Positions 1-64,000 of a stretch of DNA of 64,000 nucleotides are shown in pieces. The position numbers and the translations under genes are program-made. The DNA lies in contig JBBRRY010000002.1 in NCBI GenBank assembly GCA_038245905.1, positions 181,606 through 245,605 on the forward strand. The letters are read 5' to 3'. The DNA is from Thermoanaerobaculia bacterium (GTDB lineage: Bacteria > Acidobacteriota > Thermoanaerobaculia > UBA5066). A model generated the notes under the pieces. The model did no database searches. It was given only the letters and a program-made list of their open reading frames with translations, and was not told the origin of the DNA. Position 1 is the stretch's first letter, and the number at the start of each line of letters is the position of its first letter.

Positions 1-56
1 CTTCGTCCCACTCCGCCCGTATATCCCCCCAGGAACCATCGAGGAGGAAAAGCCGC

Positions 57-842
57 ATGACGGCCGCGATCTCTCTCAAGGGTGTCGTGAAGAGCTTCGG
101 AAAATTCGCCGCGGTCGATCACCTCGACCTCGAGATCCCGCACGGCACGACGTTCGGCCTCCTCGGCCCGAACGGTGCCGGGAAGACGACGACGATCCGG
201 ATGATCATGAACATCACGAAGCCGGATTCGGGCGAGATCCGCGTCCTCGGCGAGAAGATGAGCGAGGCGCTGCAGCACCGCATCGGCTACCTGCCCGAGG
301 AGCGGGGGCTCTATCGCAAGATGAAGGTCCTCGAGCAGCTCCTCTTCTTCGCGGCGATCAAGGACGTCGACAAGGACACGGCCATGAAGCGCCTCTCGCC
401 GTGGATCGACTCGATGGATCTCCGCCCGTGGCTTCAGAAAAAGACCGAAGAGCTGTCGAAGGGCATGCAGCAGAAGGTCCAGTTTCTCGGCACGCTCGTG
501 CACGACCCCGACGTCCTCATCCTCGACGAGCCGTTCTCCGGCCTCGATCCGATGAACGTCATCCTCGTGAAGGACTTCCTCACGGAGTTCAAGCGGCAGG
601 GAAAGACCGTCATTTTCTCGACCCACGTCCTCGAGCAGGCCGAGAGGATGTGCGAGAGCATCGCGCTCCTCTATCGGGGTCGGAAGATCCTCGACGGCAC
701 GGTCAAGGACATCAAGCACGCCTACCTCGACCGCGTTCCCCTGCCGCCACCCGTCGAGCCCGAGCCCGAACTCGAGAAAATCTTCATCAAGGCGGTCCAG
801 GAATCGGGCCTCGAGGCCCCCACCGCCGAGGAGCTCAAGTAA
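57..842 (+). CDS. ABC-2 type transporter ATP-binding protein (NatA-like)
   Basis: Walker A GPNGAGKTT, signature LSKGMQQK, Walker B ILDEPFSGLD, H-loop STH; GAGGAGG RBS upstream. Confidence 0.93.
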   Translation: MTAAISLKGVVKSFGKFAAVDHLDLEIPHGTTFGLLGPNGAGKTTTIRMIMNITKPDSGEIRVLGEKMSEALQHRIGYLPEERGLYRKMKVLEQLLFFAAIKDVDKDTAMKRLSPWIDSMDLRPWLQKKTEELSKGMQQKVQFLGTLVHDPDVLILDEPFSGLDPMNVILVKDFLTEFKRQGKTVIFSTHVLEQAERMCESIALLYRGRKILDGTVKDIKHAYLDRVPLPPPVEPEPELEKIFIKAVQESGLEAPTAEELK

Positions 843-844
843 TC

Positions 845-2215
845 ATGAACGCCAAGCTGCTCGCCATCATCAAGCGCGAGTACCTCCAGCAGGTGCGCAC
901 GAAGGCCTTCTGGATCGCGACGTTCCTGATCCCCGGACTCGGCCTCGGCATGATCTTCATCCAGGTCGCGCTCTCGCGCACGCTCGTGGCCAAGGGCCGC
1001 ATCGGCGTCGTCGATCTCTCCGGCCGCCTCTACGAGCCGCTCCTCGCGGAATACAAGGCGAGGCCGACCGACGAAGAGGAAGGGACGAAGACCGAGCCGG
1101 GCAAGGACAAGAAGACGCCGGACGCACCGGTGCTCGAGAAGGCGAGCCAGGCGCAGAAGCCGAAGCTCGTCACGAAGCTCGACCTCTTTCAGGTGAACGC
1201 GACGCCCGAGACGCTCCCGGCCGTCCGCACGAAGCTCAACGAAGACGTCCAGAAAGAGCGCATCAAGGCTTACATCGTCCTCACGCCGAAAACGCTCGAG
1301 ACGGGTGCCGCCGAGTGGCGCGCGCAGAGCGTGAAGGCCGAGGTCGTCATGCGCGAGCAGATCGCGAACTATCTCTCGCGCGCCGCGACGAAAGAGCGGC
1401 TCCGGGACAAGGGCGTCGATCCGAAGGTCTACGAGGCCGCGCGCGTGCGCGTCGACCTCGAGGCCCACGAGGCGCAGGAGATCGAGAGCGGCGAGAGCGG
1501 CAAGAACGTGGGGTTCAACATCGCCGTCTCGGCCACGTTCTTCTTCCTCATCTACATCTCGATCTTCATGTACGGCGCGTACATCATGCGCGGCGTCCTC
1601 GAGGAGAAGAACAACCGCATCGTCGAGGTCATCGTCTCGTCCGTGCGCCCGACGACGCTCATGCTCGGGAAGATCCTCGGCATCGGCCTCGTGGGCCTCA
1701 CGCAGTATGCCGTCTGGGCGGGCCTCGCCATCGCCGTCACACTGCCGGGCGCGGCGGCGGTGATGGGGATGTCGGAGGGGATCCCGCACATTCCCACGGG
1801 CACGATCGGGGCCTTCGTCCTCTTCTTCGTCCTCGGCTACTTCCTCTACGCGTCGCTCTACGCCGCGCTGACGGCCCCGTTCAACACGGAGCAGGAGGCG
1901 CAGCAGTTCGTGATGATCCCGGGCATGATGCTCATCCTCACGTCCACGACCTGGTTCTTCGCGTTCAACCAGCCGAACGGCACGCTCGCGACGGCCCTGT
2001 CCTTCTTCCCGTTCACGGCGCCGCTCATGATGTTCATGCGCATCAGCGTGCAGACGCCGCCGCTCTGGCAGATCGGCCTCTCCGTCACCATCCTCCTCGC
2101 CACGATCTGGGCCGTGGCCTGGTTCGCGGGACGCGTCTATCGCGTGGGCATCCTCATGTACGGCAAGAAGCCCACGCTGCCCGAGATCTTCCGCTGGGCG
2201 TTTCAGGCGGACTGA
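845..2215 (+). CDS. ABC-2 type transporter permease (NatB-like)
   Basis: N-terminal IIKREY..VRTKAF, EEKNNRIVEVIVSS and GKILG motifs, multiple TM helices; ATG at 845 just after the ATPase stop. Confidence 0.9.
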   Translation: MNAKLLAIIKREYLQQVRTKAFWIATFLIPGLGLGMIFIQVALSRTLVAKGRIGVVDLSGRLYEPLLAEYKARPTDEEEGTKTEPGKDKKTPDAPVLEKASQAQKPKLVTKLDLFQVNATPETLPAVRTKLNEDVQKERIKAYIVLTPKTLETGAAEWRAQSVKAEVVMREQIANYLSRAATKERLRDKGVDPKVYEAARVRVDLEAHEAQEIESGESGKNVGFNIAVSATFFFLIYISIFMYGAYIMRGVLEEKNNRIVEVIVSSVRPTTLMLGKILGIGLVGLTQYAVWAGLAIAVTLPGAAAVMGMSEGIPHIPTGTIGAFVLFFVLGYFLYASLYAALTAPFNTEQEAQQFVMIPGMMLILTSTTWFFAFNQPNGTLATALSFFPFTAPLMMFMRISVQTPPLWQIGLSVTILLATIWAVAWFAGRVYRVGILMYGKKPTLPEIFRWAFQAD

Positions 2216-2248
2216 GGGGAGTCACCGAGGGATAGAATCGGAGGCGGC

Positions 2249-2470
2249 ATGAGAAGGTCTCCGACATCCCTTCCCGGTGAGTCCGGCGAGCCCCTCGACC
2301 ACGAGGCGATCCGTCGGGCGCTTCTGACCCAGTCGGATCCGGACGCCGACGAGGCGAGCCTCATCCGCGAAAGGCTCGAGTGGTCGCCCGGAGAACGACT
2401 CGCGGCAAACGACGCCTTCGTGGGTTTCGCGCTCAGCGTACGACCCGAAGGCCCGCTCCTCCGGGACTGA
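2249..2470 (+). CDS. small hypothetical protein, possible partner/antitoxin of the downstream nucleotidyltransferase
   Basis: 73 aa, TAGAAT and GGAGG just upstream, ends 4 bp before the NTase gene. Confidence 0.6.
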   Translation: MRRSPTSLPGESGEPLDHEAIRRALLTQSDPDADEASLIRERLEWSPGERLAANDAFVGFALSVRPEGPLLRD

Positions 2471-2474
2471 GCGA

Positions 2475-2981
2475 ATGGCCCCGCTGCAGGCCGAGGAAAT
2501 TTTCGCCTGCCTGAAGCGGCACGAAGTCGACTACGTCCTCATCGGTGGATTGGCAGCCGTGCTCCATGGGTCGCCCCTCGCAACATTCGATGCCGACATC
2601 TGCCCGGCTCGCGATTCCGCGAACCTCGAGCGCCTCGCCAGCGCGCTCCGGGAGATGGATGCCCGCATCCGTACGAGCGATGCACCGGGCGGCCTCCGAT
2701 TCGGTTGCGATGCCTTCTTCCTCGCGAATGTCTCCCTTCTGAATCTCGTGACACAGTTCGGCGAACTGGATCTGTCGTTCACCCCCTCGGGGACACAGGG
2801 GTTCTCTGATCTGATGCAACAAGCCCGCCGCCTGAAGCTCCGCGACTTCGAGATTCTCGTGGCGTCTCTGGAAGATGTGATTCGCTCCAAGGAGGCGGCA
2901 AACCGGCCCAGGGACCAGATCGCGCTTCCCCTGCTGCGGCGCCTTAGGGACGAGATCGCGAAGCGCGATTCAAAACTCTAG
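2475..2981 (+). CDS. minimal nucleotidyltransferase-family protein
   Basis: IGGLAAVLHG...TFDADI (GG plus DxD), C-terminal SK..ANRPRD motif. Confidence 0.75.
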   Translation: MAPLQAEEIFACLKRHEVDYVLIGGLAAVLHGSPLATFDADICPARDSANLERLASALREMDARIRTSDAPGGLRFGCDAFFLANVSLLNLVTQFGELDLSFTPSGTQGFSDLMQQARRLKLRDFEILVASLEDVIRSKEAANRPRDQIALPLLRRLRDEIAKRDSKL

Positions 2982-2994
2982 TCCCAAGGGCGTC

Positions 2995-3024
2995 AAAAGC
3001 GCCCGTGCCTTGCGGCACGGGCGC
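2995..3024 (-). terminator. intrinsic terminator downstream of the malic enzyme gene, between convergent genes
   Basis: 11-bp stem GCGCCCGTGCC/GGCACGGGCGC, 4-nt loop, followed by TTTT on the minus strand. Confidence 0.7.
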
Positions 3025-3047
3025 GGCGAGCAGTTCCGAAGAGGGCG

Positions 3048-4799
3048 CTACGCGAGGACCGGGGAAAGCGTGGGCATCTCCGCGCGGGTCGGAGCCGGGA
3101 CCATCGGGAGATAGGCCGGGTCCCAGATCATCGCGGCGACCGCCTTCGGAATCTCCGCGTCCGGGATCTGCCGCCCGACGCCCGCGTTTCGCGCCTCGGC
3201 CACGACCGCCTCGGCGATTCGCTGGCTGACGCGCCGAATCTCGGTCGCGGACGGGAAGAGACTTCCGGAAGCAAGGTCCGAGGCGCTCACATTGTCGGCA
3301 AGCGTCTGGGCGGCCACCGCGAACATCCCGTCCGTCACTTCTTTCGCCTCCGCCACGAGGGCCCCGAGGCCGACGCCGGGGAAGATGAAGACGTTGTTCC
3401 CCTGGCCGATCGTGATCATGCGGCCCTTATGGGGCACCGGGTCGAACGGGCTTCCGGTGGCGATGAGGGCGCGGCCGTCCGTCCAAGCCACGATGTCCAC
3501 GGGCTTCGCCTCGCTCTTGCTCGTCGGGTTCGACATCGGGAAGATGACGGGGCGTTCGACGTGTTTCGCCATCTCCCGGACGATCGCTTCCGTGAACGTG
3601 CCCGGTTCTCCCGAAGTGCCGATCAGGAACGTGGGCTTCACGGCCCTCACGACGGCCAGGAGGTCCCGCGGCGCGCCCTTCTTCAGTCCCATTTTCTCCG
3701 CGAGAGCCGCCGGCCACGCGAAGTCGCGCTTGTGGACGTCCTTGATCTCGACGTCGTCGACGACGAGCCCCTGACTGTCGAGGTTCGCGATGGCGCGCGT
3801 CAGCGCCTCGCCCGAGAGGCCCGCGCGCCGGAAGGTGTCGCGGAGCAGCCGGGCAATGCCGATCCCGGCCGCACCCGCCCCCAGGATGACGACGCGCTGG
3901 TCCTTGAGCGCGACTCCCGTCGCCCGGCAGCCGGCCATCATCCCCGCCGTGGCCACGGCGGCCGTTCCCTGGATGTCGTCATTGAAGCAGGTGATCGACT
4001 TCCGGTAGCGGTCCAGCAGCCGGAACGCGTTCACCTTCTTGAAGTCCTCCCACTGCAGGAGCGCTTTCGGGAAACGCTTCTTCACGGCCTGCACGAATTC
4101 CTCGACGAGAGAGTCGTACTCGGGTCCGCGCAGGCGCGGAAGCCGCCAGCCGAGATAGAGCTCGTCCTTCAGGAGCGATTCGTTGTCGGTGCCGACGTCG
4201 AGGCTGATGGGAAGCGTCTGCGACGGATGGATGCCCGCCGCCGCCGTGTAGAGCGCCAGCTTGCCGATCGGGATCCCCATGCCTCCCGCACCCTGGTCGC
4301 CGAGGCCAAGGATGCGTTCGTTGTCGGTCACGACGATGAGCCTCACGTCGTCGAACGGTGCATTGCCGAGGATCTCGTAGATCCGTCCGCGGTGGGCCGG
4401 GGTGATCCAGAGCCCGCGACCGCGGCGGAAAATGTGACTGAATTCCTGACAGGCCCGCCCCACCGTGGGCGTGTAGACGATCGGCAGGAACTCCTCGACG
4501 TGGTCGATCAGGAGCCGGTAAAAGAGGTGCTCGTTCCGATCCTGAAGAGCCGCCAGGCCGATGAACTTCTCGAGCGGGTCTGGCTTCCGCGAGATGTTGT
4601 CGTAAACCCTTCGCTCCTGTTGCTCCAGGCTGCTGACCGCGGCAGGCAAGAGCCCTTCCAGCCCGAAGTCCTTTCGTTCCTGTGCATTGAACGCAGAGCC
4701 CTTCGTGTACATGGGATGGCGGAGAAGCCGGGTGCCGCGGAAAGGCACCTCGGAAGATTGTTTTCCCTTGGATTCGAAGCGGAGCGCGAACGTTTCCAT
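3048..4799 (-). CDS. maeA: NAD-dependent malic enzyme
   Basis: PIVYTPTVG, VTDNERILGLGDQG, QWEDF, FNDDIQGT, GAGAAG, SNPTSKSE, GQGNN motifs; ATG 4799 with GGAGG upstream. Confidence 0.93.
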   Translation of the reverse strand: METFALRFESKGKQSSEVPFRGTRLLRHPMYTKGSAFNAQERKDFGLEGLLPAAVSSLEQQERRVYDNISRKPDPLEKFIGLAALQDRNEHLFYRLLIDHVEEFLPIVYTPTVGRACQEFSHIFRRGRGLWITPAHRGRIYEILGNAPFDDVRLIVVTDNERILGLGDQGAGGMGIPIGKLALYTAAAGIHPSQTLPISLDVGTDNESLLKDELYLGWRLPRLRGPEYDSLVEEFVQAVKKRFPKALLQWEDFKKVNAFRLLDRYRKSITCFNDDIQGTAAVATAGMMAGCRATGVALKDQRVVILGAGAAGIGIARLLRDTFRRAGLSGEALTRAIANLDSQGLVVDDVEIKDVHKRDFAWPAALAEKMGLKKGAPRDLLAVVRAVKPTFLIGTSGEPGTFTEAIVREMAKHVERPVIFPMSNPTSKSEAKPVDIVAWTDGRALIATGSPFDPVPHKGRMITIGQGNNVFIFPGVGLGALVAEAKEVTDGMFAVAAQTLADNVSASDLASGSLFPSATEIRRVSQRIAEAVVAEARNAGVGRQIPDAEIPKAVAAMIWDPAYLPMVPAPTRAEMPTLSPVLA

Positions 4800-4888
4800 G
4801 TTCTCAAACCCCTCCACATGACAACGTGGGTTCCGGGCAGCCGGAAGGGCATGAGTCATCTGGCTCAGGCGTTCTGAAAAGCTGTGGC

Positions 4889-5962
4889 CTATGCGCTGAC
4901 CCGAAAGTTGACGACGTCGCCGTCCTGGACGACGTAGTCGCGGCCCTCGACGCGGAGCGTGCCGTGCGTCTTGCAGTGCGCGAAGGAGCCCGCCTCGACG
5001 AGTGTCTGGAACGGCACGACCTCGGCTCTTATGAAGTGCTTTTCGAAGTCCGTGTGGATCGCGGCAGCCGCCTTCGCGGCGTGCGTCCCCTTCGGGATGG
5101 ACCACGCGCGGCACTCGTCCTCGCCCGCCGTCAGGAACGACATGAGGCCGAGCAGGTCGTAGGAGGCACGTAAGAGCCGGTCGAGCGCGCGGTCCGGCAG
5201 GCCGAGGTCCTTGAGGAACTCGGCCTGGTCCTCCGGCGACATCGCGGCGATCTCCTGCTCGATCGGCGCCGACACGGCGCTGAACGCGACGTGAGGCTTG
5301 CCTTTCCACGCGTCGAACTTCGCCTTCGCGAGCGCGCCCGCGAGGTCGCCCGCCTCGCTCTCGCCTGCGTTCAGGATCACGAGCATCGCCTTTCGCGTGA
5401 GAAGGCCGAAGCCCTTCACGTACTTCTCCTCCTCGACGTGGACGTCGAGCCCGCGCAGCGTGTCGCCCTTCTCGAGGGCCGCCTTGAAGCGCACGACGAG
5501 ATCTTTCTCGGTCTGGAGCTCGGGCGTCTTCTTCTTCGCGATGTCCTTCTCGATGCGCTCGAGGCGGTTCGAGACGACCGAGAGGTCCGCGAGGAGCATC
5601 TCCGTCTCGAGGAGCTCCAGGTCGCGCGCCGGGTCGACCGAACCCTCCGGATGCGGCACCGCTTCGGACGAGAAGCCGCGGACGACGACCGCGAGGCCGT
5701 CCATCTGCCGCAGCTCGGGGAGGTTCAGGCTCTGGGAGCCGCCCTTCACGACGCCCGGGACGTCCACGAACTTGACGGTCGCGGGTGTGTGCTTCTTCGG
5801 CTTGAACATCGCCGTGAGGCGGTCGAGCCGCGGGTCGGGGACGTGGGCGATCCCGACATGGGCCTCGCGCTTGTGAGGCGTCGCGGCCGCCGCGTGGCCG
5901 GTGAGGAGCGAGAAGATCGTCGTCTTGCCGGAGAGCTCGAGGCCGAGGATTCCGAATTCCAT
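4889..5962 (-). CDS. ychF: redox-regulated ATPase YchF (Obg family)
   Basis: VPDPRLDRL, FVDVPG, SFLTAG, IHTDFEKHFIRAEV, EGRDYVVQDGDVVNFR; variant P-loop GLELSGKTT. Confidence 0.9.
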   Translation of the reverse strand: MEFGILGLELSGKTTIFSLLTGHAAAATPHKREAHVGIAHVPDPRLDRLTAMFKPKKHTPATVKFVDVPGVVKGGSQSLNLPELRQMDGLAVVVRGFSSEAVPHPEGSVDPARDLELLETEMLLADLSVVSNRLERIEKDIAKKKTPELQTEKDLVVRFKAALEKGDTLRGLDVHVEEEKYVKGFGLLTRKAMLVILNAGESEAGDLAGALAKAKFDAWKGKPHVAFSAVSAPIEQEIAAMSPEDQAEFLKDLGLPDRALDRLLRASYDLLGLMSFLTAGEDECRAWSIPKGTHAAKAAAAIHTDFEKHFIRAEVVPFQTLVEAGSFAHCKTHGTLRVEGRDYVVQDGDVVNFRVSA

Positions 5963-6069
5963 GGGGGGATTCTCTCCTAACCTCTCGAGTTGTGGCCGCT
6001 CAGGCTCGCATGCTAGATTCCGCGTCCCTGCGGGCCGATAAGGCTCGAGAGGCTCCTGCGGGGACACGT

Positions 6070-6145
6070 GCCGCGTTCGTCTAGCGGTTAGGACGCCGCC
6101 CTCTCAAGGCGGAGATCACGAGTTCAAATCTCGTACGCGGTACCA
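6070..6145 (+). tRNA. tRNA-Glu (anticodon CTC)
   Basis: acceptor GCCGCGT/ACGCGGT, anticodon arm CCGCC-CT-CTC-AA-GGCGG, T-loop GTTCAAATC, encoded 3' CCA; 76 nt. Confidence 0.95.
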
Positions 6146-6316
6146 CTTCCCTCCTCAGGAGCCGTTCGGCCGAGATACAGATCTCACCGGAGAGTTCAGC
6201 GCGCCTCGCCGGCGTTCGCTAGCGCGACTAGGTCTCAAGTACGTGATACATCGGCATCATTTGGAGGATTGCCCGCTGATTTGATGATGGCTTCCTGGTA
6301 GAAAAGGGAGGCCCTC

Positions 6317-9937
<3,621 letters not shown>

Positions 9938-9947
9938 GGAGACGACG

Positions 9948-10958
9948 ATGGACCTCACCACCCGCTATCTCGGCCTGACCCTTCCCCACCCATTCATGCC
10001 CGGCGCCTCGCCGATGGTCGACGACCTCGATCTCGTGCGCCGCCTCGAGGACGCCGGCGCCTCGGCGATCGTCATGAACTCGCTTTTCGAGGAGCAGATC
10101 ACCCGCGAGGAGGTCGGCACGATCCGCCAGATGGAGATCGTCTCCGGCTCGTACCCGGAGGCCCTCACGTACTTTCCGGAGCCGGAGGCCTTCAAGCTCG
10201 GCCCCGAGCGGTATCTCGACCGCGTGCGCCTGCTCAAGAAGACCGTCCGCATCCCCGTCATCGCGTCCCTGAACGGTGCGACGCCGGGCGGATGGGTCTC
10301 CTTCGCGGCGCGGATCGCCGAGGCCGGCGCCGACGCGCTCGAGCTGAACCTGTACGACGTCGGCGCGCACGAAGGCGAGCCGGGCTTTTCACTCGAGCGC
10401 CGCCTCCTCGAGATCGTAAGAACCGTGAAGGCCGCGGTGAAGATCCCGGTCGCCGTGAAACTGTCGCCGTTCTTCTCGTCTCTCGGCTCCTTCGCCTCCG
10501 AGCTCGATGCGATGCGCGTGGACGGGCTCGTCCTCTTCAACCGCTTCTATCAGCCTGACATCGATCCCGACAACCTGGAGGTGACGCCCGCGTTGCGCCT
10601 CTCCACGCGGGACGAGCTCCTCCTGCGCATTCGGTGGATCGCGATGCTCTCGGGGCGCGTCCAGGCGTCCCTCGCCGTCACGGGCGGTGTGCACGACGCC
10701 CGCGACGCAATCAAAGCGATCATGGCCGGCGCCGACGCCGTCCAGATCGTCTCGGCCCTCCTCTTGCGGGGTCCGCGGGCGCTCGCAGAGATCCGGACCG
10801 AGGTCGAAAGGTGGATGGAAGAGCACGAGTACGAATCGCTTGCCCAGATGAAGGGCAGCATGAGCCTGCTCTCGTGCCCGGACCCGGCAGCCTACGAGCG
10901 CGCGAACTACGCGCGCGTCCTCCAGAGCTACAAGCTCGAGGAGCCCGCCGCGATCTAG
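9948..10958 (+). CDS. dihydroorotate dehydrogenase-like flavoprotein associated with nifJ
   Basis: MDLTTRYLGLTL, SLFEEQI, IPVAVKLSP, LFNRFYQPDID, TGGVH, AYERANY; GAGGAG RBS. Confidence 0.88.
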   Translation: MDLTTRYLGLTLPHPFMPGASPMVDDLDLVRRLEDAGASAIVMNSLFEEQITREEVGTIRQMEIVSGSYPEALTYFPEPEAFKLGPERYLDRVRLLKKTVRIPVIASLNGATPGGWVSFAARIAEAGADALELNLYDVGAHEGEPGFSLERRLLEIVRTVKAAVKIPVAVKLSPFFSSLGSFASELDAMRVDGLVLFNRFYQPDIDPDNLEVTPALRLSTRDELLLRIRWIAMLSGRVQASLAVTGGVHDARDAIKAIMAGADAVQIVSALLLRGPRALAEIRTEVERWMEEHEYESLAQMKGSMSLLSCPDPAAYERANYARVLQSYKLEEPAAI

Positions 10959-10962
10959 GGGC

Positions 10963-10981
10963 GATCCCCTTCGGGATCTTT
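10963..10981 (+). terminator. possible weak terminator hairpin after the nifJ operon
   Basis: GATCCC-CTTC-GGGATC followed by TTT just after the stop codon. Confidence 0.4.
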
Positions 10982-11078
10982 GCGGACGCCGGGATCATCG
11001 GAACCGCCTCAAGGTCGAGGCGGTCGTTCACGATGCCGGCGTCTTCCCGGCGCCCGTTGCGGTAGGCTGGCCGGGTTC

Positions 11079-12722
11079 ATGCGCTTCCCAGTCCAGCGAC
11101 TCCTCACCGCCTTCGCCCTCGGCGCCCTCCTCCTCGCCAGGGCCCCGCTCGCCGCGCAGCTGACAGGGCTCGCACCCGAGCCGACGCCGTCCGCCGCCGA
11201 GGTCGCCGGTGATCCCTACCGCCGCGAGACGCCCTCCGGAGCGTTTTTCGGCTACATGCGGGCTGCGACCCGCCAGAATTGGGTCCTCGCGGCCGAGTAT
11301 CTCCAGTGGCCGAAGGGCGCCAGGACGCCTCGCGAGGAGGTTGCAAAGGAGCTGAAGGCCGTCCTGGACGAGCGCTTCGTCGGCGACCTCGAGAAGCTCA
11401 GCCGCTCGCCGCTCGGCAACGTGAACGACGGCCTCTCCCCCGACCTCGAGCAGGCGGGCGCCATCGAGCGCGGGGACGATTCGTTCGACGTTCTCCTCGT
11501 GCGCACACAGCCGGCCGAAGGCACCGCGATTTGGCTCGTCTCCTCACAGACTCTTCGCGAGGTTCCGGCCGCCTTTCACGACTTGACGACGCCTGGGCTG
11601 GACCGCCTGATGCCGGCGATCCTCCAGCGCCAGGTCGCGGGCACGCTGCGCCTCTGGCAGGTCCTCGCGTTCTGGGTGTTGATTCCCATCGCGTGGCTCC
11701 TCGCGCGCCTCCTCGTCGCCGCCCTTCTCGGCGGCGCGCGCCGCGCGTTCGCACGGCGACCTTTCGCCGAGGGCCTCGCGGGCGGTCTCGTTTCGTTCCG
11801 CGGCCCGCTCGCGCTCCTCGCGGCCGTCCCGCTCCACGCCTTCGCCGTCGCGAAGATCGGCCTTCCGCTGCTCGGCCGGTACAACTACGGCCGAGCCTGG
11901 CGCCTCGTCGTCATCGCCGCCCTCGCGTGGCTCCTCATCCTCGTTCTCCGCTTCCTGACGTCGCGCGCCACGAGGCGACTCCTCGCGTCCGGCGCCACCG
12001 CGGCCTCCTCGCTCACGATCGGCCGCCGCGTCCTCCAGGGCACCGTCGTCCTCCTGGCCCTGCTCGCCGGCCTCGCGAGCCTGGGCGTCAACCTGACGGC
12101 GACTCTCGCCGGACTCGGCATCGGCGGCGTCGCCCTCGCGTTCGCCGCACAGAAGAGCCTCGAGAACCTCTTCGGCGGCTTCGTCGTCCTCTCGGACAAG
12201 ATCCTCCGCGTCGGCGACACCGTCCGCATCGGCACGGCGGTTGGCGAGATCGAGGACGTGACGCTCTACGCGACGCGCCTCCGCGCCTTCGACCGCTCCG
12301 TCGTTACGATTCCGAACGGCTCTCTCATCACGGCTCAGATCGAGAACCGGAGCCGCCGCGACAAATTCTTGTTCAATCCCACGCTCGGCCTCGTGTACGA
12401 GACGACGGCGGAGCAGATGCGCGCGGTCCTGGGGAACCTGCGCGCGCGGCTGGCGTCGGACTCCCACGTCGAGAAGGGCACGATGCGCGTCCGCTTCGTG
12501 CGCCTGAACTCCTCAAGCCTCGACGTGGAGGTCTTCGCATACCTCCTCGTCCCCGACTACACGACGTTCCTTGCCATGCAGGAGGAGCTTCTCCTCATGC
12601 TCCTCGACGTCGTCGAGAAGGCCGGAACGTGCCTCGCGTTCCCGTCGCAGACGACGTACGTGGCGGGCGAGGCGGCGTCTCCGCTCGCGGCCCGGCCCGC
12701 ACGGGCCGCCCCGGCCCCATGA
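11079..12722 (+). CDS. MscS family mechanosensitive channel with N-terminal periplasmic domain
   Basis: signal peptide; AGLGIGGVALAFAAQKSLENLFGG, RVGD, TRLRAFDRSVVTIPN, AFPSQT. Confidence 0.9.
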   Translation: MRFPVQRLLTAFALGALLLARAPLAAQLTGLAPEPTPSAAEVAGDPYRRETPSGAFFGYMRAATRQNWVLAAEYLQWPKGARTPREEVAKELKAVLDERFVGDLEKLSRSPLGNVNDGLSPDLEQAGAIERGDDSFDVLLVRTQPAEGTAIWLVSSQTLREVPAAFHDLTTPGLDRLMPAILQRQVAGTLRLWQVLAFWVLIPIAWLLARLLVAALLGGARRAFARRPFAEGLAGGLVSFRGPLALLAAVPLHAFAVAKIGLPLLGRYNYGRAWRLVVIAALAWLLILVLRFLTSRATRRLLASGATAASSLTIGRRVLQGTVVLLALLAGLASLGVNLTATLAGLGIGGVALAFAAQKSLENLFGGFVVLSDKILRVGDTVRIGTAVGEIEDVTLYATRLRAFDRSVVTIPNGSLITAQIENRSRRDKFLFNPTLGLVYETTAEQMRAVLGNLRARLASDSHVEKGTMRVRFVRLNSSSLDVEVFAYLLVPDYTTFLAMQEELLLMLLDVVEKAGTCLAFPSQTTYVAGEAASPLAARPARAAPAP

Positions 12723-14767
12723 GGACGACCCGGACCTTCAGAGTCTCGGGCCTCGTCCTCCTCGCGGGAGCGTTGCTCTGCGCCGTGCCGGCGGTCCGCC
12801 CCGTAGGAATCTTCGCCCTCGTGTGCAGCGTGCCCGTGTTCGCTGTCAGCGCGACCCGGCATCTCCTGCGCGGCCTCCTGTGGCGCGTCGGGAGCCGGCT
12901 TCTCGTCTCGTACCTCCTCCTCGTCTCGGCGGTCGTCTTCGCGGCTTTCTTCGTCGGTGCGGCCGTTCTCGTCATTGCGGGCCAGCTCGGGACGCGCCGC
13001 GTCGAGACCGCGCTCGGGAAGCGACGCGCCACCCTCGCGGAGCTTGCGCACGATCTCGCGCCGCGGATCGAGACGGCGCACGATTCGGCCGCGCGGGCGC
13101 GAGCGTTCACCGAGGCGGCGGTCTCGTCGCCGTTACCGGCAGAGATCGGGATGGTCTGGCAGCCTAAAGGCGGGGCCGTCGAGAGGGCCGGCGCCGCGAT
13201 TGCCCCGAACCTCGCGCCGCGGCCGTGGATGACGTCGCGCGCGACCGTCCTCGCGAAGTGGTCCGATCAGGTCTTCGCGGCAGCGATCGAGCCGCGCTCC
13301 GCCGGCACGCTCGTTCTCACGCTAGGCCTCCATTCGGCGCTCCGCCGCGAGCTCGAGAAGGATACCGGCAACATCATTCGCTTCCGCGGCGCGGTCACGG
13401 TGAAGGAACTCCCAGCGGACACGCCCAAGGGCGGCGTGCATATCACGCTCGATACGGGCGAGAAGGGCAAGACGACGAGCGTCACAGGTGCACCCGACTC
13501 CGGCGGTGAGCAGGCGGCGTCCGGCGAGACGGCGGCACCGCCCGCCGGCTCGGGCCCCTGGTCCGGGCGCTGGACCGCGTTCCCACTCTTCCTGTCCGAG
13601 CCGGTCCTCGACTGGGAGACGGGCCAGCTGCTCGAAGGGCGGCCCATCCTCATCCTGGTGAGGACCTCTCTCGACCGGGAAGCGCACGCGCTCTTCGGGG
13701 ACCTCAGGATCGCGGGCTCCCAGCGACTCCAGATGAGCCGCGTCGTCCTCGCCGTGATGGGCTCTCTCGGCTTCGCGACGATCCTCGTCTTCTTCGGTGC
13801 GTCTCTCCTCGCCGCCCTCCTCGTCTACCGGATCGCACGGGCGACGCGGCGGCTCTCGCTCGGCTTCACGGAGATCGAGAAAGGCAACTTTGCGCACCGC
13901 ATCGTCTTCAAGGGTCACGACCAGCTCGCGGCCCTCGTCGCGAGCTTCAACGCGATGGCGGTGCATCTCGGCGCGAGCGTCGAGGAAAAAGCCGAAAAGG
14001 AGGCTCTCGAGCACGAGCTGTCCGTCGCGCGCGACCTCCAGCGGCGCCTCCTCCCGCCCGCCGACTTCGCGTGCCCGGGCGTCGAGATCGCGGTCGACTT
14101 CGCGCCCGCGGCCGCGATCGGCGGCGACTTCTACGACCTGTCGTACGCCGAACGCGTCCTGACGGTTTCCGTGGCCGACGTGTCGGGCCACGGGCTCCCG
14201 ACGGGGCTCGTGATGGCCGCCGCGAAGGCGTCTCTCGGCATGCTGGCCCGCACGGGCTCGGAAGGCGTCCGGCTCATGGAGCTGCTGCACGAGGAGATCG
14301 TCCGGACGACCGAACGCCGGACCTTCGTCACGCTCGCGCACCTCGTGTTCGACCTCGCGAAAGGGACCGTCTCCTATACGAACGCCGGGCATCCGTATCC
14401 CTACCGCGTGCGGAAGGACGGAACCGCTCAGGCCCTCGTGAATCCCGCGCGGCCCCTCGGCCTCCATCTTTCGGGCGGGTGGCACACCGTCATCGAGCCG
14501 CTCACCGCGGGCGATTGCTGGGTGGTTTTCTCGGACGGGCTCATCGAGGCAACGCGCGGAAAGGCCGACGGATCCGATGGATCCGACGAATCCTGGGGCT
14601 TTGAGCGCCTCGAAGAGGTGTTGCGCGCGGGCCCTTTCGAAAGCGCCGCCGCGCTGAAGGTCCGCATCCTGGATGCGCAGCGCGCGTTTACGCAGAAGAC
14701 GGACACCGAGGACGACCGGACGCTTCTCGTCCTCCGGATCGACGGCGCCGTCAGCGCCGAAGCGTGA
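12719..14767 (+). CDS. membrane-bound HAMP plus PP2C/SpoIIE (RsbU-like) protein phosphatase
   Basis: TM segments, HAMP (DQLAALVASFNAM), ARDLQRRLLP, IGGDFYD, DVSGHG, NAGHP, SDGLIEA, DDRT; ATGA overlap with mscS. Confidence 0.88.
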   Translation: MRTTRTFRVSGLVLLAGALLCAVPAVRPVGIFALVCSVPVFAVSATRHLLRGLLWRVGSRLLVSYLLLVSAVVFAAFFVGAAVLVIAGQLGTRRVETALGKRRATLAELAHDLAPRIETAHDSAARARAFTEAAVSSPLPAEIGMVWQPKGGAVERAGAAIAPNLAPRPWMTSRATVLAKWSDQVFAAAIEPRSAGTLVLTLGLHSALRRELEKDTGNIIRFRGAVTVKELPADTPKGGVHITLDTGEKGKTTSVTGAPDSGGEQAASGETAAPPAGSGPWSGRWTAFPLFLSEPVLDWETGQLLEGRPILILVRTSLDREAHALFGDLRIAGSQRLQMSRVVLAVMGSLGFATILVFFGASLLAALLVYRIARATRRLSLGFTEIEKGNFAHRIVFKGHDQLAALVASFNAMAVHLGASVEEKAEKEALEHELSVARDLQRRLLPPADFACPGVEIAVDFAPAAAIGGDFYDLSYAERVLTVSVADVSGHGLPTGLVMAAAKASLGMLARTGSEGVRLMELLHEEIVRTTERRTFVTLAHLVFDLAKGTVSYTNAGHPYPYRVRKDGTAQALVNPARPLGLHLSGGWHTVIEPLTAGDCWVVFSDGLIEATRGKADGSDGSDESWGFERLEEVLRAGPFESAAALKVRILDAQRAFTQKTDTEDDRTLLVLRIDGAVSAEA

Positions 14768-16244
14768 ACGCGCGCGTGAAACCGTCCGACGTGTCCGTCA
14801 CGGTCACCGACACGGCACCCTCACTGCCAAGCGCGTAGGTCTCCACGACCTCCGGGCCGTTCGCCCGGCGCACGATCGACGCCCGCTCCAGCTGCGCCTC
14901 CCGGAGTCCGGACTCGAACGGCACGAAGACCTCGTCCCATGGCGTCACGTCTCCGTCGGGCCGCCCGCCGGTGAGGCGCGTGCACTCGAGGAAACGGAAA
15001 TGGCCCACGTTGTGAGCGGCGCGATAGCGGCGCACGACCGTCACGGGAGCCGCCCCCGCTTCCGGAAGCGAAGTGTCCTTCGGAAAAATCGGGTCGAAGA
15101 CGACGTCCGTGCCCGCATCGCTCTCGCGGAATACGCCGAAGTGGCGGGACAGCTTGTCCGAAAGCGTCCAGCCCGCCTCCCGGTCGAGGAACACGGCGAG
15201 CCCCATCGCCGTCGCGGCGAAAGGATGCGGCGACCGGCGGACCCGCTTCTCGCCGAAGCGCTCCTTGAGGACGCGCGTCACGAGCGGGAAGAGGGCTCCG
15301 CCCCCCACGACGTACACCCCCGCTACGTCGCTCCAGAGGATCGCGCCGCTTTCCGAGCCCGCGAGAAGGGGCTCGACAGCCTCCAGCGAGCGCTGCACGA
15401 GCGGCGCGCACGCCGCGTAGATCTCGTCGACGGGGAGGACGAGCGGCTCCTTGCCAATCGCTCCGAGATCCACGAGAACGCGCCGCGTGTTCGGGCTGAG
15501 GCTCTCCTTCTGACGCACGCACTCCTCGAGAACGAGGGCCCTCTCTTCGCCGGCAAGCGTGCCGGTGGACGCCCGCTCGAGGACGAGGCCGAGGATCGCC
15601 TCGTCAAAATCGTCGCCCCCGAGCCGCCGCACGCCGTTTGTCGTCACGACCTCGTTCGTCTTCCCCGTCATCCGGAGCAGTGAGGCGTCGAACGTGCCTC
15701 CGCCGAGGTCGTAGACGACGAGGTGCTCTCGCTTCGGGTCGAGGCGCCGGTAGCGATGCGCGTACTCGAAGCCCGCCGCCGAGGGCTCGTTGAGGAGGGC
15801 CTCCACCGCGAAGCCGCCGGCCTTGAACGCTTCGAGCGTGAGAAACCGCTGGGCCGTCGTGGCGTTCGCCGGAACCGAAACGGCGGCCGTGAGCGCCTCG
15901 TCCGCCGTCAACCCCGCGTTCGAGGCTTCGACGAGCTCGCGGTGGAGCGCGGAGAAGAATCCCGAGAGGAGCGAGCCGAGAGGGAGGCGCCAGCGGCCGA
16001 TCGAAAGCTCCGTCTCGGGGCCGGCCCCGTCGAGAAGCCGCTTGAGCGAGCGGATGAGGGTCCAGCCGGGCTCGTGCCGTACCGCGAAGGCGTCCCATCC
16101 GTAGCGTCTCTCGCCGGTCGCCTCCTCGACGGCGACGAGCGACGGGACGAAGTCGCCTCCCTCGAAGGACACGACGGGCGTGTTCCCGCGGTCCACGAGG
16201 GCGACGACCGTGTGCGTCGTACCGAAGTCGATGCCGATCCTCAC
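14751..16244 (-). CDS. Hsp70-family (DnaK-like ATPase) protein, short form
   Basis: IGIDFGTT, LNEPSAA, YDLGGGTFDAS, LGGDDFD, VVGGG; 497 aa with divergent C-terminal domain. Confidence 0.87.
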   Translation of the reverse strand: MRIGIDFGTTHTVVALVDRGNTPVVSFEGGDFVPSLVAVEEATGERRYGWDAFAVRHEPGWTLIRSLKRLLDGAGPETELSIGRWRLPLGSLLSGFFSALHRELVEASNAGLTADEALTAAVSVPANATTAQRFLTLEAFKAGGFAVEALLNEPSAAGFEYAHRYRRLDPKREHLVVYDLGGGTFDASLLRMTGKTNEVVTTNGVRRLGGDDFDEAILGLVLERASTGTLAGEERALVLEECVRQKESLSPNTRRVLVDLGAIGKEPLVLPVDEIYAACAPLVQRSLEAVEPLLAGSESGAILWSDVAGVYVVGGGALFPLVTRVLKERFGEKRVRRSPHPFAATAMGLAVFLDREAGWTLSDKLSRHFGVFRESDAGTDVVFDPIFPKDTSLPEAGAAPVTVVRRYRAAHNVGHFRFLECTRLTGGRPDGDVTPWDEVFVPFESGLREAQLERASIVRRANGPEVVETYALGSEGAVSVTVTDTSDGFTRAFTLRR

Positions 16245-16271
16245 CGCGTTAGTTTAGTTAAAATGACTTTC

Positions 16272-18395
16272 ATGACGATCTCACGTGCTCTTGTCGCTGT
16301 TGCGTCGTGCGCCCTCGCGCTTCCGGCCTCGCTCCCCGCCCAGGCCCAGCCGAAGCCCGCGGTGGCCGCGACGATGGTCGTCTCGGCCACGAAGAGGCCC
16401 GAGGACCCGCTGGAGATCGCCGCCCCGGTCTCGGTCGTTTCGGGGGACGAGCTGCGCAGGCGCGGCGCGAAGACCGTCGCGGACGCGCTTCAGGACGTCG
16501 CGGGCCTCGACACGGGGAGCGGCTCGGACAACGGCAACCGGCTCGCGAACATCGGGGTCTGGGGCCTGAAGGAATTCGACGCGCTCCTCGTCACGGTGGA
16601 CGGCGTTCCGGTGGGCGGGCCTTTCAACCCGTCGCTCGCCCAGATCTCGGTCGAGGACATCGACCGGATCGAGATCGTGAAGGGGCCGCAAGGCACGCTC
16701 TACGGCGTCTCGGCCTTCGCCGGAATGATCCAGGTCTTCACGCGGCATCCGAAGGAAGCCGGCGGGTCCCTCACGCTCGGCGGCGGTTCCTTCTCGGACA
16801 AGCACGGCAACCTCTCGTATGTGGCCGCGAGCGGCGACCAGACGATCCACCTCTTCGGCTCGATGGGACGGAGCAGAGGCTGGCAGGACGGGACGGACGC
16901 CTCATCGGACCGGCTCTCTCTCGGCTTCAGCCAGCGAACGAAAGAGGGCTCGGTCGACGTGACCGCGACCGTTCTTCGCGACACGAACTATTTCGGCTCG
17001 CCGCTTCCCGTCGACGGCGGGCAGAGAGCGCCCGGGTTCGAGATCGACCGGAACTATGCGATTGGCGGCGGACGGCTCGATCACCGCTTGTATTCGCTCT
17101 CGTCCACCGTGTCGCAGCCGCTGTCGGCGACCGTCCGCCTCGAAAACACCATGGGCCTCACGCGCGACGAGCAGATCTCCGTGCGCTCCTTCATCAACGC
17201 GGCTGACGTCACGAGCGCCACGGCGACCGGCACGTCCCTGACGCCTCTCGAGACGACGCTCTTCGACGACGCCCGAATCGTCGCCGACCTCACGGCCGCG
17301 GGTCGCCACCGCCTCGTGGCCGGAATCGCGTACACCTCGGGCAAGACGACCCTCGAGGGGACCGGCTTCGACTTCTCGCTCCTCACGGGACCGCATCCCG
17401 TGGTGCCGACTCTCGACGCGGTCCCCGTGGGCGACCACCGCTCCGCCGAGGACAGCCGGACGTTCTGGGGCTTCTACGTGAACGACGCGTGGACACCATG
17501 GAAGGCCCTGACGCTCACGTTCGGGGCCCGATACGACCGCACCTCCGAGTCTCTCGACGCGACGGTCGCCGAGGTCGGCGCGCCCGCGCCGGACATCGCG
17601 GCGGACAGCCGGACGGACGGGAAGTGGTCGGGCGGCGTCGCCGCGATGGTCCGAATCGTCGACAAGCCGCGCGCCTCCGTGCTCGACGCCTTGAACGTCT
17701 ATGTCTCTCTCAAGAGCAACTTCAAGCCCGCGGCCCCGAACATCCTCGAGGCCGAGAGCGCGCGCATCCTCGAGCCGGAAAGGACCCGCTCGAGCGAGAT
17801 CGGCTTCAAGACGCGGTGGGCGCGCGGCACGTTGTCTTTCGACGTCACGTTCTTCCACATGAACTTCGAGAACCTCGTCGTTTCGACGGCGGGTCCCAAC
17901 GGTGGGCCATTCCTCACGAATGCCGGTGAAGAGAGGTTCCAGGGCATGGACGCCGAGCTCGGCTGGGCGCTTCCGAAGTTCGAGGGCTGGTCGCTGGCGG
18001 CGGGCTACGGCCACCACGACGCCACGTACGTGAGCTTCTCGTTCCTCACCCCCGACGGCGAGCTCCGCGTCGTGGATGGCAAGCGGCTGGAGCTCGTGCC
18101 GCGGGATCTCTGGAACGCACGCGTCTCGTATGCCCCGAAAACGGGACCCGGTCTATGGGGCGCCGTGCGGCATCAGAACATCCGGCCGCTCACGCGGAGG
18201 AACACGTTCTACACGGACTCTTTCTACGAGTGGGACGCCGGAGCGTCGTGGGAGTTCTCGTGGGGGCGCGTTTCGCTCGTCGGCCGCAACCTCGGCGACG
18301 ACCGCCACTACACGTCCGACAGCGAGATCGGCGACAGCCAGTTCTACGTCGCGCCGCCGCGGCGGTTCCTGGGAGAAATCACGCTGAAGTTCTAA
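16272..18395 (+). CDS. TonB-dependent receptor
   Basis: signal peptide, MVVSATKR TonB-box region, DIDRIEIVKGPQGTLYG plug motif, C-terminal GRNL...ITLKF; alternative ATG at 16263. Confidence 0.9.
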   Translation: MTISRALVAVASCALALPASLPAQAQPKPAVAATMVVSATKRPEDPLEIAAPVSVVSGDELRRRGAKTVADALQDVAGLDTGSGSDNGNRLANIGVWGLKEFDALLVTVDGVPVGGPFNPSLAQISVEDIDRIEIVKGPQGTLYGVSAFAGMIQVFTRHPKEAGGSLTLGGGSFSDKHGNLSYVAASGDQTIHLFGSMGRSRGWQDGTDASSDRLSLGFSQRTKEGSVDVTATVLRDTNYFGSPLPVDGGQRAPGFEIDRNYAIGGGRLDHRLYSLSSTVSQPLSATVRLENTMGLTRDEQISVRSFINAADVTSATATGTSLTPLETTLFDDARIVADLTAAGRHRLVAGIAYTSGKTTLEGTGFDFSLLTGPHPVVPTLDAVPVGDHRSAEDSRTFWGFYVNDAWTPWKALTLTFGARYDRTSESLDATVAEVGAPAPDIAADSRTDGKWSGGVAAMVRIVDKPRASVLDALNVYVSLKSNFKPAAPNILEAESARILEPERTRSSEIGFKTRWARGTLSFDVTFFHMNFENLVVSTAGPNGGPFLTNAGEERFQGMDAELGWALPKFEGWSLAAGYGHHDATYVSFSFLTPDGELRVVDGKRLELVPRDLWNARVSYAPKTGPGLWGAVRHQNIRPLTRRNTFYTDSFYEWDAGASWEFSWGRVSLVGRNLGDDRHYTSDSEIGDSQFYVAPPRRFLGEITLKF

Positions 18396-18526
18396 GGCTT
18401 TGGCTCGGGCCCGCGAGAACGCGTCATCTCGACGCCGGACGCGACGAGGCTCGCGGGTGCGATGCGTCTCATGGGAATGAATCTTAGCTCGGGCGCGTTA
18501 GGATGGACGTTCGAGAGGAGATCCAG

Positions 18527-19249
18527 ATGCCCACCGAGCTGCCCCCGAGGTCCTTCGATTCCCCCCAGCCGATCAGCCCGTCGGCGGCCGTCGCGATTCC
18601 CACGTTCCTCGCGCGCGTCTACGCGTGGATGGCCGCGGGTCTCATGACGACGGCCCTCGCCGCTTTCCTGACCGTCTCGAACCCGGTGATCTTCAACGCC
18701 GTCTTCGGAAACCGCCTCGTGTTCTATGGCCTCCTCTTCGCCGAGCTCGGCCTCGTCGTATGGCTGTCCGGCCTCGTCGGAAAACTCTCGTCGGGCGCGG
18801 CCTCGGCCGTGTTCCTCTTCTACTCCGCCCTGAACGGCTTGACGATGGCGAGCATCTTCGCCATCTACACGGGCTCCTCCATCGCGTCGACGTTCGCGGT
18901 CGCGGGCGGCACGTTCGCGGCCATGAGCGTCTTCGGGCTCGTGACGAAGCGCTCCCTCGACGGGCTCGGCTCCTTCGCGTCCATGGGCCTCATCGGTGTT
19001 CTCCTCGCGATGGTCGTGAACTTCTTCCTGAAGTCCAGCATGCTTCAGTTCGTTGTTTCCTGTGTTGGCGTGATCGTGTTCGTCGCGCTCACCGCGTACG
19101 ACACGCGGAAGCTCAAGATGATGGCGGCGACGGTCGATGCCGCATCCGAAGAGGGCCGCCGTGGTGCGATCTCCGGCGCGCTCGCGCTCTACCTGGACTT
19201 CATCAACCTGTTCCTCATGATGCTCCGGCTGGTCGGAAACAGAAGGTAA
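18527..19249 (+). CDS. Bax inhibitor-1/YccA family membrane protein
   Basis: FLARVYAWM, TAYDTRKLK, GALALYLDFINLFL; GAGAGGAG RBS. Confidence 0.92.
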   Translation: MPTELPPRSFDSPQPISPSAAVAIPTFLARVYAWMAAGLMTTALAAFLTVSNPVIFNAVFGNRLVFYGLLFAELGLVVWLSGLVGKLSSGAASAVFLFYSALNGLTMASIFAIYTGSSIASTFAVAGGTFAAMSVFGLVTKRSLDGLGSFASMGLIGVLLAMVVNFFLKSSMLQFVVSCVGVIVFVALTAYDTRKLKMMAATVDAASEEGRRGAISGALALYLDFINLFLMMLRLVGNRR

Positions 19250-19295
19250 GCCCATCCCCGAGCCCGGAACGTTCGACTCGTTCCTCGCGTGGGCG

Positions 19296-19532
19296 GTGTC
19301 CGTCGTTGGAATCGCCACGGGCGCGGCCTATGTTCCTCAGGCCGCGCGCATCTGGCGGCGCAAGAGCTCCGAGGACGTCTCCGTGCTCACATACGCGATG
19401 TTCCTGGGCGGGCAAGTCATCTACCTCGTCTACGGAATCCGCTTCCACCAGACCCCGATCGTGATCGGTATGGCGGCGAACATCGCGGGGAGCCTCGCCG
19501 TCATCGGGGCCGCGCTCAAGTTCCGGGCGTGA
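19296..19532 (+). CDS. SemiSWEET/PQ-loop family small transporter
   Basis: VPQAARIWRRKSSEDVS PQ-loop, three TM helices, YG..PIVIG.AN; start uncertain. Confidence 0.75.
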   Translation: MSVVGIATGAAYVPQAARIWRRKSSEDVSVLTYAMFLGGQVIYLVYGIRFHQTPIVIGMAANIAGSLAVIGAALKFRA

Positions 19533-20269
19533 CGTTTCAGCTGCTTCCCCAGCCTCCTGGCTCGGCGGCGTATCTCGCCGTCGACAAACGGCCCGGAATC
19601 GCGGTGCACGGCCCGGGCGGCCTGCTCGGCGCGTTGCGCGAGGAGTTCGGAACAGACCTCGCGCTCGTCCACCGCCTCGACAAGGAGACGTCGGGCGTCC
19701 TCCTCCTCGCGCGGAACGTAGAGGCGCTTCGTGCCGCGCACGCCGCATGGCCGACGAGCGTCGTGAAGACCTACCTCGCCGTCACACGGGGCGTCCCCAC
19801 TCCTCCCGAGGGGTGCGTGGATGCTCCGCTTCTCGAGCACCGCACCTCGCGGCCGGACCTCCTGAAGCGCGCCGTCAAGGCGGCCTACGGCCCTTCGCGG
19901 GCGGGACACCTCCTCTCGGGCCGCCGCGTTCTCGCGATCCAGCCCCTGCCTCCGCCCGGACGAACCGCCGTTCATCCTGCGGGCCGACAAGCCGTGACGC
20001 GCTATCGCGTACTCGAGGACCGAGGCGCCACCGCGCTCGTGGAGCTCGTGCCGGAGACGGGCCGCATGCACCAGCTCCGCATTCATCTCTTGCACCTCGG
20101 CACGCCGCTCCTCGGGGACCCCGCCTATGACCCTGGGCGCGCCGACGGCGATCCTCCCCCGCAGCTGCACGCGGCGCGCCTCGTCTGGACGGATCCTCCC
20201 GGCATGCCTCCGGACACCTCGTGGGTCTGGGAGGCGCCGCGCCCCCGCGAGGCCGTTCCTAGGCCATGA
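19529..20269 (+). CDS. RluA family pseudouridine synthase
   Basis: VDKRPG, HRLDKETSG, KTYLA, ETGRMHQLRIH, PLLGDPAY, LHA motifs; GTGA overlap with the upstream gene. Confidence 0.9.
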   Translation: MTFQLLPQPPGSAAYLAVDKRPGIAVHGPGGLLGALREEFGTDLALVHRLDKETSGVLLLARNVEALRAAHAAWPTSVVKTYLAVTRGVPTPPEGCVDAPLLEHRTSRPDLLKRAVKAAYGPSRAGHLLSGRRVLAIQPLPPPGRTAVHPAGRQAVTRYRVLEDRGATALVELVPETGRMHQLRIHLLHLGTPLLGDPAYDPGRADGDPPPQLHAARLVWTDPPGMPPDTSWVWEAPRPREAVPRP

Positions 20270-20276
20270 TGCGGGC

Positions 20277-21095
20277 GTGACCGGGCCGACGCTTCCTCCC
20301 GAGACGCTCGCCGCGCTCTCCGCGCTCACGGGCGAGCGGCCGCTGGTCGTCTTCGACCTCGAGACGACGGGAGCCGACCGGCTGACGGACCGGATCGTCG
20401 AGATCGCGGCCGTGCGATTCGGCCCCGGCGGCGCCATTGCCGTGTGGGAATCCCGTGTGAACCCCGGCGTGAAGATCCCCCGGGAGTCTACGCGCGTCCA
20501 CGGCATCGGGGACGCCGACGTGGCGGGCGCGCCGTCGTTCCCCGAGATCGCGGGGCAGATCCTGGAGTTCTTCGGCGACGCCGACCTCGCGGGATACAAC
20601 GTGCGCTCCTTCGACATCCCTGTGCTCCTCCGTGAGTTCGCGCTCGCTAACCTCGCCTTCTCGATCGAGAGCCGCCGCGTCGTCGACATGCAGACGATTT
20701 ACTTCAAGAAGGAGCCACGTGATCTCTCGGCGGCGGTCCGCTTTTTTGCCGGGCGCGAGCACGCGGGCGCGCACGCGGCGCTCACGGACGTCCTTGCGTC
20801 CGCCGAAGTACTTGCGGGCCAGCTCCGGCGCTACCCGGACCTTCCGCGCGACGTCGCGGCGCTGCACGAGATTTCGCGGCCGCCCGAGGGCCGCTTCGCC
20901 GATCCCGACAAGCGCTTCCTCTGGCGGGACGGCGAGATCGTGTTCGCCTTCAGCGAGCACCGCGGAAAGACGCTGGCCGAAGTTGCCGAGAAGCACCCGG
21001 GCTTCCTCGACTGGATGATCACGAAGAGCTTCTCCGAGGAGTCCAAGCAGATCGCGCGCGACGCCCGAAAGGGCGTCTTCCCCCGAAAGGAATGA
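20277..21095 (+). CDS. DEDDh 3'-5' exonuclease (DnaQ-like)
   Basis: FDLETTG, DRIVEIA, VHGI, GYNVRSFD, AHAALTDV. Confidence 0.9.
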   Translation: MTGPTLPPETLAALSALTGERPLVVFDLETTGADRLTDRIVEIAAVRFGPGGAIAVWESRVNPGVKIPRESTRVHGIGDADVAGAPSFPEIAGQILEFFGDADLAGYNVRSFDIPVLLREFALANLAFSIESRRVVDMQTIYFKKEPRDLSAAVRFFAGREHAGAHAALTDVLASAEVLAGQLRRYPDLPRDVAALHEISRPPEGRFADPDKRFLWRDGEIVFAFSEHRGKTLAEVAEKHPGFLDWMITKSFSEESKQIARDARKGVFPRKE

Positions 21096-21394
21096 GCGAG
21101 CCTCGGCCGCGCGGCCTCGCGAGGCGGCGGAGCCGGACGGCGCGGATCGCCCTCCTCACTCTCGGGTGGGTTCTCCTCGTGCTCGGCTTGATCGGCGGCC
21201 TTCTTCCCGTGATTCAGGGCTGGCCATTCGGCGTCGCGGGCGCCGCGATCCTCTACGTCGAGAGCCGATGGGTGCAGCGCAAGGTTCGCCGCTTCCGGCA
21301 GCGAAACCCGAAGTTCGAGCGCACCTGGCTCAAGGCGCGCGGGTGGCTGCGCGAGCGGCGGCGGAAAAAGGCAAAGGCGCAGGCCGTCCCCTGA
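21092..21394 (+). CDS. small membrane protein (PGPGW/DUF454-like)
   Basis: hydrophobic hairpin GWVLLVLGLIGGLLPVIQGW followed by a basic tail; ATGA overlap. Confidence 0.65.
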   Translation: MSEPRPRGLARRRSRTARIALLTLGWVLLVLGLIGGLLPVIQGWPFGVAGAAILYVESRWVQRKVRRFRQRNPKFERTWLKARGWLRERRRKKAKAQAVP

Positions 21395-21413
21395 CGACCC
21401 GCGCCGTTTTCCA

Positions 21414-22625
21414 TCAGTCCATTTGACGACGCAAGAACGTCGGAATGTCGAAGATGTCCTCGCGCGGGTCGCGCATGTTGATGAGGTTGACTCCGTAGCC
21501 GTGGTCTTCCGGAGACGGCACGTCGGGCGCGGTGCGCGCACGCTCGCGGTCCCTTTCTCCGCGATCCACCACTTGACGGGCACCGCTCGGCGTCACCGGC
21601 AGCGAGACCTCGCGGCGCGAGGCGAGCGCCGCGGGCGCGTCGAATCCCGTCGCAATGACGCTGATCTTGACCTCGTCCTTCATGTCCTTGTCCATGACGA
21701 GTCCGAAGATGACGTTTGCTTCCTCGTCGGCTGCCGCCTGGATGATCGCGCAGGCCTCGTTCACCTCGGCGAGCGTCAGATCCTCTCCCCCGGTCACGTT
21801 GATGAGGATCGCGCGGGCGCCCTGGATGGACTGCTCTTCGAGGAGCGGGTTCGAGATCGCGCGCTGCGCTGCCTCGACCGCGCGGTGCTCGCCGGACGCG
21901 GTACCCGTGCCCATGAGGGCCATACCCATGTTCTCCATGACGGTCTTCACGTCGGCGAAGTCGAGGTTCACGACGCCGGGGACGGTGATGAGGTCGCTGA
22001 TGCCCTGAACAGCCTGCCGGAGGACGTCGTCCGCGATGCGGAAGGCCTCCCACGTCGTCACGTTGCGGTCCACGAACGAATAGAGGCGCTCGTTCGGGAT
22101 CGTGATGAGCGTGTCGACGTACTCGCGGAGCTCGGCGATGCCGTCCTCGGCGTAGCGCAGCTTGCGCCGGCCCTCGAAGGAGAAGGGCTTCGACACGATG
22201 GCGACGACGAGCGCACCCGCCTCGGACGCGAGCCGCGCCACGACCGGGGCCGCGCCGGTGCCCGTTCCGCCGCCCATCCCGGCCGTCACGAAGACCATGT
22301 CCGAGCCCGCGAGAACCTGCGTGATCCTCTCGGCATCCTCGAGCGCGGCGTTGCGTCCGACGTCGGGGTTCGACCCCGCGCCCATGCCGCGCGACGTCGT
22401 CAGCCCGAGCTGGAGCTTCGTCGCGGCGCGATTGACGCGCAGCACCTGGAGGTCCGTGTTCGCGGCCACGAAGTCGATCCCCTTGATGCCAGCCTGGATC
22501 ATCCGGTTGACGGCATTGCCACCGCCCCCGCCGACGCCCACGACCTTGATCTTCGCGGGCGGAGAAGCGTCGTCGTTCAGGGAGATGGAAAGCGACGCGC
22601 GGGGCTCGTCGTCGAAAAGGATCAT
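21414..22625 (-). CDS. ftsZ: cell division protein FtsZ
   Basis: [30 protein letters not shown]-terminal [11 protein letters not shown]; GGAGG RBS. Confidence 0.97.
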
Positions 22626-22644
22626 CTTCTTTCCTCCATCGATA

Positions 22645-23892
22645 TCACAGAGCGGTGGACGCGGGGAACAAGTTCTTGAGGGAGCCTTTGAGTTTGTCGA
22701 AGAAACCCGATCCGGTGCCACGCAAGCGCCTCTTCGAGGCGGCGGCGCTGCCGCGCCCGTAGAGCAGGAGGCCCGCGGCGCAGGCCCACTCCGGCGAGGC
22801 GACGACGTCCGTGAGCCCGCCGAGACCGCGGGGCACGCCCCGGCGCACGGCGACGCCAAGGACCTGTTCCGCCACGTCGAGGATGCCGTCCAGCTCGGCG
22901 CCGCCCCCCGTGAGGACGAGGCCGGCCCTCAGCTCCGAGGCCGGCACTTCCCGAACCGACTCTTCCCAAAGCAGCGTGAGGAGCTCCTCGGCGCGCGGCT
23001 GGAGGATCTCGGCGATCTCGCGCCGCTTGACCGGGTGGACGCCGCGGCCGCCCGTCAGAGGCACGTCGATCGACTCGCTCTCGTTGACGAGGGCGGCCAT
23101 GGCCGCACCGTATTTGCGCTTCAGGCGCTCGGCGTCGGGCACCGGCGTCTTGAGGACGACCGCGAGGTCGTTCGTGAAGTGGTCTCCCCCAACGGGCAGG
23201 ACCGACGTGTGCGCGAGCGCGCCATGTCGCCAGACGGCGATCTCGGTCGTGCCGCCTCCGATGTCCGCGAGGACGACGCCCAGCTCCTTTTCGTCGGGCG
23301 TCAGGACGGCCTCCCCGGCCGCGAGCGGCTCCAGGACCATCTCGAGCACCTCGATGCCCGCCCGATTGACGCAGTTCAACAGATTCTGCGTCGTGGCGAC
23401 CGGCACCGTGACCACGTGGACGTCGGCCTCGAGCCGGCTCCCGACCATCCCGAGCGGATCGGCGACGCCGTCCTGCCCGTCCACGACGAATTCCCGAGGG
23501 AGCACGTGGAGGATCTCGAATTCCGAGGGGATCGGGACCGAGCGCGCCGCGTCGAGCGAACGCTGGATGTCCTCGCGTGTGATCTCGCGGTTCTTCGCCG
23601 CCACTGCGACGACCTGGCGGCTGTTGAACGACTTCACGGCGGGACCGGCGACGCCCACGACGGCACGCTCGATCTGGGCCCCCGCCATGATTTCGGCTTC
23701 CTCGGTCGCGCGTTTGATCGCGTCGACGGTGGCGGGTACGTCGATGATGGCGCCCTTGCGCGCCCCTTTGTGAGAGGCCGTTCCCTTTCCGATGATGTCC
23801 ACGCGGCCCGTCGCGTCCTGTTCCGCGATGAGCGCGCACACTTTCGTCGATCCGATGTCCAGACTCACAAGGTACGAAGCGGGCTTGGGCAT
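22645..23892 (-). CDS. ftsA: cell division protein FtsA
   Basis: [31 protein letters not shown]; position upstream of ftsZ. Confidence 0.96.
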
Positions 23893-23903
23893 TCGGCGTC
23901 CTC

Positions 23904-24713
23904 TCAGGTCTTCCCGCGCCCGGAATCAGCGGGCGCTTTGAGCACGATGCGGCCCGCGAAGCGCAGGTCCGCCTCGGTCGCGGACAGGGCGTGGCGGTCG
24001 AGTTCGGGGCGAAGGGCGAGGAACGCGCGCCACAGCGGCGCGGCCTTCCCCTGTTCGGCGGCGTCGGGACCAAAGAGAAGGCGCGCCCGGGCGACGCGGT
24101 CCGTCACGGCGAACCCCTCGGGGACGAGGGCCACGTCCGAGACGCGCGCGAGAAGCGCGGGGTCTTCCGCGCGGATGGACTCGAGGAACGCGGCGCCCCG
24201 CGTGAGCGCCGCGGCGTCGGACGCGCCGGAGAGGATGACGAAATCGTCGCTCTTCGACAGGGCCCGCCCGGAATAAGGTCCGGTAAAGCCGCCGCCGCGG
24301 TCGATCGTCCACAGCTCCCCGTCCTTGTCGGCGCGCGCGACGAGCGCGACGGGTGGCCGCGCGACGACGCGCACGGCGATCGTGTCCGGCACGATGCGGC
24401 GCGCCGACGCGGCCGCGACCCACGACCTTTTCGAGAGCTCGGCCACCGGCTGCTGGAGATCGAGAAAAAGAAGCGGACGCCCGATCCAGGCATCCGTCAG
24501 CTCCTCGGTCTCGGCCCGGCGCGCCTCCGGCACGCCGTCCAGGACGACCCGGTTCACGGCGAAGCGCGGATGCACGCGAAGAACGACGATGCCCGAGAGC
24601 GCGGCCGTCGCCGCCAAGAGGACCAGGAGGGCGGGCAGGATCAGCCGGTGGCCCGGGCGCCGCCGGCTGGGGCGGACGGTGCGGGACGCGGGGGGGCGGT
24701 AAAAAGAACTCAT
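23904..24713 (-). CDS. ftsQ: cell division protein FtsQ/DivIB
   Basis: single N-terminal TM, POTRA-like WVAAASARRIVPDTIAV, C-terminal DLRF; position between murC and ftsA. Confidence 0.85.
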   Translation of the reverse strand: MSSFYRPPASRTVRPSRRRPGHRLILPALLVLLAATAALSGIVVLRVHPRFAVNRVVLDGVPEARRAETEELTDAWIGRPLLFLDLQQPVAELSKRSWVAAASARRIVPDTIAVRVVARPPVALVARADKDGELWTIDRGGGFTGPYSGRALSKSDDFVILSGASDAAALTRGAAFLESIRAEDPALLARVSDVALVPEGFAVTDRVARARLLFGPDAAEQGKAAPLWRAFLALRPELDRHALSATEADLRFAGRIVLKAPADSGRGKT

Positions 24714-26122
24714 TTGGATTTTGCTTCGGATTCGGAGGAAGACGATTTCTTAGAAGGGGGAGAGAGAAGAAAATCTTCTCCGAAATGATTGACGTCGCCC
24801 GCGCCCATCGTGAGAAGGAGGTCGCCCTCTCTCATCTCGTCTTCCAGCGCCGGTGCGATTTCCGCGCGATCCGCCAGGAAACGCGCGGCGCGATGTCCGC
24901 GCGCCGTCGCGGCGTCCGCGACCAGGGCGCCCGTCACGCCCTCCCGCGGAGCCTCCCTCGAGCCATACACCGGCGTCACGAGAAGTACGTCCGCGTTCAG
25001 GAACGCCGCCCCGAACGCCGCCGCGAAGTCCTTCGTGCGGGAATAGAGATGCGGCTGGAAGAGCGCGACGACGCGGCGGTCCGGGTACGACTGGCGCGCG
25101 GCCGCGAGCGTCGCCGCGACTTCGGTCGGGTGGTGGGCGTAGTCGTCGATGACGACGACGCCGGCGCGCTCCCCCTTCTTCTCGAAGCGCCGGATGACGC
25201 CCTTGAATTCCTCGAGGGCGCGCGCCGCGATCCCGAACGGGATCGAGAGCTCGCGCGCGATCGCGAGCGCTCCCAGCGCATTCTTCACGTTGTGGAGGCC
25301 CGGCACCTTGAGTGCGACGGGTCCCATGAACTCGCGGCCGGCGGTCGCGATGAACCGCGATCCGGAGCGCTCGAGCACGAGATCGCGCACCGTGACGTCG
25401 GCCTGGGGCGTGATTCCGAACGTGACGACGCGGCGCGGCACGAGCGGCCGGATCTCCTGCACGTTCGGGTCGTCCAGGCCGAGGATCGCGGCGCCGAAGA
25501 ACGGCACGCTCCGCGCGAAGCGCGCGAACGTCTCCTGGATGTCCGCGAGGTCGCGGTACGTGTCCAGGTGCTCGAGGTCGATGTTGTTGACGAGCGCCAG
25601 CATGGGCGAGAGCGCCAGGAACGAGCGGTCGAACTCGTCGGCCTCGGCCACGAGATACTCCCCGTGCCCGAGCCGCGCCGTCCCCACCTCGCGCATCCGG
25701 CCGCCCACGATGATCGTGGGATCGAGGCCCGCCGCCATGAGGATCGCGCCCGTCATGGACGTCGTCGTGGTCTTGCCGTGCGTTCCGGCGATCGCGATGC
25801 CGCGTTTGACGCGCATGACCTCGGCGAGCATTTCCGCCCGCTTGATCACCGGGATCCCGGCGGAACGCGCGGCCGCCACCTCCGGGTTGCTCTCGTGGAC
25901 GGCGCTCGAATAGACCACGACGTCCGCACCGGCGACGTTTTCGGCTCGATGGCCCTGGTGGACCTTGATGCCGAGTCCGATGAGGCGCTCGGACGTCTCG
26001 CCGAGCACGAGGTCCGAGCCCGTGACCTCGAGCCCGACGCTCTTGAGGAGCTCGGCGAGGCCGCACATGCCGATCCCGCCGATGCCGACGAAGTGGAGCC
26101 GTTTCACTCGGAGGAAATTCAA
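24710..26122 (-). CDS. murC: UDP-N-acetylmuramate--L-alanine ligase
   Basis: HFVGIGGIGMCGLA, GTHGKTTT, EADEFDRSF, DDYAHHPTE, FQPH, MGAGD; TTG start overlapping the murG stop. Confidence 0.96.
   Translation of the reverse strand: MNFLRVKRLHFVGIGGIGMCGLAELLKSVGLEVTGSDLVLGETSERLIGLGIKVHQGHRAENVAGADVVVYSSAVHESNPEVAAARSAGIPVIKRAEMLAEVMRVKRGIAIAGTHGKTTTTSMTGAILMAAGLDPTIIVGGRMREVGTARLGHGEYLVAEADEFDRSFLALSPMLALVNNIDLEHLDTYRDLADIQETFARFARSVPFFGAAILGLDDPNVQEIRPLVPRRVVTFGITPQADVTVRDLVLERSGSRFIATAGREFMGPVALKVPGLHNVKNALGALAIARELSIPFGIAARALEEFKGVIRRFEKKGERAGVVVIDDYAHHPTEVAATLAAARQSYPDRRVVALFQPHLYSRTKDFAAAFGAAFLNADVLLVTPVYGSREAPREGVTGALVADAATARGHRAARFLADRAEIAPALEDEMREGDLLLTMGAGDVNHFGEDFLLSPPSKKSSSSESEAKSK
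24738..24780. repeat. AT-rich repeat copy plus small palindrome inside the murC 3' end
   Basis: GAAGACGATTTCTTAGAAGGGGGA resembles the murE copy GAAGACTTTCTTTGAAGGTGAA; followed by hairpin GAGAAGA-AAA-TCTTCTC. Confidence 0.5.
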
Positions 26123-27234
26123 GCGGCCTCCACTTCGAAGAGAAGATCGCAAAGGCGGGAAGCCGCATCCGGCGCGGCCGCGGCCGAGCGGCGCGCGGCT
26201 TCGCCCATCGTGAGAAGCCGCAGCGGATCCCGGAGGAGACTCGACAGGGCGGACGCCAGAGATTCCTCCGTCGCCTCCGCCTCCGTGACGACGACGGCGG
26301 CGCCCTCGGACTCCAGGGCTCGCCCGTTCGCCTCCTGGTGCCCGTGCGCCGCGGCCGCAAACGGCACGAGGAGGGCGGGGCGTCCCGCTGCCGCGACCTC
26401 GGCGACCGTCATCGCGCCCGCGCGCGAAACGACGAGGTCGGCGGACGCGTACGCCGCCGCCATGTCGTCGAGGAACTCGTGGACGAACGTGCGGTCGTGA
26501 GCGATGCCCCGCTTCGCGTAGGCCGCCACGACCTCACCGGCGCGGCCCTTCCCCGCCTGGTGGACGACGTCGAACGCGATTCCACCCGCGGCGACACGCA
26601 GAAGCGCGCCCGGCATGAGCCGATTCAGGATCTCGGCTCCCTGGCTGCCGCCGACGACGAGGATCCGGAGCCGCCGTTCCTTCGACCTCGAGACGAGAGA
26701 GGGAATCTCGAAAAACGCAGGACGGACGGGATTGCCCGTGAAGATCGCCCCCGGCAGTGCCGCCGCGCCCCGAGCAGTTCCGACCGCGACGCGGCGCGCG
26801 AGACGCGCCAGGATCCGGTTCGTGAGACCCGGGATGGCGTTCTGCTCGTGGATGAGCGTCGGAATTCTCCAGGCCCACGCCGTGGCCACGAGCGGACCGG
26901 AGGCGTAGCCACCCACGCCGACGACCGCGCGCGGCGCGTGCCTCGCGAGGAGGCGCAGGGAGTCGAGGAACGCGAAAGGGAGCGTGAAGAGACCGTCGAG
27001 ACGCGCGCGCCAGCCCTTGCCGACGAGCCCTTTCGCGCGCACGAGCTCGAGAGGGAAGCCGGCCTTCGGGACGAGCGTCGTCTCGAGCCCGCGCGCCGTT
27101 CCGACGAACACGATCGACGCGCCGGGCCGGCGCCGCCGGATCTCGCCCGCGAGCGCGAGGGCCGGGAAGACGTGCCCGCCCGTTCCCCCGCCCGCGATCA
27201 GAAATCCCCTTTCGTTCAGAGTGTGCTCCGTCAT
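26119..27234 (-). CDS. murG: lipid II N-acetylglucosaminyltransferase MurG
   Basis: GGGTGGHVFP, GGYAS, HEQN, GNPVR, GGSQGA, SRAGAMT, HQEAN. Confidence 0.96.
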   Translation of the reverse strand: MTEHTLNERGFLIAGGGTGGHVFPALALAGEIRRRRPGASIVFVGTARGLETTLVPKAGFPLELVRAKGLVGKGWRARLDGLFTLPFAFLDSLRLLARHAPRAVVGVGGYASGPLVATAWAWRIPTLIHEQNAIPGLTNRILARLARRVAVGTARGAAALPGAIFTGNPVRPAFFEIPSLVSRSKERRLRILVVGGSQGAEILNRLMPGALLRVAAGGIAFDVVHQAGKGRAGEVVAAYAKRGIAHDRTFVHEFLDDMAAAYASADLVVSRAGAMTVAEVAAAGRPALLVPFAAAAHGHQEANGRALESEGAAVVVTEAEATEESLASALSSLLRDPLRLLTMGEAARRSAAAAPDAASRLCDLLFEVEAA

Positions 27235-28337
27235 GACGCGTGCTGCGAGAGGTTGAGGAGAATCCCGACCGCGAGGAGATCGGCCCAGAGCGCCGATCCG
27301 CCGTACGAGAGAAACGGAAGCGGGATTCCCTTGGTGGGAAGCAGCGCGAGCACGACGGAGATGTTGACGAGCGCCTGCACGACGATCATCACCGAGAAGC
27401 CGATGCCGAGGAGCCGGCCGAAGGAGTCCGGCGCGTTCGCGGCGGCACGCACGCCGCGCGCGAAGAGGAACCCGAAGAGCGCGAGCACCGCGACGCAGCC
27501 GAGAAGCCCCAGCTCCTCGCCCACGATCGCGTAGATGAAGTCCGTGTACGGGTACGGAAGGAAGAACAGCTTCTGCTTCCCGTGCCCGAGGCCGAGGCCC
27601 GTGGCACCCCCCGTTCCCACGGCAATGAGCGACTGGATCGCGTGAAAACCCTTGCCGAGCGGGTCCGCCTCCGGGTGCAGGAAGGCGTGAAGACGGTCCC
27701 GCCGGTACTGCGCCATCCCCACGTAGGCCGAGAGCGTGGGCACGAGGAGGAGCGCCGACACGAGGAAGTACTTGAGGGGCAGGCCGGCGAAATAGAGCAT
27801 CGCGGCGGCGATCACGAAGTACGTCAGCGCGGTCCCGAAATCGGGCTCGAGGAGGACGAGGCCCGCGAAGAGGACGACGAGCCCCGCGATCGGCAGAAGG
27901 GTCCGCGTCGGGTGGGTGACCTCTCCCTCCCGCCGCGAGAGGAGCGCCGCGAGCGCGATGACGAGCCCGATCTTCGCGAACTCGGACGGCTGCACGGACT
28001 TGATGACGCCGAGGGACAGCCAGCGCCGTGCGCCGTTCACGGGAGCCCGGAGCAGGACGGCGACGAGCGCCCCGATTAGGAGAACGAGCCCGGCCGTGAC
28101 GAGGCGAGGGTCGTTCAGGCGGCGGTAGTCGATCGACATCGCCAGGAACGCGAGCACGCCGCCGACGACGACGGCGACCGTCTGCTTGATCACGAAAAAG
28201 TACGCGCCCGCAGGAGCCGCCGACGTCGGCAGGTAGATCTGCATCGCGGACGCGCTGTAAATCATGAGGAGCCCCGTCAGGACGAGCAGCACGACGGAGG
28301 CGAACAGGAGGCGGTCGAACGCCAGCTTCCTCGCCAT
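27231..28337 (-). CDS. ftsW: peptidoglycan glycosyltransferase FtsW
   Basis: NGARRW, QPSEFAK, EPDFGT, TDFIYAIVGEELG, PTKGIPLPFLSYGGS. Confidence 0.95.
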   Translation of the reverse strand: MARKLAFDRLLFASVVLLVLTGLLMIYSASAMQIYLPTSAAPAGAYFFVIKQTVAVVVGGVLAFLAMSIDYRRLNDPRLVTAGLVLLIGALVAVLLRAPVNGARRWLSLGVIKSVQPSEFAKIGLVIALAALLSRREGEVTHPTRTLLPIAGLVVLFAGLVLLEPDFGTALTYFVIAAAMLYFAGLPLKYFLVSALLLVPTLSAYVGMAQYRRDRLHAFLHPEADPLGKGFHAIQSLIAVGTGGATGLGLGHGKQKLFFLPYPYTDFIYAIVGEELGLLGCVAVLALFGFLFARGVRAAANAPDSFGRLLGIGFSVMIVVQALVNISVVLALLPTKGIPLPFLSYGGSALWADLLAVGILLNLSQHAS

Positions 28338-29749
28338 CAGCGCGTCCCCGCCGGCGCAGGCTCTTGCAGCGCCTTCACGAGCGCCTCGAAGACCTCGCCC
28401 CGATGCTCGAAGTCGCGGAACTGGTCGAACGACGCGCACGCCGGCGACAGGAGAACGGCGTCTCCCGGCGTGGCGTGGCGGGCGGCGTCCTCGAGAGCCT
28501 TCTCGAGCGTGCCCGCGACCTCGAGTGCGACGCCCGGCAGACCTCCGAGCGCCTTGGCGATGCCGGGCGCCGCCTTCCCGATCGCGAGAATGCGCCTCGC
28601 TTTCCGGGACGCCAGGGGCGCGAGCCGCGCGAAGTCGTCCCCCTTGTCCTTCCCGCCGAGGATGAGGTGGACCTTCCCGTCCGGGAACCCCTCGAGGCTC
28701 TTCAACGTGGCGTCCACGTTCGTCCCCTTCGAGTCGTTCCAGTAGCCGACGCCGTTCACCGTGCGCACGAGCGCCGTCCGGTGCGGGAGCCCGCGGAACG
28801 ATCGCAGCGTCTCGACGGCCGTCTCGGGTGTGACGCCGAGCGGAAGGGTCGCGGCGAGCGCGGCAAGCGCGTTCTCGACGTTGTGCGCGCCCGGAAGCGC
28901 GAGGTCCGACCGTTTCGCCACGACGCGCGGGCCCTTGCCCGTCACGTCGGCGACGAAGAGGTCGTCCGCGAGCCACGCGCCCATTCCCCCGGACGACGGA
29001 GCCCCGCGCCGCGAGAAAGCGAGGCGTCGCGCCCGCGGGCGAATCCGCGCGACGAGGGGGTCGTCCGCATTCAGGACTGCGACCTGCGCGTCGCGCTGGT
29101 TCTCGAAGATCCGCGCCTTGGCGGCACCGTAGTCGTCCATCGAGCGGTACCGGTCGAGATGATCGGGCGTCAAATTGAGATGGACGGCCACGTCGGGCGC
29201 GAAACGCCGGATCCCTTCGAGCTGGAAGGAGGACAGCTCGACGACCCACGTGCGCGGCGCCGTGCCGTTTCCGTTCGCGCCTTCTTTCGTCGCGAAGTGG
29301 ATCCAGGGCGTCCCGAAGTTTCCGCAGGCGACGGCCGCGTGGCCGGCACCCCGGAGGAGCGCCGCCGCGAGGGCCGTCGTCGTCGATTTTCCGTTCGTGC
29401 CGGTCACGCCGACAGCGACTCCCGGCAGGAGGCGCGACGCGAGCTCGATCTCCGCGACGACGGGAATCGCGCGCGCCCGCGCCGCGTCGAAAACGGGAAG
29501 CGTCAGCGGGATGCCGGGCGACACGACGACGAGGTCGACGCCGTCGAGGAGCGCATCGGGATGCCCGCCGAGGACGTACCGCACGCCCGGACGCTCGGCG
29601 AGCCCCGTGAGGTCCGGCTTCGCGTCCGTGCCGACGACTTCCACGCCGCGCTCCTGGAGCGCCGCCACGGCGGCGCGGCCCGAGCGCGCGAGCCCGAAGA
29701 CCGCCGCGGAGCGGATCTCGGGAAGGTCGGGGCCCAGGGACAGCGTCAT
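28337..29749 (-). CDS. murD: UDP-N-acetylmuramoyl-L-alanine--D-glutamate ligase
   Basis: GLARSG, SPGIP, GTNGKSTT, ELSSFQL, NDSKGTN, LSPACASFDQF. Confidence 0.96.
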   Translation of the reverse strand: MTLSLGPDLPEIRSAAVFGLARSGRAAVAALQERGVEVVGTDAKPDLTGLAERPGVRYVLGGHPDALLDGVDLVVVSPGIPLTLPVFDAARARAIPVVAEIELASRLLPGVAVGVTGTNGKSTTTALAAALLRGAGHAAVACGNFGTPWIHFATKEGANGNGTAPRTWVVELSSFQLEGIRRFAPDVAVHLNLTPDHLDRYRSMDDYGAAKARIFENQRDAQVAVLNADDPLVARIRPRARRLAFSRRGAPSSGGMGAWLADDLFVADVTGKGPRVVAKRSDLALPGAHNVENALAALAATLPLGVTPETAVETLRSFRGLPHRTALVRTVNGVGYWNDSKGTNVDATLKSLEGFPDGKVHLILGGKDKGDDFARLAPLASRKARRILAIGKAAPGIAKALGGLPGVALEVAGTLEKALEDAARHATPGDAVLLSPACASFDQFRDFEHRGEVFEALVKALQEPAPAGTR

Positions 29750-30831
29750 CGGAGCTTCAACGTCGAAAGCGCAAAGAGCGCGAAAAGGATCGCGACGATC
29801 CAGAAACGGATGATGACCTTCGATTCCGGCCAACCGGCGAGCTCGAAGTGGTGATGGAGGGGCGCCATCCGGAAGATGCGCTTGCCGCGCAGCTTGAAGG
29901 AGCCCACCTGCAGGATCACGGAGACGGCCTCGACGACGAAGAGGCCGCCCACGAGGACGAGCAGGATCTCCTGCTTGATGAGGACGGCGACGGTCCCGAG
30001 CGCCGCGCCGAGGGCGAGCGAACCCGTATCCCCCATGAAGACTTCGGCCGGATGGCTGTTGAACCAGAGAAAGCCGAGCGACGCGCCCACGATGGCGGCG
30101 CAAAACACGGCGAGCTCCCCCGTTCCCGGAACGTAGGGCACGAGGAGGTAATTTGCGGTTTTCGCGTTGCCGGCGATGTACGCGAGGATCGCGAACGTTC
30201 CCGAGGCGACCAGCGTGGCTCCGATCGCGAGACCGTCGAGGCCGTCCGTGAGGTTGACGGCGTTCGACGAGCCGACGACGACGATCGCGGCGAAGAGGAT
30301 GTAGAAGATCCCGAGCTCCGGATGGACGTTCTTGAGGAACGGCAGCGTGATGCGCGTCGCGTCCGCGCGCCCCTCGAACAGCTTCACCGACGCCCAGGCG
30401 ACGCCGAGCCCGATTGCGGTCTGCAGGACGAGCTTCTGGCGCCCCGAGAGGCCGCGGTTGTTCTGGCGCGACACTTTTCGCCAGTCGTCCCCGATGCCGA
30501 TGAGCATCGCGAGAACGGTCGCCGCGAGGGCGACCCACACGTAGCGGTTGGAGAGATCGGCGAACACGAGGGTCGGGACGAGGATCGCGAGGTTGATGAG
30601 GACGCCGCCCATCGTGGGCGTTCCGGCCTTCACGAGATGGCCTTTCGGCCCCTCCTCGCGAATCGACTGGCCGATCTGGCGGGCGCGCAGCCAGCGGATG
30701 AGCGCCGGGCCGAGAAAGATCGAAAGGAGGAGCGCCATCAACGCCGCGTTCGCCGCGCGAAACGTGATGTAACGGAACACGTTGAGGAGCGGGAATCGGC
30801 TGTGCAAAGGGTAGAGCAGCCAGAGGATCAT
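29746..30831 (-). CDS. mraY: phospho-N-acetylmuramoyl-pentapeptide transferase
   Basis: KAGTPTMGG, DD motif, SNAVNLTDGLDGL, FMGDTGS, MAPLHHHFE. Confidence 0.97.
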   Translation of the reverse strand: MILWLLYPLHSRFPLLNVFRYITFRAANAALMALLLSIFLGPALIRWLRARQIGQSIREEGPKGHLVKAGTPTMGGVLINLAILVPTLVFADLSNRYVWVALAATVLAMLIGIGDDWRKVSRQNNRGLSGRQKLVLQTAIGLGVAWASVKLFEGRADATRITLPFLKNVHPELGIFYILFAAIVVVGSSNAVNLTDGLDGLAIGATLVASGTFAILAYIAGNAKTANYLLVPYVPGTGELAVFCAAIVGASLGFLWFNSHPAEVFMGDTGSLALGAALGTVAVLIKQEILLVLVGGLFVVEAVSVILQVGSFKLRGKRIFRMAPLHHHFELAGWPESKVIIRFWIVAILFALFALSTLKLR

Positions 30832-32399
30832 CGTGCCGCTCCCCTGCGTTCCTCGAGCAGCGCTTTCGCCACGAGCCGGTCGTCAAAGGGCAGCTCGCGG
30901 TCGCCCACGACCTGACACGTCTCGTGCCCCTTCCCCGCGACGAGGACGACGTCTCCCGACCGCGCGAGAGAGAAGGCCTCGGCGAGCGCCTCGCGGCGGT
31001 CCACGAAGTAGCGCGCGGACTTCCCCGCCGCCTCCACGCCGGCGCGCACGTCCCGAAGGATCGCCTCGGGATCCTCGGAGCGCGGGTTGTCGGAGGTGAC
31101 GACGACCTCGTCGGCGAGGAGAGCCGCGATGCGGCCCATCTCGGGGCGCTTGCCCTTGTCGCGGTCGCCACCGCATCCGAAAACGGCGATCACGCGGCCG
31201 CCGCGCGCCGCGGCGAGGGTGCGCACCGTCTGGAGCGCGCCCTCGAGAGCGGCCGGCTTGTGCGCGTAGTCGACGAGGACCGTCAGGCCGAGCGCGTTCG
31301 GCACGGCTTCGAGGCGGCCCGGGACGCTCGCGACGGCGCCCAGCCCTGCCGAGATCTCTCGAGGCGAAAGCCCGAGAGCAAGGCCGGCAGCCGCCGCGGC
31401 GAGCAGGTTCTCGGCGTTCGGGCGGCCGAGAAGAGGGGAATTTATGCTGAAGAGAAGACTTTCTTTGAAGGTGAATGTGCCAGCCACTTTGACCTCGAGG
31501 CGCGTCCCCGCGATCCCCAGCGTCGCGCGCCCGACGACGAGCGACGAGAGGCCCTTCCCCTCTTCCCCTTCAAAGAAATATTCCTGTTTTTTCTTCTCTG
31601 TCTTCTCTTCACCTTCCAAGCAAAAACCAACGACCCGATTTGCTTCGAGTCTGCTCGCGAGCTTCATCCCGTACGCGTCCCCAAGATTGACGACCGCTTT
31701 GCCGTTCTTCTTGAGCAAGCCGAAGAGCCGCGCCTTCGCCTCGAAGTAGTCGTCCATGTCGCGATGGAAATCGAGATGCTCGTGTGAGAGGTTCAGAAAC
31801 ACCGCGACGTCGAACGCGCAGCCCGCGAGACGCTCCAGGACGAGCGCGTGCGAAGAGCACTCGATGATCGCGGCTGTGCCGCCGTCCGCAACCAGGGCCT
31901 GAAGCATGGGCTGAAGATCCGTGGCTTCCGGGGTCGTGTGGGGGGACGCGATCGCCGCCGCGTCGCCGCCCGCGCCCCGGTAGACGATCGTGCCGAAGAA
32001 ACCGCGCTTCGGGTGACGCCCCGCGAGAAGTCCCTCGAGAAGGTACGTCGTCGTCGTCTTGCCGCTCGTGCCGGTCACACCCGCCATCACGAGCCTTTCC
32101 GACGGCCTTCCGGCGAGGAGCGCCGCCACGAGACCTGCCGAGCGCCGGGGGTTCTCGACCTCGAGATACGGCACGGAGGCGGTCGCCGGCGCGGGCGCAA
32201 GTCCGAGCGCTGCCACGGCGCCTCGCCGCACGGCATCGGCGATGAAGTGACGGCCGTCCGCCTTCAAGCCGGGAAGCGCGGCGAAGAGCGTTCCCGGAGT
32301 TGCCGCACGCGAGTCGTGCGTGACCGAGAGGACCTCGGGGTCCCCCGGAGGTCCCGCGCGATGGTGCGGAACGTCCGCCGTGAGCGCGGAGAGCCTCAT
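30828..32399 (-). CDS. murE: UDP-MurNAc-L-Ala-D-Glu--meso-diaminopimelate ligase
   Basis: GTSGKTTT, HTTPE, SSHAL, HLDFH, DYAH, FGCGGDRD, DNPR (DAP-type), GKGHE; contains AT-rich in-frame insertions. Confidence 0.95.
   Translation of the reverse strand: MRLSALTADVPHHRAGPPGDPEVLSVTHDSRAATPGTLFAALPGLKADGRHFIADAVRRGAVAALGLAPAPATASVPYLEVENPRRSAGLVAALLAGRPSERLVMAGVTGTSGKTTTTYLLEGLLAGRHPKRGFFGTIVYRGAGGDAAAIASPHTTPEATDLQPMLQALVADGGTAAIIECSSHALVLERLAGCAFDVAVFLNLSHEHLDFHRDMDDYFEAKARLFGLLKKNGKAVVNLGDAYGMKLASRLEANRVVGFCLEGEEKTEKKKQEYFFEGEEGKGLSSLVVGRATLGIAGTRLEVKVAGTFTFKESLLFSINSPLLGRPNAENLLAAAAAGLALGLSPREISAGLGAVASVPGRLEAVPNALGLTVLVDYAHKPAALEGALQTVRTLAAARGGRVIAVFGCGGDRDKGKRPEMGRIAALLADEVVVTSDNPRSEDPEAILRDVRAGVEAAGKSARYFVDRREALAEAFSLARSGDVVLVAGKGHETCQVVGDRELPFDDRLVAKALLEERRGAAR
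31449..31616. repeat. AT-rich imperfect inverted repeat embedded in frame in murE
   Basis: 31449-31475 GAAGAGAAGACTTTCTTTGAAGGTGAA; its reverse complement matches 31563-31578 (15/16) plus 31600-31610 (11/11). Confidence 0.7.
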
Positions 32400-34432
32400 G
32401 GCGTATCTCCCGCCGCGGGCGCGAGCACGAGCGCACAGCTTCCGCCCCGCTCGGCGGCAGCGCCCGCGGGCGGTTCCTGGGACACGACGAACCCGGTTCC
32501 CGAAACGTGTGCCGCAAGTCCGCGTGCCGCGAGGAGCCTGACCGCGTCGCGCGCGCTCCGGCCGGAAACATCCGGCACGCGATCCTCAGCCTCGCCCGCG
32601 CGTTCCGGACGGTTCGACATGGGCACGACGTCGTCGGCATGGAGGCGGGCGCTCAGCGCGGCAGCCGCGGCCCCTCCGGCGAGATCGGCCGTGAGGATCG
32701 AGGGACGCGCCGCCCCGACCGGAGCCGCGGGCTCACGCAGGATGCGAAGCGTGTCCGCGCCGATCGCGGCGAATACGGGCGCCGCGACTTCGCCGCCGTA
32801 CGTCCTTCCCTTCGGCTCGTCCACCACGACGGCGATCACCACGCGGGGATGGTCGGCTGGAGTGAACCCGATGAAGGACGCCACGTACTTCTCCCGGGAG
32901 TAGCCACCACCCGGCATCGCTTTCTGCGCCGTACCGGTCTTGCCGGCTGCGGTGTAACCCGGAATCGCGGCCGCTTTCCCCGTTCCCATCTCGACGACCC
33001 TCTGGAGGAGGACCCGCATCACGCGTGCCGTTTCCGCGCTCATGAGGCGCCGCGGCGCTGGGCCCTCGATGCTCCGTTCCGGCGCACCTGGGATCTGAAT
33101 CGCATGAACCATGTGCACTGCGGGAAGCACGCCGCCGTTCGCGATCGCCGCGTACGCCCGCGCCATCTGCAGGACCGTGACACCAATTTCCTGGCCGAAC
33201 GCCATCGTCGGTAGCGTCAGAGAGCTCCATCCGGCCTTGTCCTGGAGGATGCCCGCGGTCTCACCTTCGAGCTCGACGCCCGTCTTCTGGCCGAATCCGA
33301 AGTCCCTGACCGACTTGTAGAACGGGGCCCGGCCGATCGTCATGGCGACGTGGGCGATTCCGATATTCGAGGAGTGCGCGAGGATGTCCCCGATCGTGAG
33401 CGCGCTCCAACCCTTGCCTCCGTGCTCGTGAATCGTGCTGGATCCGATCGTGAGCGTGCCGCCGCCACAGTCGATCGGGTCGTCGAGAGAGATCGTGCCC
33501 GACTCGAGCGCGGTCGCGGCGGCCACGATCTTGAACGTCGATCCCGGTTCGTAGGCGTCCGCGAGCGGCCGGCAGCGCCGCGCATCGGCGTCCACCTCCG
33601 AGAACCGGTTCGGGTCGAACGTGGGATACGAGGCGAGCGCGAGGATCGCTCCCGTCGCCGGATCGAGAACCACCGCCGAGGCCCCCTTCGCGTGCGATTC
33701 GGCGACGACCTTCGCGAGCTCGCGTTCGGCCGTGTGCTGGATGGCGGTCTGGAGCGTGAGGGTGAGCGACGCTCCCTCGTTGCCCTCGGCCGGAGCGTCG
33801 CCGCCGCCACGCGCCCGCGCCGAGTACGGGCGCTGCGCCGCGTCTTTAAGAAGCGTGACGAGGGCCGGCTTGCCGCGGACGTCGGCGTCGAAGCGATATT
33901 CGAGCCCCGCGAGCCCCTGGTTGTCGGTGCCGACGTAGCCGAGAACCGCCGCCGCGAGCACGCCCTCGGGATAGCGCCGGGCCGATTCCGCGACGAGCTG
34001 GATCCCGGGGAGTCGCTTTTCGGCGATGAGGGTCTTGACGCGCGCGGCCACTCCGTCGCTCACGCGCCTGGCGATCCAGATGAAGTCGCGGTCCGGACTC
34101 TCGAGCTTCCGGGCGAGCTCTTTGGCCGAATGCTTGAGCAGGGGCGCGAGGAGGGCGGCCTCCTTGTCGGCGTCGGCGACGTCCGACGGAATCGCGAACA
34201 CGGACTCGGCGCGGGCGTTGATCGCGAGGTAGGTGCCGTCGGCGGCCTTGATGACGCCGCGCCGCGGGGCGAGCTCGACGGTGCGCTCCTGCTGTCTGGC
34301 GGCACGGCGCGTGAACTCGTCCTTCCGGAGGACCTGCAGGTCGACGAGACGCACAAGGAGAACGAGAATCCACAGCCCGACACCCGCGAGCATGACGAGA
34401 GCGCGGCGGTCCGGGCTCGGGGCGACGCTCAA
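32396..34432 (-). CDS. ftsI: class B penicillin-binding protein (FtsI) with C-terminal PASTA domain
   Basis: RRG.I, RRYP, GLAGLE, EPGSTFK (SxxK), SSN, GKTGTA, PASTA-like VPDVSG..ARDA. Confidence 0.93.
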   Translation of the reverse strand: MSVAPSPDRRALVMLAGVGLWILVLLVRLVDLQVLRKDEFTRRAARQQERTVELAPRRGVIKAADGTYLAINARAESVFAIPSDVADADKEAALLAPLLKHSAKELARKLESPDRDFIWIARRVSDGVAARVKTLIAEKRLPGIQLVAESARRYPEGVLAAAVLGYVGTDNQGLAGLEYRFDADVRGKPALVTLLKDAAQRPYSARARGGGDAPAEGNEGASLTLTLQTAIQHTAERELAKVVAESHAKGASAVVLDPATGAILALASYPTFDPNRFSEVDADARRCRPLADAYEPGSTFKIVAAATALESGTISLDDPIDCGGGTLTIGSSTIHEHGGKGWSALTIGDILAHSSNIGIAHVAMTIGRAPFYKSVRDFGFGQKTGVELEGETAGILQDKAGWSSLTLPTMAFGQEIGVTVLQMARAYAAIANGGVLPAVHMVHAIQIPGAPERSIEGPAPRRLMSAETARVMRVLLQRVVEMGTGKAAAIPGYTAAGKTGTAQKAMPGGGYSREKYVASFIGFTPADHPRVVIAVVVDEPKGRTYGGEVAAPVFAAIGADTLRILREPAAPVGAARPSILTADLAGGAAAAALSARLHADDVVPMSNRPERAGEAEDRVPDVSGRSARDAVRLLAARGLAAHVSGTGFVVSQEPPAGAAAERGGSCALVLAPAAGDTP

Positions 34433-34824
34433 GGCACGGCCTTGCCGGGTGCGGGCGCGGACGGAAGCGGAGAGACAGGAGACACGAGCGCCGTGTCCTT
34501 CACGAGGATGACCTGGTCGAGGGTGGGGGGCACGAGGCCCAGCGTGCCTCGCGCGATGGGCTCCACTCGCGCGAGCGCCGCGGCCTGGGCGCGGTCCATC
34601 TCGAGACGGTGCTTCCTCTCGAGCAGCGCGTCACGGTTCTTCGAGACGCCGGCGAGCTGGTATCCGAGGCCGACGGTTTCAAGATTCGCCCAGATCGCAA
34701 GGAACAGGACCACCGCCGGCGGCACCGCGGCCAGAACGAGGGCGAGGAGCTCACGCGTCCGCCTGCGGTCGCGCTCACGCACGAGATAGAGATTTTCGAC
34801 CGGGCGGCGGACCGCGTACGCCAT
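34429..34824 (-). CDS. ftsL: cell division protein FtsL
   Basis: short protein with one TM and a coiled coil, RVE.IAR..LGL motif, between rsmH and ftsI. Confidence 0.8.
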   Translation of the reverse strand: MAYAVRRPVENLYLVRERDRRRTRELLALVLAAVPPAVVLFLAIWANLETVGLGYQLAGVSKNRDALLERKHRLEMDRAQAAALARVEPIARGTLGLVPPTLDQVILVKDTALVSPVSPLPSAPAPGKAVP

Positions 34825-34835
34825 GGGCGGAATTC

Positions 34836-35807
34836 CTACCGTTGGGGCGTGCCCGGACCGGCGCCGTCCTCGGCGACGCGCTCGAGGACGCGCATCCGCG
34901 CCGAGCGCGCGCGGGGGTTTTCGCCGAGCTCGGCGAGCGTGGGGCGAAGCGACTTGCGCGTGACGAGCGCCATGACGCGGCGCCGCGAGCACACGCATAC
35001 GGGGAACGACGGCGGGCACGAGCAACCCGCCGTGTGGCGGAGGAACGTGTGCTTGACGATGCGATCCTCGAGCGAGTGGTACGACAGGACGGAGAGACGC
35101 GCGCCGAGCGCCAGACGCTCGACCGCGTCGTCGAGGAAGCGCTCGAGCTCGACGAGCTCGCGGTTCGTCGCGATGCGCAGAGCCTGGAAAACGCGGGTCG
35201 CGGGGTCCTTGTGCATCGGGCGCTTCGGCCTCAGAACCTTCAGCACGAGGTTTCTCATCTCGCCGGTCGTCCGGATGGGCGCCGTGTTCCGAGCCTCTAC
35301 GACCTTTCGAGCGATCGGTCCCGCCATGCGCTCCTCCCCCCACTCGCGGAAGATCCGCGTCAACTCTTCGCGTGAGGCCGTCGCCACGAGGTCGGCGGCC
35401 GAAGGTCCCGAAGCGCCCATGCGCATGTCCAGCGGACCTTCCTTCATGAACGAAAACCCCCGCTCCGGGAGGTCCAGCTGCATCGAGGAGACCCCGAGGT
35501 CCGCGAGGATGCCGTCCACGCGCGGCAGGTCGAGACCATCGAGATGGGCCGCGAGATCCTCGTGCCGCCCCTCGACCGTGACGAGCCGGTCGCCGAACGA
35601 GGCGAGCCGCTCGCGGGCGATCCGGAGCGCCTCGGGGTCGCGGTCGATCCCGACGACGCGCGTCTCCGGAGAGGCCTCGAGAAGAGCCCGCGCGTGTCCG
35701 CCGAGGCCGAGCGTCGCGTCGACATAGATCCCGCCCCGCTCCGGCCGGAGCGCCGCGACGACCTCCCGAAGGAGGACGGGGACGTGAACCGCGCCGGCTT
35801 CGGGCAT
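34836..35807 (-). CDS. rsmH: 16S rRNA m4C1402 methyltransferase
   Basis: HVPVLL, DATLGLGGH, DLGVSSMQLD, PLDMRM, FQALRI, YHSLEDR, NPRARSA. Confidence 0.97.
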   Translation of the reverse strand: MPEAGAVHVPVLLREVVAALRPERGGIYVDATLGLGGHARALLEASPETRVVGIDRDPEALRIARERLASFGDRLVTVEGRHEDLAAHLDGLDLPRVDGILADLGVSSMQLDLPERGFSFMKEGPLDMRMGASGPSAADLVATASREELTRIFREWGEERMAGPIARKVVEARNTAPIRTTGEMRNLVLKVLRPKRPMHKDPATRVFQALRIATNRELVELERFLDDAVERLALGARLSVLSYHSLEDRIVKHTFLRHTAGCSCPPSFPVCVCSRRRVMALVTRKSLRPTLAELGENPRARSARMRVLERVAEDGAGPGTPQR

Positions 35808-35813
35808 AGCGCG

Positions 35814-36260
35814 TCAGACGAGATGGCGTGCGAGTTCGTCGTAGTCCTCATCCGTGATCACGGCCGTGCGGAGGTTCTTGAGATGTTTCGTGCGGTCGAC
35901 GAGCTTCAGGTGGTCGGTCTGTCCGAGCACGAGGGCGCCTCCCTCGATCCCCGAGACCTCGCGCAGGAGCGAGGGAACGAGGAGGCGGCCCTGCGCGTCA
36001 ATGCGTGCCACCTGCCCATAGGTGTTGAGGCGCTCCTGAAACTTCGCTTTCGCGCGGTGGATCGCCGGCATCGCGGCCAGCTTTTCCTCCAGCGCGTTCC
36101 AGACCGGCATCGGAAAGACCAGAACATCGACACCGGAAATGGACGTCAGGAAGAATTCGGGCCCGAACGTGTCCTCGATCGGCGCGCGAAAAACGGAAGG
36201 GACCTTGAAGCGGCCCTTCTCATCCACCGTTGTTTCCGCGCTGCCCCGAAGGCGGTCCAT
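35814..36260 (-). CDS. mraZ: division/cell wall cluster repressor MraZ
   Basis: two SpoVT-AbrB repeats (VDEKGRFKVP, IDAQGRLLVP); first gene of the dcw cluster. Confidence 0.93.
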   Translation of the reverse strand: MDRLRGSAETTVDEKGRFKVPSVFRAPIEDTFGPEFFLTSISGVDVLVFPMPVWNALEEKLAAMPAIHRAKAKFQERLNTYGQVARIDAQGRLLVPSLLREVSGIEGGALVLGQTDHLKLVDRTKHLKNLRTAVITDEDYDELARHLV

Positions 36261-36324
36261 ACTCTTCCCCTGGAAAAGAAGTTCGCGGGCGGCGTCGCGG
36301 AAATCCCCCGGTTACCCGGGCAAC

Positions 36325-36358
36325 CCACAAGACGCCACTGTTGACCACTTATTTCCAC
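36325..36358 (-). promoter_or_regulatory. MraZ operator: four GTGG boxes at exact 10-bp spacing
   Basis: CCAC on + at 36325, 36335, 36345 and 36355 (degenerate CCCC/CCCG at 36305/36315), between the promoter and mraZ. Confidence 0.8.
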
Positions 36359-36362
36359 GGCG

Positions 36363-36392
36363 AGTATCCGGCTCGAATCGGGCTGGCGTCAA
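36363..36392 (-). promoter_or_regulatory. putative sigma70 promoter of the dcw operon
   Basis: TTGACG-18 nt-GATACT on the minus strand, directly upstream of the MraZ boxes. Confidence 0.6.
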
Positions 36393-36454
36393 GCGAAATC
36401 CCTCAGGCGGAGCACGTTGCGGACCCGCCACTGCCCCGGTGTACCCTCGGGGCG

Positions 36455-37594
36455 GTGACGGACTCTTCCCCTCTCAGTGGTGTTCGCCTCGTCTCCGAAG
36501 CCGGGTCGTTCGGTGCGCTCCTCACCGCGCTCGACGAGAGCGTCGGCGCCGACGTCGCGCTCGACACGGAGGCGGACTCTTTTCATCACTACTTCGAGAA
36601 GGTGTGCCTCCTACAGCTCTCGTGGGACGGAAGGGCCCACCTCGTGGACCCGCTGCAGTCACTCGACGTCGGTGCCCTCCTCGCGCGGCTCGCGCCGCGC
36701 CGGCTTCTCATGCACGGGGCGGACTACGACCTGAGGCTCCTCTTTCGCGGATACGGCTTTCGCGCGACGTCGCTCTTCGATACGATGTTCGCGGCCCAGC
36801 TTCTCGGCGAGAAGGAGATCGGCCTCGCGGCGCTCCTTCAGGCGCGCGTCGGCGTGACGCTCGACAAGGCGCATCAGCGAGCCGACTGGAGCGAGCGGCC
36901 GCTCACGCCTCCACTCGTCGCTTACGCGGCGGCCGACGTCCTCCACCTCGCGGCGCTCGTCGAGTCGATGGCGCGGGACCTCGAAGCGAAGGGCCGCCTC
37001 GCGTGGCACGCCGAGGAGTGCGCGCGCCTCGCCGCCGCGACTTTCCCGCAGGGACGCGACGCGGATCCCGAGAACGACTGGCGGATCAAGGGCTCGAACG
37101 GCCTGACGGACAAGGAGCGCGCCTTCGCGCGCGCTCTCTGGGAGGCGCGCGACGCCCGCGCCCGCGCCCTCGACCGCCCCCCGTTCCGCGTTCTCACGAA
37201 CGAGCGGCTGCTTCTCGCCGCGAAGCCGGCCGCCGCAGGCGAGAAGGATCTTTCGAAGCTCTTCCCGGGCCCCCGCCCGCTGCCCGACGCCTTCGCCCGC
37301 GCGCTGCGCGAGGCCCTGGAGGGCGCCGCCGCCCTTCCGCCGTCCGAATGGCCGCGGGTCCGCCGCGGCGAACGTGTCGAGTCCGACCCCGCGCTCGAAC
37401 GCGACGTTGAGGCCCTGAAGAAGTCCCGGGACGCGAAGGCCACCGCGCTCGGCCTCGATCCAGGAGTCCTCGCCTCCCGCGCGGTCCTCACGACGGCGGC
37501 GAAGACGCGCCGCGCGAATGGACGCCTGACGGCTGACCTCCTCGTCACCGAGGGCGGGCTCTCGCGCTGGCGCGCCGAGCTCCTCGCGGTCTGA
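36455..37594 (+). CDS. rnd: ribonuclease D (DEDDy exonuclease plus HRDC)
   Basis: ALDTEADS, VCLLQ, HGADYD, FDTMFAA, ADWSERPL, YAAADV, HRDC RD..AR..DRPPF. Confidence 0.9.
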   Translation: MTDSSPLSGVRLVSEAGSFGALLTALDESVGADVALDTEADSFHHYFEKVCLLQLSWDGRAHLVDPLQSLDVGALLARLAPRRLLMHGADYDLRLLFRGYGFRATSLFDTMFAAQLLGEKEIGLAALLQARVGVTLDKAHQRADWSERPLTPPLVAYAAADVLHLAALVESMARDLEAKGRLAWHAEECARLAAATFPQGRDADPENDWRIKGSNGLTDKERAFARALWEARDARARALDRPPFRVLTNERLLLAAKPAAAGEKDLSKLFPGPRPLPDAFARALREALEGAAALPPSEWPRVRRGERVESDPALERDVEALKKSRDAKATALGLDPGVLASRAVLTTAAKTRRANGRLTADLLVTEGGLSRWRAELLAV

Positions 37595-37603
37595 CGCGCC
37601 GGC

Positions 37604-39280
37604 CTAGAACCTCGCGATGAGGCCGCCGTAGGCGTCGCCCTGGTTGAGGTAGTTCGTGTCGTAGTAGTTGTAGCACCCGTAGACCGGGTCGCAGGACGCG
37701 GACGCGCCGCTCGCCGAGTTGATGTAGACGGGCAGCCAGCGCGCGCCGAGGCGGAGTCCGAAGTGGTCGCCAAGGTAGTACTTGATCCCGCCGCCGATGC
37801 TCGCCGAGAAGCGCGAGAGCGTCGAGAGCTCGGGCGAAGGCGTCAGGATCGTGACCCCGAACAGGACGTCGAAGTAGAGGCGGGCTTTGTTGCTCGGGTC
37901 GCCCGACATCCACATCCCGCCGAGTTGGATCGTGTCGACGTTCAAGTGGGAGAGTTTCTCGTCGTTCCCGATCCCGGCCGCCGTGAACTTCGCTGTGAGA
38001 TTCGTGTTCTGGTGGCTCCAGAGGGCCTCGAGGGAGCCCCATGGCGTCACGGCGTATTCGACCGTCAATCCCCAGCTCAGCGAATCCTTCACGTCTACCT
38101 TCTCGATATACGCCGTGGCGGACTCCGACGTCGTGCCGCCGAAACGCCAGCCCGCGGTGGGGGTGATCTCGAAGACCGGGAGGCGCAAGGCCGTCGTCAC
38201 CGGACCGGTACTGACTCCCGCGATCCCGGCGGCCTGGTCGGCCACGCCGGGACCCGCGGCCTGCGAGAAGCCCGGGGGCGGAGGGGGAGGCGTGAAGTAG
38301 GGCCGGGCCTCGGCGTTCACCTTGATGAACGCTTCGCGCTTGAGCTTGTCGAGGTACTCGGCGAGCTTCTTCTGGAACTGGGTGTCCTGCTCGCGCTTGA
38401 GGAGCCCCGCCTTCACGTCGCCGAACGGCTTGTATGAGACGGGGACCTTCTCGATGACCTTCACGAGGTGCCAGCCGAATTTCGTCCCGATCGGGTCCGA
38501 CACCGTTCCCACGGCCAACGAGAACACCGCTTTGTCGATCTCGGCTGTGAGCTCGCCGCGCGCCACCGTGCCGAGATCGCCGCCCCGCGCCTTCGTGGCC
38601 CCGTCCGAATAGTCCTTCACGACGGCCTCGAATTTCGCGCCGCCCTTGACGAGGTCCGAGGCCTCTTTCGCGCGGCGCGCCGCCCGCGCGGGGTCGTCGC
38701 CGTTCGACACGAGGATCTCGGCGAGATGCGCCTTCTCGGGCACGCGCCACGTCTCCTTCTCGCGCTCGTAGATGATGCGCAGGGCGTCGTCCGACAGGTC
38801 GACCTTGCTGTTCACCTCGCGGCCGACGACGCGCTGAAGCGTTACGGTGCGGCGCAGCTGGTCGCGCAGGCGGTCGATCGTGAGGCCGGATTGCGCGAGC
38901 CCCTTCGCAAAGTCCTCGTCCGTCGTGACGTTGTTCTGCTCTTTGAGCCGCTTGATCTGGTCCTCGATCTCGGCGTCCGACGTGACGAGGTCGAGCTCCT
39001 TTGCGCGGTCCTCGAGGAGCGCCTCGTTCACGAGCTCTTCGAGGACGCTCTTTTTCATCTCCTCGCGCTTGGCCGCGTTGGGCGGGGGGCCCGACTCGCG
39101 GATGGTCTGATCGATCCGCGCGTCGAACTGGCTCTGCGTGATGATCCGCGAGTTCACGTGCACGAGGATGCTGTTGACGACCTCGCCGGCCCGAAGAGGC
39201 GCCGCGGCGAGACAGACGGTAAGAGCCGCAAAGAGAAATACTACGGAAAAGAGGACACGGGGGAGCCGAAATGACTTCAC
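37604..39280 (-). CDS. SurA-like chaperone/PpiC rotamase fused to a C-terminal outer-membrane beta-barrel
   Basis: signal peptide, SurA_N-like VNSILVHVNSRIIT, rotamase GGDLG...GWHLVKV, Pro-rich linker, then about 190 aa of amphipathic beta strands ending GLIARF. Confidence 0.8.
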   Translation of the reverse strand: MKSFRLPRVLFSVVFLFAALTVCLAAAPLRAGEVVNSILVHVNSRIITQSQFDARIDQTIRESGPPPNAAKREEMKKSVLEELVNEALLEDRAKELDLVTSDAEIEDQIKRLKEQNNVTTDEDFAKGLAQSGLTIDRLRDQLRRTVTLQRVVGREVNSKVDLSDDALRIIYEREKETWRVPEKAHLAEILVSNGDDPARAARRAKEASDLVKGGAKFEAVVKDYSDGATKARGGDLGTVARGELTAEIDKAVFSLAVGTVSDPIGTKFGWHLVKVIEKVPVSYKPFGDVKAGLLKREQDTQFQKKLAEYLDKLKREAFIKVNAEARPYFTPPPPPPGFSQAAGPGVADQAAGIAGVSTGPVTTALRLPVFEITPTAGWRFGGTTSESATAYIEKVDVKDSLSWGLTVEYAVTPWGSLEALWSHQNTNLTAKFTAAGIGNDEKLSHLNVDTIQLGGMWMSGDPSNKARLYFDVLFGVTILTPSPELSTLSRFSASIGGGIKYYLGDHFGLRLGARWLPVYINSASGASASCDPVYGCYNYYDTNYLNQGDAYGGLIARF

Positions 39281-39328
39281 GGCACGCAGTCTAGCGAAAA
39301 CCGGGCCGAACTCCCCGCCCCCCCGGCC

Positions 39329-40207
39329 TCAGCGCGATTCAGCGCTCTTGGCGTTCGATCCGACGTACGGGAACGGGAGATGATCCTCGACCACCGACAC
39401 CGGAAAGCGCAGGCGGGCTCCGGCGATGGCCTCTCCGACCGCCCGTGCGCTGCGGTCCTCGGCGACCACGATCCGAAGCCCCGGAAGAGCCTCCTCGAAC
39501 GTCACGTCGCGCGCATCGAGGCGCTCGTCGACGCGAAACACGTGGAAACCGTGGGGCGTCGCCAGCACGGTGCTCGTCTTTCCGGTGGAAAGGCTCCACA
39601 CCGCCTTTTCGAACTCGCGGGGCAGGTCGAGGCGTCCGAGGAGGCCCAGCGAGCCACCAGACGCCGCGTTGGGCGCGACGCTCGAGGCGCGCGACACGTC
39701 TCCCCAGCTCTCGCCCATGGCGAGGCGTTTCACCGAGGCGTCGGCATCCTCCCGCGTGCGGAACATGAGCTGCGACACGCGCACGAGGGCGGGCCTCCTG
39801 TAGCGCGCGGGATGGGCGTCGTACTCCCTCCTGAAGTCTGCGTCCTCGAGCGTTTCGAGCCCGGCGACACGATTCAGGAACGCGCGGCGCTTCTCCCGGA
39901 GAGTCGTGCCGGGAACCTTCGGCTCGGCGGCTTCCACGGCTCGCGCGAGAAGCACCTCGTCGAGGTACTGGTCGAGAAGGCTCGAGAGAACGCGCGGCGA
40001 GATGTTCTTCGAGTCTTCGCTCGTCGCCGTCTTCACCCATGCCATGAATGCGTTCAGGGTGACCGGCCGATCGCCCGCCATCGCGATCGTTTCCGGCCGC
40101 GACAGCGCGGGTGGGCCGCTCTTCGGCGCGCAGCCCTCCGAAACGAGGGCCGCGGCGGCCGCCGCAACGAGAGCCACGAGAGCAAATGAAGGCCCGGTGC
40201 GCCTCAT
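39329..40207 (-). CDS. PpiC-type peptidyl-prolyl isomerase, probable lipoprotein
   Basis: signal ending SEGC, GGSLG, FEKAVW, TPHGFHVF; ATGA overlap with mfd. Confidence 0.85.
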   Translation of the reverse strand: MRRTGPSFALVALVAAAAAALVSEGCAPKSGPPALSRPETIAMAGDRPVTLNAFMAWVKTATSEDSKNISPRVLSSLLDQYLDEVLLARAVEAAEPKVPGTTLREKRRAFLNRVAGLETLEDADFRREYDAHPARYRRPALVRVSQLMFRTREDADASVKRLAMGESWGDVSRASSVAPNAASGGSLGLLGRLDLPREFEKAVWSLSTGKTSTVLATPHGFHVFRVDERLDARDVTFEEALPGLRIVVAEDRSARAVGEAIAGARLRFPVSVVEDHLPFPYVGSNAKSAESR

Positions 40208-43200
40208 GCCGATCCCACGAGGAACGAGCCCGGCGCGCCGGGCAGCGCCGCGAGAACCCTTGGGTGCGCAAGGTCGAGGAGGACGCGCGCCACGCGCTCC
40301 GAGACCCCTTGCCCGTCGGCTCCGAGTCCGGCGAACGCCCTCGGAATCCGGAAGGCGTCCGGGCCCGACGCGAAGAGATCGCCCCCTTTCAGCGCCGCGA
40401 CGACCCGTTCCGGATCGAGACCGTGTTCTTTCTCGAGCGTCGCGGCCAGCTCGTCGCCGCGCCGTTGAACGGCCTTGACGCCAAGAGTGCGCGCGAGGAG
40501 CCGGAGCCGCGCGATCTCGAGAAGCCTCTCGAAGGCCGGGGGCGGCGTGCCGTACCGGTCGGCGGCCGTCGCCGCTTCGCGGAGGAGCGTTTCCGCGTCG
40601 GAGGCGGCCGCGATCTTCTTGTAGAGCGCCATGCGGAGGCTCTCCTCCGGGATCCACGCGGACGGAAGGGCAAGGGGGATGCCGAGCTGAAGCGTCACGT
40701 CGCGCGTCTCGGGCACCGGCTCACCCTTGATCGCGGCCATCGCCTCCTCGAGCAGATTCACATAGGTTTCGAACCCGACGGATTCGATGTGGCCCGACTG
40801 CTCGCCGCCGAGAAGGTTTCCGGCGCCCCGGATCTCCAGGTCCTTTGCCGCGATGCGAAAGCCCGCGCCGAGATCCGAGAACTCCTGGATCGCCCGGAGG
40901 CGCCGGCGCGCGTCGTCCGACAGCGGCATGCCGGGCGGCACCAACAGCCAGCAGGAGGCGGCCTTGTCACTCCGGCCAACGCGCCCGCGCAGCTGATAGA
41001 GCTGCGAGAGGCCGTACAGGTCCGCGCGGTCGATGAGCATCGTGTTCGCGGATGGGATGTCGAGTCCGTTCTCGACGATCGTCGTCGCGAGGAGGACGTC
41101 GGCCGCGCGCGTCACGAACGCGCGCATCGCGCGCTCGAGCTCGCCTTCCGACATCTGCCCGTGCGCCGTCACGACGCGGACGTCCGGAACGAGGGACGCC
41201 AGCTTCTCGCGCCAGAAACCCAGCGAGTCGATGCGGTTGTGGACGACGAATACCTGCCCGCCGCGGTCCACCTCGGCGCGGATCGCGTCGCGGATGACGT
41301 CGTCGTTCACGGGCACGACGTGCGTCGCGATCGCAAGCCGGTCCTTCGGAGGCGTCTCGATGACGGAGAGGTCGCGGATGCCGGCAAGAGAGAGGTGGAG
41401 CGACCGGGGGATCGGCGTCGCCGACATCGAGAGGACGTCGACCGACGCGCGCCATCCCTTGATGCGCTCTTTCTGCGCGACACCGAAGCGTTGCTCCTCG
41501 TCTACCACGAGGAGGCCGAGGTCCTTGAACGCGACGTCCTTGCTGAGCAGGCGGTGCGTTCCCACGACGACATCGAGCGTTCCCTCGGCGAGGCGCCGGA
41601 GCAGCTCCTTCTGGTCGTCCTTTCCGCGGAAGCGCGACAGGATGTCGATGGAGACGGGAAATGCCGCGAACCTCCGCTTCAACGTCCGGAAATGCTGGTC
41701 CGCGAGAATCGTCGTCGGCGCGAGGAGGGCGGCCTGCTTGCCGTCCAGCACGCACTTGAACATCGCGCGCATCCCGACCTCGGTCTTCCCGTAACCGACG
41801 TCGCCGCACAGGAGCCGGTCCATCGGCTTGTCGGACTCCATGTCCCGTTTCACGTCCCGGATGGCAGCAGCCTGGTCAGGCGTCTCTGTGTACTCGAACG
41901 CTTCCTCGAACTCTTTCTGCCACGGCGAGTCCTTCGAGAACGCGTGGCCCGGTGCGGCCGCGCGCCTGGCGTAGAGCTTCAGGAGCTGGTCGGCGATGTC
42001 CTTGACGGCCTTCCGCACCGACGATTTCCGCCTCTCCCAGCCGAGGCCGCCCAGCTTGTCGAGCGCGGGCAGAGCTCCTTCCCCCGCCGACGCGTATTTC
42101 TGGATCAGGTCCAGCCGTTCGACGGGCACCAGCAGCTTCGCGTCTCCCGCGTAGCGGAGGTCCACCATCTCGCGCACGAGGCCCGCGTCCTCGATGCGCG
42201 CGAGGCCCGCGAACATCCCGAGGCCGTAGTCGCGATGTACGACAACGTCCCCGACCCTGAGGTCGCGGAGGTCCGACAGGAACGCCTCCGACGCGGACCT
42301 CCGGCGCGGCGCCGAGGAGCGGGGCTCGCCGAAGAGGTCCGTCGCCGTCAGGAGCAGAACCCCCGCAGGCCGGAAGAGGAACCCCGAGCGCGGTCCACCC
42401 GAGACGACGCGGCACGCGCCTGGGGCGAGAGGCGACACGGCGTCCCCGGACGTTCCCTGGTGTTTGATCTCGTATTCGTTGAGGAGTCGCTCTACGTGCT
42501 CCCGCTCGCCCTTCGTCGCTGCGGCGAGGAGAACCGCGAGGCCGTCCTTCCGCGCGCGTCCAACCTCCTTCACGACGTCCGGGAGCCGGTCCTCGAAGGA
42601 CAGGACCGATTCCGCCCCGATCGCGATCGTGTCGCCGGCCGGGACCGCCGGGGCGAAGACGACGAGCGCGCGCCCGACGAGCTCTTCCGTCAGGCGGTCC
42701 ACATCGCCCGCGAGGCGCGCCGGATCGGGTACGACACGGCCGGCCTTGCGGGCCTTCTCGTAGTCGAGGCGCAGAACGTCGGCCGCCCGGACGAGCTCCG
42801 CGGCGACGGCGTCGGCATCGTCGACGGCGAGGATGAAGCTGCCCGCGTAGTCGAGGACGTGGGACTCCGCGCCGAGAAGGAGCGGCAGCAGCTCCTCGAG
42901 GCCGTCGTTCCGGCGAGCGAGCGAGAGGTCACGCGGCACCGGCGGATCGTCGTCCGCCGTGCGGCAGTCCGCGAGGACGCGCAGCGCCGCCTCGCGCATC
43001 GGACGCGTGTCGGGCGAGAGCGCCATGGGCGGGAGCGACACCATGGAAAGCGCGCCCGTCGAGCGCTGCGTATCCGGGTCGAAGGAGCGGATCGACGCGA
43101 TCGCGTTCAGATCGAACTCCACACGTACTGGCTCGGCGAGATGGGGCGGGAAGACATCGAGGAGGCCGCCGCGCACCGCGAGGTCGCCGGTCTCCGTCAC

Positions 43201-43728
43201 GAGGTCCGCGCGCGCGTACCCCTCGTCGAGAAGAGCCTCGGCGATGCGAGCGGGAAGAATGTCGTCGCCCACGGTGAGAGTGCGCGTGCGCCTCCGGAAT
43301 TCGTCCGCTGGCGGCAGGCGCCTGAGAAGCGCTCGGGCGGGGACGACCAGCACCTCCACCGAGCCCACCGCGAGGCGCGCGAGCGTCCCGAATTCCTCGC
43401 GCCGGACCTTGAGGGACGGTGCGATCTGCTGATAGGGCGACAGTGCCGGCGCGGGAAAGAACGCGACGCGCTCTTCGCCGAGAACGCTCGCCGCGTCACG
43501 CGCGAAGGCGGACGCGTCGCGCTCGTGGGCGAACACCACGGTCCATTTCAACCCGAGCGGCGCGCCGACGGCCTCGAGGAGGTAGGGCAGCAGGCCCGGG
43601 GGCGCCCCGGACAGGGACACGCTTCCCACCGACGTCCCGAGGATCCCCGCCTCGATCCGCCCGGAAAGGCGCTGCACCGCGGGCGCGGCGGCAAGCGTCT
43701 CGAGAAGCGGATCCCTCCGCCGCGTCAC
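40204..43728 (-). CDS. mfd: transcription-repair coupling factor
   Basis: AVRGGLLDVF, VVH..G.G, ETPDQ, MDRLLCGDVGYGKTEV, DEEQRFG, SATPIPR, QLRGRVGR, DLEIRGAGNLLG. Confidence 0.97.
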   Translation of the reverse strand: MTRRRDPLLETLAAAPAVQRLSGRIEAGILGTSVGSVSLSGAPPGLLPYLLEAVGAPLGLKWTVVFAHERDASAFARDAASVLGEERVAFFPAPALSPYQQIAPSLKVRREEFGTLARLAVGSVEVLVVPARALLRRLPPADEFRRRTRTLTVGDDILPARIAEALLDEGYARADLVTETGDLAVRGGLLDVFPPHLAEPVRVEFDLNAIASIRSFDPDTQRSTGALSMVSLPPMALSPDTRPMREAALRVLADCRTADDDPPVPRDLSLARRNDGLEELLPLLLGAESHVLDYAGSFILAVDDADAVAAELVRAADVLRLDYEKARKAGRVVPDPARLAGDVDRLTEELVGRALVVFAPAVPAGDTIAIGAESVLSFEDRLPDVVKEVGRARKDGLAVLLAAATKGEREHVERLLNEYEIKHQGTSGDAVSPLAPGACRVVSGGPRSGFLFRPAGVLLLTATDLFGEPRSSAPRRRSASEAFLSDLRDLRVGDVVVHRDYGLGMFAGLARIEDAGLVREMVDLRYAGDAKLLVPVERLDLIQKYASAGEGALPALDKLGGLGWERRKSSVRKAVKDIADQLLKLYARRAAAPGHAFSKDSPWQKEFEEAFEYTETPDQAAAIRDVKRDMESDKPMDRLLCGDVGYGKTEVGMRAMFKCVLDGKQAALLAPTTILADQHFRTLKRRFAAFPVSIDILSRFRGKDDQKELLRRLAEGTLDVVVGTHRLLSKDVAFKDLGLLVVDEEQRFGVAQKERIKGWRASVDVLSMSATPIPRSLHLSLAGIRDLSVIETPPKDRLAIATHVVPVNDDVIRDAIRAEVDRGGQVFVVHNRIDSLGFWREKLASLVPDVRVVTAHGQMSEGELERAMRAFVTRAADVLLATTIVENGLDIPSANTMLIDRADLYGLSQLYQLRGRVGRSDKAASCWLLVPPGMPLSDDARRRLRAIQEFSDLGAGFRIAAKDLEIRGAGNLLGGEQSGHIESVGFETYVNLLEEAMAAIKGEPVPETRDVTLQLGIPLALPSAWIPEESLRMALYKKIAAASDAETLLREAATAADRYGTPPPAFERLLEIARLRLLARTLGVKAVQRRGDELAATLEKEHGLDPERVVAALKGGDLFASGPDAFRIPRAFAGLGADGQGVSERVARVLLDLAHPRVLAALPGAPGSFLVGSA

Positions 43729-43817
43729 CCGGCGGATTATGGCCGTGCCGGCCCTAGTGCGCCTTGATTATTGTGACGTTTGGGCTCTGGCGTCAGTTTG
43801 ACGTTGGAGGCGCGTGC

Positions 43818-44876
43818 TTGAAGTCGAACCGGGGTGTCTGGCTCTCTGTTCTCCTGCTGAATCTCCTGGCCGCGCCGGCCCCCCTCCGGGCGCAGGCTTC
43901 GTCGCGCAACGACGAAGTCGAGACATGTCTCGGCTGCCACGGAGACAAGGACGCGTCGTTCAAGCTCCCGAGCGGCGAGACGCAGTCGCTCTTCGTGCCG
44001 CGGGACGTCTTCGAGAAGTCCGTCCACGGCACCCGCCAGGGCTGCATCGGCTGCCATCCCGGTCAGGCCGAAGTCCCGCATCCCGAGTCGAAGGCGAAAG
44101 ACAAGGCGGCTTTCTCAGCAGGCTTCAAGGACCTCTGCAAGACCTGCCATTTCGAGAACTACACGAAGGCCCTCGACGGCGTGCACTACAAGATCCTCGC
44201 CGCGGGGGGCAGCGCGCCCTTCTGCGTGGACTGCCACGGCGCGCATGACATTTCGCGCCCGAAGGTGCCGCGCACGAAGGTCTCGGAAACGTGCGGCGCC
44301 TGCCATTCCGACACGGCCGACACGTACGCAAAGAGCGTTCACGGGCTGGCTCTCGCCGCAGGCAACCAGGACGTGCCCGTCTGCACCGACTGCCACCGCG
44401 CGCACGACATCGTAGACCCGCGCACGAAAGACTGGCGCCTCACGACGATCGACCTTTGCGCGAAGTGTCATACGAACAAGACGCTGATGGCCAAGTACGG
44501 GCTCTCGACGAACGTCGTCGCGTCCTACCTCTCGGACTTTCACGGCATGAGCGCGAAGCTCGCGACGTCGGGCGAGAAGCCGAAGACCGTCACGGCGCTC
44601 TGCATCGACTGCCACGGCACCCACGACATCACGAAAGCCCGGGACGGCAACTCGCAGGTCCTGAAGGCGAACCTCCAGAAGACCTGCGCAAAGTGCCACG
44701 CCGGCGCTACGCAGAACTTCCCGGCCGCGTGGCTCTCGCATTACGAGCCGAGCCTGAAGAGGGCGCCCCTCGTCTGGGCCGTCGGCGTCTTCTACAAGAT
44801 CTTCATTCCCTTCATCATCGGAGGCCTCTGCCTGCAGATCCTCCTCCACCTCTGGCGCGTGCTGGTGAACAGATGA
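43818..44876 (+). CDS. periplasmic multiheme cytochrome c (9 CxxCH) with C-terminal membrane anchor
   Basis: CLGCH, CIGCH, CKTCH, CVDCH, CGACH, CTDCH, CAKCH, CIDCH, CAKCH; signal peptide; TTG start with GGAGG. Confidence 0.9.
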   Translation: MKSNRGVWLSVLLLNLLAAPAPLRAQASSRNDEVETCLGCHGDKDASFKLPSGETQSLFVPRDVFEKSVHGTRQGCIGCHPGQAEVPHPESKAKDKAAFSAGFKDLCKTCHFENYTKALDGVHYKILAAGGSAPFCVDCHGAHDISRPKVPRTKVSETCGACHSDTADTYAKSVHGLALAAGNQDVPVCTDCHRAHDIVDPRTKDWRLTTIDLCAKCHTNKTLMAKYGLSTNVVASYLSDFHGMSAKLATSGEKPKTVTALCIDCHGTHDITKARDGNSQVLKANLQKTCAKCHAGATQNFPAAWLSHYEPSLKRAPLVWAVGVFYKIFIPFIIGGLCLQILLHLWRVLVNR

Positions 44877-45622
44877 CCGGATACGCGATCCGTTTCACGA
44901 AGAGGCAGCGCGCGGAGCACTTCATCGTGATGACGACCTTCATCCTGCTCGCCGTTACGGGGTTTCCCCAGAAGTTCTTCGAGACCGGCTGGGCGCGCGG
45001 CATCGTGAACCTCATTGGAGGGCTCGATCACCTCCGTTTCGTCCACCGCGTCTCGGGAATCCTCTTCTCTCTCTTCACGCTGTGGCACATCAGCGTGAGC
45101 GTGATCCTGTCGCTCCAGCGACGGATGAAGCTCACGATGCTGCCGAACCGCAAGGACTTCAACGACGCGGTCCAGCAGCTTCGCTACGACCTCGGCATCG
45201 TCGAATCGCAGCCCGCCTTCGATCGCTTCGACTATCGGCAGAAGTTCGAGTACTGGGGCCTCGTGCTCGGCGGCCTCGTCATGATCTCGACAGGTCTCGT
45301 CCTCTACTTCCCGATGCTCGTGACGCGCTTCCTGCCCGGCGAGCTGATCCCCATGTCGAAGGTCGCGCACAGTAACGAAGGCTTGATGGCGTTCCTCGTC
45401 GTCATCACCTGGCACATCTACAACGCCCACCTGGCGCCCGGAATCTTCCCGTACGACTCGAGCATCTTCACGGGAAGGATCAGCAAGGAGCGGCTCCGGC
45501 ACGAACACCCGCTCGAGTACGCACGCGTTTATGGCGAGCCCGCTCACGGCGAATCGGTTCACGGCGAGCCGGCGCCCGCCACGCCCCCCCTTTCGGCGCC
45601 CGAAGCTCCACCGAAACCGTGA
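44873..45622 (+). CDS. cytochrome b subunit (FdnI/HydC-like diheme b)
   Basis: RF..QR.EH, TGFP, VHR, FDYRQKFEYW, AHSNE, WHIY; four TM helices with His ligands; ATGA overlap. Confidence 0.87.
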   Translation: MTGYAIRFTKRQRAEHFIVMTTFILLAVTGFPQKFFETGWARGIVNLIGGLDHLRFVHRVSGILFSLFTLWHISVSVILSLQRRMKLTMLPNRKDFNDAVQQLRYDLGIVESQPAFDRFDYRQKFEYWGLVLGGLVMISTGLVLYFPMLVTRFLPGELIPMSKVAHSNEGLMAFLVVITWHIYNAHLAPGIFPYDSSIFTGRISKERLRHEHPLEYARVYGEPAHGESVHGEPAPATPPLSAPEAPPKP

Positions 45623-47337
45623 ACCCCGAAGAGCACCAACGCCTCGGGGTCCAGAATGCCCTGCAGGCTCGGGCGCTCCTGCTCGTCGGCTTCGGCATCC
45701 TCACGCCGCTCGTCGTCCTCGGGCTCCTGATTTCGAGCGCTCTCGACGACCTCTCGGAGCGGGTCGTGCGCGACCAGCAAATTCTCGCCCGCAGCGCCGT
45801 CGCGCACGCCGAAGAGATGCTCCGGGAAGACCTCGAGGGCCTCTACGGCGGCGGCGTCGAACCCGACAGCCCCGCGCGCCGCGCCGCGCTCCTCGGCACG
45901 TATCGCCGCTCACGTCTTCTCTCCAGCGTTTTTCTCCTGAGCCCGCGCGGCGAGACCCTGTGGGAGGAGCCCGCCGGCGGGCATCGCGACGACCATCTCT
46001 TCGACCTGCCGGCCGCGCGGGAGGCGGTGGCGACCGGCCGCCGCGCCGCCTCCGCCCTCACGACGCTCCCGGACGGCACGCACCGCCTCTTTCTCTTCGT
46101 TCCGCTCGTAAATCTCGAAGGGAGAACGACCGGCCTCGCCGGCGCCAGCCTGGACCCGGCGCTTCCCGCGTTCGCGGCCCTCCTGCCTGCCGCCCAAACC
46201 GGCGAAGGGCTCACGACCGACCTCGTCGACGCGGCCGGCGAGGTCGTCGCGACAACCGATGCCGCGCCTTCACACGGGCCGCCCGTCGCCCCGGCCTTCC
46301 TGCTGCCGCTCCTCAGGGACCGCCGGGCGTTTGCGGGCCGTGTCGGGGAGAACGCGATGGCCTTCGCGCCCCTCCGGCTCTTCCCCTGGGGCGTCGTCGT
46401 GCGCGAGCAAGCCGCGCACGCGTTCGCGCCCGCGATCGCATTCCGGCGGCGGATGCTCACCGTCACGCCCGTGTTCCTCGCGCTCGCCGCGCTCTTCACT
46501 TGGGGCGCGGCGCGCAGCGTGCTCCGGCCTCTTCTCGTCCTCACGCGCGCCGCCGAGCGCATCACGGCCGGCGACCTCAAGAAGCCCATCCCGCCGCTGC
46601 CCGACGACGAGGTCGGCCGGCTCGGCCGCTCCCTCGAGGCGATGCGCGCGCGCCTCGAGCGCGACGACCGGCGGGCCGAGCTGCTCAAGCGTTTCCTCAG
46701 CGCGCAGGAAGGCGAGCGCATGCGCATCGCCCGCGAGCTTCATGACGAGACATGTCAGACAATCTCGGCTATGTCCTTCCGGCTCGAGAGCGCTCTCGGC
46801 GACCTGCCCGCGGGCGAGGCGCGCGCGCGCCTCGAGGAGGTCAAGGGCCTCGCGGGACGCGCCCTCGACGATCTGCACCGGGTCATCTTCGACCTGCGTC
46901 CCTCCGTCCTCGACGACCTCGGCCTCCTCGCCGCCGTCCGGTGGTACGCCGCGCGCCATCTTGAGCCGCTCGGCATCACGGTGAAATGCGAGTTCGAGGA
47001 CGTCGAGAGCCGCGTGCCGCACGAAGTCGCAACGGCCGTCTTCCGCATCGTGCAGGAGGCGCTCCTGAACGTGGCCCGGCACGCCGCGGCCGAAGACGTG
47101 CTCGTGCAGATCGCAACGAGCGAAAAGGCCCTCCTCATCGAGATCGAGGACGACGGCAGAGGATTCGACCCGAAGAGTGTCGTCGAGCTCTCCGAGACAG
47201 GGCGCGGCCTCGGCCTCCTCGGCATGCGCGAGCGCGTCGAGATCCTGGGTGGGAAGATGAGCCTCGACTCCGCGCCCGGCGAGGGAACTCACCTGGCGTT
47301 CGAAATTCCGATCCCACCGGAGGCCGCCGGTGCATAA
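45619..47337 (+). CDS. sensor histidine kinase (periplasmic sensor, HAMP, HisKA_3)
   Basis: AQEGERMRIARELHDE, LRPSVLDDLGL, FRIVQEALLNVARHA, DDGRGF, GLGLLGMRER. Confidence 0.93.
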   Translation: MNPEEHQRLGVQNALQARALLLVGFGILTPLVVLGLLISSALDDLSERVVRDQQILARSAVAHAEEMLREDLEGLYGGGVEPDSPARRAALLGTYRRSRLLSSVFLLSPRGETLWEEPAGGHRDDHLFDLPAAREAVATGRRAASALTTLPDGTHRLFLFVPLVNLEGRTTGLAGASLDPALPAFAALLPAAQTGEGLTTDLVDAAGEVVATTDAAPSHGPPVAPAFLLPLLRDRRAFAGRVGENAMAFAPLRLFPWGVVVREQAAHAFAPAIAFRRRMLTVTPVFLALAALFTWGAARSVLRPLLVLTRAAERITAGDLKKPIPPLPDDEVGRLGRSLEAMRARLERDDRRAELLKRFLSAQEGERMRIARELHDETCQTISAMSFRLESALGDLPAGEARARLEEVKGLAGRALDDLHRVIFDLRPSVLDDLGLLAAVRWYAARHLEPLGITVKCEFEDVESRVPHEVATAVFRIVQEALLNVARHAAAEDVLVQIATSEKALLIEIEDDGRGFDPKSVVELSETGRGLGLLGMRERVEILGGKMSLDSAPGEGTHLAFEIPIPPEAAGA

Positions 47338-47983
47338 AACCCGGGTCGTGATCGCCGACGATCACGCCCTCATGCGCGAGGGCATTCGGGCGCTGCTCGG
47401 GAAGGCCGACGACATCGAGGTCGTGGGCGAGGCCGAGGACGGCCGGCAGGCGATCGACCGCTGCAAGGAGCTCGAGCCCGACGTCCTCCTCCTCGACATC
47501 GCCATGCCGAACCTGGGCGGTCTGGAGGCCGCGCTCGAGATCCGGAAGCTCAGCCCGCGCACGAGAATCATCGTCCTCACGCAGTACGAAGACCGCGAAT
47601 ACGTCTCGCGCTTCCTGAAGCTCGGCGTCTCGGGCTACGTCCTGAAGAAGGCGGCAGGCGCGGAGCTCGCCTCGGCCATTCGCAGCGTCGCGCGGGGGGG
47701 CCTCGTGCTTGCGCCCGAGGTCGCGCGCGTCGCCCTCGAAGAGCGCGAGGCCGCGGCCGCGGGCATGGAGACCGTCGACACGTACGAGACGCTCACGGAC
47801 CGCGAGAAGCAGGTCCTGAAGCTCGTCGCCGAAGGGCGGAGCAACAAGGAGATCGCCGAGCTCCTGGGCATCGGCGTGAAGACCGCGATGTCCCACCGCG
47901 AGCATGTGATGAGCAAGCTGGGCGTCCATGGGCGCACGGAGCTCATCCGCTTCGCGCTCCGCCACGGGATCATCCAAGCCTGA
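47330..47983 (+). CDS. NarL/LuxR family response regulator
   Basis: IADDH, LLDIAMP, LTDREKQVLKLVAEGRSNKEIA. Confidence 0.95.
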   Translation: MHKTRVVIADDHALMREGIRALLGKADDIEVVGEAEDGRQAIDRCKELEPDVLLLDIAMPNLGGLEAALEIRKLSPRTRIIVLTQYEDREYVSRFLKLGVSGYVLKKAAGAELASAIRSVARGGLVLAPEVARVALEEREAAAAGMETVDTYETLTDREKQVLKLVAEGRSNKEIAELLGIGVKTAMSHREHVMSKLGVHGRTELIRFALRHGIIQA

Positions 47984-47998
47984 AGATACGCCCCCGGG

Positions 47999-48637
47999 TC
48001 AGATCAGGCCGACGGCCCGGGACGCGAGGACCGCGACGACCAGCAGCGAGATGAGGGACTGCAGCATCGTCAGGACCTTCGCCCAGCGCGAGAGGACAGG
48101 TGTGTCGGTGGGCGAGAAGGCCGTCGAGTTGTTGAATGCGATGAAGAGATAGTCGACGAACCGGGGCGTCCAGTTTTTCGGCCCCGGGCACCCGTCCATC
48201 ATCTGTGGAAAGAAGAAGTCTCCCTCGGTGTGCGCGCCGCGGCCGTCCCGGGCGAACGGCCCGCCCGCATCGAGCCTCCAGTACCAGATCGCGAAGACGA
48301 GCACGTTCGCGACCCAGAGACACGTCGCGGACTTCGCGAGCTCCGTCGGCGTTTCGCTTTTCTTCGGGAGCCCCGCGATGAGGAGCGCGAGGGAGCCGAC
48401 AAGGGCCAGCGTCACGACGCCGCTCATCGCGAAACCGAGCGCACGCGTGATCGAGGCGCGGCCCGCCCGATGGGCGAGCACGGTCGGAACCGCGAGAACG
48501 GCGAGAACGACGAGAACGACCCAACGCGGGCCCACGACGAGCGTCGTCGGCAGCGCGAAGTTCAGCAGGCCAAGCGCGAGGAGCGCGAAGAGGACCGGCC
48601 AGCGGGCCTCCGTCTGGATCACCCTGGGCGCTGTCAT
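47999..48637 (-). CDS. DUF1345-like membrane protein
   Basis: multiple TM helices, WYWRLDAGGP, DFFFPQM, FVDYLF..F.NSTAFSPTD; start placed at ATG 48637 by -10 spacing (alternative 48646). Confidence 0.78.
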   Translation of the reverse strand: MTAPRVIQTEARWPVLFALLALGLLNFALPTTLVVGPRWVVLVVLAVLAVPTVLAHRAGRASITRALGFAMSGVVTLALVGSLALLIAGLPKKSETPTELAKSATCLWVANVLVFAIWYWRLDAGGPFARDGRGAHTEGDFFFPQMMDGCPGPKNWTPRFVDYLFIAFNNSTAFSPTDTPVLSRWAKVLTMLQSLISLLVVAVLASRAVGLI

Positions 48638-48681
48638 CGGAGGCATCTTATCCGGCCTCCGCGCCGTGATTTTCTCGCGCC

Positions 48682-48716
48682 AAAAGAAAACCGGCGCCGA
48701 AGTGATTCGGCGCCGG
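48682..48716 (-). terminator. intrinsic terminator of the RRM gene
   Basis: stem CCGGCGCCGAA/TTCGGCGCCGG, 4-nt loop, followed by TTTTCTTTT on the minus strand. Confidence 0.85.
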
Positions 48717-48752
48717 AAAAAAAGCGGAGAGCTTTAGAGAAAAGAGCGAGGA

Positions 48753-49049
48753 CTAGTAGCGGCCGCGGCCGCCGCCGCCGCCGCCGTAACCACCGCCGCC
48801 GCCGCGGTTTTCCTGGGGCTTGGCCTCGTTCACCTTGAGGGCGCGACCGTCGTGGTCGCGGCCGTTCAGGGCGCCCATGGCCTTCTGGCCGTCTTCGTCG
48901 GACATCTCGACGAAGCCGAAGCCCTTCGAGGAGCCGGTGTCGCGGTCAGAGATCACGCGGGCGGATTCGATGTTGCCGAATGGCTCGAACAGGGCGCGAA
49001 GGGTCGAGTCGTTCACGGAATAGGAGAGGTTTCCAACGTACAGCTTCAT
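48753..49049 (-). CDS. RRM-domain RNA-binding protein with Gly-rich tail
   Basis: RNP2 LYVGNL, RNP1 KGFGFVEM, LKVNEA, GGGGGYGGG tail. Confidence 0.95.
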   Translation of the reverse strand: MKLYVGNLSYSVNDSTLRALFEPFGNIESARVISDRDTGSSKGFGFVEMSDEDGQKAMGALNGRDHDGRALKVNEAKPQENRGGGGGYGGGGGGRGRY

Positions 49050-49204
49050 GAGGATCCTTTGTTGAACATTCGTCCGAAGGACGAGTGCGGCTGGCTGATG
49101 GTAGAGAGTGGTACGGGAGAAGGTCGACGGGGACCTTTCGGCCTCGGTCCGCTCCGTCAGTACGAAAGAAAGGGCGAACGCGAGGAGTATAGCGCAATCC
49201 CCTC

Positions 49205-49694
49205 CTAGACGCTGCGGCGAAGCACCCGGGCGGCAATCCAGACGAGGAGCGGTGTCGTGACGGCCGCGTTGGGCACGCTGCCGCCGGGCGGCGCCGCCAC
49301 CGAACGATCAGGTCGGAGTCGGCGTGGGTGTACTCGTCGGAGTGGCGGTTGGCGTATTCGTGGGGATCGCAGTCGCCGTGCCCGTCGGCGTCGAGGTTGC
49401 CGTGAAGGTCGGCGTCTGAGTCGGGGTTACCGTCCGGGTCGGCGTCGCCGTCGGGGTCACCGTCGGAGTGCTCGTCAAGGTCGGCGTCACCGTCGGAGTC
49501 GCTGTCGGGGTCACCGTCGGAGTCGTGGTCGGAGTCATCGTCGGGGTGTCCGTCGGTGTCGATGTCGGTGTCACAGTCGCGGTCACAGTTGGAGTAGCGG
49601 TCGGGGTTTCAGTTGGCGTGGACGTTGGTGTCGGCGTCACCGTCGGCGTCACCGTCGGTGTGATCGTCGGAGTTGGCGTTACGGTTGGCGTCAT
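49205..49694 (-). pseudogene. remnant of a Thr/Pro-linker surface protein: (TPTX)n tract plus out-of-frame C-terminal hydrophobic/basic tail
   Basis: about 128 codons almost entirely TPTX repeats with no signal peptide or folded domain; after the stop at 49308 another frame reads ...TPLLVWIAARVLRRSV*. Confidence 0.45.
49311..49691. repeat. degenerate 12-bp coding tandem repeat (TPTX units)
   Basis: recurring GTCGG(C/A/G)GT units at 12-bp period with synonymous variation. Confidence 0.85.
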
Positions 49695-50103
49695 CGCCGA
49701 CCGTGTCCGAGAAGCCCGTGCAGGCGCTGGGGTTGCTCCACGTGACCGGAGTGTGAGCCGATGGACCGATCCAGGAGAAGGCCGAAGGGGCGTTGGAGTA
49801 CGTCTGAGCCCCCGCTGATCCAGCCCATCCAAGAAACGCGCAGACGACTCCAAGAGATTTTAAAAGGCCGAACCGGCATCGTTTCGACGCCCACGACGCC
49901 CCGAGTCCCGCCTCTTCCCCAGGTCGAACCAGCGCTCTCTCCCCCGCTCCGCCGTCAGTCTAACATCAAGCGGTAGAGTAACCTGCGGTGCCCCACCTGA
50001 CGGCCGACGACCCGACACCTGAGCGGGATGAGCGGCCTGAAAGGTCGTGCCCGTGACCCCGCCGGATCACGTAAGCTCGGCCCGCCTTCCGAGGAGGATA
50101 GAG

Positions 50104-50688
50104 ATGGTCAAGACTTCCAGCTCGGCGTTGATGGTCCTGGCCCTGGCGGCAGCCGCCGCTTCGCCCGCTTTCGCTCAGGGACGCCCGGACCCCGCGGCGC
50201 TCATCGCCGCGCAGAAGGACGCCATGAAGGCCTTCTCGGCGATGGACGGCGTCTGGCGCGGCCCCGCGTGGACGATCCTCCCCTCTGGCGAGAAGCACAC
50301 GATCACACAGACCGAGCGCATCGGCCCATTCCTCGACGGCTCCGTGAAGGTCCTCGAGGGCCGTGGCTATGAGGCCGACGGGCGCGTCGGCTTCAACGCT
50401 TTCGGGACGATTTCCTTCAGCCCCGCGAAGAACGCCTACACGCTCCACTCCCACGCGATGGGCAACTCTGGCGACTTCGCGATCAAGCCCACGCCCGACG
50501 GCTACACGTGGGAGATCCCGGCCGGCCCCATGACGATCCGCTACACAGCCGTCATCAAAGACGGCACGCTCAAGGAAGTCGGCGACCGGCTCGAGCCCGG
50601 CAAGGAACCGGTCCGGTTCTTCGAGATGACGCTCGCGCGCATCGGCGATACGACCTGGCCCGCGGGCGGAGCCGTGCCGCAGAAGTAG
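50104..50688 (+). CDS. secreted DUF1579-like beta-rich protein
   Basis: signal peptide, MDGVWRGPAW, TQTERIGPFLDG, FFEMTL; GAGGAGG RBS. Confidence 0.7.
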   Translation: MVKTSSSALMVLALAAAAASPAFAQGRPDPAALIAAQKDAMKAFSAMDGVWRGPAWTILPSGEKHTITQTERIGPFLDGSVKVLEGRGYEADGRVGFNAFGTISFSPAKNAYTLHSHAMGNSGDFAIKPTPDGYTWEIPAGPMTIRYTAVIKDGTLKEVGDRLEPGKEPVRFFEMTLARIGDTTWPAGGAVPQK

Positions 50689-50714
50689 GCAGCGCTCTTC
50701 GTCGGAGGGCATTC

Positions 50715-52277
50715 ATGTTCCAGACGCATCATCCCGGCTGCGCTCCCGTGCTCTTCGCACTCCTCGCGGCGCTTGCGGCCGCGCCCGCCACACAGGCCCG
50801 CGCCGCGCTTCCACCGGGCATCGACGACGCGGCGATCGAGGCCGCCGCCGTCGCGAGCTTCCCGGAGTACTTCGAGCTTCTCTCCCTGCCGAATGTCTCG
50901 ATCGACCCCGCCGACGTAAAGAGGAACGCTGCGTGGCTCGAGGCGGCATTCGGCAAGCGCGGATTCAAGACCCGCCAGCTCGAAAACAAGGGGCGGCCGC
51001 TCGTCTTCGCCGAGTACGCGGGCAGTCGCGCGCCAAAGAAGACGGTCCTCTTCTACATGCACTTCGACGGTCAGCCCGTCGTCCCCTCGCAGTGGGCGCA
51101 GAAGGATCCGTTCCAGCCCGTCGTCAAGCGCCGCGGCGCGGACCGGAAATGGGCCGAGGTCGACCGCGCCGAGCTGATGAAGCCGGGCTTCGATCCCGAG
51201 CTCCGCGTCTTCGCGCGCTCCTCCTCCGACGACAAGGGCCCGATCGTGATGTTCCTCGCGGTCTTCGACGTTCTCCGCGCGAAGAAACTCGAACCCGCGG
51301 TGAACGTGAAGGTTCTTCTCGACAGCGAGGAGGAGGTCAACTCGCCCGGCATCGCCGCCGCGGTCGCCGGAAATACGGCACTCCTCGCGGCCGACGCCGT
51401 CGTCCTCGTCGACGGCCCCGTCCACCCGTCCGGCCGCCCGACGCTCTCCTTCGGCAACCGCGGCGTGGTCACTGCGACGCTCACCGTCTACGGGCCGCGC
51501 GCGCCGCTTCACAGCGGTCATTTCGGCAACTGGGTCCCAAACCCCGCGATGCGCCTCGCGCGCCTCCTCGCGAGCATGAAGGGGGAAGACGGGCGCGTGA
51601 CGGTTCCCGGCTACTACACGCGGACGCATCTGACCGATTCCGACCGGAACGTCCTCGCCCAGGGGCCCGACGACGAGGCGGCGCTCCTGAAACGCACCGG
51701 CATCGCGCAGCCGGAGAAGGTCGGTGCCTCGTACCAGGAGTCCCTCCAGTACCCGTCGCTCAACGTGCGCGGCCTCGCCTCGGCAAGCGTGGGCGAAAAG
51801 GCCGCCAACATCGTCCCGCGCGACGCCGTCGCCGAGCTGGACCTTCGCACGACGGTCGAGTCCGACCCCGCGTTCCTCCTCGACCTCCTGAGGAAGCACG
51901 TCGAGACGCAGGGCTACCACCTCGTCGATCAGGAGCCCACCGACGACGAGCGCGAGCGTTGGCCGAAGCTCGCCCGGTTGAACGCGCACCTCCCCGAGGA
52001 GGCCGCGCGCGAGCCCGTCGACTCGCCCGTCGGCCGCTGGGCGTCGTCCGCGATCGCGAGTGCGTGGCCGGGTGCGCCGCTCGTCCGCATCCGCATGATG
52101 GGCGGCACGCTCCCGACGCACACGATCGTCGGGCCGCTGAAGGCGCCGTTCGTGCAGGTCCCGGTCGTCAATCCCGACAACAACCAGCACGCCTACGACG
52201 AGAACCTGCGGATGGGCCACTATCTGAGCGGCATGCGAACGATGGCGGCGCTTCTCGCGGCGCCGTACGCGGAGTGA
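50715..52277 (+). CDS. secreted M20/M25/M40 family metallopeptidase
   Basis: HFDGQP, RSSSDDKGP, SEEE, D ligand, LHSGHFG, NQHAYDEN. Confidence 0.9.
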   Translation: MFQTHHPGCAPVLFALLAALAAAPATQARAALPPGIDDAAIEAAAVASFPEYFELLSLPNVSIDPADVKRNAAWLEAAFGKRGFKTRQLENKGRPLVFAEYAGSRAPKKTVLFYMHFDGQPVVPSQWAQKDPFQPVVKRRGADRKWAEVDRAELMKPGFDPELRVFARSSSDDKGPIVMFLAVFDVLRAKKLEPAVNVKVLLDSEEEVNSPGIAAAVAGNTALLAADAVVLVDGPVHPSGRPTLSFGNRGVVTATLTVYGPRAPLHSGHFGNWVPNPAMRLARLLASMKGEDGRVTVPGYYTRTHLTDSDRNVLAQGPDDEAALLKRTGIAQPEKVGASYQESLQYPSLNVRGLASASVGEKAANIVPRDAVAELDLRTTVESDPAFLLDLLRKHVETQGYHLVDQEPTDDERERWPKLARLNAHLPEEAAREPVDSPVGRWASSAIASAWPGAPLVRIRMMGGTLPTHTIVGPLKAPFVQVPVVNPDNNQHAYDENLRMGHYLSGMRTMAALLAAPYAE

Positions 52278-52327
52278 CCGCAGCCGGAACCCGGAAGTCG
52301 CGATGGCGCGGCCGCGGATCCGCGGCC

Positions 52328-53326
52328 CTAGTCTCCGAGCCCGAGCGGTCCCGTGAAGACCGCGAGGCCCGTCTTCCCCAGTAGCAGATCGTTGTAGACC
52401 GCCACGAGGCGCGCGGGCGCGGCGGGCACGACCCCCTTCTCGACGACGAAAAGGCGAGGCGATCCGTAGACCTCTTTCTGCCGCAGCGCACTCGAGATCC
52501 GCGAGAGGTTCGCGGGAGCGTTCTTAGCCATCGCGCTCACCATGGCCCGTGCCGCGTCCTGCGGGCTCTTGCCTGCCGAGATCGCGTCCTGGTACGCCTT
52601 CTGCGCGTCCATCGCCGCCTCCATCTGGCTCTTCATCTCCGGCGAGTTCAGGTCGGGCATCCCCTGGGCCTTGCGTGACGCCTTGCCCTGCGCCTTGCCT
52701 GACGCCTTGCCCTGGGCCTCGAACTCCTCGAACGTCATGCCCGCTCCGAACTTCCCCGCGTAGAACGCGACGACCTTGTCGTACGCGTCCCCCGTCTCGA
52801 ACTCGCTCTGACCTTCCGGCAGATTGCTCGCAAAGAAGAGGAACCGGGTTCCGGGATAGAGCGGCACCTTCAGCTCCTCGGCCGCGGGAGCCTTCTGGGG
52901 GCGCACCCCGTCGCTCTGATTGCTCCTCGCGCGCTGCGCGAGCGGGCGCGCGGCGGGGTCGCTGCTCTGCTGGATCGCGCCTTGCGCGGCGCGCCTCACG
53001 AGCGGAACGGGATCGTTGAGGAGGTCCCTGAGGAGCGCCGTGTCTTCGGCGCCGGGCGAGAAGTGCCCGAGCGCGCCTGCGCCCGAGGCGCGCACCGACG
53101 GGAACGGCATCGTCGCGGCCGTGCGCGCCAGCGGCTTGTATTCGAGGCGCCCCGTCTGCGCGACGATCGTCAGGTCGTCGGCAATTCGGCGGGCCAGTCT
53201 CTCGAGCGCGGCCGTGCACGCCGCGGAGGCCGGCTGGGCGCACGCGGCGTCGAGGGGACCGCCCCCCGCCGGCACGTAAACCGCGCGCGCCGACGCGAGG
53301 ATCAGGAGAACGGCGAGAGCGTTCAC
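52328..53326 (-). CDS. secreted HEAT-repeat-containing hypothetical protein
   Basis: short signal peptide, HEAT-like VRASGAGALG / LLNDPVPLVRRAA, then VPLYPG module; GTGA overlap with the upstream gene. Confidence 0.65.
   Translation of the reverse strand: MNALAVLLILASARAVYVPAGGGPLDAACAQPASAACTAALERLARRIADDLTIVAQTGRLEYKPLARTAATMPFPSVRASGAGALGHFSPGAEDTALLRDLLNDPVPLVRRAAQGAIQQSSDPAARPLAQRARSNQSDGVRPQKAPAAEELKVPLYPGTRFLFFASNLPEGQSEFETGDAYDKVVAFYAGKFGAGMTFEEFEAQGKASGKAQGKASRKAQGMPDLNSPEMKSQMEAAMDAQKAYQDAISAGKSPQDAARAMVSAMAKNAPANLSRISSALRQKEVYGSPRLFVVEKGVVPAAPARLVAVYNDLLLGKTGLAVFTGPLGLGD
52668..52715. repeat. 4 x 12-bp tandem repeat encoding QGKA/SGKA/SRKA
   Basis: GCCTTGCGTGAC GCCTTGCCCTGC GCCTTGCCTGAC GCCTTGCCCTGG. 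Confidence 0.8.
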
Positions 53327-54054
53327 TTCTTGCCCCTCCCCTTCGCGGCGTGCGTCTTCAGATCTTCCATTTCCCTCTCGAGGCGCTTCCCCGCCTCCTT
53401 GACGTTGTTGTCGTCGCACGATTTCAGCTTGCACTTCTTCTTGATGCCGTCCCGAAGGGCGTTCAGCTCCTTGAGCTCGACGTCGTAGGCGGCCACCTCG
53501 TCGAGCGCAGCCTCCTTCAGCGTCTCTTTGCGCCCCTTCCGGGCCTCGCACGTCGTCACGTGGAACCGCTCGTGCTTCTCGGCAGCGTCGGCCATTCCGG
53601 TGCACGGCGTGATGCCGTGCAAGAGCTTGATCTGGTTTTCCCGGAGCTTGCAGGTCTTCGTGTCCGTCTTCAGGGAGAAGTTGTAGCGGACGTTGCCGTC
53701 CTTGTCCGCCGTCATCGACCAGCCGGCATTGCTCCACTGGCGGACGGCGATCAGGTCGCCCTTCGGATCGGGCATGTTCCACGTGCACGGGGGAAGCGTG
53801 CCGACGTCCTTCGCCCGCTCCTTCGCCAGCTTGTCCCCGTACGTCTTCTCCTCGGCCTCATAGACGGCCTGCGTCAGGTCTTTTCGCGCCGCCAGCGTTC
53901 GGTAGAACTCCTGCATCTTCGCCGCGTAGCGGATTTCCGCCTCGATGCACGGGAACTGGCAGCAGTCGTCGCAGGCCTTCGTCTCGGCCCGGGCCCGGCC
54001 GGCCGCCATCGTCGACACCAGGAATACTCCGACAAGCGCACGTGAAACGTTCAC
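53323..54054 (-). CDS. secreted Cys-rich protein with HExxH zinc-binding motif
   Basis: signal peptide, 10 Cys, HERFH followed 20 residues later by EVAAY. Confidence 0.65.
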   Translation of the reverse strand: MNVSRALVGVFLVSTMAAGRARAETKACDDCCQFPCIEAEIRYAAKMQEFYRTLAARKDLTQAVYEAEEKTYGDKLAKERAKDVGTLPPCTWNMPDPKGDLIAVRQWSNAGWSMTADKDGNVRYNFSLKTDTKTCKLRENQIKLLHGITPCTGMADAAEKHERFHVTTCEARKGRKETLKEAALDEVAAYDVELKELNALRDGIKKKCKLKSCDDNNVKEAGKRLEREMEDLKTHAAKGRGKK

Positions 54055-54183
54055 CCCGGCGAGTATATTTCGCCTCGATCCTCGGGACGATGAGGCGGGC
54101 GCGGAAGCGGGCTGACGGTGGCGCCGCCGGCAATCGCGTCCTATAGTGCCTCTCGATCTCGTCCTCTACAGAAGGAGACTCGC

Positions 54184-55479
54184 ATGCACCGCATCTCGCT
54201 CGGTGTCCTGGCCTCCATCTTCCTTGCAGCCGCGCCGGCCTCCCGGGCCCATGACCTGAGCCCCGCGGAGAAGACGCTGGCGAGGACCGTCGAGGCCCGC
54301 CTCGGCGAGGAGATGACCGCCCTCGAGACGGTCGTCAACATCGACAGCGGCACCTTCAACGCCGCGGGTGTCCGGGAAGTCGGCCGCTTCTTCGACAAGG
54401 AGCTTCAGGCCCTCGGCTTCAAGACGCGCTGGATCCCCATGCCTGAGGCCATGCACCGCGGCGGGCACCTCGTCGCCGAGCGCGTCTCTCCGAAACCGTC
54501 TGGCAAGCGCGTGCTACTGATCGGCCATCTCGACACGATCTTCGAGGGTCAGGGCCACCGCTTCGAGCGCGCGGGCGACGTCGTCCGGGGTGCGGGCGTC
54601 ATCGACATGAAGGGCGGCGACGTCGTCATCCTGTATGCGCTCAAGGCCCTGCACGCCGCGGGCATGCTCGAGAACACGACCGTGCGCGTCTTCATGACGG
54701 GCGACGAAGAGAACCCCGGTCTGCCCACGTCCGAGTCCCGCCGCGACGTCGTCGCGGCCGCGAATGAGAGCGACGTCGCCCTGAGCTTTGAGTCGGGCCA
54801 GGGAAAGATCGTCCTTGGCCGGCGTGGCCTCAGCACGTGGTCTCTGGATGTCACGGGGGCTCAGGGTCACTCGGCGACCGTGTTTCACAAGGGCGGGGCG
54901 GGGGCGATCTACGAGACGGCGCGCATTCTCGATGGCTTCCAGAGAGCCTTTTCGGCGCATCCCAGCATCACGCTGAACACCGGCCTCGTCCTCGGCGGGA
55001 CGGACGTCGCCTACGACGCGGGTAAGAGCGCGGGGACGTCGATGGGAAAGTTCAACGTCATCGCGAAGGCGGCGACCGCGAAGGGGGACCTCCGCTTCCT
55101 CTCGGACGCCGACCGCGAGCAGGCAAAGTCGAAAATGCTGGAAATCGCTGCGACGAGCCTCCCAAAGACGAGCGCGAAGCTGACGTTCGACGACATGGTC
55201 CCCGGGTGGCCTGCGACCGACGGGAACCGCCTCGTGCTCGACCTGGTCAATGCGGCGGCGCGCGACCTGGGCCAGCCGACGCTCGAAGCCGATGACCCCT
55301 CGGCTCGGGGCTTCGGAGACGTCAACTTCGTCGGCTCCCTCGTAGCCGGCATCGACGGGCTGGGCGTGAGCGGCGAGGGTTTCCACGCCCCGGACGAGAG
55401 GATGGACGCGAAAACGCTTGTTCCCGCCACGCAACGCGCAACCGTCCTGATCGGCCGGCTGCTTCACCCGTCCAAATGA
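54184..55479 (+). CDS. secreted M20 family carboxypeptidase (carboxypeptidase G2-like)
   Basis: signal peptide, IGHLDT, DMKGG, GDEE, GHS, FHAPDE; AAGGAG RBS. Confidence 0.9.
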   Translation: MHRISLGVLASIFLAAAPASRAHDLSPAEKTLARTVEARLGEEMTALETVVNIDSGTFNAAGVREVGRFFDKELQALGFKTRWIPMPEAMHRGGHLVAERVSPKPSGKRVLLIGHLDTIFEGQGHRFERAGDVVRGAGVIDMKGGDVVILYALKALHAAGMLENTTVRVFMTGDEENPGLPTSESRRDVVAAANESDVALSFESGQGKIVLGRRGLSTWSLDVTGAQGHSATVFHKGGAGAIYETARILDGFQRAFSAHPSITLNTGLVLGGTDVAYDAGKSAGTSMGKFNVIAKAATAKGDLRFLSDADREQAKSKMLEIAATSLPKTSAKLTFDDMVPGWPATDGNRLVLDLVNAAARDLGQPTLEADDPSARGFGDVNFVGSLVAGIDGLGVSGEGFHAPDERMDAKTLVPATQRATVLIGRLLHPSK

Positions 55480-55489
55480 AGGAGGCCCC

Positions 55490-55984
55490 ATGAAGATCAC
55501 GTCGTCCCCGCTTCTCGCCCTTGCCGCGCTCTTCGCCGCGGGCAGCGCCCTCGCGCAGCCGGCTCCGAATCCGGCCGCCGCGCCGAAGCCCGCCGCGCCG
55601 CCGCTGCGCGCCGTCGTGACCGACGGCGCGCCGAAGGCCGCGGGGCCGTACTCGCAGGCGATCGTGGAGGGCGGCTTTCTCTTCGCCGCCGGACAGATCC
55701 CCCGCGATCCGAAGACGGGCACCGTGCTGACCGGGCCGATCGAGCAAGCCGTGGACCGCGTGTTCGACAACCTCGAAGCCGTCCTGAAGGCCGAAGGGCT
55801 CGGCTGGGCCGACGTCGTCAGGACGACGGTCTACATGACGAAGGGCGAAGACTTCGCGGCGATGAATGCGGTTTACGCGAAGCGGATGGGCGACGGCCGC
55901 CCCGCTCGTACGACCGTCTTCGTGGCGGGACTGCCCGGAGGCGCTCCCATCGAGATGGACCTCATCGCGCGCGTGCACCGTTAG
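55490..55984 (+). CDS. RidA/YjgF/UK114 family protein with N-terminal signal peptide
   Basis: APKAAGPYSQA, GQIP, MN.VY, PART.V.V..LP....E; hydrophobic N-terminus ending ALA-Q. Confidence 0.88.
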   Translation: MKITSSPLLALAALFAAGSALAQPAPNPAAAPKPAAPPLRAVVTDGAPKAAGPYSQAIVEGGFLFAAGQIPRDPKTGTVLTGPIEQAVDRVFDNLEAVLKAEGLGWADVVRTTVYMTKGEDFAAMNAVYAKRMGDGRPARTTVFVAGLPGGAPIEMDLIARVHR

Positions 55985-56025
55985 CGGCGCGAAGTCGCAG
56001 CGCACCTCCTTTCGCCGCCTTTCGT

Positions 56026-57522
56026 TCACCGGCTCGCCGTGAGGCGCAGCGTCTCCCTTCGGATCCGGATCGCGATGAGCCCGCATTCGGCCTGCCGCAT
56101 CCAGGGAGCCCGCTCCAGTCCCGCCTCGAGCGCCGCTTCCGCCTCGTCCAGACGGTCTTCGTCGAGGTACGCGTAGCCCAGGTTGATTCTCGCCCGCGCG
56201 CTCTCCGGCGCCTTCTGTGCCGCGTCTCTCCAAAGATCGATCGGCGAACGGTACAGCGCGTTTCGCTTCGCGAGGCCGATCCCCAGTCCCAGCGCGACCG
56301 CCAGTGCGGTTCCCAGCGCCAGTCGCCCCCACACCGGCCGCCTCCACGCAGCCGCATGCGCGGCGTATACCAGCCAGGCCGCCAGCCACGCGGGGCCCAG
56401 CGACGCCACGTAAAGCGGTCGCACTCCGACCGGATCCAGACGCCACACGATCGAGTTGCTCGGAAGAAGAGCGATCAGCATCCAGCCGGTCGCGAAGGCC
56501 GGCCACGGCGCGCGGCGCCGCACGCTCACCGCCCATGCGCCCACGACGGCGAGTCCGGCCAGCCGCACGAGCGTGGGCCCCTCGGTCCAGCCCCATTCGG
56601 GAGGCGGGGCGGGATCGATGCTGATGCGCCACGGGAAAGCCCACAGGCCCAGCATCGAGCTGACCGACTGCACGTTCCCGCGCAGAGCCTCGAGCGGACG
56701 GCGCGCGGCGAGGCTGAAGGCCACCAGCTCGCGGTGCCTCGGCATCACGAAGAGCACGCACGCCGCCGCAAGCGTCCCCGCGAGGATCGGCGCGTTCCTG
56801 CGCAGGCGATCGCGCCATGAGGTCTCGTGCGGAGCCACGGGCGACAGCGTCACCTCCCAGCACGCCATCAGGAGCGGAAGGACGAGCGCCGTCTCTCGCG
56901 CAAGAGGGGCCAGGAACGCGAGAGCCCCCGCCCCGAGCGCTCGCGCGGGAGAGGGCGCCTCTCCGCGCGCCACCAGCCACATCGCGCCGAGAGCGAACGC
57001 CGTCGACAACCCCATCGAGCGGCCCGAGACGTACGTCACCGTCTCGGCGGCGAGAGGGTGAAGCGCCCACAACGCGGCCCCGGCGAACGCGGCGACGTCG
57101 GTCCTGGCGGAGGCGCCGGTTTTCACCGCGTTGCCGTCCAACAGCCAGCACCTGGCGAGCAGAAACACGAGCACCGCCGACGCCGCGTGCAGCGCCACGT
57201 TCACCGCCCGGAAGCCTGCGGGCGACGGGCCATGAAGAACCATTCCGAGCGCGTAACTGGCCTTCAGGACGGGCCGCGCCATCAGCGGCAGCCGTGCGAG
57301 CGTGGACGAAGCCGACGCGCCAGGAGCCCCGACGACGTCCGCTTCGTCGTCGAACACGAACCCCGCCCCCAGCGCCGCCAGGAACGGCAGAATTGCGAGG
57401 ACCACGAGGAGAAGCGGGAGGAAAAGGTTCCGAGCTGTCGTGCCGCGATGTTGGACAGGCTCCATCTCGGACCGCGACGTTATCAAGACAGGCCTCTCCT
57501 CCGGAGCGCCGGACGCGCTCAA
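56026..57522 (-). CDS. GT-C type membrane protein with C-terminal TPR (TMTC-like O-mannosyltransferase family)
   Basis: FVFDD luminal motif, RP, NVALH, ALHPLAAETVTYVSGRS, RN..Y....LW.DA, TPR RARINLG; start uncertain (57522 TTG or 57465 ATG). Confidence 0.75.
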   Translation of the reverse strand: MSASGAPEERPVLITSRSEMEPVQHRGTTARNLFLPLLLVVLAILPFLAALGAGFVFDDEADVVGAPGASASSTLARLPLMARPVLKASYALGMVLHGPSPAGFRAVNVALHAASAVLVFLLARCWLLDGNAVKTGASARTDVAAFAGAALWALHPLAAETVTYVSGRSMGLSTAFALGAMWLVARGEAPSPARALGAGALAFLAPLARETALVLPLLMACWEVTLSPVAPHETSWRDRLRRNAPILAGTLAAACVLFVMPRHRELVAFSLAARRPLEALRGNVQSVSSMLGLWAFPWRISIDPAPPPEWGWTEGPTLVRLAGLAVVGAWAVSVRRRAPWPAFATGWMLIALLPSNSIVWRLDPVGVRPLYVASLGPAWLAAWLVYAAHAAAWRRPVWGRLALGTALAVALGLGIGLAKRNALYRSPIDLWRDAAQKAPESARARINLGYAYLDEDRLDEAEAALEAGLERAPWMRQAECGLIAIRIRRETLRLTASR

Positions 57523-58427
57523 TTCACCGTTTCGTCCGGCGACGGTTGCGCTTCAGCCGCCGCCCCTTCCTCCGCGACCTCAAGCAGCTCTGCCCTTCTC
57601 CGCCGCTTCCGGATCCCCGCGACGATCGCGAGGAGCGAGATCCCGAACCACAGCACGGCGGTGCTCGTCAGGATCGGGATCCAGCGCTTCAGAGACGCCT
57701 GCCGCTCGTAGAACGCCTCGCCGATGTCGATCAGCGTCGCGCCCGTCGCGCTGCGCATCGCCTCGTCGAACGTGTCGCCGTGCGCGACGCGCGCGAGGAC
57801 GATCCGCGGCACCGCCGGGCCGTAGCGCTCGAGAAGGTCCTGTATGAGCGCGCCCGAAAGCGCGTACCCGCGCTCCACCTGACGCCTGTCCCCCTGAAAC
57901 AGGTCGTCCAGCTTCCAGAGCGGCACGCGCGGGCCCGACAGCAGCCCGAGCGCCAGCTCGGTCTGGTCGCGCAGCCGCCACGAGCGCCCCGCAAGCATCG
58001 CGAGCCCTTCGTCGAACCACCGCGGCACCCGCCGCCCGCCGCTCGCCCGGTGGATGAATACGTGCGCGACCTCGTGCGCAAGCACCTCCTCGAGGCCGCC
58101 GTCCGGGTATGACGGCGTGCGCTCGGCCAGGATGACGACGACGCTCCCCACGTCGGAGGTGACGCCGTCCGTGAATCCCGAAACCCACGCCGGCATCGCG
58201 CGTGCGAGCGGCGACGACTCCGGCGCGAGAACGACGCGGATGGGCAGCCCCGGCACATCGAGGCCCACCAGGTCCATCACGCTCCAGACCCAGGAACGCG
58301 GCCCGGCGACGAGGCGGTTCGCGGATGGCGGGAGGCCGGGCTCGGGGTCGAAGACGAGGCGCGTGGGCTCGACCGCCGCGAGCGGCGAAGCGAGGAGGAG
58401 ACCCGCGAGGACACAGCGCTTCCAGAT
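57519..58427 (-). CDS. secreted MA-clan zinc metallopeptidase-like protein with C-terminal TM anchor
   Basis: LAHEVAH plus PRWFDEGLA, C-terminal TM and RKRRRR; no nearby in-frame ATG/GTG start, putative ATC start at 58427. Confidence 0.75.
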   Translation of the reverse strand: MWKRCVLAGLLLASPLAAVEPTRLVFDPEPGLPPSANRLVAGPRSWVWSVMDLVGLDVPGLPIRVVLAPESSPLARAMPAWVSGFTDGVTSDVGSVVVILAERTPSYPDGGLEEVLAHEVAHVFIHRASGGRRVPRWFDEGLAMLAGRSWRLRDQTELALGLLSGPRVPLWKLDDLFQGDRRQVERGYALSGALIQDLLERYGPAVPRIVLARVAHGDTFDEAMRSATGATLIDIGEAFYERQASLKRWIPILTSTAVLWFGISLLAIVAGIRKRRRRAELLEVAEEGAAAEAQPSPDETVN

Positions 58428-58539
58428 GAAGGCTAGGGTACTGCGCCCCGAACCTCCCCAGCGCGATGAGCGCGCCGCGACTAGAAGCAGTTCCCCCGCC
58501 CGTCCGGCTCGCGCATCCGCATGAACCGGTGGTGCGGAC

Positions 58540-59694
58540 TCACGGCGGCCACGACCCGCACACCCGCCGCAGGAGCGAGCGCGCGGCGTATCCGGGCATC
58601 TCCGCGAAGGATTCGAGAAGCCAGCGGTCGCGCAGGAAGGCCGGAAAACCGGCGACGCGCCGAAGCGCCGGAGTGTCTCCCGGGGCGAGAAAGGCGTAGT
58701 CGACGAGAACGCGCCGGACGATGCCGCGGAGGTCCGGGGGCCGGACGCCAAGCGCATAATCGGCCCTCTCGAGCCGTGACGCCGGGAGCGCCGCCAGCGC
58801 GTCGAGTGCGGCGGGAGGCACGCTGTCCGGAAAGGCCCCGTCGAGCCAGGCCAGCCCCGCGTGCGCGGCGAGAACGGCGCGGCGCGCACGAGCCGTTTCA
58901 ACGAGCCGCTCCCAATCGAGCCGGGGCGCGCCGCGAATCACGGCGAGCGAGTCGGCTATCCACCGGATCGGAGGCAGAGCGTTCCATCGCCCCCCGTGGA
59001 CGATCACGTGGAGAAGCTGGTCGGCTGGGCCGAGGACGCGAGTGGCGACGCCGCCGAACTCCACAGGTTCGCTGGCACCCCAGAATTTCTCGTCGGCGGG
59101 CACGTCGTGGTCGCGGAAGAACACGTGCCAGTGCAGGTCGATCTCGGCTCCCTCGTTTCGGAAAGCCATGGCGTGTCTCGTGGCGAGGCCCGCTGCGAGG
59201 GCTCGCCGGGAGATCTTCGGCCATGGCTCCCACCCGACCGCGAGGAGCGTGTCCATCGCCGCGTTCGCGTCCCTTCTTCGCACGAGGATGTCCACGTCGC
59301 TCATCGGACGAGCGCCCACGTCGACGTACCCGCGCGCCACGAGAGCAGCGCCCTTGAGGAGCAGCGTCTCGAGCCCTGCCGACTCGAGTGAGCGCACGAC
59401 GTCGGCACCGCGATGGCGGAGCAGCTGGTTCCGGTACCAAGCCGCGCGGGACACGGACTGGAGCCGGCTCATGAGCGGATGCGTGACGCCTCTCGTCCTG
59501 AGGTTCGCGTGGAGGGCAGGCAGGATTCGGTACGAGCCCTGGTCGAGGAGATCGAACTTCACGCGCGCAGCCCAGCTCTCGAACGCGGCGACGGCCCCGG
59601 GACCCTCGAGGAGCGCCGCCAGGAGGAGAAGCTCCTGCTCGGGAGTGGGACGGACCGAACCGATCGTCAACGGGAGCGCTCCCGGGCCCGCCAC
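58540..59694 (-). CDS. uncharacterised nucleotidyltransferase (NTP_transf_5-like)
   Basis: LLLKGAAL, RPMSDVDIL, IDLHW, LLH...HG, RWIAD, DWE. Confidence 0.85.
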   Translation of the reverse strand: MAGPGALPLTIGSVRPTPEQELLLLAALLEGPGAVAAFESWAARVKFDLLDQGSYRILPALHANLRTRGVTHPLMSRLQSVSRAAWYRNQLLRHRGADVVRSLESAGLETLLLKGAALVARGYVDVGARPMSDVDILVRRRDANAAMDTLLAVGWEPWPKISRRALAAGLATRHAMAFRNEGAEIDLHWHVFFRDHDVPADEKFWGASEPVEFGGVATRVLGPADQLLHVIVHGGRWNALPPIRWIADSLAVIRGAPRLDWERLVETARARRAVLAAHAGLAWLDGAFPDSVPPAALDALAALPASRLERADYALGVRPPDLRGIVRRVLVDYAFLAPGDTPALRRVAGFPAFLRDRWLLESFAEMPGYAARSLLRRVCGSWPP

Positions 59695-61184
59695 GACGCA
59701 CGGAAGAGGAGGCCGCCATGGACCGCGACGTCGGGAGGTCCGAACGCGAGGAGCGCATCCGCGATCGCCGCGTCACCGAGGGTCTTCGCGCGGGGAGCGA
59801 TCCGGGCGTCGACGGGCTCGATCGCGACGAGGGTCATGGGCCCCGTGCGCGGGCGGCCCGCAAGCGCTCCGAGAAGGGTCGCGAGCGCCTCGTGGTCGAA
59901 GGCGAGGCTGAGATCCGGCCGGAGAAGGAGGAAGAGCCCGCCGGGCCCATCGGGGGGCGCCGCCGCCGCGTCCGCCGGGAGATAGCGCGCAAAGGCCCTT
60001 GCTGCGTACGGCGGGAACACGACGACTGAGTCGCCCGGGCGGAATTCACGCGCGACGAGCGCCCCGGCCGCCCGATAGTCTTCGACCGGACGGGCTGTGG
60101 TCAAAAGACTCGTGAGCGCCCACGCGAGGCACACGCCCGCGCACGCGGACCACGCGGCGACGCGCGCCCTGCGGCCCGGCACCGAATCCGCCGCGACTGC
60201 GACTGCGGCGAGGAAGTACGGGAGCCCCGGCAAGAGGATGCGGTCCCACACGATGGGTGCGCCGAGCAGAGAGGTTGCGAAGGTGCCAAGCCATGAGACG
60301 CCCGCTCCCGTCAAGAGAGCGAGAGCGAGGCGCTCGCGCGACGCGACGACTGCCACCGCGCCTCCGAGGAGCGGCACGAAGCCGATTGTCGCGGGAACGC
60401 GGCCGGCCTCGACGCCCGGAACGAGATCGAAGAGGCCGAACAGGGAGTCGAAGCAGCGCGCGGCCAGATCGAGCGTCGTCGGAGGTATCCACCAGCGCTG
60501 ACGGTCCAGCGCGGTGAGTCCTACCCAAAGCGCGCCGAAGGCGGCCGCTCCGGCGGCGAGCCCGGGCGCGAGCGAGAGGACGACCTCCCGGCGGCGTGCG
60601 GGTCGCGCCGCGACGAGGCCGGCGGCGAGAAGGGCCGGAAGCCAGAAGACCGCGACGACGTGCGTGAGCACCGCGGCGGACAGAGCGAGAGCGAACGCGA
60701 GCCGGGCCCGCACGTCGTCAGGTGCGGATGCGAGGCGGAACGCCGCTGCGCCAGCGGCGACGAGGAGGAGAGCGAGGAGCGTGTAGCCGCGGACCTCCGT
60801 CCCGTAGCGGACGAGAAGCGGGTTGACGGCCACGAACGCGCCGGCCGCAAGGGCCCCGCCTGGAGAGGCTGGCGCGAGCCATCGCACGAGAAGGGCGACG
60901 AGCAGGAGACTGAGTACGAGCGTCAGGGCCCTGGCCGCCACGTCCGACCCGCCGAACACAGCCGTCCAGCCGCTGAGGAGGGCGAAGTAGAGAGGCGGGT
61001 GGTGGTTCGCGAGGAGTCCGCGCGCCATGTGCGCGAGGCCGGGCGTTGCGGCGCTGACCGTGGAATGAACCTCGTCCAGCCAGAGTGGTCTCACGAGAGC
61101 CGGCAGACGAAGGACGGCCGCGAGGAGGACGAGGAGGATCGCTGCGACTTCGAACCGGCGCGTTCCGGGAGAGCCCACGATCAT
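59667..61184 (-). CDS. GT39/ArnT-like membrane glycosyltransferase
   Basis: LWLDE, HPPLYF.LL, NP....Y..EVRGY; many TM helices; ATGA overlap with the GT2 gene. Confidence 0.8.
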   Translation of the reverse strand: MIVGSPGTRRFEVAAILLVLLAAVLRLPALVRPLWLDEVHSTVSAATPGLAHMARGLLANHHPPLYFALLSGWTAVFGGSDVAARALTLVLSLLLVALLVRWLAPASPGGALAAGAFVAVNPLLVRYGTEVRGYTLLALLLVAAGAAAFRLASAPDDVRARLAFALALSAAVLTHVVAVFWLPALLAAGLVAARPARRREVVLSLAPGLAAGAAAFGALWVGLTALDRQRWWIPPTTLDLAARCFDSLFGLFDLVPGVEAGRVPATIGFVPLLGGAVAVVASRERLALALLTGAGVSWLGTFATSLLGAPIVWDRILLPGLPYFLAAVAVAADSVPGRRARVAAWSACAGVCLAWALTSLLTTARPVEDYRAAGALVAREFRPGDSVVVFPPYAARAFARYLPADAAAAPPDGPGGLFLLLRPDLSLAFDHEALATLLGALAGRPRTGPMTLVAIEPVDARIAPRAKTLGDAAIADALLAFGPPDVAVHGGLLFRASWRARERSR

Positions 61185-61924
61185 CGCGATTCCGGTGTTG
61201 GAGCCGGTCCGGCGCGCCGGAGCGCGGGCAGCTCGGCGCGCGCTCCACCCGCGCCCGCCGCGCGCCGCGCGAGCGACTCGTGAAGGACGCGCATGACGTT
61301 CAGATCCCTCGCGTTTCGGCCCATCACGGAGTTTCCGTCGTGCAGCCGGTAGAGGAGACACGTGTCCTCGAGGACGAGAACGGGGTGGCCATGCTCGCGG
61401 GCCGCGAGAAAGAACGCGAGGTCCTCTCCGAAGCGCAGCGACGGATCGAGGCCACCCACCCTGTCGAACGTCCTCCGGGTCAGGACCACGGCGCCGAGGG
61501 TGAGCGCGACGACGGGCGCCTGCGGAAGCGCCGTGTCGCGCGTCGAATCAGGGTCGAGCGCCACGGCCCGCGTGTGTCCGAGGACGAGGGCGTCCGGCTC
61601 GGCGAGGAGACGAGGAAGTGCCGCGCCGAGCCAGCCTGGAGTCCAGAGATCGTCCACGTCGAGGAACGCGAGAACCGAGGATCGTGCTGCGAGGACGCCG
61701 GTGTTGCGGGCGGCTGCCGGGCCCCGATTCTCCTGCACGAGCGCGTGGAGTCCGAGCGTTCCGGCGATCTCCGCGGAACCGTCCGTGGAACCGTCATCTA
61801 CGACGACGATTTCGAGACCGGCGACGTCCTGCGCGCGGATCGACGCGACGGCGTCCCGGAGAAAGCGCGCCCCGTTGAAAACAGGAACGATCACGCTGAC
61901 CGGAGGGGGCGTTCCTGCCGTCAT
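61181..61924 (-). CDS. family 2 glycosyltransferase
   Basis: VSVIVPVFNG, VVDDGSTD, NRGPAAARN, FLDVDD, GED, YRLH. Confidence 0.92.
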   Translation of the reverse strand: MTAGTPPPVSVIVPVFNGARFLRDAVASIRAQDVAGLEIVVVDDGSTDGSAEIAGTLGLHALVQENRGPAAARNTGVLAARSSVLAFLDVDDLWTPGWLGAALPRLLAEPDALVLGHTRAVALDPDSTRDTALPQAPVVALTLGAVVLTRRTFDRVGGLDPSLRFGEDLAFFLAAREHGHPVLVLEDTCLLYRLHDGNSVMGRNARDLNVMRVLHESLARRAAGAGGARAELPALRRAGPAPTPESR

Positions 61925-62982
61925 GCTGGAGGCAGCAGACCGGCTACGGCGGACGCGGCCTGCGCGGGGTCGCCCCCGAGAGAGAGCGCGAAGCAGGGGA
62001 CGGACTTCACGAGAGCCGCGAGCGAGGCGAGGGACGCAGCGCCGGCGCCGGGGAGCTGGAACACCGTGCTCGGGGCGAGCGCGCGAAACGCTTCTCCAGG
62101 CGGAAGCGGAAGCACGAACGTCTCGCCGTGTCCCGCCACACGGGGCACGACGAGAGCCCGTAGCGCGAAGCTCGAGGTATCGCCCCCGCCCGGGGCGGGC
62201 GGCAGGAGAAAAAGGGTCTTTCCGTCGGCGCTTCCGGCCCGCTCGAGTCGCGCGCCGATTCCCGGCAGCGCGGGACTCGAGGGCGCGAGCTTCGCGGTCC
62301 CGTAGAGCCGGTGCACGGCGGGACGCGGCGCGCCCGAGACGAGCGCGTAGTCATCGGCAAAATGTTCGAGGCCGGAGGCGCGGCAGAGCAGCGCGGTCGT
62401 GGATTTTCCGGAACCACCTGGGCCCACGAGGAGAAGCGCGTCCGTCCCCCGTCCGACCGCGGCGGCGTGGACGAGGTGCACTCCGTGCGCCCGGAAGAAC
62501 CATGAAAAGAGGGCAAGGAGCGGCGCGCCTCGTTCGTGGATCGTCAGGAGGCTCGCGTCCCGCACCCAGAAAAAGCCGCGCGCGGATGTCTCGTCGAACG
62601 CCGCGAGTCCTCCCGAGAGAGAGAGCGATGCGAAGACGGGCCCCTTCGAGAATCCGCGAATCTCGCCACGGGGCCCGAGATCGTCCGAGGTCCACGGAGC
62701 GGACGGCGGCCCAACGCCCGTCGAGGAGGTGTCCCAGAGGTTCACCGTGAGATCCGGAGCGGACCCGCCCGAGATCTCGAGAGATCCGAGCGCGTCGCGT
62801 GCGAACGACGCGAGCGCGTCGCCAGCGAAGACGAGCCGCACGACCCTGCCGGCGATCCGGAGCGTGAGAGCCCGCGTCCCGGCCGCGGCCGTGGCCTTTT
62901 CGAAGGCCTCCTCGAGTGTATGGGCGAGAACGGGGCCCCGGACAGACCGGCGGACCGCTGACGACGCCGGCGATCCGGTCAT
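61921..62982 (-). CDS. HPr kinase-related P-loop kinase
   Basis: VHAAAV, GPGGSGKSTT Walker A, ADDY acidic pair; ATGA overlaps on both sides. Confidence 0.8.
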   Translation of the reverse strand: MTGSPASSAVRRSVRGPVLAHTLEEAFEKATAAAGTRALTLRIAGRVVRLVFAGDALASFARDALGSLEISGGSAPDLTVNLWDTSSTGVGPPSAPWTSDDLGPRGEIRGFSKGPVFASLSLSGGLAAFDETSARGFFWVRDASLLTIHERGAPLLALFSWFFRAHGVHLVHAAAVGRGTDALLLVGPGGSGKSTTALLCRASGLEHFADDYALVSGAPRPAVHRLYGTAKLAPSSPALPGIGARLERAGSADGKTLFLLPPAPGGGDTSSFALRALVVPRVAGHGETFVLPLPPGEAFRALAPSTVFQLPGAGAASLASLAALVKSVPCFALSLGGDPAQAASAVAGLLPPA

Positions 62983-63437
62983 TCCGGCTTGGTGGAGGCC
63001 CCGGGCACGGCCCGCGGCCAGCCCGTCTCGTCGACCTCGTGAATCGGGTCGAGGAGGAGCAGATCCTGCATGTCTGTGAACTTCTCGAGGCGCGGCGGCG
63101 CGAAGGAGCCGGTCGAGAGCGCGCTCTCGACCGGCGGAAGCGGTTCCGGGGAGGCTCCCGCGGCTCGCAGGACGAGGAGGCCTTCCCTCAGGAGCTCGTC
63201 GAGGAAAAGTGCGAACCCTTCGCGCACGGCACCGGGCTCGACGCCGTGGCGCTCCGCGAGCACACCCGTGATTTCGGCGACGGGCGCGCCCGCCGCGGCG
63301 AGCCGGAAGGACTCCGCCGCGGTGCCGCGCAGCGAATAGTAGGAACCGGTCTCGAGATTGACGGCTACGATCTCGCCGTCGAACGCCTCGTAGGCGACCT
63401 TCGGCGTATTGACTCCGAATCCCGGCCCATCGGTCAT
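62979..63437 (-). CDS. PqqD/RRE-domain protein with C-terminal FAPPRLEKFTDMQDLLLLDPIHEVDETGWP tail
   Basis: N-terminal about 90 aa with three beta strands then three helices (FDGEIVAVNLETGSYYSL...FLDELLREGLL), Pro-rich linker, distinct tail. Confidence 0.8.
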   Translation of the reverse strand: MTDGPGFGVNTPKVAYEAFDGEIVAVNLETGSYYSLRGTAAESFRLAAAGAPVAEITGVLAERHGVEPGAVREGFALFLDELLREGLLVLRAAGASPEPLPPVESALSTGSFAPPRLEKFTDMQDLLLLDPIHEVDETGWPRAVPGASTKPE

Positions 63438-64000
63438 TTTTTCTCCGTCGCGGCTTGCCGGGAACGAGAATAACCGAAGGGGATTCCGCCCGCCGCGCTT
63501 CTCTCCGAGACGACGAGACCGCCCTCGAGGTGGACGATCCGATCGCAGCCCTCGGCGACCGCGGCGTCGTGCGTGACGACGAGAAGGGTCGTCCCAGGGA
63601 GCGCGGCCCTGAGGCGGGCGATGACGTCCTGAACCGTCTGGAGGTCGAGGTGCGCCGTCGGCTCGTCGAGAAGAAGGAGTGCGGGCCGGCGCAGGATCGC
63701 GCGGGCGAGTGCTACGCGCTGGCGGCCACCCCCCGAGAGGGTCGCGCCGTCCTCGCCGACCTGCGTCTCCCAACCCGAGGGAAGCGCCGCGACGATTCCG
63801 TCCAGGAACGCGAGCCGGGCGGCCTCGTCGAGCGCCTCGTGCGGGGCCCCCGGTGTTCCGTAGGTCACGTTCTCGGCGAGGGTCCCTCGGACGACGAGAG
63901 GTTCCTGGAGCACCGTGCCCGTCCTCCTTCGCAGCGAGACGGCGTCGAAGGTTCCGTACGGGAGACCGTCCGCGAGAAGACGGCCCGACCACGGCTCGGC
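63434..64000 (-). CDS. ABC transporter ATP-binding domain (5' end beyond the window)
   Basis: Q-loop VLQE, LSGGGRQR signature, LLLDEPT, VTHD; frame open to the window edge. Confidence 0.9.
   Translation of the reverse strand, partial: AEPWSGRLLADGLPYGTFDAVSLRRRTGTVLQEPLVVRGTLAENVTYGTPGAPHEALDEAARLAFLDGIVAALPSGWETQVGEDGATLSGGGRQRVALARAILRRPALLLLDEPTAHLDLQTVQDVIARLRAALPGTTLLVVTHDAAVAEGCDRIVHLEGGLVVSERSAAGGIPFGYSRSRQAATEKK

Follow-up and report, generated by a model that had tools for sequence, protein, structure and literature searches.

The closest described relatives of the locus reported here are the tailoring branches of lasso peptide biosynthesis and the linear polyphosphorylated peptides (LPP; LppA/K/B/S/D/N) of Bacillota (Popov et al., Nat Commun 2026, PMC13381572). 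As these systems are described, HprK homologues phosphorylate Ser in both lasso and LPP precursors (PMC8498205, PMC13381572), with lasso kinases targeting the C-terminal Ser (PMC8498205, PMC6993621). In the account of pseudomycoidin, PsmN is required for the addition of one to two hexoses on the phosphate, and its authors allow that PsmN might do no more than provide a host glycosyltransferase with a substrate (Zyubko et al. 2019, PMC6993621). The LPP report calls its system restricted to Bacillota, places LPP and paeninodin clusters within capsule loci, and describes LppN, the LPP homologue of PF14907, as having no detectable activity in a heterologous host (PMC13381572).

The window analysed here is a stretch of 64,000 nucleotides from a Thermoanaerobaculia bacterium. 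It contains the following features.

63434..64000, minus strand: 3' portion of a gene for an MsbA-like ABC exporter, encoding the nucleotide-binding domain's C-terminal part (ABC_tran 5.8e-13, Pfam)
62979..63437, minus strand: PqqD-type RRE protein, 152 aa, bearing a conserved C-terminal tail (PqqD 5.2e-09, residues 22-88, Pfam)
63015..63104, minus strand: tail motif of that protein, residues 112-141 (alignments A1 and A2)
61921..62982, minus strand: HprK/ScmC-like P-loop kinase of 353 aa (sub-threshold TIGR04352; PF27840; HPr kinase profile match)
61181..61924, minus strand: soluble GT2 glycosyltransferase of 247 aa (Glycos_transf_2 1.5e-29, Pfam)
59667..61184, minus strand: membrane GT-C-like protein of 505 aa (weak PMT_2 2.9e-06, Pfam)
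58540..59694, minus strand: PF14907 (NTP_transf_5) nucleotidyltransferase-fold enzyme of 384 aa (NTP_transf_5 3.6e-39, Pfam)
57519..58490, minus strand: Peptidase_MA_2 (HExxH) protein with a membrane segment at its C-terminus (Peptidase_MA_2 1.3e-08)

The run from the exporter to the PF14907 gene is a real, translationally coupled operon. A preliminary description of this DNA had counted six minus-strand genes, the same six given by the ORF list, and had placed ATGA overlaps at 63434/63437, 62979/62982, 61921/61924, and 61181/61184. All four start/stop overlaps can be read directly in the sequence and support a single coupled unit. The fifth junction, between the GT-C and PF14907 genes, overlaps by 28 nt when the PF14907 gene starts at GTG 59694; a start at TTG 59670 would give a TTGA overlap. 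The earlier family assignments were likewise correct: an ABC exporter, a tailed PqqD/RRE protein, an HprK/ScmC-like kinase, a GT2, a weak PMT_2/GT-C match, and a PF14907 nucleotidyltransferase. The ABC gene is open at its 5' end in the window, and its NCBIfam exporter-family matches all fall below their own cut-offs. The start of the Peptidase_MA_2 gene is uncertain, there being no ATG, GTG, or TTG from 58751 to 58280 and a CTG at 58490. Homologues occur in 0 of the 80 related loci described below, and this gene is probably not a member of the cassette.

The operon makes up half of a locus whose remainder lies on contig C48. The two contigs share an exact, unique 141-nt overlap, and the reading frame is unbroken across the join. 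The joined ABC exporter is 574 aa long and begins on C48, which carries ABC_membrane and the first half of ABC_tran. Beyond the rest of this gene, C48 adds another GT2 and a divergent second module comprising a paralogous PqqD-tail gene, a second kinase, and three GT2. The genome contains a doubled system, with two divergent PqqD-tail/kinase modules and five GT2 altogether.

We compared this arrangement with related loci. Among 599 candidate stretches in species-representative genomes, 529 encode a relative, and 80 loci spanning more than 15 phylum-level labels were kept. The neighbours of the tailed PqqD gene were, by phmmer, the kinase (71 of 80 loci), GT2 (70), PF14907 (52), ABC (29), and GT-C (1). 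Blind clustering recovered the same neighbours (71 for the kinase, 66 for GT2, 54 for PF14907, and 26 for ABC, again in 80 loci); the other recurrent ORF clusters that were examined (4, 5, 7, 8, 12, and 14) are antisense shadows of cassette genes. Genes usually run in the order PqqD, kinase, one to four GT2, ABC where present, and PF14907, so the neighbourhood is strongly conserved across phyla. On the basis of these comparisons, the locus is a copy of a widespread, experimentally uncharacterised cassette. Its core consists of a lasso-B1-like PqqD/RRE protein with its own leader-like motif and tail, an HprK/ScmC-like kinase, one to four soluble GT2, and a PF14907 enzyme, with an MsbA-like ABC exporter in about a third of loci. 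The accessories encoded near related cassettes include GT4, epimerase-like proteins, aminotransferases, occasional sulfotransferases, and a Kdo-transferase domain. No precursor gene was linked to the cassette in any of the 80 loci, and none of the related-locus clusters examined contributed a conserved protease, radical SAM enzyme, or oxidoreductase to it.

Several components of the known pathways were sought at the locus and in the genome, which is 96.4% complete. A B1-type RRE is present (PqqD 5.2e-09; best folds 5v1v, 5v1u, and 6jx3). For the macrolactam synthetase (Asn_synthase-like C protein), PF00733 matched only on other contigs (C5 3.2e-9, C52 2.6e-4), with none on C2 or C48. The B2 leader peptidase (Transglut_core3, PF13471) had 0 matches genome-wide, as did the SipW-type leader peptidase LppS (TIGR02228), for which a control search was positive in 8 of 14 known genomes. 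A separate precursor with a YxxPxL leader was not found, the motif occurring solely inside the two PqqD-tail genes, and a six-frame regular-expression scan of the joined locus detected no free LPP precursor with the leader YxxPxVLxHQxIxFETxxS. The reported absence of a lasso cyclase, leader peptidase, radical SAM enzyme, and free precursor from the window holds and extends to the ORFs scanned in the 20 kb beyond; no lasso set lies just upstream in the extended sequence.

The LPP-type core of HprK-like kinase, NTP transferase, MsbA-like exporter, and RRE is present here, as matched by family labels to the LPP description, and the enzyme families match those that phosphorylate or phosphoglycosylate lasso and LPP peptides. 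The earlier label of an undescribed operon consequently stands in part: this core is shared with LPP of Bacillota, but LPP's free precursor and signal-peptidase-like protease are absent. As far as the LPP account goes, both systems also lack a lasso cyclase, use a [Y/W]xxPx[L/V]-type motif, and are surrounded by glycosyltransferase genes. In contrast to LPP as described there, the cassette has neither a SipW-type peptidase nor a free LppA-like precursor, its motif lies within the RRE protein itself, ahead of an invariant tail, GT2 belongs to its core, and it occurs under more than 15 phylum-level labels rather than in Bacillota. With published lasso tailoring (the paeninodin kinase; pseudomycoidin PsmK/PsmN), it shares an HprK homologue, a PF14907-type nucleotidyltransferase, a B1-like RRE, what appears to be the same Asp pair in the nucleotidyltransferase, and sulfotransferases as occasional accessories (PMC8498205). 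It differs from those accounts in that a separate precursor is missing, a cyclase is absent from the surroundings of the locus, and the genome lacks a B2 peptidase; moreover, the kinases there act on a C-terminal Ser, whereas PqqD-tail C-termini show no conservation (just 16 of 186 sequences end in S).

The PqqD domain (residues 22-88) leaves a tail of about 64 aa in the 152-aa protein. This tail follows the pattern [FYW]xxPxL, then K[FY]TDMQDLLLLDPIHEVDETGWP; in the window it reads F112-x-x-P115-x-L117, which is leader-like, then K-F-T121-D-M-Q-D-L-L-L-L-D130-P-I-H133-E-V-D-E-T-G-W140-P141. After FxxPxL comes a nearly invariant 25-residue stretch. P115, D122, L126, D130, P131, H133, V135, G139, W140, and P141 are invariant in A1 and A2, and conservation is higher in the tail than in the PqqD domain. 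The family comprises at least 1655 homologues of similar length. In all 80 related loci the tail is fused, with exactly one tail match each, inside the PqqD ORF, and a whole-genome tail search matched only the two PqqD-tail genes.

The best PDB folds for the PqqD domain are the lasso B1-leader complexes 5v1v, 5v1u, and 6jx3 (TM 0.86-0.89, target-length normalised; rmsd 1.2-1.7), with 5v1v at the top (E 5.7e-05; TM 0.87, target-length normalised; rmsd 1.3). Lasso_PqqD NCBIfam models score below their cut-offs on the protein (25.2 vs 80). The tail opens with the same YxxPxL-type pattern as in TbiB1-TbiA (5V1V/5V1U) and 6JX3, but there the leader is a separate peptide, whereas here RRE and leader-like motif share one chain. 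In the AF2 model (mean pLDDT 83), residues 111-120 have a pLDDT of 95 and DSSP assigns a strand at 117-120. From these pLDDT values and this strand we infer that FxxPxL may be docked in the RRE's own leader groove.

No Ser, Thr, or Tyr in the tail is invariant in the aligned sequences. At the -1 position, T121 in the window, 169 of 186 sequences have T or S, and 10 have D or E. Among 69 motif-matching tails of related loci, 7 carry E, A, N, or R in its place, and six of these seven loci keep the kinase. Since T121 is replaced in kinase-keeping loci, and by E in the second module, which also retains its kinase, it is ruled out as a universal acceptor.

The kinase had no match in the Pfam copy searched and a sub-threshold NCBIfam match to TIGR04352 (1.7e-10, 40.5 bits vs a cut-off of 200). 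PF27840 (ScmC) is precomputed on the kinase's own entry (P0121) and on homologues. GGSGKS and DDY motifs are invariant in the family, and its profile matches solved HPr kinases over their P-loop region (1jb1, 9.2e-05). HPr-rel-A (TIGR04352 kinase with TIGR04353 PqqD) and ScmC (TIGR04249, PF27840) likewise pair a distantly related P-loop kinase with a PqqD-family protein, but the HPr-rel-A equivalog cut-offs are unmet (TIGR04352 40.5 vs 200, TIGR04353 20.2 vs 35), and TIGR04249 of SynChlorMet ScmC reaches 15.9 bits vs a cut-off of 125.

A complex model of the kinase with the PqqD-tail protein scored 0.83, and the best of three controls scored 0.02. Of 157 solved complexes, 116 attain the score mark for such models, as do 2 of 215 mismatched pairs; these calibration counts are only approximate here, given self-made complex alignments. 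Runs agreed in at least 78% of contacts, with partner pLDDT of at least 74. On the kinase side the modelled interface includes P-loop residue 188, and on the tail side it includes residues 120, 122-123, 126-128, and 140. This model supports binding of the kinase by the PqqD-tail protein.

The window GT2 has no hydrophobic segment, and 13 of its 15 best related-locus matches are the first GT2 after the kinase. Its best NCBIfam match is the mycofactocin glycosyltransferase MftF (7.3e-25, 87.8 bits, below the cut-off of 280); PDB matches of GT2 are polysaccharide enzymes. The GT-C protein has about 8 hydrophobic segments within its first 360 aa, a weak PMT_2 score (28.0 bits vs a cut-off of 26.1), and no PDB match by sequence search. 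Its inclusion in the system did not survive comparison: a homologue occurs in just 1 of 80 related loci, making it a local add-on. The PF14907 protein (AF2 mean pLDDT 93; nearest folds MenT1, LnuA, ANT(2''), and FKRP) has near-invariant D133 and D135, which, by residue numbering alone, appear to correspond to the D134 and D136 that PsmN needs. Its assignment as a nucleotidylating enzyme is not borne out by the one tested relative, PsmN, as reported: the requirement there is for hexose addition to phosphate (PMC6993621).

By analogy with these systems, the cassette probably builds a phosphate- and sugar-decorated peptide or protein. Of the preliminary interpretation, coupling, cross-phylum conservation, the missing lasso set, and the enzyme families are retained; the place of the GT-C, the extent, nucleotidylation, and part of the novelty are not. 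The best explanation as a whole, which we hold with about even confidence, is a self-leadered cassette of PqqD-tail, kinase, PF14907, and GT2. In this model, the FxxPxL strand would fill the leader groove of its own RRE, as the fold model suggests, and the RRE beta-sheet would dock on the kinase C-terminal lobe, with the conserved tail helix near the P-loop, a placement favoured by the complex model. The kinase may then phosphorylate a hydroxyl group, either of the tethered tail or of a peptide held alongside it. The PF14907 enzyme might cap the phosphate with a sugar, as suggested by the PsmN requirement in pseudomycoidin, and GT2 enzymes could lengthen the glycan. Where present, the ABC exporter would carry the product out; the membrane GT-C would be a local extra acquired in this genome's doubled system. 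Counting against this mechanism, the tail is invariant, whereas RiPP cores are usually variable; the exporter is missing from about two thirds of loci; and the tail has no invariant hydroxyl, LppN was reported inactive in its heterologous host, and the published role of PsmN is ambiguous.

It is possible, and we propose it tentatively, that the tail is a self-leadered core: the RRE would recruit the kinase, PF14907, and ordered GT2 to its own C-terminus, yielding either a phosphodiester-linked glycan on the protein, and hence a widespread bacterial protein phosphoglycosylation, or the precursor of a released glycosylated cofactor or signal. The PqqD-tail protein could instead remain unmodified as an adaptor, its pseudo-leader keeping the RRE "leader-bound" while the tail docks or activates the kinase, PF14907, and GT2 for a peptide or protein acceptor encoded elsewhere or a non-peptide one. 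Loss of T121 where the kinase is kept, the lack of any invariant hydroxyl, and the absence of a linked precursor gene from all 80 loci favour this proposal; the extreme tail conservation fits an interaction surface, and the complex model sets tail residues on conserved kinase elements. Yet the analysis turned up no candidate for an external acceptor, known RRE systems as described carry the leader on the substrate (PMC13381572), and the preference for T or S at -1, with D or E the commonest replacement, resembles a phospho-site. We regard such an adaptor as somewhat doubtful.

A surface-glycan role, in which GT2, GT-C, and ABC make or decorate a polysaccharide or glycolipid and PqqD, kinase, and PF14907 regulate it or add a phosphate-linked substituent, is improbable. 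The five GT2, GT-C, and MsbA-like exporter at the locus, the sugar-related accessories of related loci, the polysaccharide enzymes matched by GT2 in the PDB, and the reported position of LPP and paeninodin clusters inside capsule loci all point towards it. However, the selected long ORFs scanned by Pfam within about 20 kb on each side include no initiating phosphoglycosyltransferase, Wzx, Wzy (flippase/polymerase), or chain-length regulator. The GT2 are soluble and keep their place after the kinase across phyla, RRE domains are known peptide binders with PqqD here nearest lasso B1, and a GT-C occurs in 1 of 80 loci. Least probable, and in our view very unlikely, is that the invariant tail serves as a conserved core, undergoing modification before being freed as a small glycosylated molecule. 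PqqA, which gives PQQ, and MftA, which gives mycofactocin, are the models for such a released core. Invariance of the "core" across phyla, fusion of the RRE to the peptide, and the sub-threshold MftF match of the window GT2 are consistent with release, but the cassette lacks any conserved protease, oxidoreductase, or radical SAM enzyme, and the peptidase adjacent to this operon has homologues in 0 of 80 related loci.

RRE domains are the standard means of tracking down ribosomal peptide natural products, with a separate leader expected as their partner. The PqqD-tail family contrasts with this expectation, its RRE bearing its own leader-like motif and an invariant tail in at least 1655 proteins and more than 15 phylum-level labels. 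Should the tail prove to be the acceptor, a single chain would combine the recognition element with its substrate, a new peptide-modification layout, and would offer a way of attaching phosphate-linked glycans to bacterial proteins. If the protein is an adaptor, it would exemplify a natural leader-independent enzyme complex, of a kind that engineers have already made artificially. Either way, the cassette, whose carriers include Oscillatoria sp. PCC 10802, recorded under a title with no "MAG" label, offers a tractable test system for PF14907 enzymes and ScmC/HprK-like kinases.

The operon at 58540-64000 is real and conserved. The six minus-strand genes that the preliminary description had read there as a candidate RiPP-like modification operon were borne out by the ORF list and by Pfam, NCBIfam and profile searches, and its four ATGA start/stop overlaps can be read in the sequence exactly where they had been placed. 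We take the observation as confirmed because ORFs, overlaps and family labels, the kinase profile and motifs included, all agree. The fifth junction is a 28-nt overlap if the start is GTG 59694 and a TTGA overlap if it is TTG 59670; G+C in the region is ~0.70-0.73.

Genes of the operon and the gene that follows it
63434-64000, minus strand: ABC exporter ORF, 5' end open (Pfam ABC_tran, 5.8e-13)
62979-63437, minus strand: PqqD protein, 152 aa (Pfam PqqD, 5.2e-09, residues 22-88 only)
61921-62982, minus strand: HprK/ScmC-like kinase, 353 aa
61181-61924, minus strand: GT2, 247 aa (Pfam Glycos_transf_2, 1.5e-29)
59667-61184, minus strand: GT-C-like protein, 505 aa (Pfam PMT_2, 2.9e-06, 28.0 bits against a cut-off of 26.1)
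58540-59694, minus strand: PF14907 enzyme, 384 aa (Pfam NTP_transf_5, 3.6e-39)
57519-58901, minus strand: Peptidase_MA_2 gene (HExxH), following the operon

The window ends where its contig, C2, ends. The end of a second contig of the same genome, C48, overlaps it by exactly 141 nt, an overlap unique within the assembly, and once the two contigs are joined the ABC gene reads as a single 574-aa open frame. C48 supplies ABC_membrane together with the first half of ABC_tran, and the window supplies the other half of ABC_tran. Upstream of the ABC gene lies an extra GT2 gene, and on the strand opposite to it, with ~30-50 bp between the divergent start codons, a second module begins.

Genes on C48 (L002 and L003 are stretches of this contig)
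L003:10162-10857: extra GT2, upstream of the ABC gene
L003:9705-10133, minus strand: paralogous PqqD-tail gene, 142 aa (PqqD, 1.4e-08)
L003:8638-9672, minus strand: second HprK-like kinase (29% identity to the first, E 3e-28)
L003:6583-9672, minus strand: second kinase together with three GT2 genes
L002:12881-14014, minus strand: 377-aa ORF with no family assigned

The 377-aa ORF stands at the end of the divergent module, where other loci carry PF14907. It was rejected as a second PF14907 enzyme: BLASTP against the window enzyme gave a best E of 1.6, there was no Pfam match, and the top Atlas score was 0.77. C48 also carries a GH1 gene (L002:11501-12871) and a sugar-utilisation cluster (L002:1-11480) comprising a TonB-dependent receptor fragment, a glucoamylase-like protein, a solute-binding protein, two permeases and a GH94 phosphorylase.

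For the 152-aa PqqD protein, 3332 scored candidates yielded 1655 homologues at E <= 1e-3, almost all of them 140-170 aa long and with query coverage of ~90-100%. When one genome per species was scanned, relatives were confirmed in at least 529 of 599 candidate stretches. We kept 80 loci, labelled Acidobacteriota, Chloroflexota, Deltaproteobacteria and Desulfobacterales, Verrucomicrobiota, Planctomycetota, Nitrospirota, Cyanobacteriota, Bacteroidota, Ignavibacteriota, Actinomycetota, Spirochaetia, Armatimonadota, Methylomirabilota, Omnitrophota, Clostridia and others. Neighbours were counted over all 80, short contigs included, both by phmmer with the proteins of this locus and by blind all-against-all clustering.

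Neighbours of the PqqD-tail gene in 80 related loci
Kinase: 71/80 by phmmer, 71/80 by clustering
GT2: 70/80 by phmmer, 66/80 by clustering
PF14907: 52/80 by phmmer, 54/80 by clustering
ABC exporter: 29/80 by phmmer, 26/80 by clustering
GT-C: 1/80 by phmmer
Peptidase_MA_2: 0/80 by phmmer
TPR protein: 0/80 by phmmer

In 78 loci clustering also found the PqqD-tail protein itself; of the other recurrent ORF clusters, those examined (4, 5, 7, 8, 12 and 14) were rejected as antisense shadow ORFs of conserved genes. The usual order of this cassette is PqqD, kinase, one to four GT2, in some loci the ABC exporter, and PF14907. Rarer neighbours are a fused double GT2, GT4, sulfotransferases, a GlcNAc-2-epimerase-like protein, SDR, aminotransferases and a Kdo-transferase domain, and protease, cyclase and radical SAM families do not recur among the neighbours of the 80 loci. 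The cassette GT2 genes of these loci (L004-L083) form positional classes, the first after the kinase being unlike the third, which suggests an ordered set of distinct transferases, not recent tandem copies. Oscillatoria sp. PCC 10802 (L055, NZ_KB235948.1) has a full cassette in the order PqqD, kinase, three GT2, ABC and PF14907.

The present copy is peculiar in having its divergent modules doubled, five GT2 genes in all and an added GT-C, a protein with which a PDB sequence search gave no match. All five GT2 proteins belong to the cassette GT2 family and show positional orthology: for the GT2 after each kinase, 13 of 15 top matches are the first GT2 after the kinase in other loci, and for the GT2 upstream of the ABC gene 9 of 15 are a third GT2.

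Two alignments, of 16 and of 58 sequences, show the C-terminal tail of the PqqD protein to be far more conserved than its PqqD domain. The tail consensus reads F-x-P-P-x-L-x-K-[FY]-T-D-M-Q-D-L-L-L-L-D-P-I-H-E-V-D-E-T-G-W-P, and P115, D122, L126, D130, P131, H133, V135, G139, W140 and P141 are invariant in both alignments. When columns were counted over the 186 of 199 sequences that fit a motif expression, a selection that itself fixes the anchor columns, the aromatic position held F in 158, Y in 17, W in 10 and L in 1, P115 was P in 186/186, and L117 was L in 147, F in 25, I in 9, V in 4 and M in 1. The tail starts with [FYW]xxPx[LFIV], the same pattern as the RRE-binding motif of lasso leaders and of leaders of LPP (linear polyphosphorylated peptides of Bacillota), which are reported to bind RREs via [Y/W]xxPx[L/V/I/F/A] (PMC13381572).

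AlphaFold2 with the 58-sequence alignment (mean pLDDT 83) predicted a canonical RRE of three strands and three helices at pLDDT above 93. In the tail, residues 111-120 reach pLDDT 95 and include a strand at 117-120; a helix spanning 123-129 falls within a block, 121-130, of mean pLDDT 70, and the chain end is poorly defined. The best PDB matches of the model are lasso B1 proteins solved with leaders, namely 5v1v_A (E 5.7e-05, TM 0.87 normalised to target length, rmsd 1.3), 5v1u and 6jx3_B. From the model we infer that the tail strand would sit in the leader groove of the RRE.

The kinase had no match in the local Pfam copy, and its best NCBIfam match, HprK-related kinase A (1.7e-10), scored 40.5 bits against a cut-off of 200. 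PF27840, whose Atlas name is ScmC, is precomputed on the kinase's own entry and on its homologues. A profile built from 48 kinase sequences hits solved HPr kinases over their P-loop region (1jb1, 9.2e-05), and the Walker A (GGSGKS) and DDY motifs are invariant in the alignment.

Modelled together, the kinase and the PqqD-tail protein scored 0.83 (runs 0.81, 0.83 and 0.83), against 0.02 for the best of three controls. The runs agreed in at least 78% of contacts, with a partner pLDDT of at least 74. In calibration, 116 of 157 solved complexes and 2 of 215 mismatched pairs attained the 0.83 mark; these counts hold only roughly here because the complex model used our own alignments. One part of the confident interface pairs RRE sheet residues 11-35 with kinase residues 294-326, the conserved ALAPSTxFQ region; the other pairs tail residues 120, 122-123, 126-128 and 140 with kinase residues 95, 104-105 and 188. 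Of these, 104-105 correspond to P104-R105, whose R opens a conserved RGEI motif, and residue 188 is in the first part of the P-loop GPGGSGKST. The model supports binding of the PqqD-tail protein to the kinase and would place the conserved tail at the kinase cleft. Within the conserved kinase segment 301-314, ALAPSTVFQLPGAG, which is in modelled contact with the RRE sheet, F308-Q-L-P311-G-A fits the loose leader pattern [YWF]xxPx[LVIFA]. We did not adopt this segment as a leader mimic because P311 varies among homologues in the alignment.

A candidate phospho-acceptor is T121, just before the invariant D122. Among the same 186 motif-selected sequences this position is T in 142, S in 27 and E or D in 10. 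Thr or Ser with occasional Glu or Asp at one position is a common phospho-site pattern. T121 as a universal acceptor is weakened by its substitution in loci that retain the kinase: seven tails of related loci have E, A, N or R there, with the kinase kept in six of the seven, and the tail of this genome's second module, LEKFEDMAELIKLDPVHDVSDVGWP, has E at the position, with its kinase still present. No Ser, Thr or Tyr of the tail is invariant, nor are the C-termini conserved.

In the PF14907 enzyme K114, G115, D133 and D135 are near-invariant (45-sequence alignment). Its AlphaFold2 model (mean pLDDT 93) matches nucleotidyltransferase folds in Foldseek: MenT1 (3.6e-05), LnuA (1.6e-03), ANT(2'')-Ia (~5e-03) and the ribitol-phosphate transferase FKRP (7.2e-03), with TM scores, normalised to query length, of 0.24-0.36; a PDB sequence search gave no match. 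PsmN, the pseudomycoidin homologue, is reported to be needed if one or two hexoses are to be attached to the C-terminal Ser phosphate, and a D134A/D136A mutant was inactive; its authors leave open whether PsmN itself is the transferase (PMC6993621). Deletion of lppN is reported to have brought no change in a heterologous host (PMC13381572). By analogy we propose a mechanism in which the tail would dock on the kinase, the kinase would phosphorylate, the PF14907 enzyme would add a sugar cap and the GT2 enzymes would extend the glycan. The fold and complex models support it. The want of an invariant acceptor residue weakens this proposal.

The cassette falls outside what defines lasso clusters, LPP and the HPr-rel-A models. 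The preliminary description had raised a standard lasso set just upstream as the finding that would tell against its reading. None was found: the 20 kb of C48 hold sugar-utilisation genes and then the second module. On this and on genome-wide results we reject a lasso cluster there: the whole genome (completeness 96.4%) has no match to the B2 peptidase family PF13471 or to the SipW-type peptidase model TIGR02228, and Asn_synthase matches are confined to contigs C5 and C52. A tail-only profile matched exactly one ORF per locus in 80/80 loci, at least 60 residues into the PqqD ORF, and in this genome only the two PqqD-tail genes; since every match sits in a PqqD ORF, a free tail-like precursor is absent. 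Among described systems LPP comes nearest; its genes encode the precursor LppA, kinase LppK, RRE LppB, SipW-like peptidase LppS, MsbA-like LppD and NTP transferase LppN; the clusters are described as lying inside capsule loci and restricted to Bacillota, and LppK as polyphosphorylating core Ser3 (PMC13381572). RRE, kinase, NTase and exporter are common to both. In contrast to LPP, the cassette has neither peptidase nor free precursor, its recognition motif is fused to the RRE, GT2 belongs to its core, and it occurs in many phyla. LPP membership was rejected, the SipW-type peptidase and an LppA-like precursor both being absent. The openly accessible literature that was searched yielded no published description of the cassette, which by this literature is an uncharacterised variant of RRE/kinase/NTase peptide-decoration systems.

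Further downstream of the operon lie two Peptidase_M20 genes (50508-52277 and 54118-55479, both plus strand) and a HEAT-repeat protein gene (52328-53788, minus strand), for which no connection to the cassette was seen. The downstream Peptidase_MA_2 and TPR genes are likewise not supported as cassette members, given their absence from the related loci. The Peptidase_MA_2 ORF has a single, C-terminal hydrophobic segment, and from 58751 to 58280 it contains none of the start codons ATG, GTG and TTG. Starting at CTG 58490, which follows GGGGGAA, it would have a signal-peptide-like N-terminus.

Follow-up and report, generated by a model that had tools for sequence, protein, structure and literature searches.

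By current understanding, RREs act as adaptors, binding the leader of a separate peptide and passing that peptide on to enzymes, and the motif that they bind in lasso-type leaders is aromatic-x-x-P-x-L. Near one end of the window (the whole stretch of DNA analysed, 64,000 nucleotides from a Thermoanaerobaculia bacterium), an RRE domain and a tail with a motif of this kind are encoded in one and the same protein. What does an adaptor do with a leader of its own? A large multi-phylum family whose adaptor already contains the leader and which lacks a precursor gene would represent either a new route to a modified protein or glycoconjugate, or the recruitment of RiPP tailoring enzymes for a target that is not a free peptide. 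The best explanation as a whole, at a rough probability of 0.4, is a lasso-B1-type RRE that carries its own leader, with the tail acting as a handle and likely as a carrier or substrate. The features of the locus were as follows (basis in brackets).

62979..63437, minus strand: gene for the 152-aa RRE-plus-tail protein (ORF and sequence)
63174..63383, minus strand: PqqD/RRE domain, residues 19-88, lasso-B1 type (Pfam, profile against PDB, Foldseek)
63105..63173, minus strand: variable linker, residues 89-111, with AAGASPEPLPPVESALSTGS at 92-111 (length variation, pLDDT 66-74)
63075..63104, minus strand: leader-like motif F112-x-x-P115-x-L117-E-K-F-T121 (conservation, pLDDT 94, covariation)
63015..63074, minus strand: near-invariant distal motif D122 to P141, DMQDLLLLDPIHEVDETGWP (conservation; kinase interface in the model)
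62979..63014, minus strand: variable C-terminal end, residues 142-152, plus stop codon (homologue alignment)
61921..62982, minus strand: HprK-like P-loop kinase, 353 aa, translationally coupled (NCBIfam, alignment to HprK/P 1jb1, synteny, complex model)
61181..61924, minus strand: GT2 glycosyltransferase, 247 aa (PF00535, 103.5 bits)
59667..61184, minus strand: PMT_2-type membrane glycosyltransferase (PF13231, 28.0 bits)
58540..59694, minus strand: NTP_transf_5 nucleotidyltransferase-like protein, 384 aa (PF14907, 135.3 bits)
63434..64000, minus strand: MsbA-like ABC exporter, C-terminal part, gene cut at the contig end (ABC_tran match; CydD/LssB-like by NCBIfam)

When the ORF and sequence were checked, the translation of the RRE-tail gene was the same as that quoted in the first-pass annotation, and the F112 codon was found to begin at 63104. 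The ATG of the gene, at 63437, lies in a 4-base overlap (ATGA) with the stop codon of the ABC-exporter gene upstream, and its own stop codon likewise overlaps the ATG (62982) of the HprK-like gene by 4 bases. The window ends where the contig ends; the 5' part of the exporter gene was located on contig C48, the end of which is identical to the window end over a 141-base overlap. The NTP_transf_5 gene is the sole copy above the cut-off in the genome, and the operon in the window includes a Peptidase_MA gene (Pfam).

Residues 22-88 matched Pfam PqqD (PF05402) with 36.8 bits against a cut-off of 23.4, placing the domain in this family. The RRE family profile matched the PDB sequences of TbiB1 (5v1u, E 4.6e-18) and PbaB1 (9x90, E 1.6e-13), and Foldseek superposed the RRE on TbiB1 5v1v_A with a TM-score of 0.87 (normalised by target) and an rmsd of 1.3 A. 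The AlphaFold2 model of the domain consisted of strands 14-19, 22-27 and 32-37 and helices 38-48, 53-64 and 68-84 at pLDDT 93-98, that is, the three-stranded sheet and three helices of a winged helix-turn-helix. The scores for the NCBIfam lasso_PqqD models were 25.2 for NF033536 (cut-off 80) and 20.9 for NF033530 (cut-off 70), below membership in both. In sequence and in fold, the RRE matched the lasso B1-leader complexes best (TbiB1-TbiA 5V1V/5V1U, TfuB1 6JX3 and PbaB1 9X90), and with these the protein shares a leader motif identical in kind and a similar strand after P-x-L. In the lasso B1 systems the leader is a separate peptide and cyclase and B2 peptidase genes are present, whereas in the cassette described here the leader is fused and neither gene is found in the operon.

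Conservation and covariation were analyzed in an alignment of 242 homologues of the RRE-tail protein. Position 112 was F, Y or W in 239 of these and position 115 was P in 237, while position 117 was L, F, I, V or M in all 242. In a single sequence the pattern aromatic-x-x-P-x-L is too short for significance, and it stands above chance because it is conserved; the reading of FAPPRL as such a leader motif, made in the first-pass annotation, was confirmed by this conservation. The distal motif had the consensus D-M-x-x-L-L-L-L-D-P-I-H-E-V-D-x-x-G-W-P, with D130 present in 241/242 and H133 and W140 in 242/242, and each of D130, P131, H133, W140 and P141 in 241-242/242. The comparison of homologues that had been proposed as a check therefore returned a conserved tail, and its conservation exceeds that of the RRE domain itself. 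The linker varied from 11 to 30 residues (median 22), and 2-22 residues followed GWP, with Ser or Thr among them in 149/242. Homologues of the protein numbered 1655 at 90% clustering and formed 3746 clusters at 50% (E<=0.001); the motif was found in 567 species genomes, Oscillatoria sp. PCC 10802 and Candidatus Chloroploca asiatica among them by title, and the RRE-tail family in many phyla. Natural fusions of the type RRE-tail + RRE + RRE + HprK-like also exist (P0121, P0122), and in these the tail is internal, not terminal.

No separate source of the leader was detected. An HMM of the tail matched just 2 ORFs in the 96.4%-complete genome, both with an RRE, and in 80 related loci all 81 matches (81/81) fell on RRE-bearing ORFs; no free-standing copy of the tail motif was found in the genome or in these loci by a search that a very divergent leader would escape. 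The absence of a precursor gene, already remarked upon from the sequence, was borne out to that extent. Since the operon genes overlap or abut, there is no space for a small gene between them. The tail is obligately fused to the RRE.

In the AlphaFold2 model the leader-like part formed a strand on the RRE: residues 111-120 reached pLDDT 94 with residues 117-120 in strand conformation, flanked by the linker at 66-74. The AlphaFold model of a paralogue (~30% identical) had the same strand after P-x-L at pLDDT 89-90. The highest-scoring covarying pairs of the whole protein, calculated from the 242 sequences, were RRE-tail pairs. R37 was found with E118 in 61/68, and with D37 or E37 position 118 was mostly Q, N or H; K119 or R119 accompanied E85 in 198/217; Y112 accompanied D74 in 16/21, and with A, G or S at position 74, position 112 was F. 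The pairs R37/E118, E85/K119 and D74/Y112 are chemically complementary.

These couplings were further evaluated with edge-disjoint sister pairs on a FastTree phylogeny built without the six trait columns, the trait pairs having been chosen after seeing the ranking. For these post hoc pairs, R37 versus E118 changed the same way in 26 sister pairs and the opposite way in 2 (p 3e-6), acidic 37 versus Q/N/H118 in 17 and 0 (p 1.5e-5), E85 versus K/R119 in 7 and 1 (p 0.07), and D74 versus Y112 in 8 and 1 (p 0.04). A stricter independent-pairs test confined to well-supported branches, with 4-7 usable pairs, gave 2.1-3.7 the same way against 0.1 opposite and was not significant (median p 0.125-0.5).

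The idea that the tail folds back onto its own RRE was thus supported in silico, by two AlphaFold models and by covariation with cleft residues. In this arrangement F112-x-x-P115-x-L117-E-K-F would fold into the leader cleft of the protein itself, with the aromatic packed against helix 3 and the residues past P-x-L extending the sheet beside strand 32-37; the models and the alignment are consistent with an aromatic-x-x-P-x-hydrophobic leader bound in the cleft that edge strand and helix 3 form. The pairing partner of strand 117-120 is proposed on the strength of covariation and of solved RRE-leader complexes that are homologous. Both cis docking and a domain-swapped dimer would fit the covariation and the models equally.

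The kinase encoded directly downstream gave, as a single sequence, no Pfam family at E<=0.01. Its family profile, however, could be aligned with HprK/P 1jb1 (E 3.4e-6) across the His, the P-loop and the DD motif, and H172, the P-loop G187-T195 and D210-D211 were conserved among 33 aligned kinases, which places it with the HprK/P-type P-loop kinases, with His, GxxGxGK[ST] and DD in place. A model of its complex with the RRE-tail protein, proposed in the first-pass annotation, passed its controls: ipSAE was 0.83 in each of 3 runs compared with 0.00 for the best of 3 controls, the runs shared at least 72% of contacts, and the partner pLDDT was at least 75. In the calibration of the tool the ipSAE mark was reached by 58/80 solved complexes and 2/110 mismatched pairs, counts that are only rough for this model because own alignments were used. 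The modelled interface comprised kinase residues 92-126, 141, 188 (within the GPGGSGKST P-loop) and 294-326, and on the other side residues 11-35 together with tail residues 120, 122-123, 126-127 and 139-141. The outer face of the RRE sheet would accordingly be seated on the C-terminal helices of the kinase in this model, and the distal motif D122-P141, which had pLDDT 56-69 in the monomer AlphaFold2 model, would be laid on the kinase N-domain near the P-loop.

Among the 80 related loci, all foreign, an HprK-like gene was found in 70, GT2 in 67, NTP_transf_5 in 56 and an ABC gene in 31, and the kinase gene directly followed the RRE gene in 48. This points to a conserved cassette of RRE-tail protein, HprK-like kinase, NTP_transf_5 protein, one to several GT2 enzymes and ABC exporter. 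The PMT_2-type glycosyltransferase is outside the cassette, with relatives in just 3/80 related loci. No leader peptidase was present in the conserved cassette. No signal peptidase family (Pfam, NCBIfam) was matched among the 8 window proteins scanned, the B2-type peptidase PF13471 (Transglut_core3) had 0 matches in the 96.4%-complete genome, and neither lasso cyclase (Asn-synthetase-like) nor B2 families were found among the operon proteins. Peptidase_MA was rejected as a leader peptidase of the cassette, its relatives being found in 0/80 loci, including 96%- and 84%-identical ones.

Among described systems, the LPP clusters of Bacillota come closest (LppA/K/B/S/D/N; Popov et al., Nat Commun 2026, PMC13381572). 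In the literature covered, which did not extend to the supplementary co-occurrence tables of that study, no paper on a leader-fused RRE or on the cassette was found. [quoted passage not shown] They also share a Tyr-Asp pairing in the cleft, the D74-Y112 coupling mirroring the hydrogen bond reported between LppB D70 and LppA Y-16 (PMC13381572). The LPP precursor is a separate peptide whose N-terminal leader reads YxxPxVLxHQxIxFETxxS and whose core is variable (PMC13381572), whereas in the cassette the leader is fused to the RRE C-terminus and no separate precursor of the LPP type was found, the leader-like motif standing only behind an RRE in the genome and the 80 loci. [quoted passage not shown] At 18 positions past the aromatic, LPP precursors carry the phosphorylated Ser3 (PMC13381572), whereas the tail has the near-invariant D130.

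If the protein is an RRE with its own leader, as we prefer, the built-in tail would stand in for the separate precursor peptide of related pathways, as a handle and most likely as a carrier or substrate of the cassette enzymes. LPPs and the phosphorylated and phosphoglycosylated lasso peptides suggest, by analogy, that the decoration built would be phosphate-linked. Because the cassette has no leader peptidase, the tail is probably not cut off. Specific residues to mutate follow from the covarying pairs and from the modelled interface with the kinase, so the question is directly testable.

Modification of the tail itself found less support in the alignment. The first-pass annotation had, as one of two options, the tail presenting a core to the neighbouring enzymes; the placement of the tail at the modelled kinase interface agrees with presentation, but DPIHEVDETGWP as the modified core was not supported. 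Position 121 was T in 185 homologues, S in 27, D in 15, A in 5, E in 4, N in 2, H in 1 and R in 1 (S/T in 212/242, other in 30/242), position 138 was S/T in 62% only, and no hydroxyl residue of the tail was invariant among the 242. The His, P-loop and DD motifs of the kinase were intact in 9/9 kinase-holding loci with non-S/T at position 121, so T121 cannot be an obligatory substrate, and it was rejected as the obligatory kinase acceptor. In addition, LppK, the only characterised relative, accepted Ser and not Thr (PMC13381572), whereas position 121 is mostly Thr here.

The lack of an invariant acceptor and the intact kinases also favor another possible, still tentative explanation, namely that the tail belongs to a subunit with a permanent structural or activating role. 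In that case the cis leader would only keep the RRE folded, and the distal motif would complete or regulate the kinase or another cassette enzyme acting on a sugar, lipid or glycan intermediate or on an unlinked protein. D130, H133 and W140 are almost completely conserved in different phyla, as is typical for residues of an interface or catalytic element, and the internal tail of the natural fusions, the cassette without peptidase, its one to several GT2 genes and its MsbA-like exporter without a C39 peptidase domain are in agreement with this explanation. LppB was reported to be insoluble without leader (PMC13381572), and a fused leader could therefore serve folding alone. However, peptides bound to an RRE are the substrates of those relatives of the kinase and of the NTP_transf_5 enzyme that have been characterised (PMC13381572), and modelled tail residues 120-127 lie close to the P-loop. 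Filling the cleft in cis would also cost the RRE its only known function, leaving no reason for co-evolving cleft contacts unless the tail is delivered somewhere.

Returning to the tail as carrier, a more specific and rather unlikely version is a self-recognising carrier or protein primer, in which an invariant non-hydroxyl distal residue would be activated by the HprK-like kinase and then elaborated by NTP_transf_5 and GT2 into a phosphate-linked glycan. D130, which lies exactly 18 residues past the aromatic anchor, would be the lead candidate, this being the spacing of the polyphosphorylated Ser3 of LPP precursors (PMC13381572), with H133 as the alternative. If true, RiPP tailoring enzymes would have given rise to a pathway for protein-primed glycoconjugates that has no free peptide precursor.

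A classical RRE-precursor fusion seems improbable; here the distal motif would serve as the core and, after modification and cleavage, leave the cell as a small conserved molecule of cofactor or signal type. Invariant cores are known from cofactor-type RiPPs (PQQ, mycofactocin), and an ABC exporter in the cassette and a Peptidase_MA gene in the window operon would suit it, but that peptidase is not shared by the related loci, the exporter has no C39 peptidase domain, no lasso B2-type peptidase was found in the 96.4%-complete genome, and the fusion proteins have their tail in an internal position. Equally improbable is an autoinhibitory pseudo-leader that blocks the cleft until displaced by a true precursor encoded elsewhere: cleft and leader motif are both intact and the linker is flexible, but the failure to find a trans precursor, as a lone motif copy or in the closely packed operon, speaks against autoinhibition. 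Tethering also keeps the local concentration of the leader high, and the complementary covariation is a sign that the cis contact is under selection.

A PqqD-like protein beside an HprK-related kinase is also known from the HPr-rel-A system (NCBIfam TIGR04352, HprK-related kinase A, HprK_rel_A; TIGR04353, PqqD_rel_X). The cassette kinase scored 40.5 bits with TIGR04352 (cut-off 200) and the RRE-tail protein 20.2 with TIGR04353 (cut-off 35); since both scores are far under the cut-offs, the cassette represents a different subfamily.

The gene for the 152-aa RRE-tail protein lies at the end of the window, in a tightly packed minus-strand operon with 4-base ATGA overlaps at its first four junctions. 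The genes of this operon are as follows:

63434-64000, minus strand: MsbA-like ABC exporter gene, 3' part, truncated by the contig end
62979-63437, minus strand: 152-aa RRE-tail gene (PqqD domain and tail)
61921-62982, minus strand: HprK-like P-loop kinase
61181-61924, minus strand: GT2 glycosyltransferase
59667-61184, minus strand: PMT_2-type membrane glycosyltransferase
58540-59694, minus strand: NTP_transf_5 protein
57519-58901, minus strand: Peptidase_MA (HExxH) protein, 3' of NTP_transf_5
56026-57522, minus strand: TPR membrane protein, likewise 3' of NTP_transf_5

Since these genes abut or overlap, no space is left for a small gene within the cassette. Just past the operon, on the plus strand (54118-55984), an M20-type peptidase-like ORF and a small RidA-like ORF were seen, both named by eye from the translations rather than by family search.

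The protein has an RRE domain of lasso-B1 type. Residues 22-88 score 36.8 bits with Pfam PqqD, whose cut-off is 23.4, and are followed by a linker (residues 92-111) and by F112, which begins at window position 63104. The RRE family profile matched the lasso proteins TbiB1 (E 4.6e-18) and PbaB1 (1.6e-13), as well as TfuB1 and LppB, the latter from the linear polyphosphorylated peptide (LPP) clusters of Bacillota, and the RRE model superposed on TbiB1 with a TM score of 0.87 (normalised by target) and an rmsd of 1.3 A. The NCBIfam models lasso-PqqD and HPr-rel-A matched operon proteins below their cut-offs only.

As a six-residue motif carries little meaning in a single sequence, conservation of the tail was examined among homologues. 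A word-indexed search returned 1655 homologues, the best 120 of which were 136-211 aa long and covered 87-100% of the query, and HMMER, run exhaustively, found 3746 cluster representatives (E<=0.001). The tail was better conserved than the RRE in a 28-sequence alignment. The consensus of the tail in 242 sequences was [FYW]-x-x-P-x-[LFIVM]-x-K-[YF]-T-D-M-Q-D-L-L-L-L-D-P-I-H-E-V-D-E-T-G-W-P. Position 112 was aromatic in 239 of the 242 and position 117 hydrophobic in all; P115 was kept in 237, D122 in 236, D130 in 241, and H133 and W140 in every sequence. The linker varied from 11 to 30 residues, and 2-22 residues remained after GWP. The first-pass annotation had read 62979-63437 as an RRE joined to its own leader-like motif; the protein reads as quoted there, and the conserved tail confirms this description. 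By a motif scan with one genome per species, a relative is encoded in 567 genomes, assigned by record title to Acidobacteriota, Chloroflexota, Cyanobacteria, Verrucomicrobiota, Nitrospirota, Desulfobacterota, Actinomycetota, Bacteroidota, Planctomycetota and others. The closest relatives (96% and 84% identity) come from Thermoanaerobaculia/Acidobacteriota MAGs.

The earlier proposal that the tail folds back onto its own RRE was well supported in silico. In an AlphaFold2 model built from 28 sequences, the RRE had a pLDDT of 93-98 and the linker 66-74; residues 111-120, which include FAPPRL, rose to 94, with a beta strand at 117-120, and residues 121-152 dropped to 50-69. The model of the paralogue, a second RRE-tail protein of the same genome (about 30% identical), likewise had a strand right after P-x-L (pLDDT 89-90) and then a low-confidence end. 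Contact with the cleft was indicated by covariation (APC-corrected mutual information, 242 sequences, separation above 4), in which top pairs of the whole protein joined RRE and tail: 37x118 ranked first, 85x119 second and 74x112 seventh. The paired residues are chemically complementary. E118 accompanied R37 in 61 of 68 cases, never E37, and D37 in 3 cases; K119 or R119 accompanied E85 in 198 of 217, a non-Glu residue at 85 occurring mostly with a non-basic 119; and Y112 accompanied D74 in 16 of 21, with F112 found beside A, G or S at 74. The edge strand 32-37, which has position 37 at its end, was aligned by the family profile with the leader-pairing strand of PbaB1 (PMC13381572), and positions 74 and 85 lie within and just past helix 3. 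The D74-Y112 coupling has its counterpart in the Tyr-Asp hydrogen bond between LppB D70 and LppA Y-16, described in that paper.

Because relatedness can mimic such couplings, phylogenetically independent pairs were counted on a tree from which the six trait columns had been left out, for covarying pairs selected after the ranking was known. The strict test on supported branches yielded 4-7 pairs and had no power (median p 0.125-0.5, one-sided direction). With edge-disjoint pairing on all FastTree branches, many of them poorly supported, same-way against opposite-way pairs numbered 26 to 2 for R37 and E118 (p 3e-6), 17 to 0 for acidic 37 and Q/N/H118 (p 1.5e-5), 7 to 1 for E85 and K/R119 (p 0.07) and 8 to 1 for D74 and Y112 (p 0.04). 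Models and covariation are not fully independent, since AlphaFold draws on the same signal, and both fit docking in cis or a domain-swapped dimer alike. As the first step of the proposed mechanism, the protein would be a B1-type RRE whose leader cleft is filled by its own tail, to which we assign a probability of about 0.85.

Of 80 foreign loci, 70 carried a relative of the HprK-like protein, 67 GT2, 56 NTP_transf_5 and 31 the ABC exporter; several of those lacking cassette genes are short or truncated at one end. The kinase gene directly followed the RRE gene in 48 loci, often with a 4-base overlap. PMT_2 relatives were found in 3 loci only, the TPR protein in 2, and a Peptidase_MA relative in none of the 80, including those of the 96%- and 84%-identical relatives; NTP_transf_5 is therefore the last member of the conserved cassette. 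Oscillatoria sp. PCC 10802 carries, in this order, the genes for RRE-tail and kinase, three GT2 genes, and those for the ABC exporter and NTP_transf_5. Two loci (L009 and L079) carry the RRE-tail and an ABC gene with several kb on each side and no HprK-like gene detected within the locus, so the kinase link is frequent, not absolute.

The HprK/P His, P-loop and DD motifs are retained across the kinase family. A complex model of the kinase and the RRE-tail protein, built from 33 aligned rows per protein taken from the same loci, reached an ipSAE of 0.83 in 3/3 runs against 0.00 for the best of three controls, with at least 72% of contacts common to the runs and a partner pLDDT of at least 75; the ipSAE mark was reached by 58/80 solved complexes and 2/110 mismatched pairs, a calibration that is rough here, with custom alignments. 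In the confident part of the interface, kinase residues 294-326 were placed against RRE residues 11-35, on the outer side of the sheet, and kinase residues 92-126, 141 and 188, the last within the GPGGSGKST P-loop, against tail residues 120, 122-123, 126-127 and 139-141. This model lends support to binding between the two proteins. In the second step the RRE would probably sit on the kinase, along which the invariant distal motif (D122-P141) would also lie.

The first-pass annotation had noted that no separate precursor gene was visible, and the search bore this out. A tail HMM (residues 111-142), run at full sensitivity in six frames on the own genome (96.4% complete), found two ORFs, the RRE-tail protein and its paralogue, both also matched by the RRE HMM. 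In the 80 related loci, which include one tail-less PqqD gene, 81 ORFs had a tail match and 81/81 were RRE-positive; a stand-alone tail-bearing ORF was thus found in neither set, in a search that would miss a precursor with a strongly different leader. The paralogue (contig C48, L004 9705-10196, minus strand) is a self-leadered RRE, YGTPCLEKFEDM...LDPVHDV..GWP, with Glu at the T121 position. Since its listed GTG start overlaps a divergent GT2 gene, translation probably begins at an internal Met about 21 codons downstream. The end of C48 (L004 12012-12152) is identical over 141 bases to window 63860-64000, inside the ABC exporter gene, and because of this overlap the two contigs are neighbours. 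Joined, they hold two divergent cassettes at one locus: one strand carries the PqqD-tail paralogue, an HprK-like kinase and three GT2 genes, and the other GT2, ABC exporter and the RRE-tail operon. The related locus L006 has the same layout.

In the third step the tail would be a built-in substitute for a precursor; support decreases from cleft occupancy through kinase seating to this replacement. The suggestion that the tail presents a core to neighbouring enzymes stands as plausible, with tail residues in the predicted kinase interface, but its hydroxyl acceptors fared less well. Of the 242 sequences, 212 had T or S at position 121 (the others D in 15, A in 5, E in 4, N in 2, and H and R in 1 each), and no hydroxyl residue of the tail was invariant. 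All 9 loci with E, H, N or Q at 121 encode a kinase with the three catalytic motifs; a tenth non-S/T locus, with R, is too short for a kinase gene. Asp and Glu are in excess where 121 is not T or S, a pattern that a phosphosite might show, but the intact kinases of the 9 loci speak against one. LppK, the only characterised relative, phosphorylates Ser and not Thr, and the LPP leader pattern YxxPxVLxHQxIxFETxxS places its phosphorylated Ser 18 residues past Tyr (PMC13381572). The residue 18 past F112 is the invariant D130, outside the confident contacts of the complex model, and this spacing match is best regarded as coincidence until tested. A carrier or substrate role is tentatively favoured, at somewhat under even odds, over a permanent structural or regulatory subunit, which is only slightly less likely. 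Autoinhibition by the cleft-bound tail and a tail that is a cleaved core both appear improbable.

The LPP family (PMC13381572) is the closest described system, with RRE, kinase, NTP transferase and exporter in common as well as the motif logic; unlike the RRE-tail cassette, it uses a signal-peptidase-type leader peptidase and a separate precursor, and it is confined to Bacillota. Lasso clusters have the RRE and leader in common with the RRE-tail cassette; genes for a lasso cyclase and B2 peptidase were absent from the operon proteins, and a B2-type match from the own genome (96.4% complete). Neither a leader-fused RRE nor an RRE-tail/kinase/GT2/NTP_transf_5 cassette was found described in literature searches, and the cassette belongs to a widespread and, as it appears, unpublished variant of RiPP-type tailoring systems.

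Natural fusions of about 800 aa (proteins P0121 and P0122) join the RRE-tail to two more RRE domains and an HprK-like kinase. In these and in P0124 and P0127, all from public collections, the first RRE has the full tail and the second a leader-like F-x-x-P-x-I only; a third RRE, with neither tail nor leader-like part, occurs in P0121, P0122 and P0124, P0127 consisting of the first two. Four Bryobacterales/Terriglobia loci (L044, L064, L065 and L069) combine Trp at the aromatic position with Glu at 121 (WExPxLxVYEDM), and by analogy with the reported Tyr/Trp split between LPP and paeninodin leaders this subgroup may be a separate specificity class.
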